A stretch of 64,000 nucleotides of DNA from the NCBI GenBank assembly GCA_951406725.2, contig OX597815.1, positions 151,094,001 through 151,158,000 on the forward strand, read 5' to 3'. The translations under genes and the position numbers were made by a program. The number at the start of each line of letters is the position of its first letter. Position 1 is the first letter of the stretch. Source of the stretch: Octopus vulgaris (Eukaryota). Under the pieces are notes generated by a model. That model ran no database searches, was not told the origin of the DNA, and saw nothing but the letters and a program-made list of their open reading frames with translations. Below are positions 1 to 64,000 of the stretch, one piece after another.

Positions 1-81
1 CCGATATATATACACACACACACACACACATACATACATACACACACACGCAAACATATATGTATTTTTTTCTCTCTCTCT

Positions 82-126
82 CTAGTTTGAGCTCAGAGCT
101 GCGGCCATGCTGGTGCTCCGCCGTTT
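82..126 (-). mobile_element. Isolated LINE/SINE 3'-tail fragment
   Basis: Minus strand reads GGCGGAGCACCAGCATGGCCGCAGCTCTGAGCTCAAACTAGA, the same tail motif as the LINE at 2882-4410. Confidence 0.6.
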
Positions 127-147
127 TGCTACACAGAGAGAGAGGGG

Positions 148-228
<81 letters not shown>
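148..228. repeat. (GATA)n microsatellite
   Basis: Direct reading. Confidence 0.97.
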
Positions 229-229
<1 letters not shown>

Positions 230-539
230 ACAGATATATTAGACGCCATAAGAATTTCACAAACTTGAAGTAATTCCTTTTTGAGATGTCTCCAAGCAGG
301 CACGTAAAGCTCCAAGATATTCGGAGAAAATATCAGTACATATGTACCTATACAGAGATATTTATACATTTGTCGTAAGTCGATTCTCTAACCGTTTGCA
401 ATCTCTCCCTCCTCCCTCCCTCCCTCTCTCTCTCCCTCCCCCCTCTCTCTCTCTCTCCTCACATTTTCCAACATACATTGTTAAAACATATTCTGTTCTT
501 TGATTAATCTTCTAGCTAAATCTAAATATGTACGCAATG

Positions 540-543
<4 letters not shown>

Positions 544-609
<66 letters not shown>
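544..609. repeat. (GT)n microsatellite
   Basis: Direct reading. Confidence 0.97.
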
Positions 610-614
<5 letters not shown>

Positions 615-629
615 ACGCGTGTATCTTCT

Positions 630-780
630 ATCTTTTACTCGCTTCAGTCATTAGACTGTGGCCACGTTAGGGGCACTGCCTTGAAGAACTTTTAGTCGAA
701 CAAATTGACCCTAGTACTTATTTTTATGGGGTCGTAACCACACCAACACCGGTTGTCAAGCGAAGGGGGCAAAAAAACAC
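630..780 (-). mobile_element. SINE family A, 3' fragment
   Basis: Matches the tail of the copies at 32120-32525 and 47895-48300 (CAGTCATT..GACTGTGGCCA; CGGTTGTCAAGCG). Confidence 0.7.
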
Positions 781-908
781 CAACACACTACAATTGTTTC
801 TTGTTTATCTACATATTTCATGTTGTTCACACAGTTGTTGACGTCCTGTACCCATATATGCATATATATAGCATATATAGTATTTTCATTGTATTTTTCC
901 GATGGCCG

Positions 909-969
909 GATAACTGAAGAGATGGTGGCGTGGATTTCCACCTCGGCATCTGAAACTCGGAGTTTTATC
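909..969 (+). ncRNA. Minimal type-I hammerhead ribozyme motif
   Basis: Stem I GATAA/TTATC; CTGAAGA at 914-920; stem II GATG/CATC plus an extra T; GAAA at 952-955; palindromic stem III CTC-G-GAG; GUU site. Confidence 0.65.
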
Positions 970-1002
970 ATGGCTACCGAATAATTGTCACATAACATTT
1001 AC

Positions 1003-1046
<44 letters not shown>

Positions 1047-1053
<7 letters not shown>

Positions 1054-1169
1054 CAAAGGGTAATCAGAAATATTTCTATTACCAGTGAGCTAGGGTGTAA
1101 AAAAATTTTAACATCCTAGGCCTTTGGTAATGGAAATTTTAAATATTTCTGCTTACTCTTTGATATTAT
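1047..1169. repeat. ~120 bp imperfect hairpin directly after (TA)n
   Basis: AATATCAAAGGGTAATCAGAAATATTT pairs with AAATATTTCTGCTTACTCTTTGATATT (2 mismatches); inner stems TTACCA/TGGTAA and CTAGGGTGT/ACATCCTAG. Confidence 0.85.
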
Positions 1170-1321
1170 TAATTATTGATAATTTTTCTGGATAGTTTTC
1201 GAATCGAAAGCCGGCATTTTACATACTGCCAACAAGGAGCTGCGCTTGGGCGACAGATTTGAAAAATTAGAATGTATAAGCACTGGATTGCCTCGTATAT
1301 ATATATTTAATCTAAGGTGTA

Positions 1322-1393
1322 CCTGCTGAAGAAGACTTCGCCTAGCAAATAATTTTATTTGCTAAAAAAAACGTCTGAAACCATTGATCCAGG
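1322..1393 (+). ncRNA. Hammerhead ribozyme motif (stem III mismatched)
   Basis: Stem I CCTG/CAGG; CTGAAGA at 1326-1332; stem II AGAC/GTCT enclosing a TAGCAAATA/TATTTGCTA hairpin; GAAA-CCATTGA-TC. Confidence 0.65.
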
Positions 1394-1525
1394 AGTTAGA
1401 TGTTATATGTTTTTATTTTTCATTCCCTTCGAAATGTTATCCCTAATAGTGGTTTGGAATTTAACTGTCCTCTCTAGCGTGCAAGGAATCCTATGATGGA
1501 TGCCTTTTATGTGTTTAAATGTACA

Positions 1526-1561
<36 letters not shown>

Positions 1562-1731
1562 GGAATTTTCCGTGTATATTTGTCCTGTACTCTATTTTTT
1601 TGTTGTTTAAGAAAAATGTCCAGTTCTTTGGTTTTGTGTTTATGTTTTCGTTTCTCATTGTGTTCGACGTTTTTTTGGTGTCTTGTACCCATATATGCGT
1701 GTATATATACATGTAGAGGTAGGTACGTACA

Positions 1732-1781
<50 letters not shown>

Positions 1782-1813
1782 TATGTTTTATTTATTAATA
1801 TATTATATATACA

Positions 1814-2180
1814 CAGGAGGCGCAATGGCCCAGTGGTTAGGGCAGCGGACTCGCGGTCGTAGGATCGCGGTTTCGATTCCCAGACCGGGCGTTGTGTGTG
1901 TTTATTGAGCGAAAACACCTAAAGCTCCACGAGGCTCCGGCAGGGATGATGATGATCCCTGCTGTACTCTTTCACCACAACTTTCAAAGTTCTTACTATT
2001 TCAAAGGGCCGGCCTTGTCACTCTCTGTGTCACGCTGAATATTCCCGAGAACTGCGTTAAGGGTGCACGTGTCTGTGGAGTGCTCAGCCACTTACACGTT
2101 AATTTCACGAGCAGGCTGTTCCGTTGATCGAATCAACCGGAACCCTCATCGTCGTAACCGACGGAGTGCTTCCACACCAC
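1814..2180 (+). mobile_element. tRNA-derived SINE (family D), CpG-rich
   Basis: A box TGGCCCAGTGG and B box GGTTTCGATTCC followed by a ~290 bp non-tRNA body; a related 3' part occurs near 51170-51250. Confidence 0.8.
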
Positions 2181-2422
2181 ACATACATATATAAACTATC
2201 AATTATTTCTCCTATATTGAAAAGAATGAAGTCTCTATAGGGTGGCCTAGATTTTCGGAAGTGAAAAGTACTAAGAATGGTCCGACTAGCCAATCACAAA
2301 CATTGGTATATAATCACACGAATGATAACCAGATCTATCAATCGATAATAGTGTAAAACTGGCGCAGATACCATATCCTCACGAAAATTTTTTTATTAAA
2401 ACAAATTTTTTGCAAACAGGCC

Positions 2423-2501
2423 TATATATATATATATATATATACATATATATACATATATATATATATACATATATATACATATATATATATATATATA
2501 C

Positions 2502-2556
<55 letters not shown>

Positions 2557-2707
2557 CATATATATACATATATATACATATATATATATACATATATATA
2601 CATATATATATATATACATATATATACATATATATATATATACATATATATACATATATATATATATATACATATATATACATATATATATATATACATA
2701 TATATAC

Positions 2708-2738
<31 letters not shown>

Positions 2739-2783
2739 CACATATAAATACATATATATATATATATACATATATATACATAT

Positions 2784-2881
<98 letters not shown>
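2423..2881. repeat. (TA)n/(TATACA)n compound microsatellite
   Basis: Direct reading. Confidence 0.97.
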
Positions 2882-4408
2882 GATTGATTGATTGATTGAT
2901 TCCAGTTTCAGCTCATGAGCTGTGGCCATGCTGGGGCACCGCCATTTGGTGTTGCTACTTGGTTTCACTTCATGGAGGCTTTCTAGCAACTGCTATTTGG
3001 TGCATGAGAGAGTTCGATGCAGCTGCCCTCATCTGCCCCTCCTGCCGTGAAGTTGGTTCATCTGGGACACCTGACAGGAAGAGATCCAGCTTCATTTTAA
3101 AGACATCTGTATCCACCCCATGCAGGTCTCTCAGGTTCTTCGGGAGGATATTGAAGAGCTGTGGGCCTCGGAAGCCCAGGCTATCACAGAATCTTGTCCT
3201 ACATCTTGATGGCAGGTTTGGAGTCCTTGGCACCACGCAGTGGCGCCCAGTTCTGGCATTTGCGTAACTCTCGATGCCAAAGTTCAGGACACTTCCCTCC
3301 AGGATCTTCCAGATGTATATTATGGCATATCTTTCCCGCCTACGCTCCAGAGAATATAATTTTAATCTCTTGAGTCTTTCCCAGTAGCTTACATTCTGCA
3401 TAGAGGCTATCTTCTTTGTGTAGCTTCGTTGGATCGCCTCAAGTTCTGTGATCAACTTGACACTGGATGGTGACCATAGCTGAGAGCAATAGTCAAAGTG
3501 GCTTAGGACAAGTGTCTTCCAGAGGACCATCATGGTTTTTTGTTCTCTTGTTCTAAAGGTTCTAAGAATCCATCCAGCCAGCCGTCTACATTTCATTGCC
3601 AGTTTAGCAACATGTACATGAAAGGTCGCGTCATCACTCATGTGAATACCCAGGTCACGCACTGATTGTGCCTCTGGGATTGCAATCCCTCCGGGTCCAG
3701 TGTATTCATTGGGTATTGCATTCAGTTTTGCATGCTGATAGTATAAAGCTTGAAACTTTCCAGCATTGAACTGCATGCTATTCTTTTCAGCCCACTTGTA
3801 TATTTCGTCTAGCTCACATTGCAGGTGTTTAGTGTCCTCAGGGTTCTGTATTGCCTGTGAAACTTTTGTATCATCTGCATAACTTGTGATCGTGCCTCTC
3901 TGCATGGCTGAGGGCATGTCTGAGAGGGCCATTATGAACAGTAGTGGTCCCAGAACAGTGCCCTGCGGAACACCGCTCACTATTTGTGTGTTAATGGAGG
4001 TGGCCCCATTGGCTACTACCACCTGACTTCTATCCTTCAGAAAGTCATGAAGCCATTTTCCCAGTTTTCCAACTATGTTGAGATCACGCAGTTTGTGACA
4101 TATCATTCCATGATCGACTTTATCAAAGGCCTTTGCAAAGTCGAGATATATCACTTCCACATTTGAGTGGTTGAGCAGCCGTTTCAGCACCCAGTCATAG
4201 TGTTGTAGGAGCTGAGTTAAACAGCTTCTCCCTGGTCGGAAACCATGTTGGGTGTCGGGCAGCAAGTCATTTTCTTCAAGGAAGGTGATCAGCTTCCTTC
4301 TGACTATTCGGTCCATGACCTTGCTGATGTGTGAGGTCAGAGAGATAGGTCTATAGTTCTTGGCTTCCGCTCTGCTACCTCCTTTATGAATGGGGCATAT
4401 TTTACCTT

Positions 4409-4410
<2 letters not shown>
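2882..4410 (-). mobile_element. 5'-truncated CR1-group LINE, copy A (RT + C-terminus + 3'UTR, (TCAA)n tail)
   Basis: Open frame 2970-4410 with [46 protein letters not shown] and SLERRRERY; tail abuts the TA array. Confidence 0.95.
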
Positions 4411-4493
<83 letters not shown>

Positions 4494-4616
4494 TATACAT
4501 ATATATATATATACATATATGTATATATATATACATATATATACATATATATATATACATACATATATATATATACATATATATACATATATATATACAT
4601 ACATATATATATATAC

Positions 4617-4647
<31 letters not shown>

Positions 4648-4648
4648 C

Positions 4649-4685
<37 letters not shown>

Positions 4686-4786
4686 CATATATACATATAT
4701 ATATATACATATATATACATATATATATACATATATGTATATATATATATACATATATATACATATATATATATACATATATATAC

Positions 4787-4817
<31 letters not shown>

Positions 4818-4838
4818 CATATATATACATATATATAC

Positions 4839-4869
<31 letters not shown>

Positions 4870-5048
4870 CATATATATACGTATATATATATACATATAT
4901 ATATACATATATATATATACATATATATATATACATATATATATACATATATATATACATATATATATATACATATATATATATACATATATATATATAC
5001 ATATATATATATACATATATATATATACATATATATACATATATATAC

Positions 5049-5111
<63 letters not shown>

Positions 5112-5268
5112 TATACATATATATATATACATATATATATATATACATATATATACATATATATACATATATATATATACATATATATACATATATATAT
5201 ATATACATATATATACATATATACATATATATACATATATATATATATATACATATATACATATATAC
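4411..5268. repeat. (TA)n/(TATACA)n compound microsatellite
   Basis: Direct reading. Confidence 0.97.
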
Positions 5269-5371
5269 CGGAGTAAACACATAAATGTGAAACAAGGTGG
5301 AAAAAAGAGTACTCAAATACCAGTGGTAGAGTAATATGCTTTATTTTAAGCAGCAGAAAATTCAACAAAAT

Positions 5372-5409
5372 CTGTTACTCTGAGTTTCTCGTTGCCGTTC
5401 ATCAGACAG
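5372..5409 (-). ncRNA. Minimal hammerhead ribozyme motif (left arm)
   Basis: CTGT-CTGATGA-ACGGCAACGA-GAAA-CTCAGAG-TA-ACAG on the minus strand. Confidence 0.75.
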
Positions 5410-7320
5410 TTTTTGCTAGAATGGAACATATATATTAATTCAATCTATACTCTTACAAACGCTACACCTTTAAAAAGAAATGGACTTGTTTGATTGGCCC
5501 TTTAGAAAAAACGGTCAATCTTCGAGCGATAAACAAAAAGGTCAAAAATATATGTATATATATATAAAAACTTATAAAATTATAAAATCCGAGGAAAATA
5601 CCGAGGAAAAAACCTGTTGCCGTTAATGAAGACAGTACAAATTAATGCATAGAAATTAAACCTGTTATAAATACTGCAATACATATTTATATTAAAATCC
5701 ACATATATATATCAACATACACAAAAGGATGCGCGTAAACGCCATACATACATATACAGACGTATGAATATGAATCTAAATTATACACATAAAAGCATGT
5801 GTACATATATTCACGCAAACCGTCTCGCACGCAAGCTAAAATTCATCTATGTAGCAATTCTCATATACTGAGCAAGGAGGGGGAACGAAAGAAAGGGAAA
5901 GAGAGAAAAAGGAACGGAGGAGGGGTGGGGAAAAAACTTGTAGCGATGTTATTTGGCATCTATAGAGGCCAGTATACATACACAAGTTTGAATTGATACA
6001 TATACATACCGTCGTGTATATGTGTGCTTAAGCACAAGCATACTCTCACTTACACATACACAGATACGCATGCTTACAAATACATATGCTTTGCTATACA
6101 CAAACTTATATAAACATTCTAAATTTGACAACATTGCTTTTTTTATAAAAAAACATTGCTTTTAAAAAATGGGTGCATTAATAAAAATATATACGAAAGA
6201 CCTATAAAATAAAATATAACATCCTATTTTGGGTCATTTATAAATAATCAAGGTAATATAAATAATCAAGGTAATCTTATGCAATACAATAACATGAAAA
6301 CAAAGTTTGTAGGTTTTTCCTAATATATATGTAGAAACAATAAGACTTTGACTCTTGAGCGCTACAACGGACCTATAGCAAAGTCTTATTGTTTCTACAT
6401 ATATATTAGGAAAAACCTGCAAACTTTGTTTTCATGTTATTGTATTGCATAAGATTACCTTGATTATTTATATTACCTTGATTATTTATAAATGACCCAA
6501 AATAGGATGTTATATTTTATTTTATAGGTCTTTCGTATATATTTTTATTAATGCACCCATTTTTTAAAAGCAATGTTTTTTTATAAAAAAAGCAATGTTG
6601 TCAAATTTAGAATGTTTATATAAGTTTGTGTATAGCAAAGCATATGTATTTGTAAGCATGCGTATCTGTGTATGTGTAAGTGAGAGTATGCTTGTGCTTA
6701 AGCACACATATACACGACGGTATGTATATGTATCAATTCAAACTTGTGTATGTATACTGGCCTCTATAGATGCCAAATAACATCGCTACAAGTTTTTTCC
6801 CCACCCCTCCTCCGTTCCTTTTTCTCTCTTTCCCTTTCTTTCGTTCCCCCTCCTTGCTCAGTATATGAGAATTGCTACATAGATGAATTTTAGCTTGCGT
6901 GCGAGACGGTTTGCGTGAATATATGTACACATGCTTTTATGTGTATAATTTAGATTCATATTCATACGTCTGTATATGTATGTATGGCGTTTACGCGCAT
7001 CCTTTTGTGTATGTTGATATATATATGTGGATTTTAATATAAATATGTATTGCAGTATTTATAACAGGTTTAATTTCTATGCATTAATTTGTACTGTCTT
7101 CATTAACGGCAACAGGTTTTTTCCTCGGTATTTTCCTCGGATTTTATAATTTTTATAAGTTTTTATATATATATACATATATTTTTGACCTTTTTGTTTA
7201 TCGCTCGAAGATTGACCGTTTTTTCTAAAGGGCCAATCAAACAAGTCCATTTCTTTTTAAAGGTGTAGCGTTTGTAAGAGTATAGATTGAATTAATATAT
7301 ATGTTCCATTCTAGCAAAAA

Positions 7321-7358
7321 CTGTCTGATGAACGGCAACGAGAAACTCAGAGTAACAG
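7321..7358 (+). ncRNA. Minimal hammerhead ribozyme motif (right arm)
   Basis: Stem I CTGT/ACAG; CTGATGA; short stem II CG-GCAA-CG; GAAA; palindromic stem III CTC-A-GAG; GUA site. Confidence 0.75.
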
Positions 7359-7391
7359 ATTTTGTTGAATTTTCTGCTGCTTAAAATAAAG

Positions 7392-7398
7392 TATATAC

Positions 7399-7471
<73 letters not shown>

Positions 7472-7500
7472 CATATATATATATACATATATATATATAC

Positions 7501-7581
<81 letters not shown>

Positions 7582-7768
7582 TATACATATATATATACAT
7601 ATATATACATATATATATATATACATATATATACATATACATATATATACATATATATATATATACATATATATACATATATATATATATACATATATAT
7701 ACATATATATACATATATACATATATATACATATATATATATATACATATATACATATATATACATAT
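7392..7768. repeat. (TA)n/(TATACA)n compound microsatellite
   Basis: Direct reading. Confidence 0.97.
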
Positions 7769-9463
7769 GATTGATTGATTGATTGATTGATTGATTCCAG
7801 TTCCAGCCTATGAGCTGTGGCCATGCTGGGGCACCGCCATTTGGTGTTGCTACTTGGTTTTACTTCATGGGGGCTTTCTAGCAACTGCTATTTGGTGCAT
7901 GAGAGAGTTCGATGCAGCTGCCCTCATCTGCCCCTCCTGCCGTGAAGTTGGTTCATCTGGGACACCTGACAGGAAGAGATCCAGCTTCATTTTAAAGACA
8001 TCTGTATCCACCCCATGCAGGTCTCTCAGGTTCTTCGGGAGGATATTGAAGAGCTGTGGGCCTCGGAAGCCCAGGCTATCACAGAATCTTGTCCTACATC
8101 TTGATGGCAGGTTTGGAGTCCTAGGCACCACGCAGTGGCGCCCAGTTCTGGCATTTGTGTAACTCTCGATGCCAAAGTTCAGGACACTTCCCTCCAGGAT
8201 CTTCCAGATGTATATTATGGCATATCTTTCCCGCCTACGCTCCAGGGAGTATAATTTTAATCTCTTGAGTCTTTCCCAGTAGCTTACATTCTGCATAGAG
8301 GCTATCTTCTTTGTGTAGCTTCGTTGGATCGCCTCAAGTTCTGTGATCAACTTGACACTGGATGGTGACCATAGCTGAGAGCAATAGTCAAAGTGGCCCA
8401 GGACAAGTGTCTTCCAGAGGACCATCATGGTTTCTTGTTCTCTTGTTCTAAAGGTTCTAAGAATCCAGCCAGCCAGCCGTCTACATTTCACTGTCAGTTT
8501 AGCAACATGTACATGAAAGGTCGCGTCATCACTCATGTGAATACCCAGGTCACGCACTGATTGTGCCTCTGGGATTGCAATCCCTCCGGGTCCAGTGTAT
8601 TCATTGGGTATTGCATTCAGTTTTGCATGCTGATAGTATAAAGCTTGAAACTTTCCAGCATTGAACTGCATGCTATTCTTTTCAGCCCACTTGTATATTT
8701 CGTCCAGCTCACATTGCAGGTTTTTAGTGTCCTCAGGGTTCTGTATTGCCTGTGAAACTTTTGTATCATCTGCATAACTTGTGATCGTGGATCTCTGCGT
8801 GGCTGAGGGCATGTCTGAGAGGGCCATTATGAACAGTAGTGGTCCCAAAACAGTGCCCTGTGGAACACCACTCATTATTTGCGTGTTAATGGAAGTGGCC
8901 CCATTGGCTACTACCACCTGACTTCTATTCTTCAGAAAGTCGTGAAGCCATTCTCCTAGTTTTCCAACTATGCCAAGATCACGCAGCCTGTGACATATCA
9001 TTCCGTGATCGACTTTATCGAAGGCCTTTGCGAAGTCGAGATATATGACTTCCACATTTGAGTGGTTGAGCAGTTGTTTCAGCACCCAGTCATAGTGCTG
9101 CAGGAGCTGAGTTAAGCAGCTTCTTCCTGGTCGGAAACCATGTTGGGTGTCAGGCAGCAAGTCATTTTCTTCAAGGAAGGTGATTAGTTTCCTTCTGACT
9201 ATTCGTTCCATGACCTTGCTGATGTGTGAGGTCAGAGAGATAGGTCTGTAGTTCTTTGCCTCCGCTCTGCTACCTCCTTTATGAATAGGGCATATTTTAC
9301 CTTCCTTCAGTCCCCTTGGAAGTTTGCCAGCTGCAAGGAAGCTCTGAAAGAGGGACTGCAGTGGTCTTGCTAAGACTCTCTTACATACTTTTAGGAGGAT
9401 TGCCGGGAATCCATCGGGGCCAGTAGCTGAGTCTATTTTCATTTCATCTATAGCCTTTATTAC
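7769..9463 (-). mobile_element. 5'-truncated CR1-group LINE, copy B (same family as copy A)
   Basis: Open frame 7865-9463 from [18 protein letters not shown] through the RT motifs to ARKPP*; (TCAA)n tail; about 15 amino-acid differences from copy A. Confidence 0.95.
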
Positions 9464-12827
<3,364 letters not shown>

Positions 12828-13020
12828 GTTTTTATATCATTGGTGTGTTTTAGCGTGTGTAAGATTTTCGAAGATACAAAGAGAAAGCTGTTAGAAAATT
12901 AAAAAAACCAGTTTGTGTTGATAAAGATACAGTAGCATTCTGGTTTTAGTTTCTTAAGTAGTATTTGAGTTGGTAAAATAAATTTCATAAATCATTGTCA
13001 GTTACTACCAAAAAACCTTC

Positions 13021-14524
13021 TGTCCCAGTCTGTTGTCCCAGTTTTCAAAAAGGGAAACAAGTCCCTTGCAGTGAATTACCGTCCGATCTCACTCACCTCT
13101 CATATCATCAAGGTATTTGAGAGGGTGGTGAGATCTCAAATAACCCAATTTCTGGAAAGCAACAGACGGCTGATCTCCAACCAACATGGGTTCCGTAATG
13201 GAAGGGACTGCCTAACGCAGCTCCTGCATCACTTTGAGGACATTTTGAGAGCTTTGGGAGAGGGCTCCAACACCGATGTCATCTACCTTGATTTCAGTAA
13301 GGCCTTCGACAGGGTCGATCACAAGATCCTATTGAAAAAACTATCCAACATTGGTGTCTCTGGAAAGTTACTGAAATGGATTAAGTGTTTCCTGACAGAC
13401 AGATCTCAACATGTTGTAGTTGAAGGGTTAAAATCAAGCCCAGCCAAAGTCAGTAGTGGCGTTCCGCAAGGCACTGTGCTGGGCCCACTTCTTTTCATCA
13501 TTTTCATCATTTACATTAATGACATTAATGACATCATCAAGCACAGCAACATAAAAATCTTTGCAGATGACTCCAAGCTACAGAAGGTCATAAATGAGGC
13601 GAGTGACCGGACATGCCTTCAGTCAGATCTACTGGCTGTTATCCAATGGGCAGAAAAAAACAATATGCTGCTGAACGAGGATAAATTTGAGCTAATCCAC
13701 TTTGGAAAAGAGGATGCCCTGAAACTCCCATACTCCCTTCCTTCAGGTGAAACTCTCGCGGCGTCCAACAACATCAGAGACTTGGGAGTAATTGTGGACA
13801 ACAACGTAAGCTGGGCCACTCATATAAACACCAAAGTTGACATGGCCCGCAGAATGTGTTCCTGGATTCTCAGAACTTTCCAGTCGAGAGATATCCACAC
13901 CATTATCCTTCTCTTCTCCACTTTTGCCCGACCCCACCTTGAATACTGTTGTCCACTGTGGTCTCCCCACACAATACAAGGTATCAAAAAAGTCGAAGCA
14001 CCTCAAAGGGCAATCACAAAAAAGATAGATGGCATGACAGGCCTCGACTATTGGGGTCGACTAGAAAAGCTAAAACTCTATTCTCTCCAACGTCGTCGTG
14101 AGCGCTACATCATCTGCATGATGTGGAAAATATTCCATCAGCATTGCCCAAATGATGTTGGCATCACCTTTAAGGTACATCCAAGGCTTGGGCCCCGTGC
14201 CATCCGCCCAAAACAAAAATCGCACTCTCATCTCATAACAACAATACGGCACAATTATTTCACCTCAATTGGCCCCGCTCTCTTTAACATTACACCAAAA
14301 CACATTAAAACAGAAACTGACCCTATAGGGTTCAAGAAGTCTTTGGACAGATTCCTTCAAGAAATCCCGGATAAACCCCCTACACCCGGATATGCCTCTG
14401 TAAACAATAACTCTCTACTTGAGTGGGCCATAGTGCCCAAATTCTGAGACTTGAAAGACTTCACCAGGTGGTGCTATTAAGTTAGACATGGCCTGGGCCA
14501 ATAATGGCCGAAACCTATCAAAGT
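13021..14524 (+). mobile_element. 5'-truncated CR1-group LINE, second family (copy C)
   Basis: ORF 13071-14447 with [35 protein letters not shown] and SLQRRRERY; in-frame 9 bp duplication (FIIFII); short 3'UTR ending at a TA array. Confidence 0.93.
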
Positions 14525-14558
14525 ATATACATATATATATATACATACATATATATAT

Positions 14559-14625
<67 letters not shown>

Positions 14626-14669
14626 CATATATATATACATACATACATATATATACATATATATATATC

Positions 14670-14981
14670 TTTAAGACCCGTTGGTACGCCCACACACACT
14701 CTTTCCGGCGACCTGATAAATCCAACCAAACTACCCTCGCCGCCCACATCTGGTACCTTAAAAGGAACTCCACCCCCTTCAAGACCAAGTGGAAACTACT
14801 ACAGAAGGCGCGTTCGTACACAGGAGGCCATACCTGCTGTGACCTTTGCATTTCGGAGAGCCTAGAGATCTTGTTCGCCAAAGGCCCTCTCCTTAACAAG
14901 ATCTCAGAACACTCCCCAAATTGCATGCATAAGAATTATGCAAACTACAAGAACTATAGACCTACCCGACAACCAGATTGA
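14670..14981 (+). mobile_element. Penelope-like element GIY-YIG endonuclease C-terminal fragment
   Basis: Manual translation: [89 protein letters not shown]...*. Fits the FKxR..H..SF / HIWxLK / CxLCxxE / LLN..E..CxH pattern; absent from the ORF track. Confidence 0.8.
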
Positions 14982-15064
14982 TGACACCCCACCCACAAAC
15001 ACCCCCAATCCCACCGTTCCCCTAGCACCCCCGATTACCTTTTCTCCTAAGACCTTTCACATAT

Positions 15065-15958
<894 letters not shown>

Positions 15959-16619
15959 CAAGATGGCGCTGAACTAACAACAAGTGTGTTAACGTGTCTC
16001 CTCCTAAATATTAAAGAAGTCCTTCCAGAGATCGATGTTATCAGAAGCGAAATTGTCTGCAAAGCGAATATAAGTGATAGTACAACAAGTCACTGTATTT
16101 GAGAAGAATATTTTCGCTTTTGATGTAGTATTTGCAACTAGAACATACTCGCGTGTTAAAACGCACGTGTGTTACTTCCCGAAATCGAAGTGAATTTTAT
16201 TCTTCGTCTGTGAATCAACAAGACACAGTATTTTTGAGAAGGATATTTTCGTTTTGATGTATATCTGCGTGTCCTGAAAAAAGCCTCTGAAAAAATTTGC
16301 TGCTTAATACCAAATCGCTTAGGAAAATATAGAAAGTATCGTGAAACTGTTGCATGTGCTAAATCGAAACTCAAACCCCTTTTGTTTACAAAGTGCGCTT
16401 GGGGAGGAATATAAAAGGTCTGTCTTGTCTATCTATCTTCCTTTCTTATAAAAAGGAATCACGTAAGTACTCTCTGTCAGCCGGTAAGGTAAGATATTAT
16501 TTATCTTGTTATCATTAGTGTTCTTTCAAACAGAAAATAATTAAAAAAAAATAAAAAAAAAAAAGATATAAAGATATAAAAATACGCGGTATTCTATCTT
16601 TATAATCTTTATAATTTCG

Positions 16620-17345
16620 TCCTCCGTGCCTGCCATGCACTCTCTCATTCTCTTTCTTACCATTCCTCAACTTCACTCATTCTCTCTTGTATCTATATAC
16701 CGCCCTCTTTCTCTCTCTCTCTCTCTCTGTTACTCCCCCTCCCTCTCTCTGCCTCTTTCCTCTCCGCTCCTTCACAGGTCAAACCCCTTTTCCTCTTCCC
16801 CTTCTGTCCCCTTATTTCTTTCTCTACACCACCCTCCCTGTCCCTTTACTACACTCTGTTGCGCCCCCTCTCTTCCTCTTCCCCCCTTTTTCCTTCCTAC
16901 CTTTCCTCTCCCTGTTCCCTCTAAGGCTCACCACCCCCCTGTCTCTTTTTTCCTCTCTCTGTCTCCTTCCTCCACACCACCCTCTCTGTCCCTTTACTTC
17001 ACTCCCTGGTACCTCTATCCTGCCCTCTCTCTCTCTCCCTCTCCATTTCATCTCTCTCTTCCTCTCCATTTTATCTCTCCGCCTTTCTTCTCCCTGCCCC
17101 CCCTAGGGTCCACCCTCTTGTCTCACTTTTCCACCCTGTCCCTTTCTACTACACCTCTATCCCGCTCACTCTCCCCTGCTGACCTGCCATTCTCTCACCT
17201 TTCTCTTTTTTCCCTCTTATTTTCTCTCTTTCTCTCTTCTCTCAGGAAAATCCCCTCGTCTCTCTCTCTATCCCCCCTGGCTTTTCTCCTTTCTCTTCTC
17301 CCTCTCCATATCTCTCCTTCTCTATCTCTCTCTCTGTTCCTATAT
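16620..17345 (+). repeat. ~720 bp polypyrimidine tract in the LINE 5'UTR
   Basis: Plus strand is strongly C/T-biased. Confidence 0.9.
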
Positions 17346-17359
17346 TTCACTAGAAGAAA

Positions 17360-18255
17360 ATGGCAAGAAACTGGTCTGCGAGAGAGGTGCAATTGTTCGT
17401 CCGCGCTTGGAAGATCGCTGAGGACGACTCGCCAAACGAAATTATTGCTGCGGCGCTGAAAAGCAACAATTTTTCGAGAACCACCGCCCAGATAGAGCGA
17501 AAGAAGAGAGAAGTTATCCGTTCGTACGCTCTAATCAGGCAACATGTGGACACCCTGGACATCATCCTGGGAGGTGACGGCAGCAGGGAGGGCCAAAAGG
17601 ATGAGGAAAGCATCCAGAGCCAAATGGAGAAGCCTGGAACACAGGGAAACGATGACACATGTCCAGCTTCCAACACCACAACTGAAGACCAAAGAGGTGC
17701 GATGGCCGCAAGAAAGGAAAGGCACCCTGGAATTGATGGGAAGCAGGAGGTAAAGGGTGACAGAATCAAGGCTAAAGGAAGCCCTGTCCAGAGAAAGCAG
17801 AGGGACCCCAGCAAAAACTGTAAGGGCAGGGAAAGAAACACCTGCAAATTCTACCTGAGGGGGACTGCTGGTACGGCGTTGAAGGTGCAAACTGTCGCTT
17901 TGCACATCGGAGGCCCTACCAAAACCGCACGGACGCGAGACAGAGGTCCCTCCCTCAGGGAGAACAAAAACAAAAAGTTAAAAGAAGGGAAAAAAGCGCA
18001 CTGACCACTACTGAAAGACGGTATGCAGATGTGGTGCGCGGAAACCCAACAGGTGGCCAGCTTCACCCAGATGTGAGAAGGGCGGCAGCTGAACAGCAGT
18101 CTTTTTTGTGCATGGCACAAAAAATTGTTCAGCAGCTGACCTGGCTACAAGCACAAAGCTGGAACTACCACCACATAAGGCCACCTCCAACAGATGCAGG
18201 ATGGCCACCACAGACACCAACACCAACACACACACCACAAAAATATTTCTACTGA
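17360..18255 (+). CDS. LINE ORF1: Myb/SANT-like N-terminus + CCCH zinc finger (1-nt frameshift at G-run 17859-17863)
   Basis: Track ORFs 17360-18004 and 18031-18255 join into 298 aa if one G is added. The joined frame reads CKFYLRGDCWYGVEGANCRFAH and later RYADVV. Confidence 0.75.
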
Positions 18256-21212
18256 ATGTAGGAGGGCTGCTGCGCGGAAACTGTAAAAAGAAAATTTCAT
18301 TCCTGAGAGACCTTGTGACATGCAATCAAGCTATATGCATGGCACTCACAGAAACGCATCTTGAACCCGATATAGGTGATGCAGAAATACACATGCCGCA
18401 ATATGCAGTCATACGCACAGATAGAAAAGGGAGGAGCCATGGTGGAGTTGCAATGTACATCCGAGATGACCTCACGCCCCAGGTCCTGCTGTCATATTCA
18501 AACTCAGTATGTGAAACTCAAATTGTACACATAAGACAACTGAATATCGTCATATGCACTACATATCGCCCACCAGACGCCCCAAAACACTCAGGCATGT
18601 TTGAAGACTGCCTAACAAAAATAGGAGAAGTCCTCACCAACCTTGAACAGCACAACAGTGTATTCTTCATGGGTGACTTTAACCTCCCCAATGTGGAATG
18701 GCCTGGGGGGCAGATGCTCCCAGGGATGACACACCATCAGCAGGCACAGGTGGAGTCCCTGCTCCATCTCACAAATACCTCTTTCATGGAGCAAATAGTT
18801 CTGCAACCAACAAGGGCAGATAATATACTGGATCTCTGCTTTACAAACAATATGGATATTATCCATAATGTTAATGTGATGCCGACAATGATCTCGGATC
18901 ACAACATAATAGAGCTGTCTACGTATGGAACAAAAGCCCCCGCAGACACACAGCCTATACGAAGCACCCACCATCTCTCCAACTTAAACTTTCATAAAGC
19001 CAACTGGAAGTCGATTGAGAAAGAGATCCTCAAACAGGATTGGCCTGAATGTCTCTCCACACCGGACATAAACATGAAACACAAACACTTCATGTCCATA
19101 ATACAAGCCATATGTGACAAATATGTCCCAATGTGCAGGGCCAGCACACACAAGAATAGAAACAGGATCCCTAGAGAAAGGAGGATTCTTATGAGACGAC
19201 GGACAAGGATTGCAAACCGCCTGAGCAAGCACACCAAAAGTGGTGAGAAGTCTCGGCTCGAAAGAATGCTAATGGAAACTGAGAAAAGTCTACATCAGTC
19301 CCATGAAAAGGAGAGAGCAGATAAAGAAGCTTGGGTAATAGAAAATATAAAATCAAACCCTAAAGCTTTCTTTAAGTTTGCCAAAGAGACAGCCACAGTG
19401 CACCAGAGAATAGGACCTCTCTTCCAAAAAGATGGCTCTCTCACAGGAAATCCCACGAGGATAAGTGAAATACTGAACGAACAGTTCCAAAGTGTATTCA
19501 CTACACCTCTAGGACACAGGCAAGTAAACAACCCAGAAGAATTCTTTGCCACTTTACCAGCGGCCAAAGAGACAAAAATTGAGTACATCAACATCGAAGA
19601 AGATGATATCACACTAGCCATTGATGAGATTGACACAAACTCAGCTGCTGGACCTGATGGATTCCCAGCGATCCTTCTCAAATCGTGCAAACGAGCCCTT
19701 GCAAAACCGCTACAGCTTCTTTTTCAGAGCTTTCTTGCAAGTGGTAAGCTCCCAGTCAAACTGAAAGAGGGGGTAATATGCCCTATCCATAAGGGAGGTA
19801 GCAGAGCAGATGCTAAAAATTATAGGCCTATCTCTCTGACCTCACACATCAGCAAAGTCATGGAACGAATAGTCCGTAAGAAACTAATCATGTTCCTTGA
19901 AGAAAATGACTTACTGTCTGACACCCAGCATGGATTTCGACCAGGTAGAGGCTGCCTAACACAGCTCCTGCAACACTATGACTGGGTGTTGAAACAGCTA
20001 CTAAATGGCTCAAATGTGGATGTAATATATCTTGACTTTGCAAAAGCCTTTGATAAAGTCGACCATGGTATGATCTGTCACAAACTGCGTGGTCTCGGCA
20101 TAGGCGGGAAACTTGGAGAGTGGCTGCACAACTTCCTAAAAGACAGAAAACAGGCAGTTGTGAGCAATGGAGCCACCTCCAGGGAAACGCAAATAACAAG
20201 CGGTGTCCCACAGGGCACTGTCTTGGGGCCACTGATGTTCATAGTGGCCCTTTCAGACATGCCTTCAGTTGCTACGATGACCACCCTTGCTAGCTATGCA
20301 GATGACACAAAGGTCTCCCACGCAATACAGAACCCTGAAAATATTGCGCATCTGCAACATGAGCTGGACACAATATACAGGTGGGCTGAGGACAACAACA
20401 TGCAGTTTAATGCAGGTAAGTTCCAGGCCCTGCGCTACTGGCACACAAAGGTAAATGACGTGAAGACTGGATACACTGGCCCAGGAAGAATTGCAATCCC
20501 TGAGTCAAAATCAGTGCGTGACCTGGGCATTGACATGAGCAATGATGCATCTTTCCAAATGCATATTGCTAATCTGGTGATAAAATGCAGACGGCTAGCT
20601 GGATGGATTCTCCGAACTTTCAGAACAAGAGAGAAGGAGACACTGATGGTCCTATGGAAAACATTTGTCCTCAGCCGCTTGGACTACTGCTCCCAACTTT
20701 GGTCACCACACAATATAAAACAAACAGCAGAACTCGAAGCAACTCAGAGAAGCTACACAAAGAAAATCGTCTCAATGCAAAATGTCAGCTACTGGGAAAG
20801 ACTGAAGGTATTAAACCTCTTCTCCCTGGAGCGGAGGCGGGAGAGATATGCAGTAATATACATCTGGAAAATCCTGGAGGGTCTTGTCCCAAACTTTGGC
20901 ATTCAAAGTTACTCCAACCGCAGAACGGGGCGCCGCTGCGTGGTGCCAAGGATTCCAACATCACCATCAAAATACAGGTCCAGATACTGCAACAGCTTGG
21001 GTTTCAGAGGACCACAGCTTTTCAACATCCTCCCTAAATGCCTGAGAGACTTACATGGTGTGGATGTGGGTTTCTTTAAAACTAAACTGGATCTCTTCTT
21101 GTTGGGAGTCCCAGATGAACCTACCTCACGACAGGAGACACGGATGCGGGCAGCAGCATCGAACTCCCTTGTTGATCAAGTGCCACGTATCAGAGGTGGA
21201 TTCACAAACTAG
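18108..21212 (+). CDS. LINE ORF2: AP endonuclease + reverse transcriptase, intact frame
   Basis: LNVGGL, LTETHL, GGVAMY, YRPP, GDFN, LDL and SDH (APE); [18 protein letters not shown] and YADD (RT). 1034 codons without a stop; likely ATG at 18201 overlapping the ORF1 end. Confidence 0.96.
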   Translation: MHGTKNCSAADLATSTKLELPPHKATSNRCRMATTDTNTNTHTTKIFLLNVGGLLRGNCKKKISFLRDLVTCNQAICMALTETHLEPDIGDAEIHMPQYAVIRTDRKGRSHGGVAMYIRDDLTPQVLLSYSNSVCETQIVHIRQLNIVICTTYRPPDAPKHSGMFEDCLTKIGEVLTNLEQHNSVFFMGDFNLPNVEWPGGQMLPGMTHHQQAQVESLLHLTNTSFMEQIVLQPTRADNILDLCFTNNMDIIHNVNVMPTMISDHNIIELSTYGTKAPADTQPIRSTHHLSNLNFHKANWKSIEKEILKQDWPECLSTPDINMKHKHFMSIIQAICDKYVPMCRASTHKNRNRIPRERRILMRRRTRIANRLSKHTKSGEKSRLERMLMETEKSLHQSHEKERADKEAWVIENIKSNPKAFFKFAKETATVHQRIGPLFQKDGSLTGNPTRISEILNEQFQSVFTTPLGHRQVNNPEEFFATLPAAKETKIEYINIEEDDITLAIDEIDTNSAAGPDGFPAILLKSCKRALAKPLQLLFQSFLASGKLPVKLKEGVICPIHKGGSRADAKNYRPISLTSHISKVMERIVRKKLIMFLEENDLLSDTQHGFRPGRGCLTQLLQHYDWVLKQLLNGSNVDVIYLDFAKAFDKVDHGMICHKLRGLGIGGKLGEWLHNFLKDRKQAVVSNGATSRETQITSGVPQGTVLGPLMFIVALSDMPSVATMTTLASYADDTKVSHAIQNPENIAHLQHELDTIYRWAEDNNMQFNAGKFQALRYWHTKVNDVKTGYTGPGRIAIPESKSVRDLGIDMSNDASFQMHIANLVIKCRRLAGWILRTFRTREKETLMVLWKTFVLSRLDYCSQLWSPHNIKQTAELEATQRSYTKKIVSMQNVSYWERLKVLNLFSLERRRERYAVIYIWKILEGLVPNFGIQSYSNRRTGRRCVVPRIPTSPSKYRSRYCNSLGFRGPQLFNILPKCLRDLHGVDVGFFKTKLDLFLLGVPDEPTSRQETRMRAAASNSLVDQVPRIRGGFTN

Positions 21213-21287
21213 TGTGGCTCATTCAGCGGTGGTGCCCCAGCATGGCCGCGGCCTTCGGGCTAAAACATTTTTAAGGATTTAAGGATT

Positions 21288-21506
<219 letters not shown>

Positions 21507-21628
21507 CGTTGCTAAACCCTTAATTACTTAGTATTAAAACTTTCCTCGAATGAGGCTTTTACATGCCGAAATCTACTTGGTGAAATTAATGATTATTCCA
21601 AATTAATTAATTTCACCCTATATTATTA

Positions 21629-21670
<42 letters not shown>

Positions 21671-21820
21671 TATATGAATGATGTGTTGTGAATTTGTGGA
21701 AAGGAATCCCATAAAACTCAACAATTTTCTTAAAAATGGAGAAGAGAAGATGTTAAAATATATAAGAGAATTTTAATTCATGCAGACGGTCGTTTCATAT
21801 CTAATTCAACCTTTTTACAT

Positions 21821-21851
<31 letters not shown>

Positions 21852-21864
21852 ATATATACATGAT

Positions 21865-22012
21865 GTGCGTCTTTCAGTTTCTGTCTACCAAATCCACTTT
21901 GGTTGGCCGGAGGCTATAGTAGAAAAGTGTCCCGAGGTGACATGCAGCGTGACTGAACTCAGAAACATGGGGTTGAGAAGCAAGCTTCTTATCACAAGGC
22001 CACGACCGCGCC
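21865..22012 (-). mobile_element. SINE family A, 5' part (degenerate)
   Basis: Reverse complement resembles the family A head and body. Confidence 0.7.
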
Positions 22013-23021
22013 CATGCATTCGTGTACATAGAAGATCAAAAAAGTATTTTGTAGATATCGTTCCATGCTAAATCAGATTCGTTAAAACAGATACAAAACT
22101 TTATACATTGGATATGCCTCGGAAATGAGTGGGAGTCGGGTTTAATGTGTAGAAACTAAACTACAAACTCATACATTCATTCACACACGTGCACACATGC
22201 ATATATAATATCCCACATACATCCAGATGACGTTTTAGATATTCATCTTTTTTTCTGGACCAATCAGAGACCAGTATTATCTCAGCCATTTTAGCTATAT
22301 AAACAGAAGTGAAGCTGTTTCCCTCTCTTTTCCTAGGCCAACATCAATACCACTGGAACCAACAGAGTATCCATTCCTTTGTAATGAACTTTCATGTCAA
22401 TTAGTCCTACATAATGTTTAAGCTGAATGAGAAATCATTTTGCTATATTTTCCAGTTTCCTGTAATAAGTATATTAATGTCTTTTGCAATTTATCTTCTC
22501 TAAACATGACACTGAAAGAGAGCATAAATTCAAGGACATGGACAAAACACTTTGTTTACATTGAATTTCACACGTGACATGAACATGAATGTATATATAA
22601 GTATTTTCTACAGCATATTTATACAACTTTACCTTTATTAATGTAATGTAACCCCTTTGCCTGGTCAATGCCTTATCGTAAGTTTTTCCTAAACGTTTGT
22701 GTCTGTTTTCAGACTTTTGATTAGGTCTTGTACCATTCAATAAGGTAATATAAATTTTTACTTTCATAGGTTCCAAATTACTCTGCTGATTGAAAAAAAA
22801 TTGGGAATGTGTATCATATACAAGGCTTGGACGCCAAGGAAATATGTCCTGTGAATCACGTGATACATGGGACAGCTAAATGGTTAAAACTTATGTTTCT
22901 CAGTATACATTGCTGGATCAAACTCATACTTTAACCCTGCCACGCCGTGACCCCGCTATACAGTAATAGATTACGCGTCATCTGCTGGATTCCCAGTAAA
23001 GCAGTAATAAACAACACACAT

Positions 23022-23660
23022 AAGGCGGCGAGCTGGCAGAAACATAAGCACGCCAGGCAAAATGCTTAGCATATTTCGTCTGCCGTTACGTTCTGAGTTC
23101 AAAATCCGTCGAGGTTGACTTTGCCTTTCATCCATTCGGGGTCAATTAAAGACGTACCAGTTACGCACTAGGGTCGATATAATCGACTTAATCCGTTTGT
23201 CCGTCCTTGTTTGTCCTCTCTGTGTTTACCCCCCTGTGGGTAGTAAAGAAATAGGTATTTCGTCTGTCTTTACGTTCTGAGTTCAAATCGCACGGAGGTC
23301 GACTTTGCCTTTCATCCTTTCGGGATTGATGAATTAAGTACCAGTTGCATACTGGAATTGATCTAATCGACTGGCTCCCTCCCCCAAAATTTCGGTCCTT
23401 GTGCTTAGAACAGAAAAGAATATGTATGTGATTGTTCAGTTTTATTTCAACTAGCAGAACCCACGTTAGCATGCCGGGCGAAATGCTTAGCAGTATTTCG
23501 TCTGTCTTTACGTTCTGAGTTCGAATCCCGCTGAGGTCGACTTTGCCTTTCATCCTTTCGCGGTCAATAAATTAAGTACCAGTTGCGTAGTGGGATCGAT
23601 CTAATCGACTGGCCTCTTCCTCCAAAATTTCGGTCCTTGTGCCTAGAGTAGAAAAGAATA
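23022..23660 (+). mobile_element. Three tandem SINE family B copies
   Basis: Repeated GTTCTGAGTTCAAAT..GAGGTCGACTTTGCCTTTCATCCTTTCGGGGTC..AAGTACCAGTT block. Confidence 0.85.
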
Positions 23661-24793
23661 AACAACGCACGTAGAAAAAGAAGATGCAGCCGATCTCGTC
23701 TATTAGTTTGCCTGCAATCATTACTCTTGAAATATATATACAAATACATACTTTTTTTCCCTCAGATCCCAGGTGGAGGGCAAAGTTAGACATCGCAGCT
23801 CAGGTCTGAGAGGTTTAACCACAAAAGAACACCAACGCTTTACTTTCAGTTATAGAATCACTTACACCAGTAGAGGATCAGCAATACAGCTGGTGGTCCA
23901 CAGGAAATAAAAGAGAACTATAATAATTAATTTATTGAAATTATCTCTGTGCATTCGTATTTTCTGTTCATACATATTCATTCACATCAACATATACAAA
24001 GAAATTGTCTTGTAGTGAAAGACATGTTAAGGGGGAAAAAACAATCTTTAGAACGAATTTCGCAGAAATTTTCATGAGTCCTGAATGGTTGTTTGCAAAC
24101 CAACTGCCTCGTCAGAAAGTTCCTGTAAGAGCAAGGAAGGACATTTACATTGTTGTACAAATTGAAATCCCAAACCTGCCAAACTTGTTCTATTAAGGTG
24201 CAAAAATCCTGGTTCCTCATCCAATCCGTAGACATAACAGCCCTTTCATAGCAGCAAGATTTTATGAGAAATGAAACTCAAACCTCATTCATCAAAAATA
24301 AAAGAAGACTAGTGAGAGCTAATGAGGTAGAGACAGATAATTGCACACACACATGCATACACATACACACACACGTGCACACACACATGCACAGCCACAC
24401 ATAGAGATATATAATTAGATAGAAAGATTATCAGGAAAAGAGAGACAGAGGAGGTAGGGTGAGAGAGACATGAAAGAAAAGTAAATTAAAATTTTAACAA
24501 AATAGAAGAGAATAAATAAAACAAGAGGGGTGAATATAAAAGCAAAAAATACATATACATATATATACACACACACACATACATTTATACATATATATAT
24601 ATGCACATACACACATATATATATACATACATATATGTGTGTATGTATATATATATATGTGTGTGTGTCTGGATATACAAATATATATGTATGTATACAT
24701 ATATATATGTAAATACATGTGTGTGTGCATGTGTGTATGTGTCTGTGTATATATGAGTGTGTGTGTATGTATATGTGTGTGCGTATGTGTATA

Positions 24794-24853
<60 letters not shown>

Positions 24854-24870
24854 CATACATACATACATAT

Positions 24871-24910
<40 letters not shown>

Positions 24911-25350
24911 TGAAACAAAATATAATTATCGGTCACACTTGAATAGATATGACTGAAGTTAAACTGGCAACCAGAATATGTTTACATCAGTCACTTGATA
25001 TCACTTAACCATCACTACCACATCCAGCCCTCCTCCTCTGCTAGAAACAGCAGCCAGTCACCACAAGACCCTACCCTACCCGACCCACCTACCACCATAC
25101 TTTCATTCTCCTTGTGCACATACATTTCAAAGAAAAAGTCAATTTTTTTTTTCCCTGATACTCAGTTCAAATGTTGCAAATTAAAAAAAAATTTTTTTTT
25201 GTTTATTTTTCGAAAAAAATAAAATAAAAATTAGTTGATTTGGGGGCGGGGGAGTTTGGTGTTGTAGTTCATGTTTGTTTTTGTTTGTATTTCTTCATTT
25301 TTGTTTTTCTTTTTTTGTTTGTTTTTTTTTAATTTTTGAATGACCGAATA

Positions 25351-25822
25351 TCAAAGACTCGGGAAATGATTTAGCAGCAAATTATTAGTTTTCATGAAGT
25401 TAACTAAGTCTTCTTTGTTCAAGAAAGAATCCTTTCTTTTCAAGAATCTGACTAATTTTTTACACACCAATCTCTGGCGTTTTTTCCGTTCCACTAGTTT
25501 CTGCCAGTGAGCTCTTGTCACCATTGCTCCTATGATTTGCACTGACGCTGGCAGCTGTTTACCAGCGCTATCAAGAAGTTTCCTCTTTACAACTGAATTT
25601 TCCAGGTGAGTCAGTCGCAGCTCAAGTCGTTTGATCTCCCTGCTGAGAACAGTTATTCGAATTAAGGCATTCTGTCGGTTAGTCTTTATACAGTGAGCTG
25701 TGCACTGCTGGGAACTGTCTGTCCATAAACTCACCGTGTGTGTGGCGTGATGAAGGACAAAGCGAATCAGGTTCGTCAGGGTCTTCGGCAAATCCTCCGA
25801 GTACACAACACTGTCTTCTTTC
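25351..25822 (-). CDS. Candidate terminal coding exon of an unknown host gene (156 aa)
   Basis: Pyrimidine tract TTTTTGTCTCTTTCCAG followed by a stop-free, non-repetitive, protein-like frame (KEDSVVYSEDLPKTL...NHFPSL*); no family recognised. Confidence 0.5.
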
Positions 25823-26079
25823 CTGGAAAGAGACAAAAACTGAAATTAACAATTTGAAACACAAATGGTGCTCCAGCATGACCACAGCCACCGGGCTGAA
25901 ATGCATAAAAGAATAAAAATATACAACTAAATATATAATACACACACACATATGATATAAACACATTATATACAGATATTCTTTAATAGCTTAAAATATT
26001 CTTTAATTGCGGATTTTCAACATTATCTTACGTTTCATGCATTATACAGTTCTATATTTGAAAGCTGAGGAATTCTGTA

Positions 26080-26622
26080 AATTATTTACATTATTTACAT
26101 TTGACAGATATTTGTCCTCATCTTGTTTGTTGTTAACACAATGTTTCAGCTGATGTACTCTCCAGCCTTCATCAGGTGTCCAAGGGGAATTTCAAACCTG
26201 AGTTCTTGTTCCTAAGGTATTTTCCCGATGTTATTATTATTACTATTATTATTATTATTCAGGTCACTGCCTGAAATTGAACTCAGGATCTTGGAATTAG
26301 TAGCCCGTGCTCTTAAGCACGACACCATATGCCCGTGGGCAATTATGGAGTGAATTTTAGGGCTCATAAATCTATTTTTCTATACTTCCTAAATACAGGT
26401 TTCCATATGCTACTCATATCTGCACTTGGTCTGCTTAAGAGGTTATTATGTCCTAGCATATGTGCTACCTCTTTTAGTTTTCATATTTTCTAGTGGTATT
26501 CTCTGTCTAATATTTTAATTCCCCCAGGACACCTGATGAAGGTTGGAGAGTACATCAGCCACCGAAACCTTCTGTTAACAATAAACAAGATGAGGACAAA
26601 TATCTGTCAAATGTAAATAATG
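26080..26622 (-). mobile_element. Penelope-like 3' fragment: GIY-YIG end + tRNA-like cassette + HHR pLTR, with inverted pLTR
   Basis: 26364-26519 minus reads IKILDREYH*KI*KLKEVAHMLGHNNLLSRPSADMSSIWKPVF; 26089-26190 is inverted against 26517-26622; HHR cores at 26135-26180 (-) and 26528-26576 (+). Confidence 0.8.
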
Positions 26623-26769
26623 TTCATGCATTATAGTTCACAAATTACAAGTGTTCCACTTTTAAAAAAATGATGGTAATCTGTATCAATATTGTTACCA
26701 TTGAAAAACTACAAATAAAGAAAATAGGGATGTTTGTGGCTTTCGTTACTTTGCTTTTATTTTTTTTAT

Positions 26770-27160
26770 TTTATTTTCTTTTACTTGTTTCAGTCATCTG
26801 ACTGCGGCCATGCTGGAGCACCACCTTTAGTCAAACAAATCGACCCCAGGACTTATTCTTTGTAAACCTAGTACTTATTCTATCAGTCTCTTTTGCCGAA
26901 CTGCTAAGTTACGGTGATGTAAACACACCAGCATCGGTTGTCAAGCGATGTTGGGAAACAAACACAGATACATAACATATACACATACATATATATATAC
27001 ATACATATATATGACAGGCTTCTTTCAGTTTCCGTCTACCAAATCCACTCACAAGGCTTTGGTTGGCCCAAGGCTTTGCCCAAGGTGCCACGCAGTGGGA
27101 CTGAACTTGGAACCATGTGGTTGGAAAGCAAGCTACTTACCACACAGCCACTCCTGCACC
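26770..27160 (-). mobile_element. SINE family A, full length
   Basis: tRNA-like head GGAGTGGCTGTGTGGTAAG..GTTCAGTCCC, internal (TA/TG) spacer, tail GGTGCTCCAGCATGGCCGCAGTC. Confidence 0.88.
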
Positions 27161-27164
27161 TACA

Positions 27165-27960
27165 ATTTATTGCAATTGTTTTCAAATTTGGTATATAGAT
27201 TAAGTTTTGTATACTAATTATGGAAATAAAATTCAGTTTTCTATAAGTCCATAATTAAAAAGTTATTAGCTTTTAAAATTTGCAAATTTTGGGTATTTTA
27301 GCCAATCAGAAGCGAGTATTTTACACATTATTGTGGCGCAAAGCTGTTTCCATAGTAATAAAAGATGCTGCGCATGTGCACAAGGAGGAGAAGGAGATAT
27401 GAGAAAGATAGTCTTCTTACTAGTATAATACTCTTCTGTTTTTCTTTGTCACGACATATGAATGAGAAAGGAAGGGGTGATAGATGAATAAGGAAGGAAG
27501 GGGTGATGGTAGTGGGAGCTTTTCAACTCTGTGTGAGAATGTGTGTGTATGTAAAAGGGAGGGATGTGAATGTTTGTGTGTGTGTGTGTGTGTATGTGTG
27601 TGTGCAACAGAAGTGAGATGGTGAACATTCAACGCTGAAGAGAAAAAATCAAACAGTGTTTCAACTCCGTTTGAGAATATGTGTATGTGTGTGTGTGTGT
27701 ATGTGCATGAACAAGGGAAGGAGCAATGTTTTAACATACTGATGCCCCCTGTCCCCACCCCTGATGATGGGAGAGGCAGCGAATGTGCTGTTTGCTGATT
27801 AGCTGAAAATTCTAAAAAATTATCATCCTTTGAATACCTGTAACATTTTTTGAATACCTGTAACATTTTTTGCAAAATTTTCTGGAGTAAATCAATAACA
27901 AATTCGGATTCAGCATCAAAACTTACATCTATATGATACATTAGAAATTCTTTTTAAAGA
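27165..27960. mobile_element. Possible MITE/DNA-transposon remnant
   Basis: Sub-terminal inverted segments (TTTTAGCCAATCAG vs CTGATTAGCTGAAA); the internal part recurs inverted at 30688-30825. Confidence 0.4.
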
Positions 27961-28057
27961 TAACTGTAAACAGTGACAAAACCCACAAAGATCTGAAAAT
28001 ATTTATCCACTTATGCAGTGGTGAGTACTCATTCTCACCGTTTACAATTAACATGAG

Positions 28058-28095
<38 letters not shown>

Positions 28096-28489
28096 GTGAT
28101 TCAAAAGTCGCCATACATAGGAACGATTTACCTTTTTACAAGAACAGTTCTTTTTTTTATTTAACAGGCTCTATATGGCTACCATTGTTTTGAATACACA
28201 TTGCAATACGTTTACCCCACCCAATGTGAACTCGTAATGGCACATCTGGTGATACCTGTGCAAAGGAGTTGGTGATGCATTCCTTCAAATGATTTATGTT
28301 TTATATCTTTTAGTGATACACCATGCCTTTCAAATGCCCTCAAAGACAATTTCTTACCAAACAACCACACAGATGACTTGTTTATAGTGATCAAATGCTT
28401 GTGTACACATAAGCTCACTCCCACCATCAAATCGACATTACCTGTACAGGTGCAACAGGTGACATATGTCAGATGTCGAAATGATCGCA

Positions 28490-28610
28490 GAGCAACACAA
28501 AATTAAGTACTTTGCTCAAGAACACAACGCAATGCCCAGTCTAGGAATCGAACCCACGATCTCGCAATCGTGAGTGCAACACCTTAACCACTAAGCCATG
28601 CACTTTCACA
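28490..28610 (-). mobile_element. tRNA-derived SINE family E, 5' part
   Basis: TGGCTTAGTGG..GGTTCGATTCC..GTGTTCTTGAGCAAAG; related to 45900-46245. Confidence 0.75.
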
Positions 28611-28954
28611 CATACATACACACACACATATATATTGTCTGTACATACATTAAGTGACTTTGCATTGACATAGCTAAGGTGGTCCCCACAGTCCAGTGTA
28701 TCAATATCAACATGTAAAGAGTGGAAAGTGTATTAATAGAAAATGAAAATTGTGAATTCTATATAAAACTGTAGTGCTGCCATCTCATGGCTTTTTTGTT
28801 TTCTTTCTTTCTATCCAATTATATTGTGTGTACTGCATTATAATGAGTTCCAATGGCTCTTAGCAGCAAATTCCATGATAAAAATATATGATCTGAATAA
28901 CTATGGAAGCTTTACAAGCAAATAAACTCAAACTTAAATTAAACGCATCACACA

Positions 28955-29470
<516 letters not shown>

Positions 29471-29984
29471 ACACAAAAAAAACACACATCATGATATCAA
29501 GAAATCTACAAGGACATAGAGTTTATGTAAATTTAAATGTGATGTTGGTGATTTTCTCTATGATAAAATTATTTCCAAGAATTACTGTGGTGCAACTGTA
29601 AATCCAGCATAGCTGATTCTACCATTTATAAAACCATTTCCAGAAATTACTGTTGTATAATTTTAAATCCAGTGTTGATGATTTTATCAGTTATAAAATT
29701 ATTCCCAAGACCCTTTATAACTTACTGCAAAATGCGTGGACAATTGCCATTAACAAGTACTTCACTTTGAAAATGGCAATTGTGAAGTTCTTGAAATAGC
29801 AACACACTAATGGATTGTGGAAAATTACTATAAAGTAATTCCAAACAAAACACAAAGGACTAATAAAGAAATACGCAAAAATATAACTGATACAAAATAT
29901 CAAAGTTGGACGTAGGTTTGCTTTATAATATAATATGCTTGAAAAAAAAGCTGTTTATATAAATATATGTATATGTATGAATAA

Positions 29985-31715
29985 ACATGGCATGGCTGTG
30001 TGGTAAGAATCTCGTTTCCCAACTACATGGTCCTAGGTTCAGTCTCATTGCATGAAACCTTGGGCAAGTGTCTTCTACGATAGCCTCAGGTCACACAAAA
30101 CTCGTAAGAGGATTTTGTAGGTGGAAACTGAAAGAAGCTAGTTACATGTGTGTGTCTTTGTGTTTTTGAGTGTATGTGTGTCCCCCACCATTGCTTGACT
30201 ACTTGTGGAGGTGTGTTTATATCACACACACATAAAACATTCACATCCCTCCCTTTTACATACCTGGCATCCATGCTAGTGGAGTGCTAAGAGCACCATT
30301 CGAGCGTGATCGTTACCGTGCCGGTGGCATATAAAAGGCACCATTCGAGCATGATTATTACCAGCGTCGCCTTACTGGCACGTGAAAAAAACATTCGAGC
30401 GAGGTTGTTGCCAGTGCCGTTGGACTGGCTCCAGTGCAGGTGGCATGTAAAAAACACCATTTGAGCATGGCCGCTGCCAGTACCGCCTGACTGGCCCTCG
30501 TGCCAGTGACATGTAAAAGCACCCACTACACTCTTGGAGTAGTTGGCATTAGGAGGGGCATCCAGCTGTAGAAACTCTGCCAGATCAGATTGGAGCCTGG
30601 TGCAGCCATCTGGTTTGCCAGACCTCAGTCAAATCGTCCAACCCATGCTAGCATGGCAAGCGGATGCTAAATGATGATGATGATGACACATACTCACACA
30701 GAGTTGAAATGCTCCCACTACCATGTTTGCCATCGACCCTTCCTTCCTTCCTTATTCACCTATCACCCTTTCCTTTCTCATTCATATGTTGTGACAGAGA
30801 AAAACACAAGAGTATTATTATAGTAGATTATCTTAAGGTGATGAGTTGGCTGAATTGTTAGCACACACCAGGCAAAATGTTTAACAGCATTTCATCCATG
30901 TTCACATTCTGAGTTCAAATTCCACCAAGGTTGACTTTGCCTTTCAGCCTTTTGGGGTCGATTAAAATAAAGTACTAGTTGAACACCGGGGTTAATGTGA
31001 TTGACTTACCCTCTCCCCGAAAATTGGTGGCCTTGTGGCAAAATCTGAAATCATTACCTATGCGTTTTTGTGGGGAGGGGGCCAGTTGATTAGATCAACC
31101 CCAATACACAACTGGTACTTAATTTATCTAACCCGAAAGGTCTAAATATCTTCTTGAAGAGCAATTTAAAATATGAATTAATATTGGTATAAACCAGGAC
31201 ACAAAACAATATAAACGGCACCATTAATTATCAACATCATCATCATCATCATCATCAACAACATCCTTTCAACAGCCATATTTTTTTTTTAATATATAAC
31301 TTATACTTGTTTCACTCATTGGATGGCAGCCATGCCGAGGCAACACACTGAAGGGTTTTAGTTGCACAAATCAACCCTGGCCCCTTTTTTCCAAGTCTGA
31401 TATGTATTCCATTGTCTCTTTTGCTGAACCATTCAGTTACGGAGACATAAACAAACCAACACTGGTCGTCAAGCAGTGGCAAGGGGGTGACTGGCACTAA
31501 CACAGCGACATACATAAGTAGACATACATCATCACCATCAATTAACGTTTGTTTGTCTATGCTGGCATGGGTTGGACAGGTGTCTACCAAATTCACTCAC
31601 AAGGCACTGGTTGACCTGCAGCTGTAGTAGAAGACGCTTGCCCAAGGGTTGTGCAGGAGGACTGAACCAGAAACTACATGGTTGCAAAGCAAATTTTTTA
31701 ACCACACAGCCACGT
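29985..31715. mobile_element. Cluster of SINE A, family C (GAT-tailed) and SINE B fragments
   Basis: A at 29985-30215 (+), C at 30280-30686, B at 30835-31140, A at 31305-31715 (-), by similarity to other copies in the window. Confidence 0.75.
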
Positions 31716-32119
31716 CTGCACTTAGTTTCTTAGCAACACAGTCATGGCTGTGCCTTTGTGTGCATGTGCGTGCATGTGTGTGTGTGTGCGTGTGCATGCG
31801 CACATGTGTGTGTGTTTGTTTGTTTTGCTAATACAATAAAGTTGCACCCCTTCATTGATGACAATGTAAACAGTGGAATTATTTAAGTGAAAAACCACAA
31901 CAGAAGCAATATAAACTCCAGCATGAATAAACAAAAAGACAAAATCATTAAAAATCGTTTTAGTTTTTATGGAGGGGGGGAACAAATATATAAAATAGAA
32001 TTGAATCCTGTCCATGTTGATATTTCATTTAATTTAATATTTCTTTGTTTATTTGACTGGTTCATTAATATGAAATTAGAAAAATTTTTTGTGTTTCTAT
32101 TTTTTTTTTTAATATTATA

Positions 32120-33170
32120 AGCGCAGGAGTGGTTGTGTGGTAAGTAGCTTGCTTACCAACCACATGGCCCCGGGTTCAGTCCCACTGCATGGCACCTTGG
32201 GCAAGTGTCTTCTACTATAACCTCAGGCCAACCAAAGACTTGTGAGTGGATTTGGTAGATGGAAACTGGAAGAAGCCCGTCGTATATGTATATATGCATA
32301 TATATATGTATATGTGTGTGTGTGTATGTTTGTCCAGCCAGCAACGCTTGACAACCGATGCTGGTGTGTTTACGTCCCCATAACTTAGCAGTTCAGCAAA
32401 ACAGATCAATAGAATAAGTACTGGGCTTACAAAAATAAGCTCTGAGGTCAATTTGCTCAACTATAAAGGCGGTGCTCCAGCTTGGCTGCAGTCAAATGAC
32501 TGAAACAAGTAAAACAGTAAAGAGTATTTGTTGGCAGAAATGGTAGCATGCTGGGCAAAATGCTTGGCGGTATTTCGTCTGCCTTTACATTCTGAGTTCA
32601 AATTCCGCCAAGGTCGACTTTGCCTTTCATCCTTTCAGGGTCGGTAAATTAAGTACCAGTTGCATACTGGAGTTGATTTAATCGACAGGCCCCCACCCCA
32701 AAAGATTTCTGGCCTTCTGCCTAGAGTAGAAAAGAATATTTGCTAGCTTTAAGGCAGTGAGCTGGCAGAAATGTCAGCATAATGGGCAAAGTGTTTAGTG
32801 GTATTTTGTCAGCTGTTATGTTCTGAGTTCAAATTCCACTGAGGTCGACTTTGCCTTTCATCCTTTCAGGGTCAATTAAATAAGTACCAGTTACACACTG
32901 GAGTTGATGTAATCAACTCAATCCCTTTATTTGTCCTTGTTTGTCCCCTCTAGGTTTAGCCCCCTGTGGGCAAGAAAGAAAGAAATATTTGTTGGCAGAA
33001 TTGTGAGCACGCCAGTCAAAATGCTTAGCAGCATGGCATCTGTCGTTACATTCTGAGTTCAAATTCCACTGAGGTCAATTTGCTTTTCATCCTTTCAGGG
33101 TCGATGTTACTGACTCACTCATCCCTTTTCTCAAAATTGCTGGCCTTGTGCTAAAATTTGAAATCAGTAT
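32120..33170 (+). mobile_element. Full SINE A (32120-32525) followed by three SINE B copies
   Basis: Family-diagnostic blocks as above. Confidence 0.85.
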
Positions 33171-33258
33171 TTAGTGGTGTTGGGATGATTGGAGTTGGAG
33201 GTGCAGGAGAGGAAATGATGAGGTTGAGATGAAAGAATGATGGAGTCTAGAGAATATT

Positions 33259-33577
33259 TTACAGTATTTGGCTGCTGCTACTGCTGCAACTGCATCTTCT
33301 GCTCATCCTTTTTGATCCAAATCTCACTGGATTATCAGGAGTGGAAGAGCGGTTGCAGTCAGGTGAAGTGGAGTGGAATGAGTTGATGATGAGATGATTT
33401 CTGTTTTGCCATTGATCGTTCCGATTGATAAAAGCTCTCATCGCTTCCTCAATGCCATCTGTCAAACGAGGCCCACTTTCTTTGAAATGAGACAATTCGG
33501 GGCAGTGCTTTTGACAGTGATAATTCAGCACAGCTGACTGGACATTGAGTTTGTTTTGTGGGCAGTGCTTTTCGGCA
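33259..33577 (-). CDS. Candidate terminal coding exon (105 aa, two KHCP motifs, Ser-rich end)
   Basis: TTTGCTGCCAG acceptor-like site followed by a non-repetitive open frame AEKHCPQNK...SSQIL*. Confidence 0.35.
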
Positions 33578-34279
33578 CTGGCAGCAAACACATACACAGA
33601 TACAAAGAAATATACGCAGAGAGAGAGAGAGAGAGATGCATTGCAATACATTCGTTGAAAACAAACTACGTAAACACCTTCCATCTCCTCAAACACATAT
33701 GCAGTGAGAGAGAGAGAAAGAGAGTGCCATTACACATATAAACACAACTACATGCTCACACACATAAACAGAACAGGGGAAAGAGAAAGAGAAATAGAAA
33801 AATTTATTAATTGAATATGACTGAAATAATCAGGTTTCCTTCCCTTTATTACACATAGAGAAATATAGTCACACATATAAACAGAGAGAGAGAGAGAGAG
33901 AGAGACATTATAATTAATTAATTGAATATGACAGACATTGCTGTGGAGAGTAGCATGTCGAAAGAACAGACCCAACGTTTCCTTTGTGTGCTGCAAGAAC
34001 TGACTAAAAGAGGCTGAGGTTAGATTCGCATTCTGACCTCGTAAAACCATCACCAGCAACAACTACCCAAAACACAGACCCATAGATTGGACGATTGTCG
34101 CCTGAGTGGCACAAAGCAGTCGTCCACCATGAGTAGGGAATCACCAACAAATGGTAGATGTAGCAACACCCCACCCACTGACATATACACTTTCCTGCTG
34201 TTTCAATAGAATTTTACTGATGTGTCTGTGTTCTATTCGGTCCCATAACTAATTTGTGGTGTGTGTGTCTGTCGGTCAT

Positions 34280-34735
34280 CGTCATCATCATCATTTAACA
34301 TTTGTTTTCAATGCTGGCATGGGTCAGACAGTCTGGCAGGAGCTGGGATGGCTTGGGGCTGCACCAGACCTCATTGTCTGTTTTGGTATGGTTTCAATGG
34401 CTGAATGACTTTCCTAATACCAACTACTTCGCGGAGTGTACTAACCGTTTTTTACAATGGTACCATTACCAGTGCTTTTTATGAGGTGCCATCAAGAAAA
34501 AGAGAAATGCATGTGCATATGTGTGTGTGTGTATGTCTATGTATATACATATAAACATATATATGTGTGTGTATGTGTGTATATATATGTGTGTGCATGT
34601 ATATATTATATCCAGCCATAAAACCCATGCCAAATCAGACTGGAGTCTGGTGCAGCCCCTCAACTTACCAGCTCTGGTTAAACTAGATTAAATTATGATT
34701 ATGGTTAAATTATGATGATGATGATGACGATATGC

Positions 34736-34769
<34 letters not shown>

Positions 34770-34955
34770 TCATCATCATCATCGTTTAACGTCCGCTTTC
34801 CATGCTGGCATGGGTTGGACGGTTTGACTGGGGATGGGCAAGCCAGGAGGCAGCACTAGGCTCCAATCTGATCTGGCAATGTTTCTACAGCTGGATACCC
34901 TTCCTAACGCCAACCACTCCAAGAGTGTTGTGGGTGCTTTTTATGTGCCACCGAA
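34280..34955. mobile_element. Family C repeat fragments
   Basis: (CAT)n-TTAACGTCCGCTTTCCATGCTGGCATGGGTTGGACGG..CCTTCCTAACGCCAACC. Confidence 0.75.
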
Positions 34956-35329
34956 TGACTTACTTTCCAATGATATTCCATGTAACTCAAGCACTGCTGG
35001 ATTAGAGAACTCAAAAAAAAAAAGAACCCGCAGGAAAAAAATTCTACGTCGCAAAAATGGTTATACACGGGCATAAATCCTGTAAATCTAGGGATGCTGC
35101 TAACATTGGAAGGAAGTGCAACCTCACTTTGGCTTGTGACCATTACATCACATAACATTTCATGATTTATGCTTTCACAATGCATGAGTAAGAGCTGCCT
35201 GCAAAATACTTAACAAACAAAAGGGACAGAGAAGCCCTTAAACTTCACCTCCCAATATTGTTTCCGTTGCATTTTCTCTGGAAAATATTACATATTTGAT
35301 TGGCAGCAGCCTCCAAATATGTCACCAGA

Positions 35330-35713
35330 GTACTGTTTTCCAATGCGGCATTTTGTAGTTGTTAAAGCAATATACAATGCTATCCATAGAAAAGACAACG
35401 TAGGCATGAATACAGAAAAGAATTTTGCTGTTGAATACATCCATTCATATCAACACAAGGTATATTGGTAAAAGATTCCTCTCAAAACTTCTGTCAAATG
35501 TAAGAGGCCAGATATAATTGTTTGGGGCAGAAAAGGGCAAAAAAGCACCGTGTGAAGCTAATGATGTTTAGCTTCACAGAAGATGTGATTATTTCTTTCA
35601 AAATTAATGAGAAAAAGAATCTCAACAAACAACTGTCTTGCAATCTACAGTTTCTTTCAACACAAAAGTTAAATTCACTTTTTTACCAATAATTATTGGT
35701 GAACTTGGCTACA
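35330..35713 (+). mobile_element. Degenerate RLE-type non-LTR fragment
   Basis: RPDIIVW..LQFL..LPIIIGELGY remnants paralleling 57833-58082. Confidence 0.55.
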
Positions 35714-35940
35714 TTAACCCTTTCATCACCAACCCGGCTGAAACCAGATCTGGCTCTGAGTACAAATGTCTTGTTTTCATAAGTTTTAAATTAAAATCTT
35801 CCACCAAACCTTAGTCACTATTTATGTTCCTAACACTAGCTTAATGATAACTAAGTTATTTTACTAAATTCTTTGTTATATTTAAAGTAATTGAAACAAA
35901 CAGAGAGCATCTCAAAATGAATACAGTAACAAAAGAGTTA
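35714..35940. mobile_element. piggyBac-like MITE
   Basis: Starts TTAACCCTTTCATCAC and ends GTAACAAAAGAGTTA (degenerate TIR, TTAA-type end). Confidence 0.5.
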
Positions 35941-36284
35941 CGTAAATGTCAAAGTGGAAATTTAAACAAAAAAAAACAGGAAAGGCAGACGGTAAGCAAA
36001 GAATGTGACACACACATACAAATCCACATGGAAAATGTGAGTGGAACAATAAAAATATGTAAGACTTTTATGAAGTTCAACATGTAAGTTGTCATTGTAG
36101 CTGTTAGCTAAATACAGACACACACATACAAATATACATGAATACATATACGTGTGTGCATGTATGTGTGAGTGTATATACATGTATAACTGTGTACTAC
36201 TGCAAGTGCAATGGAATGATTACATACATATAAATATGCATGTGTATGTGTGTATGTATACATATATATATGTATATACATGTA

Positions 36285-36568
36285 AAAAGCATGATTCAAG
36301 CATGATTGTTGCCAGTGCTGGTGGCACATAAAAAGCACCATTCAAGTGTGGCCAATGCAGTACCGACTGACTGGCCTGCGTGCCAGTGGCACGTAAAAAG
36401 TACCCACTACACTCTCAGAATGGTTGGCGTTAGGAAGGGCATCCAACTGTAGAAACTCTGGTCGATCAGATTGGAACCTGGTGCAGCCATCTGGTTTGCC
36501 AGTCCTCAGTCAAACTCCCCAACCCATGCCAGCATGGAAAGCGGATGTTAAATGATGATGATGATGAT
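36285..36568 (+). mobile_element. Family C repeat with (GAT)n tail
   Basis: Matches 45725-45898. Confidence 0.8.
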
Positions 36569-37239
36569 ATATATCTATATATGAGTGTATATATGTGCGT
36601 GCCTTTGTGCGACAAGATGTATGCTTATGTGGCTGTATATACCTATGCTTGTACAAGCTTGTATGTATGCATCCATATAAATAGATAGATGCACGTATAC
36701 TGAATGATATACATACATATATAAATAAACGACAAATTCTAGCGGGTGGAGAGGAGGGAGGGAAAGGTTGGAAGAAAGGGCAAACCTAGGAATAAACAAT
36801 TTTTATAAAAAACAAAAAAAAATAAACAAACAAAAAAACACGAAAACACAAAAAAAAAACTTTTTCAATGCAGAAACTAATTTGATTGAACCACATTTCA
36901 ACACACACCCACACACACACATGCGCAATCATTTTTTTTCACCCTTTTCTCTCTCTCAATCTTCTCAACCCCCCCCCCCACATACACACACACATACATA
37001 CATACACATACACTGCTCTCAAACATCCACCCACCCATCTCCCAGCTCACCAATATTTATGGGCGGGGCGCACAAAGAAAGTAGCAAAAAAAAATAAAAT
37101 GAAATAAAATAAAATCGAAAACCAAAAGCAAAAGAAACACACACACACCACAAATATTCCACCGCAAGGAGAAATCAATATCAGAAAGTAAATTGTAATA
37201 TCAAATAGCATACTGCTAAAAGATGCAACTGTCTTTACA

Positions 37240-37326
37240 AATTATCATTGTTGCCATTATTATTATTATCATTTTTTATTATTATTATTATCATTATCAT
37301 TTTTTATTATTATTATTATCATTATC

Positions 37327-37362
<36 letters not shown>

Positions 37363-37786
37363 CATTATTATTATCATTATTATTACTATCATTTTTATTA
37401 TTATTATCATCATTATTATTATTATTATCATTTTTATCATCATCATCATCATCATCATTATTATCATCATTATTATTATCATTGTGGTAGTCCGTGTTGT
37501 TATTATTATCATGGCTTTGTTATCATCATCATCATCATCATTATTATGATTATTATTATTATAAATAATATTACCATTATCAATAGTAGTAGTAGTGCTC
37601 TTTTAATGGCTGTTGTTGTCATTGGTTGGGGGGGGGGTCGAGGTGGTGTGTTTGTTGATTGTTATTATAAGTAACTGCCATTGTGATCATAATCATCGTC
37701 ATCATCATCATCATCATCACTGTTGTCACCATTATAAGCAATTATTATTGTCACTACTGCTTTACCTATTTATTATTATAATAATA

Positions 37787-37818
<32 letters not shown>

Positions 37819-38210
37819 ATATCATTGTTTTCTTTTCGTCAAAAATCATTATTTGCATCGTCATCACTATTATTATTACTACTACTACTACAAGAATAAT
37901 AATAATAATATTCATCATCATCATCATCAACAACAACAACGCCAACTGTATTATTTGTGTTATTAAAAAACAAAACAATAGCAACAGCAACAACAACAAC
38001 AACGGCACCAGTAACAATACAACAGTTAAATGAGCAAAGACATCCATTATTCATATCTGACTTAAGACCCAGAAGCCATATAATCAAATAGCTGGCAAAA
38101 TAAAATTAATAATAAAAACAACAATAGCAACAACAACAGTATTGGTGGTGGTGGTGGTGGCGGCGGCGGTGGTGGCGGCAGTGGTGTTGGTGGTGGTAGA
38201 GGCAGTGATA
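37240..38210. repeat. (ATT)/(CAT)/(CAA)/(GGT) trinucleotide low-complexity region
   Basis: Direct reading. Confidence 0.93.
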
Positions 38211-38391
38211 TATCTAAGATTGAAATTGTTAAACTTTCCACCTTGTAAATTTCCTCTAAATTACATAGCTGTACAGTTCACTCTCTTCCTTGTCTGTTGT
38301 CGCCATGACAGATATAAATATTGGATATCTGCCTGACTGTCTATCTGTCTGTCCGTCTGTCGATATGCCTGTGTGTGTGTGTGTGTGTGTA

Positions 38392-38453
<62 letters not shown>

Positions 38454-38929
38454 TATCTGTTGTAATGTGTGTATTTGTGTCTATATGTATGTCAGTTTAT
38501 AAGCATATATGCCAAAACATGACAACCCACACACACACACACACATATATATATATGCCTATATGTACGCATATCTATCAGCATTATGCACATACTTACA
38601 TACGTATGTAGCTTTATTTTCCATCTACTTGACTTCTTCTGACAAGAAACGAGTAGGTTTATAAGAAAGAAACAAATCTCCACCATTGGATATTTGGATA
38701 ACAACAATAAGAGTTACATGTACTTTAGAAAAGACTCGCATACTTTTAGTGTTCCACTTACAGATTATATTTGCAAAGTGCATGTGTGTGTGTGTGTGTT
38801 AGCTGATCACATTCCTTAAATCTGAAAATCTTAGCTTTTGCAGATTGTCACGTAGCTATTTACTAACATGGTCCATGGGCACCCATAATTATTGGCATAA
38901 ATGAAAACCTGATAAGTATGGAAGACTAC

Positions 38930-39960
38930 GTGTGTATCGAACTCGAGAGGTTAATGAGATACGTAGCCCAAAGTAAGGATACCTTGCTAGTGGCAGTTAG
39001 GAATGAGAGAATATTGAGAGCAGAGTAAAAAAGGAAAAACAAAGGAAGAAGAAGTATAAAAAGAACATGAAGAAGAATTACAGAACAAGAGACTACACAA
39101 TCAATTCCATGTAGCCACAACAGAAGTTGCTGCAAAAAATAGGTGGGAATGGCTGAAGGAAGGAACACTGTAAAAAGAGATTGAGAGCACTATACTGGTA
39201 GTGCAAGACCAAGCTTTGGCCATGAACTGGAGGGTCAACCTTAAGAACGAGCAAGTGTCTCTGCTGTGCTGCATCTGAAATAGAGTGGATGATATCATTG
39301 CCCATTTCACGAACGAATGCCCTAGACTTGCTCAAAACCACTACAAGTTGTGGCGACATGATCAGGTAATGAAAGTGCTACATTGGAAACTGAGTGAAAA
39401 GTGGGGGATAGAGAGAAGCAAGACATAGTATGAGGACAAACTGTAGAAAGTGGTGCATTCAGAGACTAGCAAAATCCTCTGGGATTTCCCAATCCAAACA
39501 GACCAGGTGCTAGAGCATAACAGACCAGACCTAGTGGACAACGTGCACCACATATGCTATATAGTTGATGTTGCATGCCCCTTTGACCCACAAATAGTCA
39601 AGAGGGAAGGTGTAAAGATACATAGATACAACCCTCTTAAATACGCAATAGTCTGGCTATGGAAAATGAAGAAGGTGAAAATAGTGCCAATTATTGTTGA
39701 GTCAAGGTGTCTGGTCTCTCCACCACCATTACCACCATCACCACCACTATCGTATAACCATTAACGCCACTAAACCTTCAAGGTTTCTGGTCTTTCCACC
39801 ACCACCACACAGACATACATATGCGCATACGTATGCACAGATCAGAAGGCATCAAGAGGAATATAAAAGAAATTGGAATAGAGTGCCTCCTTGCCTCTAG
39901 AATAATCTGGAAAGTATTAGATAATTAAAAAACATCAAACAGCATGGCTGCAGGTAGTAA
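38930..39960 (+). mobile_element. Degenerate R4/Dong-type RLE non-LTR 3' fragment
   Basis: ECPRLAQNHYKLWRHDQV..LHWKL, KILWDFPIQTD..HNRPDLV..DVACPFD..RYNPL..KIVPIIV; followed by a (TAA)n run. Confidence 0.85.
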
Positions 39961-39966
39961 GCCTGC

Positions 39967-40009
<43 letters not shown>

Positions 40010-40012
<3 letters not shown>

Positions 40013-40245
40013 CCTTTCTGTTATAAGCACAAGGCCTGAAATTTGGTGGGAGAGGATGAGTTGATCACATCGTACCCAGTACACAACTGGTACTCATTTT
40101 ATCAACCCTGTAAAGATGAAAGGCAAAGTCAACTTCAGCGGAATCTGAACTCAGAACATAGTAACAGGCGAAATACCACTAAGCATTTCGTCCAGCATGC
40201 TAACAATTCTGCCAGTTCACCACTTTAATGATAATAACGATAATG

Positions 40246-40283
<38 letters not shown>

Positions 40284-41055
40284 TAATCTTTTCTACTCTA
40301 GACAAAAGGCCCAAAATTTGTGGCGGGGGCAGTCGATTAGATCGACTCCAGTACGCAACTGGTACTTAATCTATTGACCCCGAAAGGATGAAAGGCAAAG
40401 TCAACCTCTGCAGAATTTGAACTCAGAACGTAAAGACAGATGAAATACCGCTAAACATTTCGCCCAGCGTGCTAATGATTCTGCCGGCTCACCGCCTTAA
40501 TAATAATGATGATGATGATGATGATGATGAAGGCTTCAAATTTTGGGCACAAAGCCAATTTATTTTGGGAAAGGAGATGAGTTGATTACATCAACCCCAG
40601 TGCTCAACTGGTATTTATTTTATTGACCCTGAAATGGTAAAAGTCAACCTTGATGAAATTTGAACTCGGAACATAAAGACAAAAATGAAATGCCATGAAA
40701 CATTTTGCCTGGCATTCTAACAATTCTACAAGCCCACTGCCTTGATGATGATGATGATGATGAAGATGATGATGTTGACGATGATGTTGATGATGATGAT
40801 GATGATGATGATGATGAGGTTGATGATAAATAATAATGGTTTCTGATATAGGCACAAGGCCAGTAATTTTAAGGGAAGAGGTTTAATCAATTCCAACAAC
40901 CCTAGTACTCAACTGGTACTCTAGTTTGTTGATCCTGGCGAGACGAAAGGCAAAGTTGCCCCAATCAGGATTTGAACTCAGAATGTAAAAAAGCCAGAAG
41001 AAATGTAACTGAGGATTTTGTCCAACACTAATAATTCTATCAGCTCACCCTTTAG
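40010..41055 (-). mobile_element. Four SINE B copies separated by (TAA)/(TGA) runs
   Basis: Family B block on the minus strand at ~40010, 40288, 40530 and 40838. Confidence 0.82.
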
Positions 41056-41644
41056 ATGATGATGATGATGATGATTGTGATGATAGTGGTGATGATGATG
41101 GTGGTGATAATAATAGTGATGATGATGATGATAATCGTGATGATGATTATGATGATAGTGATGATGATGATGATGATAATCGTGATGATGATAATCGCGT
41201 TGATGATTATGATAGTGATGATGATGATGATGATGATGGTGGTGGTGATAACAATAACAACACGACAAATTACGTCTACCAGTCTACCACGTACCCTTCC
41301 CCTCTACTCGTACGTGATGAAAAGAGGAGAGGAAAGTTACAAACCAGCCACTTTGTCACTCTATGACGGTTTTTGGTAAATTAAAGAATTAAAGAACTGG
41401 ACCAGTTCCAGAACAAATCTCAGAATAATATAACAACCAGATATGAAGAATCAACCAAAGAAAATTCAACCAATTTGAACTCTCAAAACAATGAGATGTT
41501 AGAACAAGACATTATCTAAAGAAGAGTTCAGAGACAGTCTGGCAGGCCAGCAACAACAACAACAACAACAACGACAAATTACCATCTTTCTTGCTCTGCT
41601 CTCCATCTATAAATGTTACCAGATTCATTTTTCTCTATTCTACA

Positions 41645-41930
41645 TCACCACCGCCATTACTATCATATCACTATTAACGCGACCAAACCTTCAAGGTTTC
41701 TGGTCTGTCCACCACCATCACCACCAGCACTATCGTATCACCATTAATGCCAGCAAACCTTCAAGGTTTTTGGTCTCTCCACCACCACCAGCACTATCGT
41801 ATCACCATTAATGCCAGCAAACCTTCAAGGTTTCTGGTCTCTCCACCACCATCACCACCACCAGCACTATCATATTACCATTAACGCCACCAAACCTTCA
41901 AGGTTTCTGGTCTCACCACCACCACCACAC
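41645..41930. repeat. Minisatellite, ~60-70 bp unit x4
   Basis: ATTAA(C/T)GC..CAAACCTTCAAGGTTT(C/T)TGGTCT.. occurs four times with variable (CAC)n. Confidence 0.9.
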
Positions 41931-42127
41931 AGACATACATGTGCGCATACGTATGCACATATACATACACACATACATACATATGCAAACACACACATAC
42001 ATACATACATATGCACATATATACACACACACATACATACATAAATACATACACATACACACATACGTACATACATACATACACACATACATACACACAT
42101 AAATGCATACATACATACATACATACA

Positions 42128-42158
<31 letters not shown>

Positions 42159-42639
42159 TCGACTAATACTTTTGAATACCTAATACTTGGATCATCTTTA
42201 CATCTGGATTACCTCCCAGCATTATGTCACAACATTGAATTTTCTCTTGGAGTACATCAAATTCTTTGCTATTTATTATGTATACATACGTGTGTGTGTG
42301 TGTGTGTGTGTGTGTTCCTGCTCAGATGTCTGTCAATCTCTGAGTGTGTGTGTCTGTGAACATCTCTCTCATATTTCATCATCATCATCACCACCATCAT
42401 AATGACCACTTTTCCATACTTGCATGGATCACACAAAATTTGTTCCGGCAAATTTCCTATACCTGGGTGCCCTTCCCGTTGCCGACCCTCACCTGCTTCC
42501 AAGGAAGGTAATATTTCCCTGTGAACAGATGCTGTTTTCCTGGAAAACTGGATGTGCAGGACACCAACTGCATGATGGTGACATTTGTTTACAACTATTC
42601 ATGCAATGTCAAAGCAAGGAGACAGTAACACACACACAC

Positions 42640-43550
42640 ATCATCATCATTTAATGTCCATTTTCCAAGCTGGCATGGGTTGGACGGTTTGACTGAGGTC
42701 TGGAGAGCCAGCAGCTGCACCAGGCTCCAATCTGATCTGGTAATGTTTCTACAGCTGAATGCCCCTCCTAAAACCAACCACTCCGAGAGTATAGTGGTTG
42801 CTTTTTACGTGCCACTGGCACGGGAGCCAGTCAGGTGGGTACTGGCATCGGTCACATTTGGATGGTGCTTTTTATAGGCTACAGGCCAGTCACGGGATAC
42901 TGGCATCAATCATGTTTGGATAGTTCATTTTAGGTGCCACCAGCATGGGAGCTAGTCAGGGGAGGCTGGCATCGACCATGATCAGACGGCGCTTTCCATG
43001 TGTTGCCAGCACAGGAGCCAGTCATGCGGCCCTGGCATGAATAATGTTTAGTTAGTGCTTTTTAGGTGCCACCGGCACGGGAGCCAGTCAGGGGACACTG
43101 GCATCAACCAAGTTCAGATGATGCATTTTATGTGCCACCAGAATGGGAGGCAGTCGGGGGCATTAGCTACAGCTACCAATTTTTGGGAGATATATATATA
43201 TATCATCATCATCATCATCCTCATCATTATCATTTATCATCCATTATACATGCTGGCATGGGTTGGATGGAGCTAGTAAGCTGGGGAGCTGCACCAGACT
43301 CCATTCTGATTTCATATGGTTTCTACAGCCAGATGTCCTTCCTTCGCCAACCACTTCACAGAGCAGAGTGTACCAGGTGCTTTTATGTGGCAGCACCAAT
43401 ACTAGTGCATTTATGTTCTCATAACCCAGTGGTTCAGCAAAAGAGACCAATAGAATAATTACTAGGCTTACAAAGAATAAGTCCTGGGATTGATTTGCAC
43501 AACTAAAGACGGTGCTCCAGCATGGCTGCAGTCAAAATGACTGAAAGAAT
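42640..43550. mobile_element. Family C copies with internal ~62 bp repeats, plus a SINE A tail
   Basis: Repeated GTGCCACCGGCACGGGAGCCAGTCAGG..GGCATC units. Confidence 0.8.
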
Positions 43551-43591
43551 AAATATATATATATGTATGTATGTATATATAAATATGTATG

Positions 43592-43631
<40 letters not shown>

Positions 43632-43633
<2 letters not shown>

Positions 43634-44090
43634 TAGAAAGAACCACCTTTAATCAATTCAAAATGAACAATTAAATTACACCATCTAGAAAATTACATAT
43701 AGTAGAAATATTAAAATTAAAATAACAATAAAATACCTATAATTAAGTAAATTGCAAAAAAAAATAACATATATAACTGGTATATACATTTTTTTAGATT
43801 TAATTTAATTAGGTGGTATATTTATTATGTAGTATTAAATTTTAAGATAATTAGGTATTATATTAATTGATATTTAGTCAACTATATTATAGATTGATAT
43901 ATTAAATCTACAGAGACTACACATGTATATCAATTATATAGTTAGTTTATTTAATGAGTTTGTCTATATTTGAACCATTTCTTATTCTGATTACAATTTA
44001 ATGACGAGTACTAGCATTGTGTATATTAATTAATTTTAAAGTATTTAATAATTTAAGTATGGTTTTAGTTTTCACTTAATGTATATTTAG

Positions 44091-44137
<47 letters not shown>

Positions 44138-44443
44138 TACATATATATTAAAGTATATTTATTAATTAATTATTTTATTATTCTAGTTTATTTTTAACCT
44201 GATGAGTGGCTATATTTATATCGAAGTGATTTTACTACTACTATTAATTTTTTTACAATAATCATTTCTTAAATATAGCCACAAAACATTCTACCAATTA
44301 TATACGTTATTATTCTTTTTTTGCAATTTACTTAATCATTGGTATTTTATTATTTTAATTTTAATATTTCTATTATATGTAATTTTCTAGATGGTGTAAT
44401 TTAATTGTTCATTTTGAATTGATTAAAGGTGGTTCTTTCTAAT
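43632..44443 (+). mobile_element. AT-rich Penelope-like insert with ~150 bp inverted repeats and a decayed HHR
   Basis: 43632-43782 is inverted against 44291-44443; CTGATGA at 44199, 13 bp stem II GTGGCTATATTTA/TAAATATAGCCAC, then AAAA (GAAA lost, consistent with CpG decay); TA flanks. Confidence 0.7.
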
Positions 44444-44786
44444 TATTTATATATATATATATTGTGTGAAATTTGATTTAGTATTTCTAAATTGAATTTT
44501 TTTCCTTGTAAGTTAGAATTAATATTCCCTCAAATAATAATTATAATATATATATATATATAAATTAAATAATAAGAGTAGAAATTTAATAAAATAAAAA
44601 ATGTCCTCTAACCGGTAAATTGGCTGCTGAAATTTATTAATTGCAGAGTAATTTCCGGCCTCAGCGTGCCAAAGTGATGACATTTGAAAAATACACCCAA
44701 ATATAATTTGTAGAATTTTATACATGCTCGATTTCAGTTGAGCGTTCTGTATCTAGTTCTGGAAATTGTATTTTGTAAGCGATAGA

Positions 44787-44860
44787 CTACGCTGACGATC
44801 TTGCAGATATCTGCGTGTTTGCATGCGTAGATATTAACAAGTGAAACCATTGGTATGTAG
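44787..44860 (+). ncRNA. Type-I hammerhead ribozyme motif
   Basis: Stem I CTACG/TGTAG; CTGACGA; stem II CTTG/CAAG with an inner hairpin; GAAA; stem III CCA-T-TGG; GUA site. Confidence 0.75.
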
Positions 44861-45469
44861 GTAATCGTTTGTTATTTCATATATTTTCATTTGTTTTGCT
44901 CATTTTTACATTTTGGTGTTTTGCTGAGATTTTTCTTGAGAACACATTCTTCGTGGTAATGGCAATTTGACATCTATGTTTAGCATATTAGGTGTCCACT
45001 TTAGTGGTCATTCCTCTTAATTTTGTATATATATATAAACATATATACACAATGGGTTTCTCTTTCAGTTTCTGTTTACCAAATCCATTCACCAGGCTTT
45101 TGTTGGCCCAGTGTATTAGTAGTAGACAGAAGACACTTGCCCATGGTTCCGCACAATAGGACAAAACCTGAGACCATGTAGTTGGGAAGCAAACTGAATA
45201 TTATACAATCACATATATGTAAATACATACACAAAGCAAAGAGATGAGAGGGCTGAGTAAATGAGAGATAAATGTGCTGAAACACACAGCACCACTGTCC
45301 AGCTGAGGAATTTAAATTTGAACCACAATCTTATGATTGTGAGCTTGATATACAAACCACCGGACCATACTCCTTACATATACACGCATGCACGCACACA
45401 CACACACAAACACACAAATGCATTCATCTTCATCATTTAACATCTGTCATGCATATATATATATGGCAT

Positions 45470-45898
45470 GTAACAAACACCATCCGATCGTGGCCGTTCG
45501 CCAGCCTTGTCTGGCACCTGTGTCGGTGGCACATAAAAAACACCATCCGAGCGTGGCCATCTGCCAGCCTCGTCTGGCACCTGTGTCGGTGGCACATAAA
45601 AAACACCATCCGAGCGTGGCCGTCTGCCAGCTTCGTCTGGCACCTGTGTCAGTGGCACATAAAAAACACCATCCGAACGTGGCCGTCTGCCAGCCTCGTC
45701 TGGCACCTGTGTCAGTGGCACATAAAATCACCCACTACATTCTCGGAGTGGTTGGCGTTAGGAAAGGCATCCAGCTGTAGAAACACTGCCAGATCTGACT
45801 GGCCTGGTGCAGCCTTCGGGCTTGCCAGACCCCAGTTGAACCGTCCAACCCATGCTAGCATGGAAAGCGGACGTTAAACGATGATGATGATGATGATG
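45470..45898 (+). mobile_element. Family C element with four 63 bp tandem units and (GAT)n tail
   Basis: AAACACCATCCGAGCGTGGCC..GGTGGCACATAAA x4 (21-aa periodicity in the ORF track). Confidence 0.88.
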
Positions 45899-45899
45899 T

Positions 45900-46245
45900 G
45901 TCGGAGGAGACCCCCTTCGGTCACAAATGACTATGGGATTGCACCTAGAAAGTTACCCTCCCAGGCACAAGTCCGGGCAAAGTTGTTTATGGAAGACCAG
46001 CAGTTGACCATGCATACCAGCCTCCCCTCTCCATGCCACCAGTGTTATCTACAGGAAAGGCAACAGCAGATACAGCTTGGCACCTGTGACGTCACAACTC
46101 ATTTCTACAGCTGAGTGAACTGGAGCAACATGAAATAAAGTGTCTTGCTCAAAAACACAACACGCAGCCCGGTCCGGTATTCGAACTCACTACCTCATGG
46201 TTGTAAGTTCGACGCTCTAACCACTGAGCCATGCGCCTTCACACC
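45900..46245 (-). mobile_element. tRNA-derived SINE family E, full length
   Basis: TGGCTCAGTGG A box and GAGTTCGAATACC B box, then TTGAGCAAGACACTTTA..CACTCAGCTG central block. Confidence 0.85.
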
Positions 46246-46603
46246 TATACATACATATATCCATAGCATATTGAGATGCATACACCCATGTATTTACCTA
46301 CACACACACATTCATACGTAGACACACACAAACATACATACACTGCACCCATGGATTATGCATATATACACTGTAAATACACACATATATATTTATCCGT
46401 CTCTGTGTATATATATAATATATACACATACACACATACGTTACGTCCACGCATTATTAATATATACACATTATATTTTTGTACACATGCAACTAATGCG
46501 AGTGGAACATGATAAATATGCTGATATACACATATACATATAGTAGACACACAAACAACACACACATACATACATACATACATACATACAGCATGCAGAC
46601 ACA

Positions 46604-46644
<41 letters not shown>

Positions 46645-47628
46645 ACAGACACATATACATATAGTACACAGACACATATATATATATAGTATACAGACAC
46701 ATATATATATAGTACACAGACACACACAAACACACACACACACACACGTATAACAGTTATGACATTCTTTATGGTGAAAAAAGTTATCAATAAAATTTGA
46801 TCTGGAAACATTTAGTGTAAATTCAAAAAAAAAAGGAAAAGTATTTAAAAAAAAAATTTTTTTCTTTTAATATAAAAAAAATTACACAATAAAATAACAT
46901 TAATTTATTGATAAGACAATTTTTTTTAAATGATTTTTTTAATAATTCTATTGAGGTTAATGTAGCTGATGGTTTTGTTTTTAAAGCTTCAAATTTTTTT
47001 TTTTCAAAATCATGTTTACAAGACAGGTGTTGGTGGTGGTGGTAGTGGTCATGGTGGTGGTGGTGGTGGTGATGGTGGTTGTAGCAATGTTTTTGTTTGT
47101 TTGCTTGCTTATTTTTTTTATGGTGGTGGTAGTGGTGGTGATGGTTCTGGTATTATTTAATTAATTTTGCATAAATTAACTTGTCATTAATTAACTTGTC
47201 CACTAAACTAGAAACATCGGACTTCGTACACCTAGCAACACGGACACGCATGCAGGGGAGAACGCAACCACACAGACATGTGTGCTCAGAAGCATACACA
47301 CACATACTCAGACACACACACACACAGAGGCACATATATGTGTGCATGCTTACATATACATACACACATACACAAACGTGCACTCATATCCCCCCACACT
47401 ACACACACACACATTTACACACACAACACACACATGTATATCTGCACTTGCTGGCTTACATGTACATACACTGGTATACACATATTTACACACCCACGAT
47501 ATGTGCACTTGCACAAATACACACACACACACTGGCATATGCACATTAGTATACACACGCACACATACACAACACTGGTATGCGTGCTCATTTTCCTACA
47601 CACACACTCACTGGCAAATACACGTATT

Positions 47629-47663
<35 letters not shown>

Positions 47664-47894
47664 TGGCATACACACACATTTGTATACACACACACACACA
47701 TATGCAACACTGATATGCGTGCTCATTTTCACACACACATTTATATACACATGCACATACACACACATATAAACACACACACACACACATTTGTATACAC
47801 ACGCACACATACACAACTCTGATATGCGTGCTCACTTTCAAAGACGCACTCACTCACACACAGACATAATCACATGTGCACTTATTTGTAGACT

Positions 47895-48300
47895 TATACT
47901 CTTTACTCTTTTACTAGTTTCAGTCATTTGACTGTGGCCATGCTGGAGCACCACCTTTAGTCGAAAAAAATCAACCCCAAGACTTATTCTTTGTAAGCCT
48001 AGTACTTATTCTATCGGTCTCTTTTTGCCGAACTGCTAAGTTACGGGGACGTAAACACACCAGCATCGGTTGTCAAGCGATGTTGGGGGGACAAACACAC
48101 ACACATATATATATATATATGTATATGCATATATACGACAGGCTTCTTCCAGTTTCCGTCTGCCAAATCCACTCACAAGGTTTTGGTCAGCCCGAGGCTA
48201 TAGTAGAAGACACTTGCCCAAGGTGCCCCGCAGTGGAACTGAACCCGGAATCATGTGGTTGGTAAGCAAGCTACTTACCACACAGCTACTTCCGCGCCTA
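47895..48300 (-). mobile_element. SINE family A, full length
   Basis: Head, body and tail as at 26770-27160. Confidence 0.88.
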
Positions 48301-48734
48301 CATATATACATTGACATACCCAAATACATGTTCTCACTTGCAAGCACATACACACACATGCACACACATATGGACACTTGTTTGCAGTGACAAACGCACA
48401 TTCCTACATACATACATACATACATATATATATATACACACATACACACACATATATATATACACACACATACATACACACATAGACACACATACATATA
48501 CACACATACACACACACATACTCAGACACACATAAACACACACACATATAGACACACACACACACATAAACACACATACATATACGCACTTACATACACA
48601 TACATAAGTACACTTATTTGCAGTTACAAACGCACATTCATACATATATATATATACACACACATATATGTATATACACACATACATACATACACACATA
48701 TACACACATACATATATATGCACACATACATATG

Positions 48735-48788
<54 letters not shown>

Positions 48789-49374
48789 CACCTCTATAAT
48801 CTTAATGTCTGACACCTGGTGATTTAAATAGTAATAAATTTGCTAAGATTTTCTTTTCTTTACTTCTCATTATCGCTACAGTAAGTCTCTAAATGTTGCT
48901 GCTGCAGCTGCTCCTGCTGCTGTTGCTGCTGCTACTGCTGCTGCTGCTGCTGCTACAACAGTTGTTGCTGTTGTTGCTGTTTATGCCCTTGATCTGTGGT
49001 GCAGCTATTGTTGTTCATAGTGGTGGTAGTGGCGGTGGTAGTAGTGATGGTGGTACATTTGTAGTTGTTTAACCGCAGGTCAGCCTTCATCAAACAGGCC
49101 TGTGATCAAACAGGCTTCCCAACCATGACCACTCCATCTTGTTCATGTAGAACCTACATTATTCAATATCGTATTCAGCTTTTCCACGTCTGAGGATATG
49201 ATTTAAGAAAGACCCAGCTGCTATTTCTAGCACATTGAGCAACTTAGCATATTGGCCACCTTGTCATTGCCTACTGAGTTATTTAACGCCAAGTCAGATT
49301 TGATCAAAATGACCACATGCTCAAAGACATTCCTAACATGACTACCTCACCTCATTAACATTAGGATTTTTATT

Positions 49375-49768
49375 CTTTTATTCTTTTATTTGTTTCAGTC
49401 ATTTGACTGCGGCCATGCTGAGCACTGCCTTTAGTCGAGCAAATCGACCCCAGGACTTATTCTTTGTAAGCCTAGAACTTATTTTATCGGTCTTCCTTGC
49501 CAAACCGCTAAGTGACAGGGACATAAACACACCAGCATCATTTGTCAAGTGATGTTGGGTGGACAAACACAGACATGTACACACGCACATACACATGTAT
49601 ACATATGACAGGCTTCTTTCAGTTTCCATCTACCAAATCCACTCACAAGGCTTTGGCAGGCACGAGGCTTTAATAGAAGACACTTGCCCAAAGGGCCACA
49701 CAGTGGGACTGAACCCGGAACCGTGTGGTTGGTAGGCAAGCTACTTACCACACAGCCACTCCTGCGTA
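49375..49768 (-). mobile_element. SINE family A, full length
   Basis: Head, body and tail as at 26770-27160. Confidence 0.88.
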
Positions 49769-50231
49769 TATATATGATTCAAAGAAAGCTTGGCTACTAT
49801 TTCTAGCAAATTGAGTGACATTTCTTCATAATTTTAGCTGTTATTTTTTACAGCATTATAACTATTGTTGTTGTTGTTGCTACACAGGCGTTTGTTGTTG
49901 TTATTGTTATTATAATTCATATTTGTATAAGTGTATTCTCACTAGTAATCTTGCTGGTAATGTTTGTCTTTTCAGGTGTTCTGGTTGTTGTATTTGCTGT
50001 TATTGTGCATTGCCATTAGTTGCTGCTGTTGTTGTTCTTATTATTCTTCTTCTCAATGTTGTTACTATACACAGCTGTTTTATTCTACATTTTAATCAAA
50101 ACCTAATGATAAACCATTAAATCATATTTTCTTAATAAAAAAATCTTAAAAAACGCAAAAAACATAACCTCCACTGTGTATATTTACAAAATATTTGGTG
50201 TGTGTGTATGTGTATATATATATATATATAT

Positions 50232-50491
50232 ATCATCATCATCATCATCATCGTTTAACATCTGTTCTCCATGCTAGCATGGGTTGGACGGTTCGATGGG
50301 GATCTGGGAAGCCAGAAGGCTGCACCAGGCTCCAGTCTTATCTGGCAATGTTTCTACAGCTGGATGCCCTTCCTAACGCCAACCACTCCGTGAGTGTAGT
50401 GGGTGCTTTTTACGTGCCACCTGCACAGGTGCCAGGCGAGGCTGGCAACGGCCACAGTCGGATTGGTGCATTTTACGTGCCACCGGCACAT

Positions 50492-50554
<63 letters not shown>

Positions 50555-51780
50555 TCATCATCATCATCGTTTAACGTCCATTTTCCATGCTGGCATGGGT
50601 TGGACGGTTTGACTGAGGTCTGGAGAGCCAGTGGCTGCACCAGGCTCCAATCTGGTCTGGCAATGTTTCTACAGTCTGTGGGTACTGGCATCGGCCATGA
50701 TCAGTTGGTGTTTTTTACATGCCACTAGCATGGGAGCCAGTCAGGCAGACCTAGCATGTATTACATTCGGATGGAGCTTTTTACATGCCACCGGCATGGA
50801 GCCAGTCAGGCAGGCCTGGCATCAATCACATTCAGATGGTACTTTTTTTACATGCCACCGGCACGAGAGCCAGTCAAGGGGTACTGGCATCAGTCACATT
50901 CAGACGGTGCTTTTTTTACATGTCACCGGCATGAGAGCCAGTGAGTGGGTACTGGTATCAGTCACGATCAGTTGGTTCTTTCTACGTTTCACCGGCACGG
51001 GTGCCAGTCAGGCAGGCCTGGCATCGACCACATTCGGATGGTGCTTTTTATATTATTAATGTTTGTTTTTATATTCAGTTATAATAAAAACAATTTTATA
51101 TTAATCTGGTGGGTTACTCTATATTTTTGTAGAGTATAAATTTATCATTCGTTAACAAAAATATCAGCCACTCATGCATTAATTTGACAAGCAAGTTGTT
51201 CTGTTGACTGGATCAGTTGGAAACCTTGTCATAGTAACTGATGGAGTGGCATTTGTTTTTGTGTCTTTTCTAATACATCCACATCATCATCATCATCATT
51301 GTTTAACGTCCACTTTCCAAGCTGGCATGGGTTGGACGATTTGACTGAGGACTAATGAGTCAGGGGCTGCACCAGGCTCAATCTAATCTGACAAAGTTCC
51401 TACAGCTGGATGCCCTTCCTAACGCCAACCACTCCGAGAGTGTAATGGGTGCTTTTACATGCCACCAGCACGAGGGCCAGTCAGGCTGTTCTGGCAACGA
51501 CTACGCTCAAAAGGTGTTTTTTAACATGCTACCTGCACAGGAGCCAGTCCAGCAGCATTGGCAACAACCATGCTCGAATGCTGTTTTTCACATACCACCA
51601 GCATATGTGCCGGTAAGGTGTTGCTGGCAATGATTCCGCTCAAATGATGCTTTTTTCAAGCCACTGGCATGGGAGTCAATCCATGGCCCTGGCAACGATC
51701 ATGCATGGATGTGCTTTTAACGTTCCACTGGCACAAGTGCCAATCAGGCAGTACTGTCATCGGCTACGTCAGTGATCCAC
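50232..51780 (-). mobile_element. Three family C copies
   Basis: (CAT)n tails at ~50232, 50555 and 51285, with internal ~62 bp repeats. Confidence 0.8.
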
Positions 51781-51946
51781 ATTTTGTAGAATATGAAGAA
51801 TTGTCTTTTGGTATCAATACTGTTCCATTGCTAATATTTATTTTTTAATAAGTCTGCTGGATTTTTGTGACATCAGTGATTGAAAAGTTACTGTTATTCT
51901 CTATATTGTTGACAGTGAGATTTGGCTGGAATATGGGGATGAATAC

Positions 51947-51992
51947 CTGCCACTGAGGAAGCACTGTACTCTGAAATCATATGATCTGGCAG
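51947..51992 (+). ncRNA. Minimal type-I hammerhead ribozyme motif
   Basis: Perfect 6 bp stem I CTGCCA/TGGCAG; CTGAGGA; weak stem II AG/CT; GAAA; palindromic ATCATATGAT stem III; AUC site. Confidence 0.75.
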
Positions 51993-52759
51993 TTCCGGCA
52001 CCAATACCAGACGATTATTGTCTATGCACTTAACATCATACGTCTATAGGGGAGAACCCCTTGAAGTGCAAACCAGAGTATTGGACACTCAAATAATATA
52101 TCCACTAAGTTATATGATACAAGTACCTGACTAAGATAAGTTAACTAGTCAATCTAACAAAACAAAACTATAAAGGAGTGTTCCAGCATGGCCACAGCTC
52201 TATCAATGAAACCAATAAAAGGAAGCTAAACAATACGAGAATTTATTTTATTTTTATTTTTATTTTTATTTCTTCTCTGCTAAATTTTTCCCAAAAATTT
52301 TTAGTTTTTTGCCAAACATCTGAGATGATGATTTCCCATCAGAGGAGTGACAGCCATCTCAGCTTGGTGAGACAGCAATAAATCTCTTACAGACTGATTT
52401 TCTGCCAAACTACATTCTATGTATATGACTTTGATACACCAAAAAAACTATTCTTTCGACAATAACCGACACCATAAATAGTAATAATAGTAACAACAAT
52501 AACAACAGCTAAAGTAACAACAAAAATAACAACAGCAGCCACCCCAGCCAACCCCATTCTGCTTATTGTTCTGAAGTTTATGGCCCTGGTAATTCTGGTG
52601 ATGAAGCATTACAAAGGAACCATTTAGGGAAATGGTCAACAGACTAATGTGAGAGCATAAAGGGCAAATGAATATATACGCATAACCTTTTCACCATCCA
52701 ACACAAGATCACCTCCTCTAATGCCTCCTTCCTTCTCAGAAGTTTTTGTCTAGCAAGTA

Positions 52760-53162
52760 CTTGGTGACCCTGTCAGTGCATGTGCCACTTAAAAACACCC
52801 AGTCTACACTGTAAAATGGGTGGCGTTCAGAAGGGCATCCAGCTATAAAAACCTTGCCAAAAGAGACCTCGCCTGTGCTTGTGCCACATAAAAAGCACTA
52901 AGTCCACTTTGATGAGTGGTTGGTGTTAGGAAGGGCATCTAGCTGCAAAAAACTTGCCAAAAGAGACCTCACCTGTGCTTATGCCATGTAAAAAGTACTA
53001 GATCCACTCTGTTGGGAGGTTGGTGTTAGGAAAAGCATCCAGCTGTAAAAATCCTGCCAAAACAGTCACAGAAGCCTGGTGCAGGCTTCGGCCTGGCAGA
53101 CTCTTACAAAACCATCCCACCCATGCTAGCAAGGAGGTTGGACGTTAAACGATGATGATGAT
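52760..53162 (+). mobile_element. Family C variant with three ~90 bp internal repeats
   Basis: GGTTGGTGTTAGGAAGGGCATC.AGCTG..AAA..CTTGCCAAAA-like unit occurs three times; (GAT)n tail. Confidence 0.75.
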
Positions 53163-53201
53163 AACAACACATGCACACACGCACGCGCACACACATGCAC
53201 G

Positions 53202-53248
<47 letters not shown>

Positions 53249-53383
53249 CATTATCATAATCATCACCATTTAACATCCATTTACCATGAATTGAGCAGTT
53301 TGACAGGAGACAGCAAGCCAAAGGGCTATGCTCATCTCCACCACCTGCTTTGGTATGGTTTCTGGGGCTAAATTGCCTTACTT

Positions 53384-53416
<33 letters not shown>

Positions 53417-53699
53417 CGCGTGTGTGTGTGTGCCTGTGCATGTGTGCATGCAAACACACATGCATGCACACATTCAGTCTTATATAAGACAGTAGGATAT
53501 GATTTGAGAGAAAATTGGCTGCTATATCTAGCAGCTTCAGCAATCACAGAGAGGTTCGGTAATTAATTTGACAGTGTACTGTGGTCAAGAAAGGTCAACA
53601 AAGCAATGATTAAAATAATCACAGCTAATGTGAAGGCCAAAATGGAAAAATGGACATTAAATGACGATAATGATGATGACGACAACGACAACGAGGATA

Positions 53700-53865
53700 C
53701 ACAACAGGCTTCTTTCAAGTTCATTCTACCAAATCCAATCATAAAACTTTGGTCAGCCTGAGGCCAGAGAGAAGATGCTTGCGCAAGGTGCCACGCAGTG
53801 GGACTGAACCCAGAGCCATGCGGTTGGGAAGCAAACTTCTTACCACACAGTCATAGCCTGCACCT
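53700..53865 (-). mobile_element. SINE family A, 5' part
   Basis: Similarity to other copies. Confidence 0.75.
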
Positions 53866-55380
53866 ATTACTACAGGCTCTACCTTTCTTCCTGATTGAAA
53901 AAAAATTTTTTTAAATACCCACTGACCACCCCAAGTTTTTTTTTTCTTTCTTTTAATCTTTTCTTCCAGTCACTGATATGCATTTATTCAAGATGAGCAT
54001 CAATCACTTGCAGATTGCTCTCCCTGGTCTTGAGGGTACTTGCAAAGGCCATGGGTGCAATCAGAGTTTAAAGAAAGCCAAACAGACTTTAAATAACCTC
54101 AAAACCAAAAGAGCTAGTGAGAGAGGAAGAGAAGAAAGACTAAATACTATTAAATATTTATTCCGAAAACAGTCTACTGTTAAACAGACAGGTTATTGAG
54201 ATCATTAATTATGATGTAACTTTTGACTTAACTCATAGCAAAAACAAAACAAAATGAAAAAAAACAATTAAAAGCTAAACAGAAATGATTTTTAAAAATT
54301 CATCTTGAATCTAAATGCAAAAATAATTCTGGCTTCAGTTTTTAGAAAAGAAAAAAAAACCTCCCCACAGGGTTTCAAATTACACAAGTCCTTTTCTAAA
54401 GAAATCAATTTCCAATCTCCAAAGAAGAAAGAAAATATTATTATGATTATTGTTATTCATCATAATCATCATCGTTATTATTGTTTTTGTTGTTGTTATA
54501 AAATAAACTTGCTTTAAAAAAAGAATCAATTTTCTATTTTAACTTTTTTTAAAATTTTCATTTATTTATATGTGTGTGTGTGGGTGAGTGTGTGTATACG
54601 ACTGTGTGTGAGTGTGTGTGTTATAAGTTTCCAACCAAGAATCAATTTTAACGTGTGTAGATGTGCACACATTTAAGAGGAATATGCACACATCAAGACA
54701 GGCACATACACAACCACCCTCCCCCCCCACACACACACACATAAATATTATATGCAGCAGGTACAAGAACACAGCCACACATACATTCACTGTTTAGCTG
54801 GTATATGCACACATCCACACACACACACACACACAATGTTTTGCAGCAGCATGCACATAGTCATACGCCCTCACCACACATGCACACATACACACACACA
54901 TACAAACACTATTTTGCAGCAGCATGCACAGTCATACGCCCCACCACAATCACACATTCACACACACACACACACATAAGCACAATTTTGTAGCAGCATG
55001 CACAGTCATATGCCCCCACCACACATGTGCACATACACACAAATACGCTTTGCAGTAGCATGCACAGTCATACGTACCCACCACACATGCGCATACACAC
55101 ACACAAACACATTTTGCAGCAGACATATGCCCCCACTACACACACACACACGACACATAGCAGGTGTATGCACAATGGCACAAAGACACAAGCATGCACG
55201 CACACACCCAATTATGTACAATGTTTAGCTGGTGCCAAATTCCAAATGTGTGCATGTTTGGCAAATTTGGAGCCGAAGCAGAAAATGAAAGATGACAAAT
55301 GAGGAGCTAAAAAATAGAAAACAAAAAATTTCAGTTTCTAAAGAAATGATAAAAAATTTGGTAAAATTAAAATTTGTCTT

Positions 55381-55717
55381 TACAGAGATGTACTTGCATA
55401 GCAAGTGACCTGATCTGAGATCATGTGCTGGAATGAAAACAATTGCAGTGTGGAAGGTGTTTATAAGCCATTTAAGAAACAGAAAAACGTTGTTAGATTC
55501 ACTTCAACATTTAAATTTAATTTGCCAAAATAGTTTTGTTGCTTTGAGACCGTGACCTGTTCACTGACAATATTCCGTGCTGCATCTCAGTGAACAGGTT
55601 GCGGTCTCAAAGCGATGAAAATATTTTGGCAAATTAAATTTAAATGTTGTAGTGAATCTAACGGATTTTGTGTGTTTCTTAAATAGCTTATAAACACCTT
55701 TCACATTGCAATTGTTT
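55381..55717. mobile_element. Penelope-like inverted pLTR pair with a variant HHR core
   Basis: Arms 55437-55567 and 55587-55717 with a 19 bp spacer; each arm carries GTGAACA-G-stem II-(G/A)AAA-..TATT-T-TGGCAA. Confidence 0.7.
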
Positions 55718-55744
55718 AAAATTTATCTTTCATCTTTAATTTGT

Positions 55745-55958
55745 TTCTTTTCTACTCTAGGCACAAGGCCAGAAATTTGGGGGGTAGGGAGCAAATCGAT
55801 TAGATCAACCCCACTACGCAACTGGTACTTAATTTATCGACCCGAGAGGATGAAAGAGTTGATCTTGGTGGAATTTGAACTCAGAACATAAAGACAGACG
55901 AAATACCGCTAAGCATTTTGCCCAGCATGCTAACGTTTCTGTCAGCTTGCCACCTTTC
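55745..55958 (-). mobile_element. SINE family B
   Basis: Family B block. Confidence 0.8.
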
Positions 55959-56487
55959 ATCATCATCATCATCGTTTAACGTTCGTTTTCCATGCTAGCA
56001 TGGGTTGGACGATTCGACTGGGTGCTGGGCCCAAATATTCTTTTCTACTCTAGGTACAAGGCCCGAAATTTATAGGGAGGGGGTCAGTCGAAACAAGTAA
56101 AAGAGTAAACTAATGAATAAGGTGAATATTTATAATGAATTTGCCATTTTCGATGGATGCTTGTTTAGCACACACCTAGCACACCTGGAATATATGCCCT
56201 AGTGCAATGCATGCACCTATAGATGAGCATATATTCATTAGTGTGCACATGTGTAGGGAAGAGTTATTTTTTCAAGCATTATTTTAAAAGCATAATTAGG
56301 TTTAAGATATATGCTTAAATTAAATGGCTGTGTGGTAAGAAGCTTGCTTCCCAACCATACAGTTCCGGGTTCAGTTCCACTGTGTGGCACCATGGGCAAA
56401 TGTCTTCTACTCTAGCCTCGGATCGACCAAAGCTTTGTGAGTGGATTTGGTGGACGGAAACTGAAAGAGCTTGTCATGTGTGTATAT

Positions 56488-56920
56488 ATCACCTTGATCA
56501 CCTTGACCGACCAGTCCGTCAGGCGTCCATTTGACACCGCTGGTCACAGCACGCTGTCCACTCCTCTGTGGATCACGCCTTTCTCATCCACGTGATCCCA
56601 ATCGTCCTCCTGAAATCGTAACTCCACCGTCGTGGAGGTCTTCCGGGTGGCATCGACTGGCAAGGTGGTGTCAACATCAATGGTGAGCTCTTCACTCACC
56701 TCCGTTTCGCTGACGACATCGTACTCATCGCTGAAAACATGGATCAGCTTCCGACCATGCTGACGGAGCTCGACATCAAAAGTTCTGCAGTAGGTCTCAA
56801 GATGAACCGCATGAAAACAAAGTTCATGCGGTCAGCCAATGTACCAACAGGTCGAATGGTGATCGGCAGTGATGAAATAGAGGAGGTGAGGGAATATGAC
56901 TACCTGAGAAAGGAAGTAAA

Positions 56921-56921
<1 letters not shown>
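56488..56921. mobile_element. RTE-clade LINE fragment with 5' inversion
   Basis: 56488-56651 minus: PPGRPPRRWSYDF..W.RKA C-terminus and (CAAGGTGAT)2 tail. 56652-56921 plus: INGELFTHLRFADDIVLIA..GLKMNRMKTKFM..YDYL. Confidence 0.85.
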
Positions 56922-56977
<56 letters not shown>

Positions 56978-57073
56978 TATCCAAACATGAAAACACAAAG
57001 AGAAAACATAACAACGCGAGGATGTGGAACAAGTATAGTGTTATTGGACGCTCAGGAAAGGAAAGAAAGAGAA

Positions 57074-57106
57074 TTTAACGTTTCGAGTAGAGCTCTTCAT
57101 CAGAAA
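57074..57106 (-). ncRNA. Minimal hammerhead ribozyme motif in a Penelope-like tail (56973-57185)
   Basis: TTT-CTGATGA-A-GAG-CTCTA-CTC-GAAA-CG-TT-AAA; palindromic AACGTT stem III. Confidence 0.7.
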
Positions 57107-57633
57107 CATAGGAAAAGGAAGGATCCAAGGAAGGGAAGACAGAGGAAAAAAAATCGCCAATGATACACACACGGTCACATATTGAATGAATACATGCATG
57201 CATGCACTAGGGCGTATATTCCAGGTCTGCTAGGTGTGTGCTAAACAAGCACCCATCGAAAATGGCAAATTCATTATAAATATTCACCAAGAATAGTGTA
57301 TTTTTGTTTGTTTGTTTCTTTCTTTTTTATCTTTGTATGTATGTGTGTAGGTATATATGTATGTATGTCACTTCTATTTTTCAATTATTATAAATCTTCC
57401 ACTGAGGAAGGAGCTGGTTTCCGACAGAGATACAAGGCTCCATCTTTGGGATGTAGTTAACACAGACAAATTCACATTTGGAACTTGAGAAAAGTTTTGC
57501 TGTCTTTGTATGTCATTATTCAGTTTATTTCAAGATTTCTTGCCAATAGAGGAAGAACTGGTTTCTGATCTAGATCCAAATCTCCTTCATTGGAATTTCA
57601 ACATCAACAACAGGGTAAGTATGTATGTATGTA

Positions 57634-57668
<35 letters not shown>

Positions 57669-57719
57669 ACAGGTTTGTATATTTTTGTATGTATTCTCAT
57701 GCATATAGTTGCGTATCTA

Positions 57720-58082
57720 GACATGCCCATATATATTTAAATGATAAACCTCTGGAAAGTTTTACAGATGTTTACAGTTCCAGTGATGGATTGGATCTGT
57801 AGTCTTTGAATTCGCTTTCTCCTTTCTGGTCCTCAAAAGCACAATTTCTCAAGATTGATATTTAGGCAGTGTGTTACATATTCCAGGGCCCCAATAATTA
57901 CATATATAAACCTGAACTTGTAATCTGGATAGAATAACTGCAGATTTCTCAATAGTTCAACAACATAGGTGTTCTCTTTTTCACTGATCTTCAGCTTTAT
58001 ATTAACATCCGCTGGGCAGCTAATTTCCACAACTGTGCACAGTTTCTCTTCTCTATCCCAAATCATTATATCAGGTCTGTTG
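57720..58082 (-). mobile_element. RLE endonuclease fragment of an R4/NeSL-type non-LTR element
   Basis: NRPDIMIWD..VEISCPADVNI..EKENTY..L..IIGAL. Confidence 0.85.
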
Positions 58083-58300
58083 TATGTATGTGTGTACGTA
58101 TGTATGTATGTATGTATGTGTGTATCATGTATAAACTTGTGTAACAATTGTGTAGACATAACAAGAAATCAAACATGTCACCTACAGATTTTCTCAAAGA
58201 GCAACAAGCCACTTGCAGTTCAATAATAATGATACATATATCATATGTATGTTGGTGGACTCCTAAAGTATCAGAGGCAAGGTAAGACATTGCCCCCCTC

Positions 58301-58336
<36 letters not shown>

Positions 58337-59159
58337 AAGTCCCACATGTAAAGAACACTTCAAATATTCAAATGTACACACACACACACAACCAATGCCT
58401 GAAGTGAGCAAACAATGAAATCAGCTGTTGAAGAATATCCTCCTGACAACTCTTCAAACTGGCATTGATCTTGTCACTAATAATGGTTTAGTGAAGTTCA
58501 GACAAGAGGAGGGAGGGAGGGAGGAAAACAATAAAGGAAGGAGAGAGAAAGGTATGAAAGATAGACAGACTGAGACAGAGAGAGGAAGAGGGGGAGAGGA
58601 AGAACGGAACAAATGAAGGACACAAAAACCAGCAGACAGAAGTAAAGAAAGAAAGAAAGATAGAAAGAAAGAACGAATGAAGGAAAAAGAAAGAAATGAG
58701 GAAGAAACAAACAAAAAAAATGACAAACAAATATAAAGCACTTCCAGGCTGGAATAATAATGGTGTTGTTAGAGAATGAGGGGGTATAGAAAGAGAATGA
58801 GAAATCTGATTGAGAGGAAATTTTTCAGTGAAACTGTGCGTCTGTCTGAGAAAACATTGTCTTGACCTTGCAAGAACTTTATATTCCTGGTGGAATTAGA
58901 CCAGAACAGAATGGAAGAGAAGAGAATAGGATGGAATGGAATGGAACAGAATAGAAAAGAATTGAAGAGAATGGAATGGTATGGAACAGAATGGATGATA
59001 ATGTGGAATAAAAGAGAATATTTCAAAGAGTGCATACAATATTCTACACTCTACAAAAAACATGAATAAATAATGTTACTAAATGTATTCTAAATATGAA
59101 GGATTGTTACATATTTTTATTATCATCATCATCATTATTATTATTATTATTATTATCAT

Positions 59160-59348
59160 TAAGGTGGTGAGCTGGTAGAATTCTTAGCGGTATTTTCTCC
59201 ATCGCACATTCTGAATTCAAATTCCACCAAGATTGGTTTTACTTTTCATCCTTTCGGGGTCAATAAATTAAGTACCAGTGAAACACTAGGGTCGATGTAA
59301 TCAACTTAATCCCCTCCCACAAGCTGCGCTTGTGGCAAAAATTTGAAA

Positions 59349-59350
<2 letters not shown>
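59160..59350 (+). mobile_element. SINE family B between (ATT)n runs
   Basis: Family B block. Confidence 0.8.
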
Positions 59351-59388
<38 letters not shown>

Positions 59389-59544
59389 TATTTTTTACTG
59401 TTAATATGCATGTGTGTGTTACAGTCACTTGCCAAGACACACCCAGTGTCCTGGGGTGAGTGAAAGATAAGAGATGTTACAATATGACTGAAAGCTTGGG
59501 GAGGGGAGGTAGTGAAATATCTTCATGTAATACAACACAGACAT

Positions 59545-60440
59545 TTAAATGGATAGGGTTTTTTCTAAGGATGTTGGCAATATTTGTCAGCACAATCATT
59601 TGGATTTCTCTGAGTCATGGTTCTCCTGGGATCTTATCTAGATGTTTCTGACATCCCTTTTTTATCATACCTAGGGCACATATAATAACAGGAACAGGTC
59701 TCACTTTAAGATGCCACATCTTTTGTATTTCAATTTCCAGATCCTTGTATTTACTTAATGTATCAAATTCCTTGACAGATATATTTTTATCAGTGGGAAC
59801 ACTTACATCTATTAGTCTACAAGGATTTTCTTCCCTGTCTTTAATAATTAATAATGTCTGGTCAATTAGCCTGGATCGTTGTCAGTGTTGACTGGAAAAT
59901 CAAAGAGGATAGTGACATTTTTACCTTCAACAACTGACTTGGAATAATGTTCATACCAGTAAACAGGAGTTCTGATTTTGTAGTGTTTACATATTTTCCA
60001 ATGTAAATATTGTCCTACCCTATCATAGCAATTTTTATATTCGTCTGGTGTCAGCACAGACAATACCAAGACAAGATTTAGGATCAGAACCATTTTGAAG
60101 AACATTAGCCTAGAAGATTTTTGTGAGTAAGCTTAGGTCTTGTGACGCCAATATGAAACCTTCAGTCTCTGCTTTCAGTCCTGAGCTTCTCAACCACTGA
60201 TGGGTTGTTGCTTGATCTACATCAGCATTTCAACTTCAAAGTATATACTGTCCATGCAGAGCCTTCTGGCTCCATCATTCCTCAATTTGTTTCTCCCCGT
60301 TCCTTTTTGAATTCTGCTTGAAACATTTTGCTTGTCTTGAGGCAGTGGTTTCAGGTTCTTCAACTATTTCAGGGTTAATGCCAAGTTCCCTTGTGAATTT
60401 GCAAGCTTCATTGACAATTGAATGTGACTTTGTGGTGCTT
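59545..60440 (-). mobile_element. Degenerate R4/Dong-type RLE non-LTR 3' fragment
   Basis: LRSSGLKAETEGF, YDRVGQYLHWKICKHY..WYEH..TILFDFPVNTD, KYKDLEIEIQKMWHLK..PVII.ALGM. Confidence 0.85.
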
Positions 60441-60831
60441 CTTATTATTATTCATATACACAGAACAAATTATACTGTTGGAAAAGAAAAATTCCTAAAA
60501 TCGGGCTACAACAAATAACCTTAGATACCAAGAACCCTCCCAAGTATCCTAGCTGTAACTAATAAAACTGTTAGGGACAACTCCCGTGGCTTTTATGGGT
60601 TTTTCCACGAGTAACCTTTCGAAGTGCCTCCCCCTATTGGGAGTTTTAATTGTTACTTATATTTCGTTGTCATCCTGCTTTTGTACACGGACTTTTTCAA
60701 ACAGACAAAACCCTTTGTAACTTTCGTCCTGGGTTTTGTCCCTTTATGTTTTAATTGATTTTCGTTAGCCCTTGTGGCCAATAAACAAACAAATTATTAT
60801 TGTTATTACTATTATTGTTATTATTATTATG

Positions 60832-60878
<47 letters not shown>

Positions 60879-62174
60879 GTGTTTGGCTTTTGCTTTGAGG
60901 TCTCACCCAGAGACCTCAAGTGATGACAAGTTAGAAGTTGGTGTTAAGACTAGGGTGCCATATATTTGGTTATACTCAGATATTGTTTTAGAGAATGTCT
61001 CTCAAAGCATAAGTAAATTAGAAATCATTGTTGTTGTTGTCGTAGTCTTCATTGTTGTTGTCGTCGTCACCATTAAGCTAGTAGAATTTCTGTGTGGTGT
61101 TTCAAAGATTCTATTTCAATGAGTCCATCCAATACTCTGGTGATTCTTCCAACACACTACCCTGGTGCTAAGCAACAGTTACAACAACAACAACAGTATT
61201 TATTCTCCATAAACGGAGAGCATTCATTCCAGCTGCTCTATTCTCACAATGTACACATGAAAGCAATGGTAAACTCGAAAAATAATTTTCAACATAGATG
61301 TCCATTCTTTCAGCTCCATAATGAAAACATTTATTCAAGATATACGAGCTGTACAACTAACACCAATTATTAGTGATCTCTTGAACTGTTTCTTTAAATC
61401 TCAGAATACATTTATACCCACTCTTCTACCATTTCCTTTCATCAGCACAGCTTTAAAACCTACCAAATGCAGTACTGTAATTATCGTTAGTGAATGTGAT
61501 AAATTTTTTTTTCCCTATTATATCAGCTTTTCACCAAAAGTATTCTTGGTGTGTTTTGTAACAGTTTTAACCATTTTCATTCAGTTGGATGTTTTTGGAT
61601 CGCAATTAGCTTTGACTGCCATCCAATATTTTTCCTTTAACCTACAGAATAATTACAGGGAAGATTTTCGCTTAACCATGCTTGATTCCATCTGCAGCAG
61701 TTCCACAGCAAATCAATTCTATATATCTCTCTTTTTCCTTTTTTATTTTTTTTTTTCTCGGCCATGCTTAATCACCTGCGCAGATGGCAATTACAGAATT
61801 CACAATCGCTTCAAATTTGGTACCAGCACATGAAAATCATTGATGCCTCTTGAGAATCTAAGTTCTCTTTAACAGTGAGAAATATTCCATGTTTTGCAGG
61901 TAGATTTTTTTTTATGTAAAGTAATAATGTAATTTGATCTTTGCATATTTGGAGGGGAGGGGGAAAGAGATATTGATGTTCTGGGACTAACCAGTTCCTT
62001 CAGACTAAATGTTAATTTTTTTTTTCTTTTGTTCTTAATTTGGTTGGCGATATTTCTCTTGAAAATGTGTCTATCACTCATTAGTCAGAGTCATTAGGCA
62101 ACTGAAAAGAAATTATGTATTTCTTACCACAATGATACACACACGGACAAACACACACACACATACATATGTAT

Positions 62175-62214
<40 letters not shown>

Positions 62215-62365
62215 AGGTTATGTGGTAAGAAGTTTGCTTCCCAACCAAATAGCTCTGGGTTCAATCCCACTGCATGGCACTGTGGGTAAATGTCTTCTAC
62301 TACAGCCTTGGACTGACCAAAGCCTTGTGAGTGGATTTGGTAAATGGAAACTAAAAGAAGCCCAT

Positions 62366-62407
<42 letters not shown>

Positions 62408-62679
62408 CTTGAGCCTTTGTGTCTGTGGTTGTCTTCTATACTGCTTGAGAACTGGCATTGGTGTGTTTATATCTCTGTAACTTAGCAGTTTGGCAAAAGG
62501 GACAGATAGAATAAAGTACTGGGGTCAATTCATTTGACTAAAATTCTTCAAGATGGTACCCCAGCATGGCCACAGTCTAATGACTGAAACAAGTAAAATA
62601 AAAATTATATATATATATAATCATCATCATCATTTAACGTCCACCTTCATCCACACTGCTATGCCCACATGTATATATA

Positions 62680-62739
<60 letters not shown>

Positions 62740-63330
62740 TCGAATGTGGTCAATGCCAGTGCCAGACTGGCTCCCATGCCGGTGGCACATAAAAAGCACT
62801 CGCTACACTCTCAGGGTGGTTGGTATTAGGAAGGGCATCCAGCTGTAGAAACAATGCCAGATCAGATTGGAGCCTAGTGCAGCCACTGGCTTTCCAGAGC
62901 TCAGTCAAACCATCCAACTCATGCTAGCATGGAAAACAGACGTTAAACAATGATGATGATGACGATGATGAAAGGCAAACTCGACCCTGGTGGAATTTGA
63001 ACACAGGCAGACGAAATATCACTAAGTATTTCACCCGGTGTGCTAACGTTTCTGCCATCTCGCCGCATTATCCAAATTTTTCGCTACCATTTCAAATATA
63101 GAGGAAAATAAATTCTTAGTTCCAATATGAATATATATCCTGTTTGGCATTCTCTAAGAAAAAGAAATAAATTTGGCACAGGTATGGCTGTGAGGTTAAG
63201 AAGCTGACTTTGAAATGAAGCAGTTGAAAGTTCAATCCCGTTGCATGGCATCTTGGACAATGTGCCTTTAACTGACCAGTGCCATGGAAATGAGATTTGG
63301 TAGATTGGAAACTGCTGAAAACTCACCACA
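62215..63330. mobile_element. SINE A (62215-62600), family C (62740-62970), SINE B and A fragments
   Basis: Family-diagnostic blocks. Confidence 0.75.
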
Positions 63331-63747
63331 CATGTGTGTGTATGTGTGTGGAAGGGGTACCAAACACACACACACACACTGTGTACAGTCTATTAAAGGT
63401 GTAACTCAGATCAGCTTAGCCAGTGAGGAAACAGAAATTTGACAAAAGGTGTATCAGGTCTAGAGTAATGAGATTGATGGAAGTAAAAAAAAAAACTCAC
63501 AAAGGTGGTGCCCTAGCATGGCCACAGACCTATCTCTAAAACTAATAAATCAGGAAATTAAACAGAACCTGGAGACTGTAAATCAATGGTTCTCAATCAG
63601 GGTCCAAATGGCTCTTGAGGGTCCACATAAAATTGGGGGGGGGGGTCTACATAACAAAATAAATAAATTGGGGGTTCACAATACTATTTTAAGGAATCCT
63701 GACAAATTTTTTATTTAAATGTATATATTGGTATGCATTGCAAGAAA

Positions 63748-64000
63748 CATCATCATTTAAAGTCTGTTGTCCATGCTGGCATGGGCTGGACAGTATGACC
63801 GGGGCTGGCAAGGCTGGAAGGCTGCACCAGACTCCAGTCTGATATGGCATGGTTTTCTACGGCTGGATGCCCTTCTTAATGCTTACCACTCCGAGAGTGT
63901 AGTGGATGCTTTTTATATGCCACTGGCACAGGTGCCATTTGCATGACACCAGTATTTGCCATGACTGCAATTTTGCTCAGCTTGATGAGTCTTCTTCTCA
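63748..64000 (-). mobile_element. Family C repeat running off the window end
   Basis: CATGCTGGCATGGG..GGCTGCACCAGACTCC..GGATGCCCTTC. Confidence 0.75.

What the first reader, a model, noticed from the sequence alone, without database searches (positions are those of the whole stretch)
17360..18255. Unusual ORF1: trihelix/Myb-SANT-like domain plus cryptic CCCH finger
Seen: the N-terminus RNWSAREVQLFVRAW..IAAALKSNNFSRTTAQIERKKREVIRSY fits the W-x3-E..W..IA..L..RT..Q..K..Y spacing of Myb/SANT-like (MADF/trihelix) domains. Adding one G to the G5 run gives C-x7-C-x8-C-x3-H and extends the frame to overlap ORF2. Known: CR1-group ORF1s usually carry PHD, RRM or esterase modules, while Myb domains aid targeting in R2. 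Inference: a little-described ORF1 type whose DNA-binding domain might contribute to TA targeting.
Basis: partly seen in the sequence, partly recalled or inferred. Interest (0 to 1): 0.75.

Follow-up and report, generated by a model that had tools for sequence, protein, structure and literature searches.

The report
Octopus retrotransposon with Myb-plus-zinc-finger ORF1
This octopus CR1-type retrotransposon sits in a TA microsatellite, and its first gene (frameshifted in this copy) pairs a Myb-like DNA-binding domain with an RNA-binding-type zinc finger, an unusual layout whose role in choosing TA sites is untested.

Summary
Window 17360-18255 is ORF1 of an apparently full-length Octopus CR1 LINE (about 15959-21288) whose APE-RT ORF2 is unbroken. 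A published mollusc LINE tree labels this RT family CR1. ORF1 lacks one base near 17859-17866. Four of 30 related proteins carry the N-terminal domain and the full C-x7-C-x8-C-x3-H finger in one frame, so the finger is real. An alignment-based AlphaFold model (pLDDT 85) has three helices. Its nearest folds are Myb/SANT/TEA/trihelix domains (Z about 7, a middling score). Seven of 23 relatives hit Pfam Myb_DNA-bind_4, and one passes the curated cut-off. All four CR1 copies in the window abut TA arrays. I found no published LINE ORF1 with this layout, but Repbase and Dfam were not searchable. Most likely the finger binds the element's RNA, the Myb domain tethers the particle to DNA, and the endonuclease picks TA sites. 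Direct TA reading by the Myb domain is untested (about 0.2). Verdict: new variant of a known kind, interest 0.5.

The parts
15208..15958 (.). TA (ending TA/TG-mixed) microsatellite at the inferred 5' junction
   Evidence: TRF array 15208-15912; the alternating TG/TA tail runs to 15958
15959..17359 (+). Inferred 5' UTR. It starts with CAAGATGGCG (YY1-like, label recalled) and has an 85% pyrimidine tract at 16600-17330 with splice-like signals
   Evidence: the 5' end is inferred from one copy only
17360..17584 (+). ORF1 Myb/SANT (trihelix-like) domain, helices 7-19, 25-35 and 42-75, with a conserved extension of helix 3
   Evidence: Pfam PF13837 E=1.8e-4, below the cut-off; AlphaFold pLDDT 85; fold search; 36-49% identity to intact relatives
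17585..17842 (+). Variable, charged linker, presumably disordered
   Evidence: 10-16 of 88 positions identical to intact relatives
17843..17907 (+). CCCH zinc finger C-x7-C-x8-C-x3-H, interrupted by a one-base frameshift at about 17859-17866
   Evidence: the family profile hits Muscleblind CCCH fingers in PDB at E=1.2e-4 to 6e-3
18022..18144 (+). Conserved C-terminal block YADVV...EQQSFLCMAQKIVQQLTW, a probable amphipathic helix (helix inferred, not modelled)
   Evidence: 16-26 of 41 positions identical in 3 intact relatives
18201..21212 (+). ORF2, 1003 aa, APE endonuclease plus reverse transcriptase, no stops; overlaps the ORF1 end by 55 nt
   Evidence: Pfam RVT_1 1e-29, Exo_endo_phos_2 1e-10; CR1 label
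21213..21288 (+). 3' UTR with two adjacent hairpins and a short (TAAGGATT)2-like tail
21287..21387 (.). (TA)50 array at the 3' junction
7797..9463 (-). 5'-truncated sister-family CR1 (copy B), 78% nt identity, (ATCA)n tail, TA arrays on both sides
2882..4410 (-). 5'-truncated CR1 (copy C), 96.5% identical to B with a different truncation point, TA arrays on both sides
12828..14523 (+). 5'-truncated distant CR1 (copy D), 43% ORF2 identity, TA arrays on both sides

Best explanation
This is a young, apparently full-length Octopus CR1 LINE inserted in a TA microsatellite. Its ORF1 belongs to a real protein family laid out as Myb/SANT (trihelix-like) domain, variable linker, one CCCH finger, and a conserved C-terminal helix. 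The frameshift is a lesion of this copy or an assembly slip, not a family feature. SHOWN: the layout, the fold class, single-frame relatives, the CR1 label and the TA flanks. INFERRED: the bicistronic RNA is translated; many ORF1p molecules coat it through the CCCH finger and basic linker and assemble through the C-terminal helix. The Myb domain, with a basic conserved helix 3, acts as a general DNA or chromatin tether or import helper, in the slot where related CR1s carry a PHD. The ORF2 APE endonuclease nicks the AT-rich target and primes reverse transcription from the 3' hairpins and tail, and it supplies most of the TA preference.
For: Single-frame relatives: 4 of 30. Conservation is confined to the domains: N-domain 25-34 of 70 positions, C-terminal part of the finger 8-10 of 16, linker 10-16 of 88. 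The AlphaFold model from 23 sequences has pLDDT 85 and pTM 0.67. The top structural matches among 48,161 chains are RAD MYB (Z 7.3, rmsd 2.5, 58 aligned), DNAJC2 SANT (7.3), TEAD4 (7.2) and the GT-1 trihelix domain (6.8), and most of the 50 rows are Myb/SANT/homeodomain-type. Pfam Myb_DNA-bind_4 is hit by 7 of 23 members, and P0030 passes the cut-off with 29.3 against 27 bits. R40, Q44, K48, K49 and Y56 are kept in 20-22 of 23. The profile hits Muscleblind CCCH fingers, which are RNA binders (recalled). The visible RT stretch of O.sinensis_14_LINE matches the window ORF2 letter for letter by eye and is labelled Jockey/CR1 with 183 members. L002 is the RT sister of this family in my tree (90/81, inside a 100/99 clade). 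Its ORF1 has a PHD-like Cys pattern and three Cys/His fingers instead, consistent with the module exchange described for CR1 ORF1s (PMC4120745). ORF1p RNA binding and import roles are summarised in PMC3894237, and the endonuclease as main targeting factor in PMC3812793.
Against: The window protein itself scores below the Pfam cut-off (22.3 against 27 bits). Foldseek gave no match with E<=0.001, and Z about 7 on a small helical domain is middling by the tool's own note. The usual Trp of trihelix helix 3 (consensus recalled) is Lys at the aligned position in 20 of 23 rows. No binding of RNA or DNA was tested. The four intact relatives have no genomic context or organism, so their link to an ORF2 is assumed. 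The finger similarity between this family and L002 is not significant (hhalign E=0.17; L002 was not among the 12 top rows seen), L002's PHD-like region has no Pfam hit, and it is a single locus, so the direction of any swap is unknown.
Confidence: 0.6

Rival explanations
1. The ORF1 Myb domain reads (TA)n directly and docks the particle on TA microsatellites, where the endonuclease then cuts.
For: All 4 CR1 copies in the window abut TA arrays, the 3 truncated ones on both sides, whereas none of 37 alignment segments from two other dispersed repeats reached a TA-step fraction of 0.7 at either end. Helix 3 is basic and conserved. The nearest folds include sequence-specific DNA binders such as GT-1, Zeste, TRF1 and Tbf1.
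Against: There are no binding data. TA arrays make up 9% of this window and a random interval has both ends TA-rich 2-3% of the time; B and D share one array, so the four copies are not independent. A review passage credits the endonuclease with the major role. Copy D (43% identity, ORF1 unknown) is also in TA.
Confidence: 0.2
2. The Myb domain binds the element itself (its 5' UTR promoter DNA or its RNA) or escorts ORF2p to the nucleus, as the Myb-like protein of PIF/Harbinger transposons does for its transposase.
For: The Harbinger ORF1 Myb-like protein binds element ends and is needed for nuclear localisation of the transposase (PMC2836001 passages). An atypical Myb with two nucleic-acid-binding surfaces (Cdc5) is among the fold matches. 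The inferred 5' UTR is long, 1.4 kb.
Against: There is no test of binding, and no sequence link to Harbinger proteins was shown. The 29 phmmer hits form one compact family.
Confidence: 0.12
3. The three helices are a generic helical bundle or oligomerisation module, not a Myb/SANT domain.
For: The window protein is below the Pfam cut-off, Foldseek gave no significant match, and 16 of 23 members miss PF13837 at E<=0.1.
Against: Sequence and structure evidence converge on one fold class, and one family member passes the curated cut-off.
Confidence: 0.05
4. The break is a programmed -1 frameshift or slippage site that yields a short and a long ORF1p.
For: The break lies at a G run, and P0001 (O. 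vulgaris) also leaves the frame shortly before the finger.
Against: Four relatives read through in one frame, and P0001 breaks at a different place.
Confidence: 0.03

Closest known systems
Octopus CR1 families in Martelossi et al. 2023 (PMC10294476; O.sinensis_14_LINE, _104, _46; O.bimaculoides_1_LINE)
   Same: Same RT: the visible stretch of _14 matches the full-length copy and that of _46 matches copy D, by eye; all are labelled Jockey/CR1.
   Different: That study classifies by RT only; 'ORF1' occurs once in its main text, and I saw no description of ORF1 domains or TA flanks.
CR1/L2/Jockey ORF1 types I-V (Metcalfe and Casane 2014, PMC4120745)
   Same: Two-ORF layout with a modular ORF1, often an N-terminal chromatin-type module (PHD) plus an RNA-binding module.
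   Different: Its table of 448 elements lists only PHD, RRM, CCHC, Tnp22, coiled coil, zf/lz and esterase; 'myb', 'sant' and 'ccch' occur 0 times in the main text. This ORF1 would fall in type V, unclassified.
Trihelix / Myb-SANT-like domains (Pfam PF13837; GT-1 2jmw, Zeste 5cqq, RAD MYB 2cjj)
   Same: Three-helix fold with a long third helix and the W...W...L...RT..Q...K pattern.
   Different: Short helix 1-2 loop, the helix-3 Trp usually replaced by Lys, and encoded by a LINE ORF1.
PIF/Harbinger ORF1 Myb-like protein (PMC2836001)
   Same: A separate Myb-like partner protein beside the catalytic protein of a mobile element.
   Different: DNA transposon with a DDE transposase; it binds terminal repeats; no CCCH finger was mentioned in the passages read.
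Microsatellite-targeting LINEs Waldo, Mino, Kibi, Koshi, Dong (PMC3812793)
   Same: LINEs found inserted in simple repeats.
   Different: The listed targets are ACAY, AC, TC, TTC and TAA; no TA-targeting CR1 is in that list, and targeting is credited to the endonuclease.
Muscleblind-type CCCH zinc fingers (PDB 2e5s, 5u6l, 3d2q)
   Same: C...G.C..G...CRFAHP signature.
   Different: A single finger with C-x7-C-x8-C-x3-H spacing, two residues longer between the second and third Cys than in the aligned Muscleblind finger, and not in tandem.

Membership tests
CR1 clade LINE | ORF2 with N-terminal APE endonuclease and RT | tested here: met
   Pfam Exo_endo_phos_2 1e-10 and RVT_1 1e-29
CR1 clade LINE | RT phylogeny places it in CR1 | tested here: met
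   By proxy: the visible stretch of O.sinensis_14_LINE matches by eye and is labelled CR1 in the published tree. My own tree had no named references.
CR1 clade LINE | 3' UTR stem-loop and short-repeat tail instead of poly(A) (feature recalled) | tested here: inconclusive
   Tails are short repeats and two hairpins recur in 3 of 3 ends folded, but z-scores are only -0.9, -1.1 and -2.3
Myb/SANT-like domain PF13837 (trihelix) | Profile score above the curated cut-off | tested here: inconclusive
   Window protein 22.3 bits, below 27; relative P0030 29.3 bits, above; 7 of 23 members hit at E<=0.1
Myb/SANT-like domain PF13837 (trihelix) | Three-helix bundle with helix-turn-helix and long third helix | tested here: met
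   Model pLDDT 85; top matches Myb/SANT/TEA/GT-1 at Z 6.8-7.3; a prediction, with middling Z
Myb/SANT-like domain PF13837 (trihelix) | Sequence-specific DNA binding | not testable with these tools
   Needs EMSA or SELEX
CCCH zinc finger | Three Cys and one His conserved in spacing across relatives | tested here: met
   4 of 30 relatives have C-x7-C-x8-C-x3-H in frame; the profile hits Muscleblind fingers; Pfam CCCH scores are all below cut-off
CCCH zinc finger | Zinc and single-stranded RNA binding | not testable with these tools
   Needs biochemistry
ORF1 types I-IV (RRM+CCHC, Tnp22, PHD, esterase) | RRM, CCHC knuckle, Tnp22, PHD or esterase domain | tested here: not met
   No such Pfam hit in the window pieces (E<=10) or in the intact relatives (E<=1), and conserved sequence is limited to three short blocks. 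Divergent RRMs usually need HHpred, which was not available.
Proto2 / RTE-group LINE (considered from memory) | RT placed in the RTE superfamily | tested here: not met
   Matching RTs are labelled Jockey/CR1
Target-specific LINE | Most genomic copies inserted at one target sequence with defined junctions | tested here: inconclusive
   4 of 4 copies in one 64 kb window abut TA; not independent; target-site duplications cannot be read inside a microsatellite

The most novel reading that the evidence does not exclude
Octopus CR1 elements carry a captured trihelix/Myb domain in ORF1p, in place of the PHD of related elements, that reads (TA)n directly. ORF1p would then bridge the element's RNA (through the CCCH finger) to a microsatellite safe harbour, making ORF1 a sequence-specific targeting factor in an APE-type LINE and helping to shape the TA-rich octopus genome.
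Probability: 0.2. Interest if true: 0.8.

Novelty: new variant of a known kind. Interest (0 to 1): 0.5.

Why it matters
LINE ORF1 proteins are built from exchangeable modules, and why such different modules can do the job is an open question. A Myb/SANT plus CCCH version adds a type missing from the surveys I could read. It belongs to a large family: 183 RT-bearing members in O. sinensis for the matching cluster, and CR1 is among the recently active LINEs of O. vulgaris, with 13 families and 787 insertions. It separates a probable DNA-binding module from a probable RNA-binding module on a 300-residue protein, so the question of whether ORF1p helps choose insertion sites becomes directly testable. 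If the Myb domain reads TA, that would be a targeting route separate from the endonuclease. If it does not, this remains a useful annotation of an ordinary active CR1.

Tried and rejected
Single-sequence AlphaFold gave pLDDT 55 and uninformative fold searches. phmmer of residues 1-67 against PDB gave 0 hits at E<=10, and the family profile found no Myb chain in PDB by sequence. The C-terminal frame alone found nothing among 13 candidates. The profile search returned only 2 already known members among 8000 candidates scored, so the family was not extended. The Atlas gave only sub-0.9 leads for the N-domain, several of them Myb families, and nothing for P0027. The homodimer prediction for residues 1-75 returned no verdict (score 0.01, alignment not used). 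Cluster membership and organisms of the relatives could not be looked up. My recalled idea that this was a Proto2 element was rejected. A finger profile from 4 relatives did not pick out L002 among 1969 translated segments (12 top rows seen, best E=0.41). RT tree: 32 of 39 candidate rows were used; 7 loci covering under 180 residues were dropped. Literature searches for a precedent: non-LTR+ORF1+CCCH 9 papers, none on this topic by title or abstract start; +Myb-like+CR1 0; LINE/ORF1p/SANT/trihelix 83, the 20 listed all on L1 or human TEs; non-LTR+ORF1+Myb+SANT 1, irrelevant; TA repeats+non-LTR+insertion+endonuclease 0; octopus-specific searches 3 and 10 papers. The alignments in the supplements of PMC4120745 are images (for file 2; file 3 gave no hits), so its sequences could not be compared. 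Unchecked: octopus genomic sister copies and raw reads (no such collection), viral and metagenome contigs (closed), Repbase and Dfam entries, subscription reviews and bioRxiv supplements; any of these could already describe this ORF1.

Full report
Observation. The frame from ATG 17360 begins with the quoted peptide and stops after 214 residues. The G5 run is at 17859-17863. The first Cys of the finger is in this frame and the remainder in the -1 frame, which stays open to 18255. One additional base gives 298 codons. ORF2 has its first in-frame ATG at 18201, runs 1003 codons without a stop, overlaps ORF1 by 55 nt, and carries APE and RT domains.

Origin and clade. The seven named relatives of the N-terminal half are all Octopus vulgaris or O. 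sinensis predicted proteins. In the RT alignment supplied with PMC10294476, the visible stretch of O.sinensis_14_LINE matches window ORF2 letter for letter by eye, and that of O.sinensis_46_LINE matches copy D (30 of 47 motif places seen). Its Table S7 labels these Jockey superfamily, CR1 clade, with 183 and 52 members. My recalled guess of Proto2 is therefore rejected.

Is the finger real? phmmer over 1.84 billion representatives returned 29 hits; with one more, 30 relatives were held. Four (P0018, P0026, P0027, P0029; 262-371 aa) have the N-domain and C-x7-C-x8-C-x3-H in one frame, P0011 has a degenerate finger, and 25 end or diverge earlier, many looking like decayed or mis-spliced predictions. 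Against the four intact proteins, identity is 25-34 of 70 positions in the N-domain, 8-10 of 16 in the C-terminal part of the finger and 10-16 of 88 in the linker. A C-terminal block (YAD[AV]V...FLx[MV]AQ...LxW) is kept in three of the four. This pattern fits selection on three modules. The residue between Gly and the second Cys varies (T, T, E, K), so the missing base cannot be pinned to the G run. These four proteins have no organism or genomic context in my outputs, so their attachment to an ORF2 is assumed. The family profile matches Muscleblind CCCH fingers in PDB (E 1.2e-4 to 6e-3). Pfam CCCH models score below their cut-offs.

Is the N-domain Myb-like? The window protein hits only PF13837 (E 1.8e-4, 22.3 bits, cut-off 27). 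Seven of 23 aligned relatives hit it, and P0030 passes the cut-off. AlphaFold with those 23 sequences gives pLDDT 85 and helices 7-19, 25-35 and 42-75. The wide structure search ranks RAD MYB (Z 7.3, rmsd 2.5, 58 aligned), DNAJC2 SANT (7.3), TEAD4 (7.2) and GT-1 trihelix (6.8) first, with most of the 50 rows in this fold class. Against this, Foldseek had no match at E<=0.001, Z near 7 is middling, and the usual helix-3 Trp (recalled consensus) is Lys in 20 of 23 rows. I put the fold assignment near 0.9 and the sub-family as trihelix-like but divergent.

Element anatomy and TA context. The element probably starts at 15959 (CAAGATGGCG, right after a TA/TG array; inferred from this one copy) and ends near 21288 before (TA)50. 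Three more CR1 copies lie in the window, all 5'-truncated. B and C are 78% identical to this element and 96.5% to each other, with different truncation points; D has 43% ORF2 identity. All three have TA arrays on both sides. TA arrays are 9% of the window, a random interval has TA-rich 40-mers at both ends 2-3% of the time, and none of 37 alignment segments from two other dispersed repeats reached the 0.7 TA-step threshold at either end. The 5' flank of the full copy scores only 0.41 on that measure because it is TG-mixed, and the 3' windows I scored for B and C (0.41, 0.59) included their tails. B and D share one array. TA preference is therefore likely, but it rests on four non-independent copies.

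Wider family. A scan of prokaryotic genome records returned 35 loci, most of which look like host-derived LINE contigs (inference). In an RT tree of 32 rows, L001, L002 and the four window copies form one clade (100/99), with L002 sister to this family (90/81). L002's ORF1 has a PHD-like Cys pattern (recalled; no Pfam hit) and three Cys/His fingers. Its first finger aligns to the octopus finger, but not significantly (E 0.17). This hints that the N-terminal module was exchanged while a finger was kept. It rests on one locus, and the direction is unknown.

Mechanism. By analogy with other LINE ORF1 proteins (PMC3894237 passages), ORF1p should coat the RNA and help it reach the nucleus. I infer RNA binding by the CCCH finger and basic linker, self-assembly by the C-terminal helix, and a general DNA or chromatin tether in the Myb domain, with the APE endonuclease providing most of the TA choice (PMC3812793 passage); confidence 0.6. 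Direct TA reading by the Myb domain gets 0.2, binding to the element itself or escorting ORF2p as in Harbinger (PMC2836001 passages) 0.12, a non-Myb bundle 0.05, and programmed frameshifting 0.03. None of the binding steps was shown.

Novelty and what I read. PMC4120745: passages, section 6 in full, and part 1 of 2 of supplement 1; no Myb, SANT or CCCH in the main text. PMC5203782 and PMC13343379: term searches and passages, 0 occurrences of those three terms. PMC13282606: first third of the text plus a term search, no ORF1 or Myb. PMC8967140: passages, no 'ORF'. PMC10294476: passages, two supplement files searched singly, and 12 of 33 in a first pass. PMC4640811 and PMC3520747: passages, not informative. 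The ten library searches gave no precedent. Repbase, Dfam, subscription reviews, figure-only supplements and bioRxiv supplements were not visible and may describe this ORF1. The role of Myb in R2 targeting is recalled only.

Verdict. A real, conserved and apparently undescribed ORF1 layout in an otherwise ordinary, abundant octopus CR1, broken by one base in this copy. New variant of a known kind; interest 0.5, or 0.8 if the Myb domain proves to read TA.

Noticed in passing
window 21225-21270; 7815-7850 (-); 14460-14515: The 3' UTRs of the three CR1 families each fold into two adjacent hairpins around a shared CATGGCC core followed by a GGCYRRAAC-like motif, with differing stem sequences. Individual z-scores are weak. 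This may be the RT recognition element.
   Followed up: partly
window 15959-17359: The inferred 1.4 kb 5' UTR starts with a YY1-like CAAGATGGCG (label recalled) and holds donor-like sites near 16464 and 16484 and an 85% pyrimidine tract with acceptor-like ends near 17246 and 17352. It may contain an intron, which would be odd for a LINE, or be a separate insertion.
   Followed up: partly
window 5334-7396: A near-perfect palindrome of about 2 kb (arm segments 99.5-100% identical, centre near 6365) between two TA arrays; a foldback or MITE-like element or an assembly artefact.
   Followed up: no
window 21386-21506: A 119 bp near-perfect hairpin (96%) directly after the TA array at the element's 3' end.
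   Followed up: no
window 2982-4409, 7877-9454, 12969-14447: All three truncated CR1 copies keep open ORF2 3' halves, which points to recent activity of at least three families with different tails.
   Followed up: partly
L002:2-1552: A 517 aa ORF1 with a PHD-like pattern and three Cys/His fingers and no Pfam hit, upstream of an ORF2 of the same RT subgroup; possibly another uncatalogued CR1 ORF1 type.
   Followed up: partly
L001-L035: Many prokaryotic genome records contain short contigs with CR1-like APE-RT LINEs, most likely host DNA binned into the assemblies.
   Followed up: no
window 26783-27166 and 23254-23660, with copies across 21-63 kb: Two abundant SINE-like dispersed repeat families (12 and 25 alignment segments); used only as controls for TA flanking.
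   Followed up: partly

Follow-up and report, generated by a model that had tools for sequence, protein, structure and literature searches.

Within the window, by which we mean the whole 64-kb stretch of Octopus vulgaris DNA that was analysed, we delimited a 576-bp insertion at positions 26047-26622. It is flanked on both sides by an identical 13-bp target-site duplication (TSD; upstream copy 26623-26635, downstream copy 26034-26046), whose sequence has only these two copies in the 64-kb window. Read on the minus strand, the insertion consists of an inverted arm, the C-terminus of an ORF, a tRNA-like segment, an (AAT)n tract, a minimal hammerhead and a tail; by sequence, the feature order and coordinates given by an earlier sequence-only reading hold, and to its span of 26080-26622 we added the TSD and a 41-bp extension to 26047. 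The inverted arm (26517-26622, plus strand) is a 5'-truncated pLTR with a damaged hammerhead and the short tail end. It matches 26191-26088 at 97 of 104 aligned letters with one 3-nt gap, in agreement with the earlier observation that an inverted pLTR copy adjoins the truncation point. The direct arm extends 41 bp past the inverted one, on one side only, and reaches 26047 at the TSD. The 7 mismatches between the arms correspond to about 3.4% per arm, which at the substitution rate of 0.0036 per My used in PMC13282606 would give a rough figure of about 9 My. Within the window we found no second copy of the element and no second target duplication around the tRNA-like segment. The locus holds one unit with its inverted arm and not tandem hammerhead units, and coding sequence lies inside the TSD of this copy, so that there is no non-coding unit with a TSD of its own here. 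Six further opposite-strand joints of the inverted-arm kind were present in a set of contigs (X6) that is described below.

About 120 bp before the insert, on its upstream side (26758-27165, minus strand), there is a different, abundant SINE of tRNA origin with several relatives in the window, where single-copy tRNA-like SINE heads with near-perfect A and B boxes were also seen at 1818-1880 (plus strand), 28598-28544 (minus) and 46231-46177 (minus). At 25351-25825 (minus strand), a 156-codon open stretch behind a splice-acceptor-like site has no Pfam match; it is probably an exon of a host gene, in which case the element may lie in an intron. LINE sequences comprise a stop-free 1039-codon ORF with APE endonuclease and reverse transcriptase (RT) at 18093-21212 (plus strand), followed by a short inverted repeat at 21386-21506, and related truncated copies within 2495-12900 (2495-4410 and 7392-9305, 95% alike). 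These truncated copies run directly into very long (TA)-rich tracts, at junctions that suggest microsatellite-linked insertion or duplication.

The coding end of the insertion (26364-26516, minus strand) reads as a 49-codon frame from 26513 to 26367 with two internal stops in the window copy. The terminal stop that had been noted at 26364 was read from the sequence as the codon 26366-26364, and other copies have a different stop codon in its place. Using the coding end as a query, phmmer retrieved 90 proteins at an E-value of at most 0.001, of which 87 match the same C-terminal stretch; the remaining three (P0016, P0035 and P0047) were discarded as unrelated repeat proteins. Of ten matches that were looked up, the only named one, P0003, is labelled Octopus vulgaris, is 76% identical to the coding end and begins with an antisense translation of the tail, and therefore has the same inverted-arm layout. 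A profile search yielded 12 longer proteins, 9 of them with a reverse transcriptase domain (PF00078). The C-terminal end of P0117, an RT-bearing ORF of 806 aa, matches the window at 61% identity over 41 aa; RVT_1 is present in both P0117 and P0092, whose ends are formed by the stretch matched by the window, and the single-ORF layout is read on these relatives only. On this protein evidence the coding end is of Penelope type. We take its endonuclease to be GIY-YIG from a motif recognised by eye, a domain that was named by no Pfam or PDB match, and the element may belong to the Poseidon clade, which it resembles. A word-based protein search with the window fragment returned no scoring match, protein-to-locus scans of viral and prokaryote contigs returned nothing (143 pattern matches in prokaryotes, none confirmed), and plasmids held no match to the element. 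Thirteen loci from pattern scans of viral and metagenome contigs were all rejected as chance matches of 19-27 nt.

A 23-bp spacer (26341-26363, minus strand), the best-covered part of the 5' half in other copies, separates the stop codon from the tRNA-like head. The tRNA-derived cassette and its short leader occupy 26262-26340 (minus strand), as defined by the A and B boxes, a T-arm hairpin and presence in other copies. The sequence-only reading had described A-box-like and B-box-like parts in this segment, and searching with box patterns we found the pair: an A box at 26327-26317 (two mismatches to the pattern) and a B box inside the T-arm hairpin at 26283-26273 (one mismatch), 44 nt apart, against 43-44 nt in several SINE heads of the window. 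When the 154 nt from the stop to the ATG position discussed below were shuffled 5000 times with dinucleotides preserved, such a pair arose in 35 cases. The T-arm hairpin (6 bp) that holds the B box forms in the minimum free energy fold, the cassette as a whole folds unremarkably relative to shuffles (z -1.07), and ARAGORN and Rfam called no tRNA in it. The cassette is a degenerate tRNA-derived head and no tRNA gene; its anticodon-loop-like stretch lies in the 26300-26297 region, and the loop may resemble that of a serine tRNA. BLAST of the cassette against the window's own SINE heads gave no match at an E-value of at most 1, and local alignments with seven of these heads were weak (best p about 0.003), so by sequence it is not recognisably from any SINE family of the window. 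The antisense frame across the tRNA-like head had no scoring match in a word-based protein search. Downstream of the cassette, the (AAT)n tract (26231-26259, minus strand) is likely the tail of a captured SINE-like insert. Transcription by Pol III is expected to start a short distance upstream of an A box, and the predicted start lies near 26340. The sense strand contains no T4 in 470 nt, and the longest T run inside the unit is 3.

The hammerhead motif is a minimal type I at 26135-26180 (minus strand), found as a descriptor match with features as in PMC4209133. Stem I is formed by 26180-26176 and 26139-26135, the core (26175-26169) is followed by stem II and by GAAA at 26147-26144, and cleavage is predicted after 26140. 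The descriptor matched the window here (at 26175) and, more loosely, at 1326, and had no match in 30 shuffled windows; Rfam called no hammerhead. Core boxes, an extra base before stem II, a short stem I and the absence of stem III are all found here, as described for metazoan PLE hammerheads (PMC4209133). The window copy is weakened at 26148 and 26142, where neither the G10.1-C11.1 pair nor the palindromic 15.2-16.2 is present, and the canonical letters at these two positions account for 69% and 67% of the X6 depth, respectively. Minimal hammerheads of the PLE type are described as cleaving poorly alone (PMC4209133), and cleavage was dispensable for in vitro insertion of the anole element (PMC11167929).

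The tail (26047-26134, minus strand) has a short end at about 26088-26080 and a long end at 26047: among the best 24 of 546 loose contig ends most lie at 26080-26088, and 143 contigs run on into the extension. A frame is open throughout the tail, which is probably the N-terminus of an ORF. The likely start codon of this next ORF is at 26209-26207 (minus strand), where the window copy has no ATG and other copies have one in about nine tenths of the depth, in frame with the open stretch 26191-26045; at 26194-26192, where the window copy has a stop, about half of the depth carries a sense codon. A sister-family peptide, P0008, matches the frame that runs through hammerhead and tail at 46% over 39 aa (E-value 1e-6), and the S..KFR motif of P0008 recurs near the start of the full ORF P0117. 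Compared directly with the P0117 N-terminus, the window frame gave no significant match (5/9, E-value 0.79), and MAFFT did not align the S..KFR motif. In the anole element, hammerhead and tail overlap the ORF start and RT initiates 111-118 nt into the ORF (PMC11167929); the ends of the octopus element lie about 120-130 and 160 nt after the ATG position. From the match to P0008, the recurrence of its motif in P0117 and the likeness to the anole element, the first part of the next ORF probably runs through hammerhead and tail. The cassette of a tandem master would then stand about 130 nt before the ATG, in a promoter position, and the internal promoter of Penelope is located there, before the ATG (PMC2377424; PMC8557442).

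To assess other copies of the element, we aligned 4 of the 24 listed sequence runs to 25917-26516. Contig set X6 contributed 21,827 records covering all parts but the (AAT)n tract, which was skipped. Contig set X9, from another study, is guessed to be RNA and served as structural evidence only; as the two runs are not alike in label or depth, the X9/X6 depth ratio was given no weight. Very few reads of the family occurred in the two raw-read runs (972 aligned reads in X22, almost all of them on a flank satellite, and 71 in X23), so that their lack of sites at which many molecules start or stop is uninformative. Relative to a single-locus depth of about 54, the summed depth of contigs is in the thousands for cassette and coding end and reaches at most about 10^5 in the tail, ratios that are not copy numbers.

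Among the 16 longest pieces listed, records 6 and 7 from X6 and records 14 and 15 from X9 span the coding end and the head. Their identity to the window of 84-88% marks them as other copies, and since these carry the tRNA segment, the cassette is integral, as the sequence-only reading had allowed for; its alternative, that other copies would lack the segment, failed on the same four records. The A box and the hammerhead also appear bridged across the (AAT)n tract in two more contigs, as seen from the two ends of the join. A one-off SINE insertion into a single Penelope copy, which would agree with the lack of another copy in the window, was rejected because the coding end is joined to the head in other copies from two studies, and it would also leave the missing second target duplication around the cassette unaccounted for. 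The A-box mismatches of the window copy are absent from 99% (26321) and 97% (26317) of the X6 summed depth, so that in most copies the A box is better than the one in the window; majority letters come from 40 of 79 rows, none of these in the B box. In X6, a contig at depth 133 has the head region twice (joint 26356 to 26299), and the 25 letters in the gap look like a variant B box; this contig may come from a copy with a duplicated cassette. At a loose end of X23 at 26155, 13 reads run in sense through the tRNA-like head to just past its A box and then pass into the first half of the hammerhead in antisense; this junction looks tail-to-tail and differs from the usual inverted arm.

Among the differences listed for the coding end, synonymous changes make up 6 of 10 in codons 9-41, where a share of 0.28 is expected (P 0.03), and 8 of 15 over all listed coding sites (P 0.02), in both cases for a selected subset of rows; in addition, both arms share two non-majority letters (26159 and 26155). 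The synonymous excess and the shared letters suggest that at least two coding master lineages carried the cassette. From the read-through peptides of related proteins, sister Penelope families appear to be without it: of 103 proteins, 37 run at least 18 residues past the last conserved motif, and one of the 103 matches the spacer or cassette, weakly (E-value 0.02). Proteins P0011, P0018, P0019, P0023, P0094 and others form a sister Penelope family with a different shared post-ORF sequence, which recurs as the same read-through peptides and offers a natural cassette-free control.

The sequence-only reading had proposed a SINE-like unit mobilised by a PLE, or an internal promoter in the pLTR, with a Pol III RNA of about 250 nt. 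For free short copies starting at the tRNA head, we examined depth and junctions in the contigs. Summed X6 depth shows no step at the head: the two bins next upstream have 666k and 358k, those inside the head 402k and 250k, and the coding bins 26397-26476 have 210-294k. Such sums are no copy numbers and favour stretches where the window copy resembles the majority. The test is therefore biased against head-start copies, which miss part of the best-matching stretch. The best 24 of 546 loose ends hold no cluster at the head. Sense-side joints listed in one junction table are at 26342, 26339, 26374, 26475, 26477, 26491 and 26463, and those in a second table, whose kind is not given, at 26341, 26356 and 26336 (15 of 26 and 12 of 23 rows listed, respectively; the direction of some joints is not given, and the window locus's own joint, 26191/26516, and skips are excluded). 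Three or four of the 9-10 listed junctions thus fall at 26336-26342, 9-15 nt upstream of the A box, a cluster at the place where a Pol III start is expected. Its depth-weighted p is 0.005-0.06 (4/10), 0.03-0.15 (3/9) or 0.07-0.24 (2/6, first table only), depending on window width and count, the width having been fixed once the data were known. Junctions also gather at 26475-26491, where there is no promoter, and one joint leads from the tail (26086) back to the head (26341), the pattern expected of a head-to-tail pair. Preferred 5' ends at 26336-26342 are only a hint, and in most copies that bear the cassette the sequence seems to extend upstream into the coding part. Of the earlier proposals, the mobilised SINE-like unit retains the hint from the junctions, against a majority of cassette copies that seem to run into coding sequence. 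The internal promoter fits in position, since hammerhead and tail probably overlap the next ORF start, whereas Pol III synthesis of a full ORF RNA would be unlikely. The size of about 250 nt agrees with RT from the tail site (253-294 nt) but not with termination inside the unit, which has no terminator.

We then compared the element with known systems. It resembles EN+ Penelope-like elements of the Penelope/Poseidon type (PAc, PMC11167929; PMC8557442; PMC4209133) in having, in its relatives, an RT followed by a C-terminal endonuclease-type end, and further in its 5' truncation, adjacent inverted arm, AT-rich target, one-sided tail of 30-40 bp (here 41 bp) and minimal hammerhead overlapping the likely ORF start. 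The passages compared do not describe a tRNA A/B-box cassette and (AAT)n tract between stop and hammerhead, which set the octopus element apart; in the corresponding region the Penelope of D. virilis has a TATA-less internal promoter and an intron. The schistosome elements Sm-alpha and Sj-alpha (PMC6765202, PMC2770079) also place a tRNA-derived Pol III promoter before a hammerhead, a likeness of order only: they are non-coding and often tandem, and their hammerheads are called canonical in PMC4209133, whereas the octopus pair is embedded in an ORF-bearing Penelope end and its hammerhead is minimal. The TRIMp3 elements Cassandra, Helenus and Ajax (PMC10886601) share a small-RNA-derived Pol III cassette inside a terminal repeat, proposed in that paper to arise by SINE insertion into the repeat. 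Unlike the octopus element they are non-autonomous LTR elements with a PBS and PPT, and their autonomous partners are expected to be without the cassette, which in octopus lies directly behind coding sequence. Animal non-LTR retrozymes (PMC7229834; bioRxiv 10.64898/2026.07.22.740005) are likewise short hammerhead units related to PLE pLTRs, and are proposed in these sources to be non-autonomous PLE derivatives, with the ancestry inferred and the mechanism left unresolved in the preprint. They form tandem arrays with one hammerhead per unit, and the passages compared mention no tRNA-type promoter; the octopus locus is in contrast a single truncated copy with a coding remnant. A tRNA head with a hammerhead was thus already known from Sm-alpha, whereas the literature searched gave no report of a tRNA-type cassette inside the repeat of a coding Penelope element (repeat databases and subscription papers being outside its scope).

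The cassette-bearing pLTR is a real, family-wide structural variant of a Penelope-like element. Its most likely reading is a Pol III promoter together with a minor class of short inserts, and the main rival is an inert passenger. On sequence grounds, we lean slightly towards regarding the window copy as a truncated ORF-bearing Penelope copy whose pLTR cassette is a fixed trait of the family, likely derived from a SINE and likely a Pol III promoter for a minor short template. The sequences establish the anatomy, the Penelope nature of the coding end and the occurrence of the cassette in other copies, and the steps that follow are inferred. In a single event, a tRNA-derived element with an (AAT)n tail would have inserted into a master's pLTR, downstream of the ORF stop and upstream of the hammerhead, and the masters would have stayed protein-coding. 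Most copies, the window copy included, would come from a longer RNA, with RT starting in the tail and stopping early and the inverted arm being added. Pol III would start near 26340 and read through hammerhead and tail; with no T4 on the sense strand, the transcript would extend over the RT start site and could be copied by the protein of the element into SINE-like inserts of 253-294 bp, as a minority class. The stronger form of this reading, an autonomous Penelope with a working Pol III promoter in its pLTR that continually spawns inserts of 250-295 bp (tRNA head, hammerhead and tail), is tentative and less likely than not.

In the passenger reading, the cassette would be a SINE or a retrocopy of a tRNA that entered a master's pLTR once and was amplified along with it but had no role as promoter, a possibility that we hold doubtful and yet take seriously. 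The tRNA head and (AAT)n resemble a complete small retroposed insert, the cloverleaf is degenerate, sister families seem to manage without the cassette and depth has no step at the head; indeed, all the facts reported here are common to the passenger and to the favoured reading. The passenger fits less well with an A box that the majority has kept intact despite divergence between masters at several synonymous sites, and with junctions that gather near the predicted Pol III start. Another reading, that the head-to-tail unit is mainly a free-standing high-copy SINE mobilised by the Penelope element, with coding copies the exception, could draw on the junctions at 26336-26342, including the returning joint from 26086 to 26341, and on the bias of the depth test; the missing X6 depth step and the lack of a head cluster among the top loose ends listed make it improbable. 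More improbable still is a cassette acting as promoter of the full-length element, with Pol III transcribing the downstream ORF in tandem copies in place of a Pol II-type promoter. Pol III transcripts are uncapped, and an ORF of 2.4 kb is unlikely to be free of T4-T5 runs. The distance of about 130 nt to the likely ATG, which is the place of Penelope's internal promoter (PMC2377424, PMC8557442), and an A-rich sense strand with no T4 in 470 nt speak for such a role, and the argument in PMC10886601 that autonomous elements must use Pol II speaks against it.

The favoured reading, with the cassette as a likely Pol III promoter, bears on how short non-autonomous hammerhead elements gain a promoter and split from Penelope elements. 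A tRNA-type cassette, a hammerhead and a likely RT start site are found here inside 300 bp of a coding Penelope family whose genome is well assembled, and the locus therefore offers a test of the route from PLE to SINE. If the cassette is a passenger only, the finding is a curation detail, in that automatic annotation would split the copies into 'SINE' and 'Penelope' pieces. If the promoter works and short inserts are made, the element would show a SINE driven by Penelope at the moment of its emergence within the partner element itself, and would provide a direct model for the origin of Sm-alpha-like elements and of Pol III-driven retrozymes.
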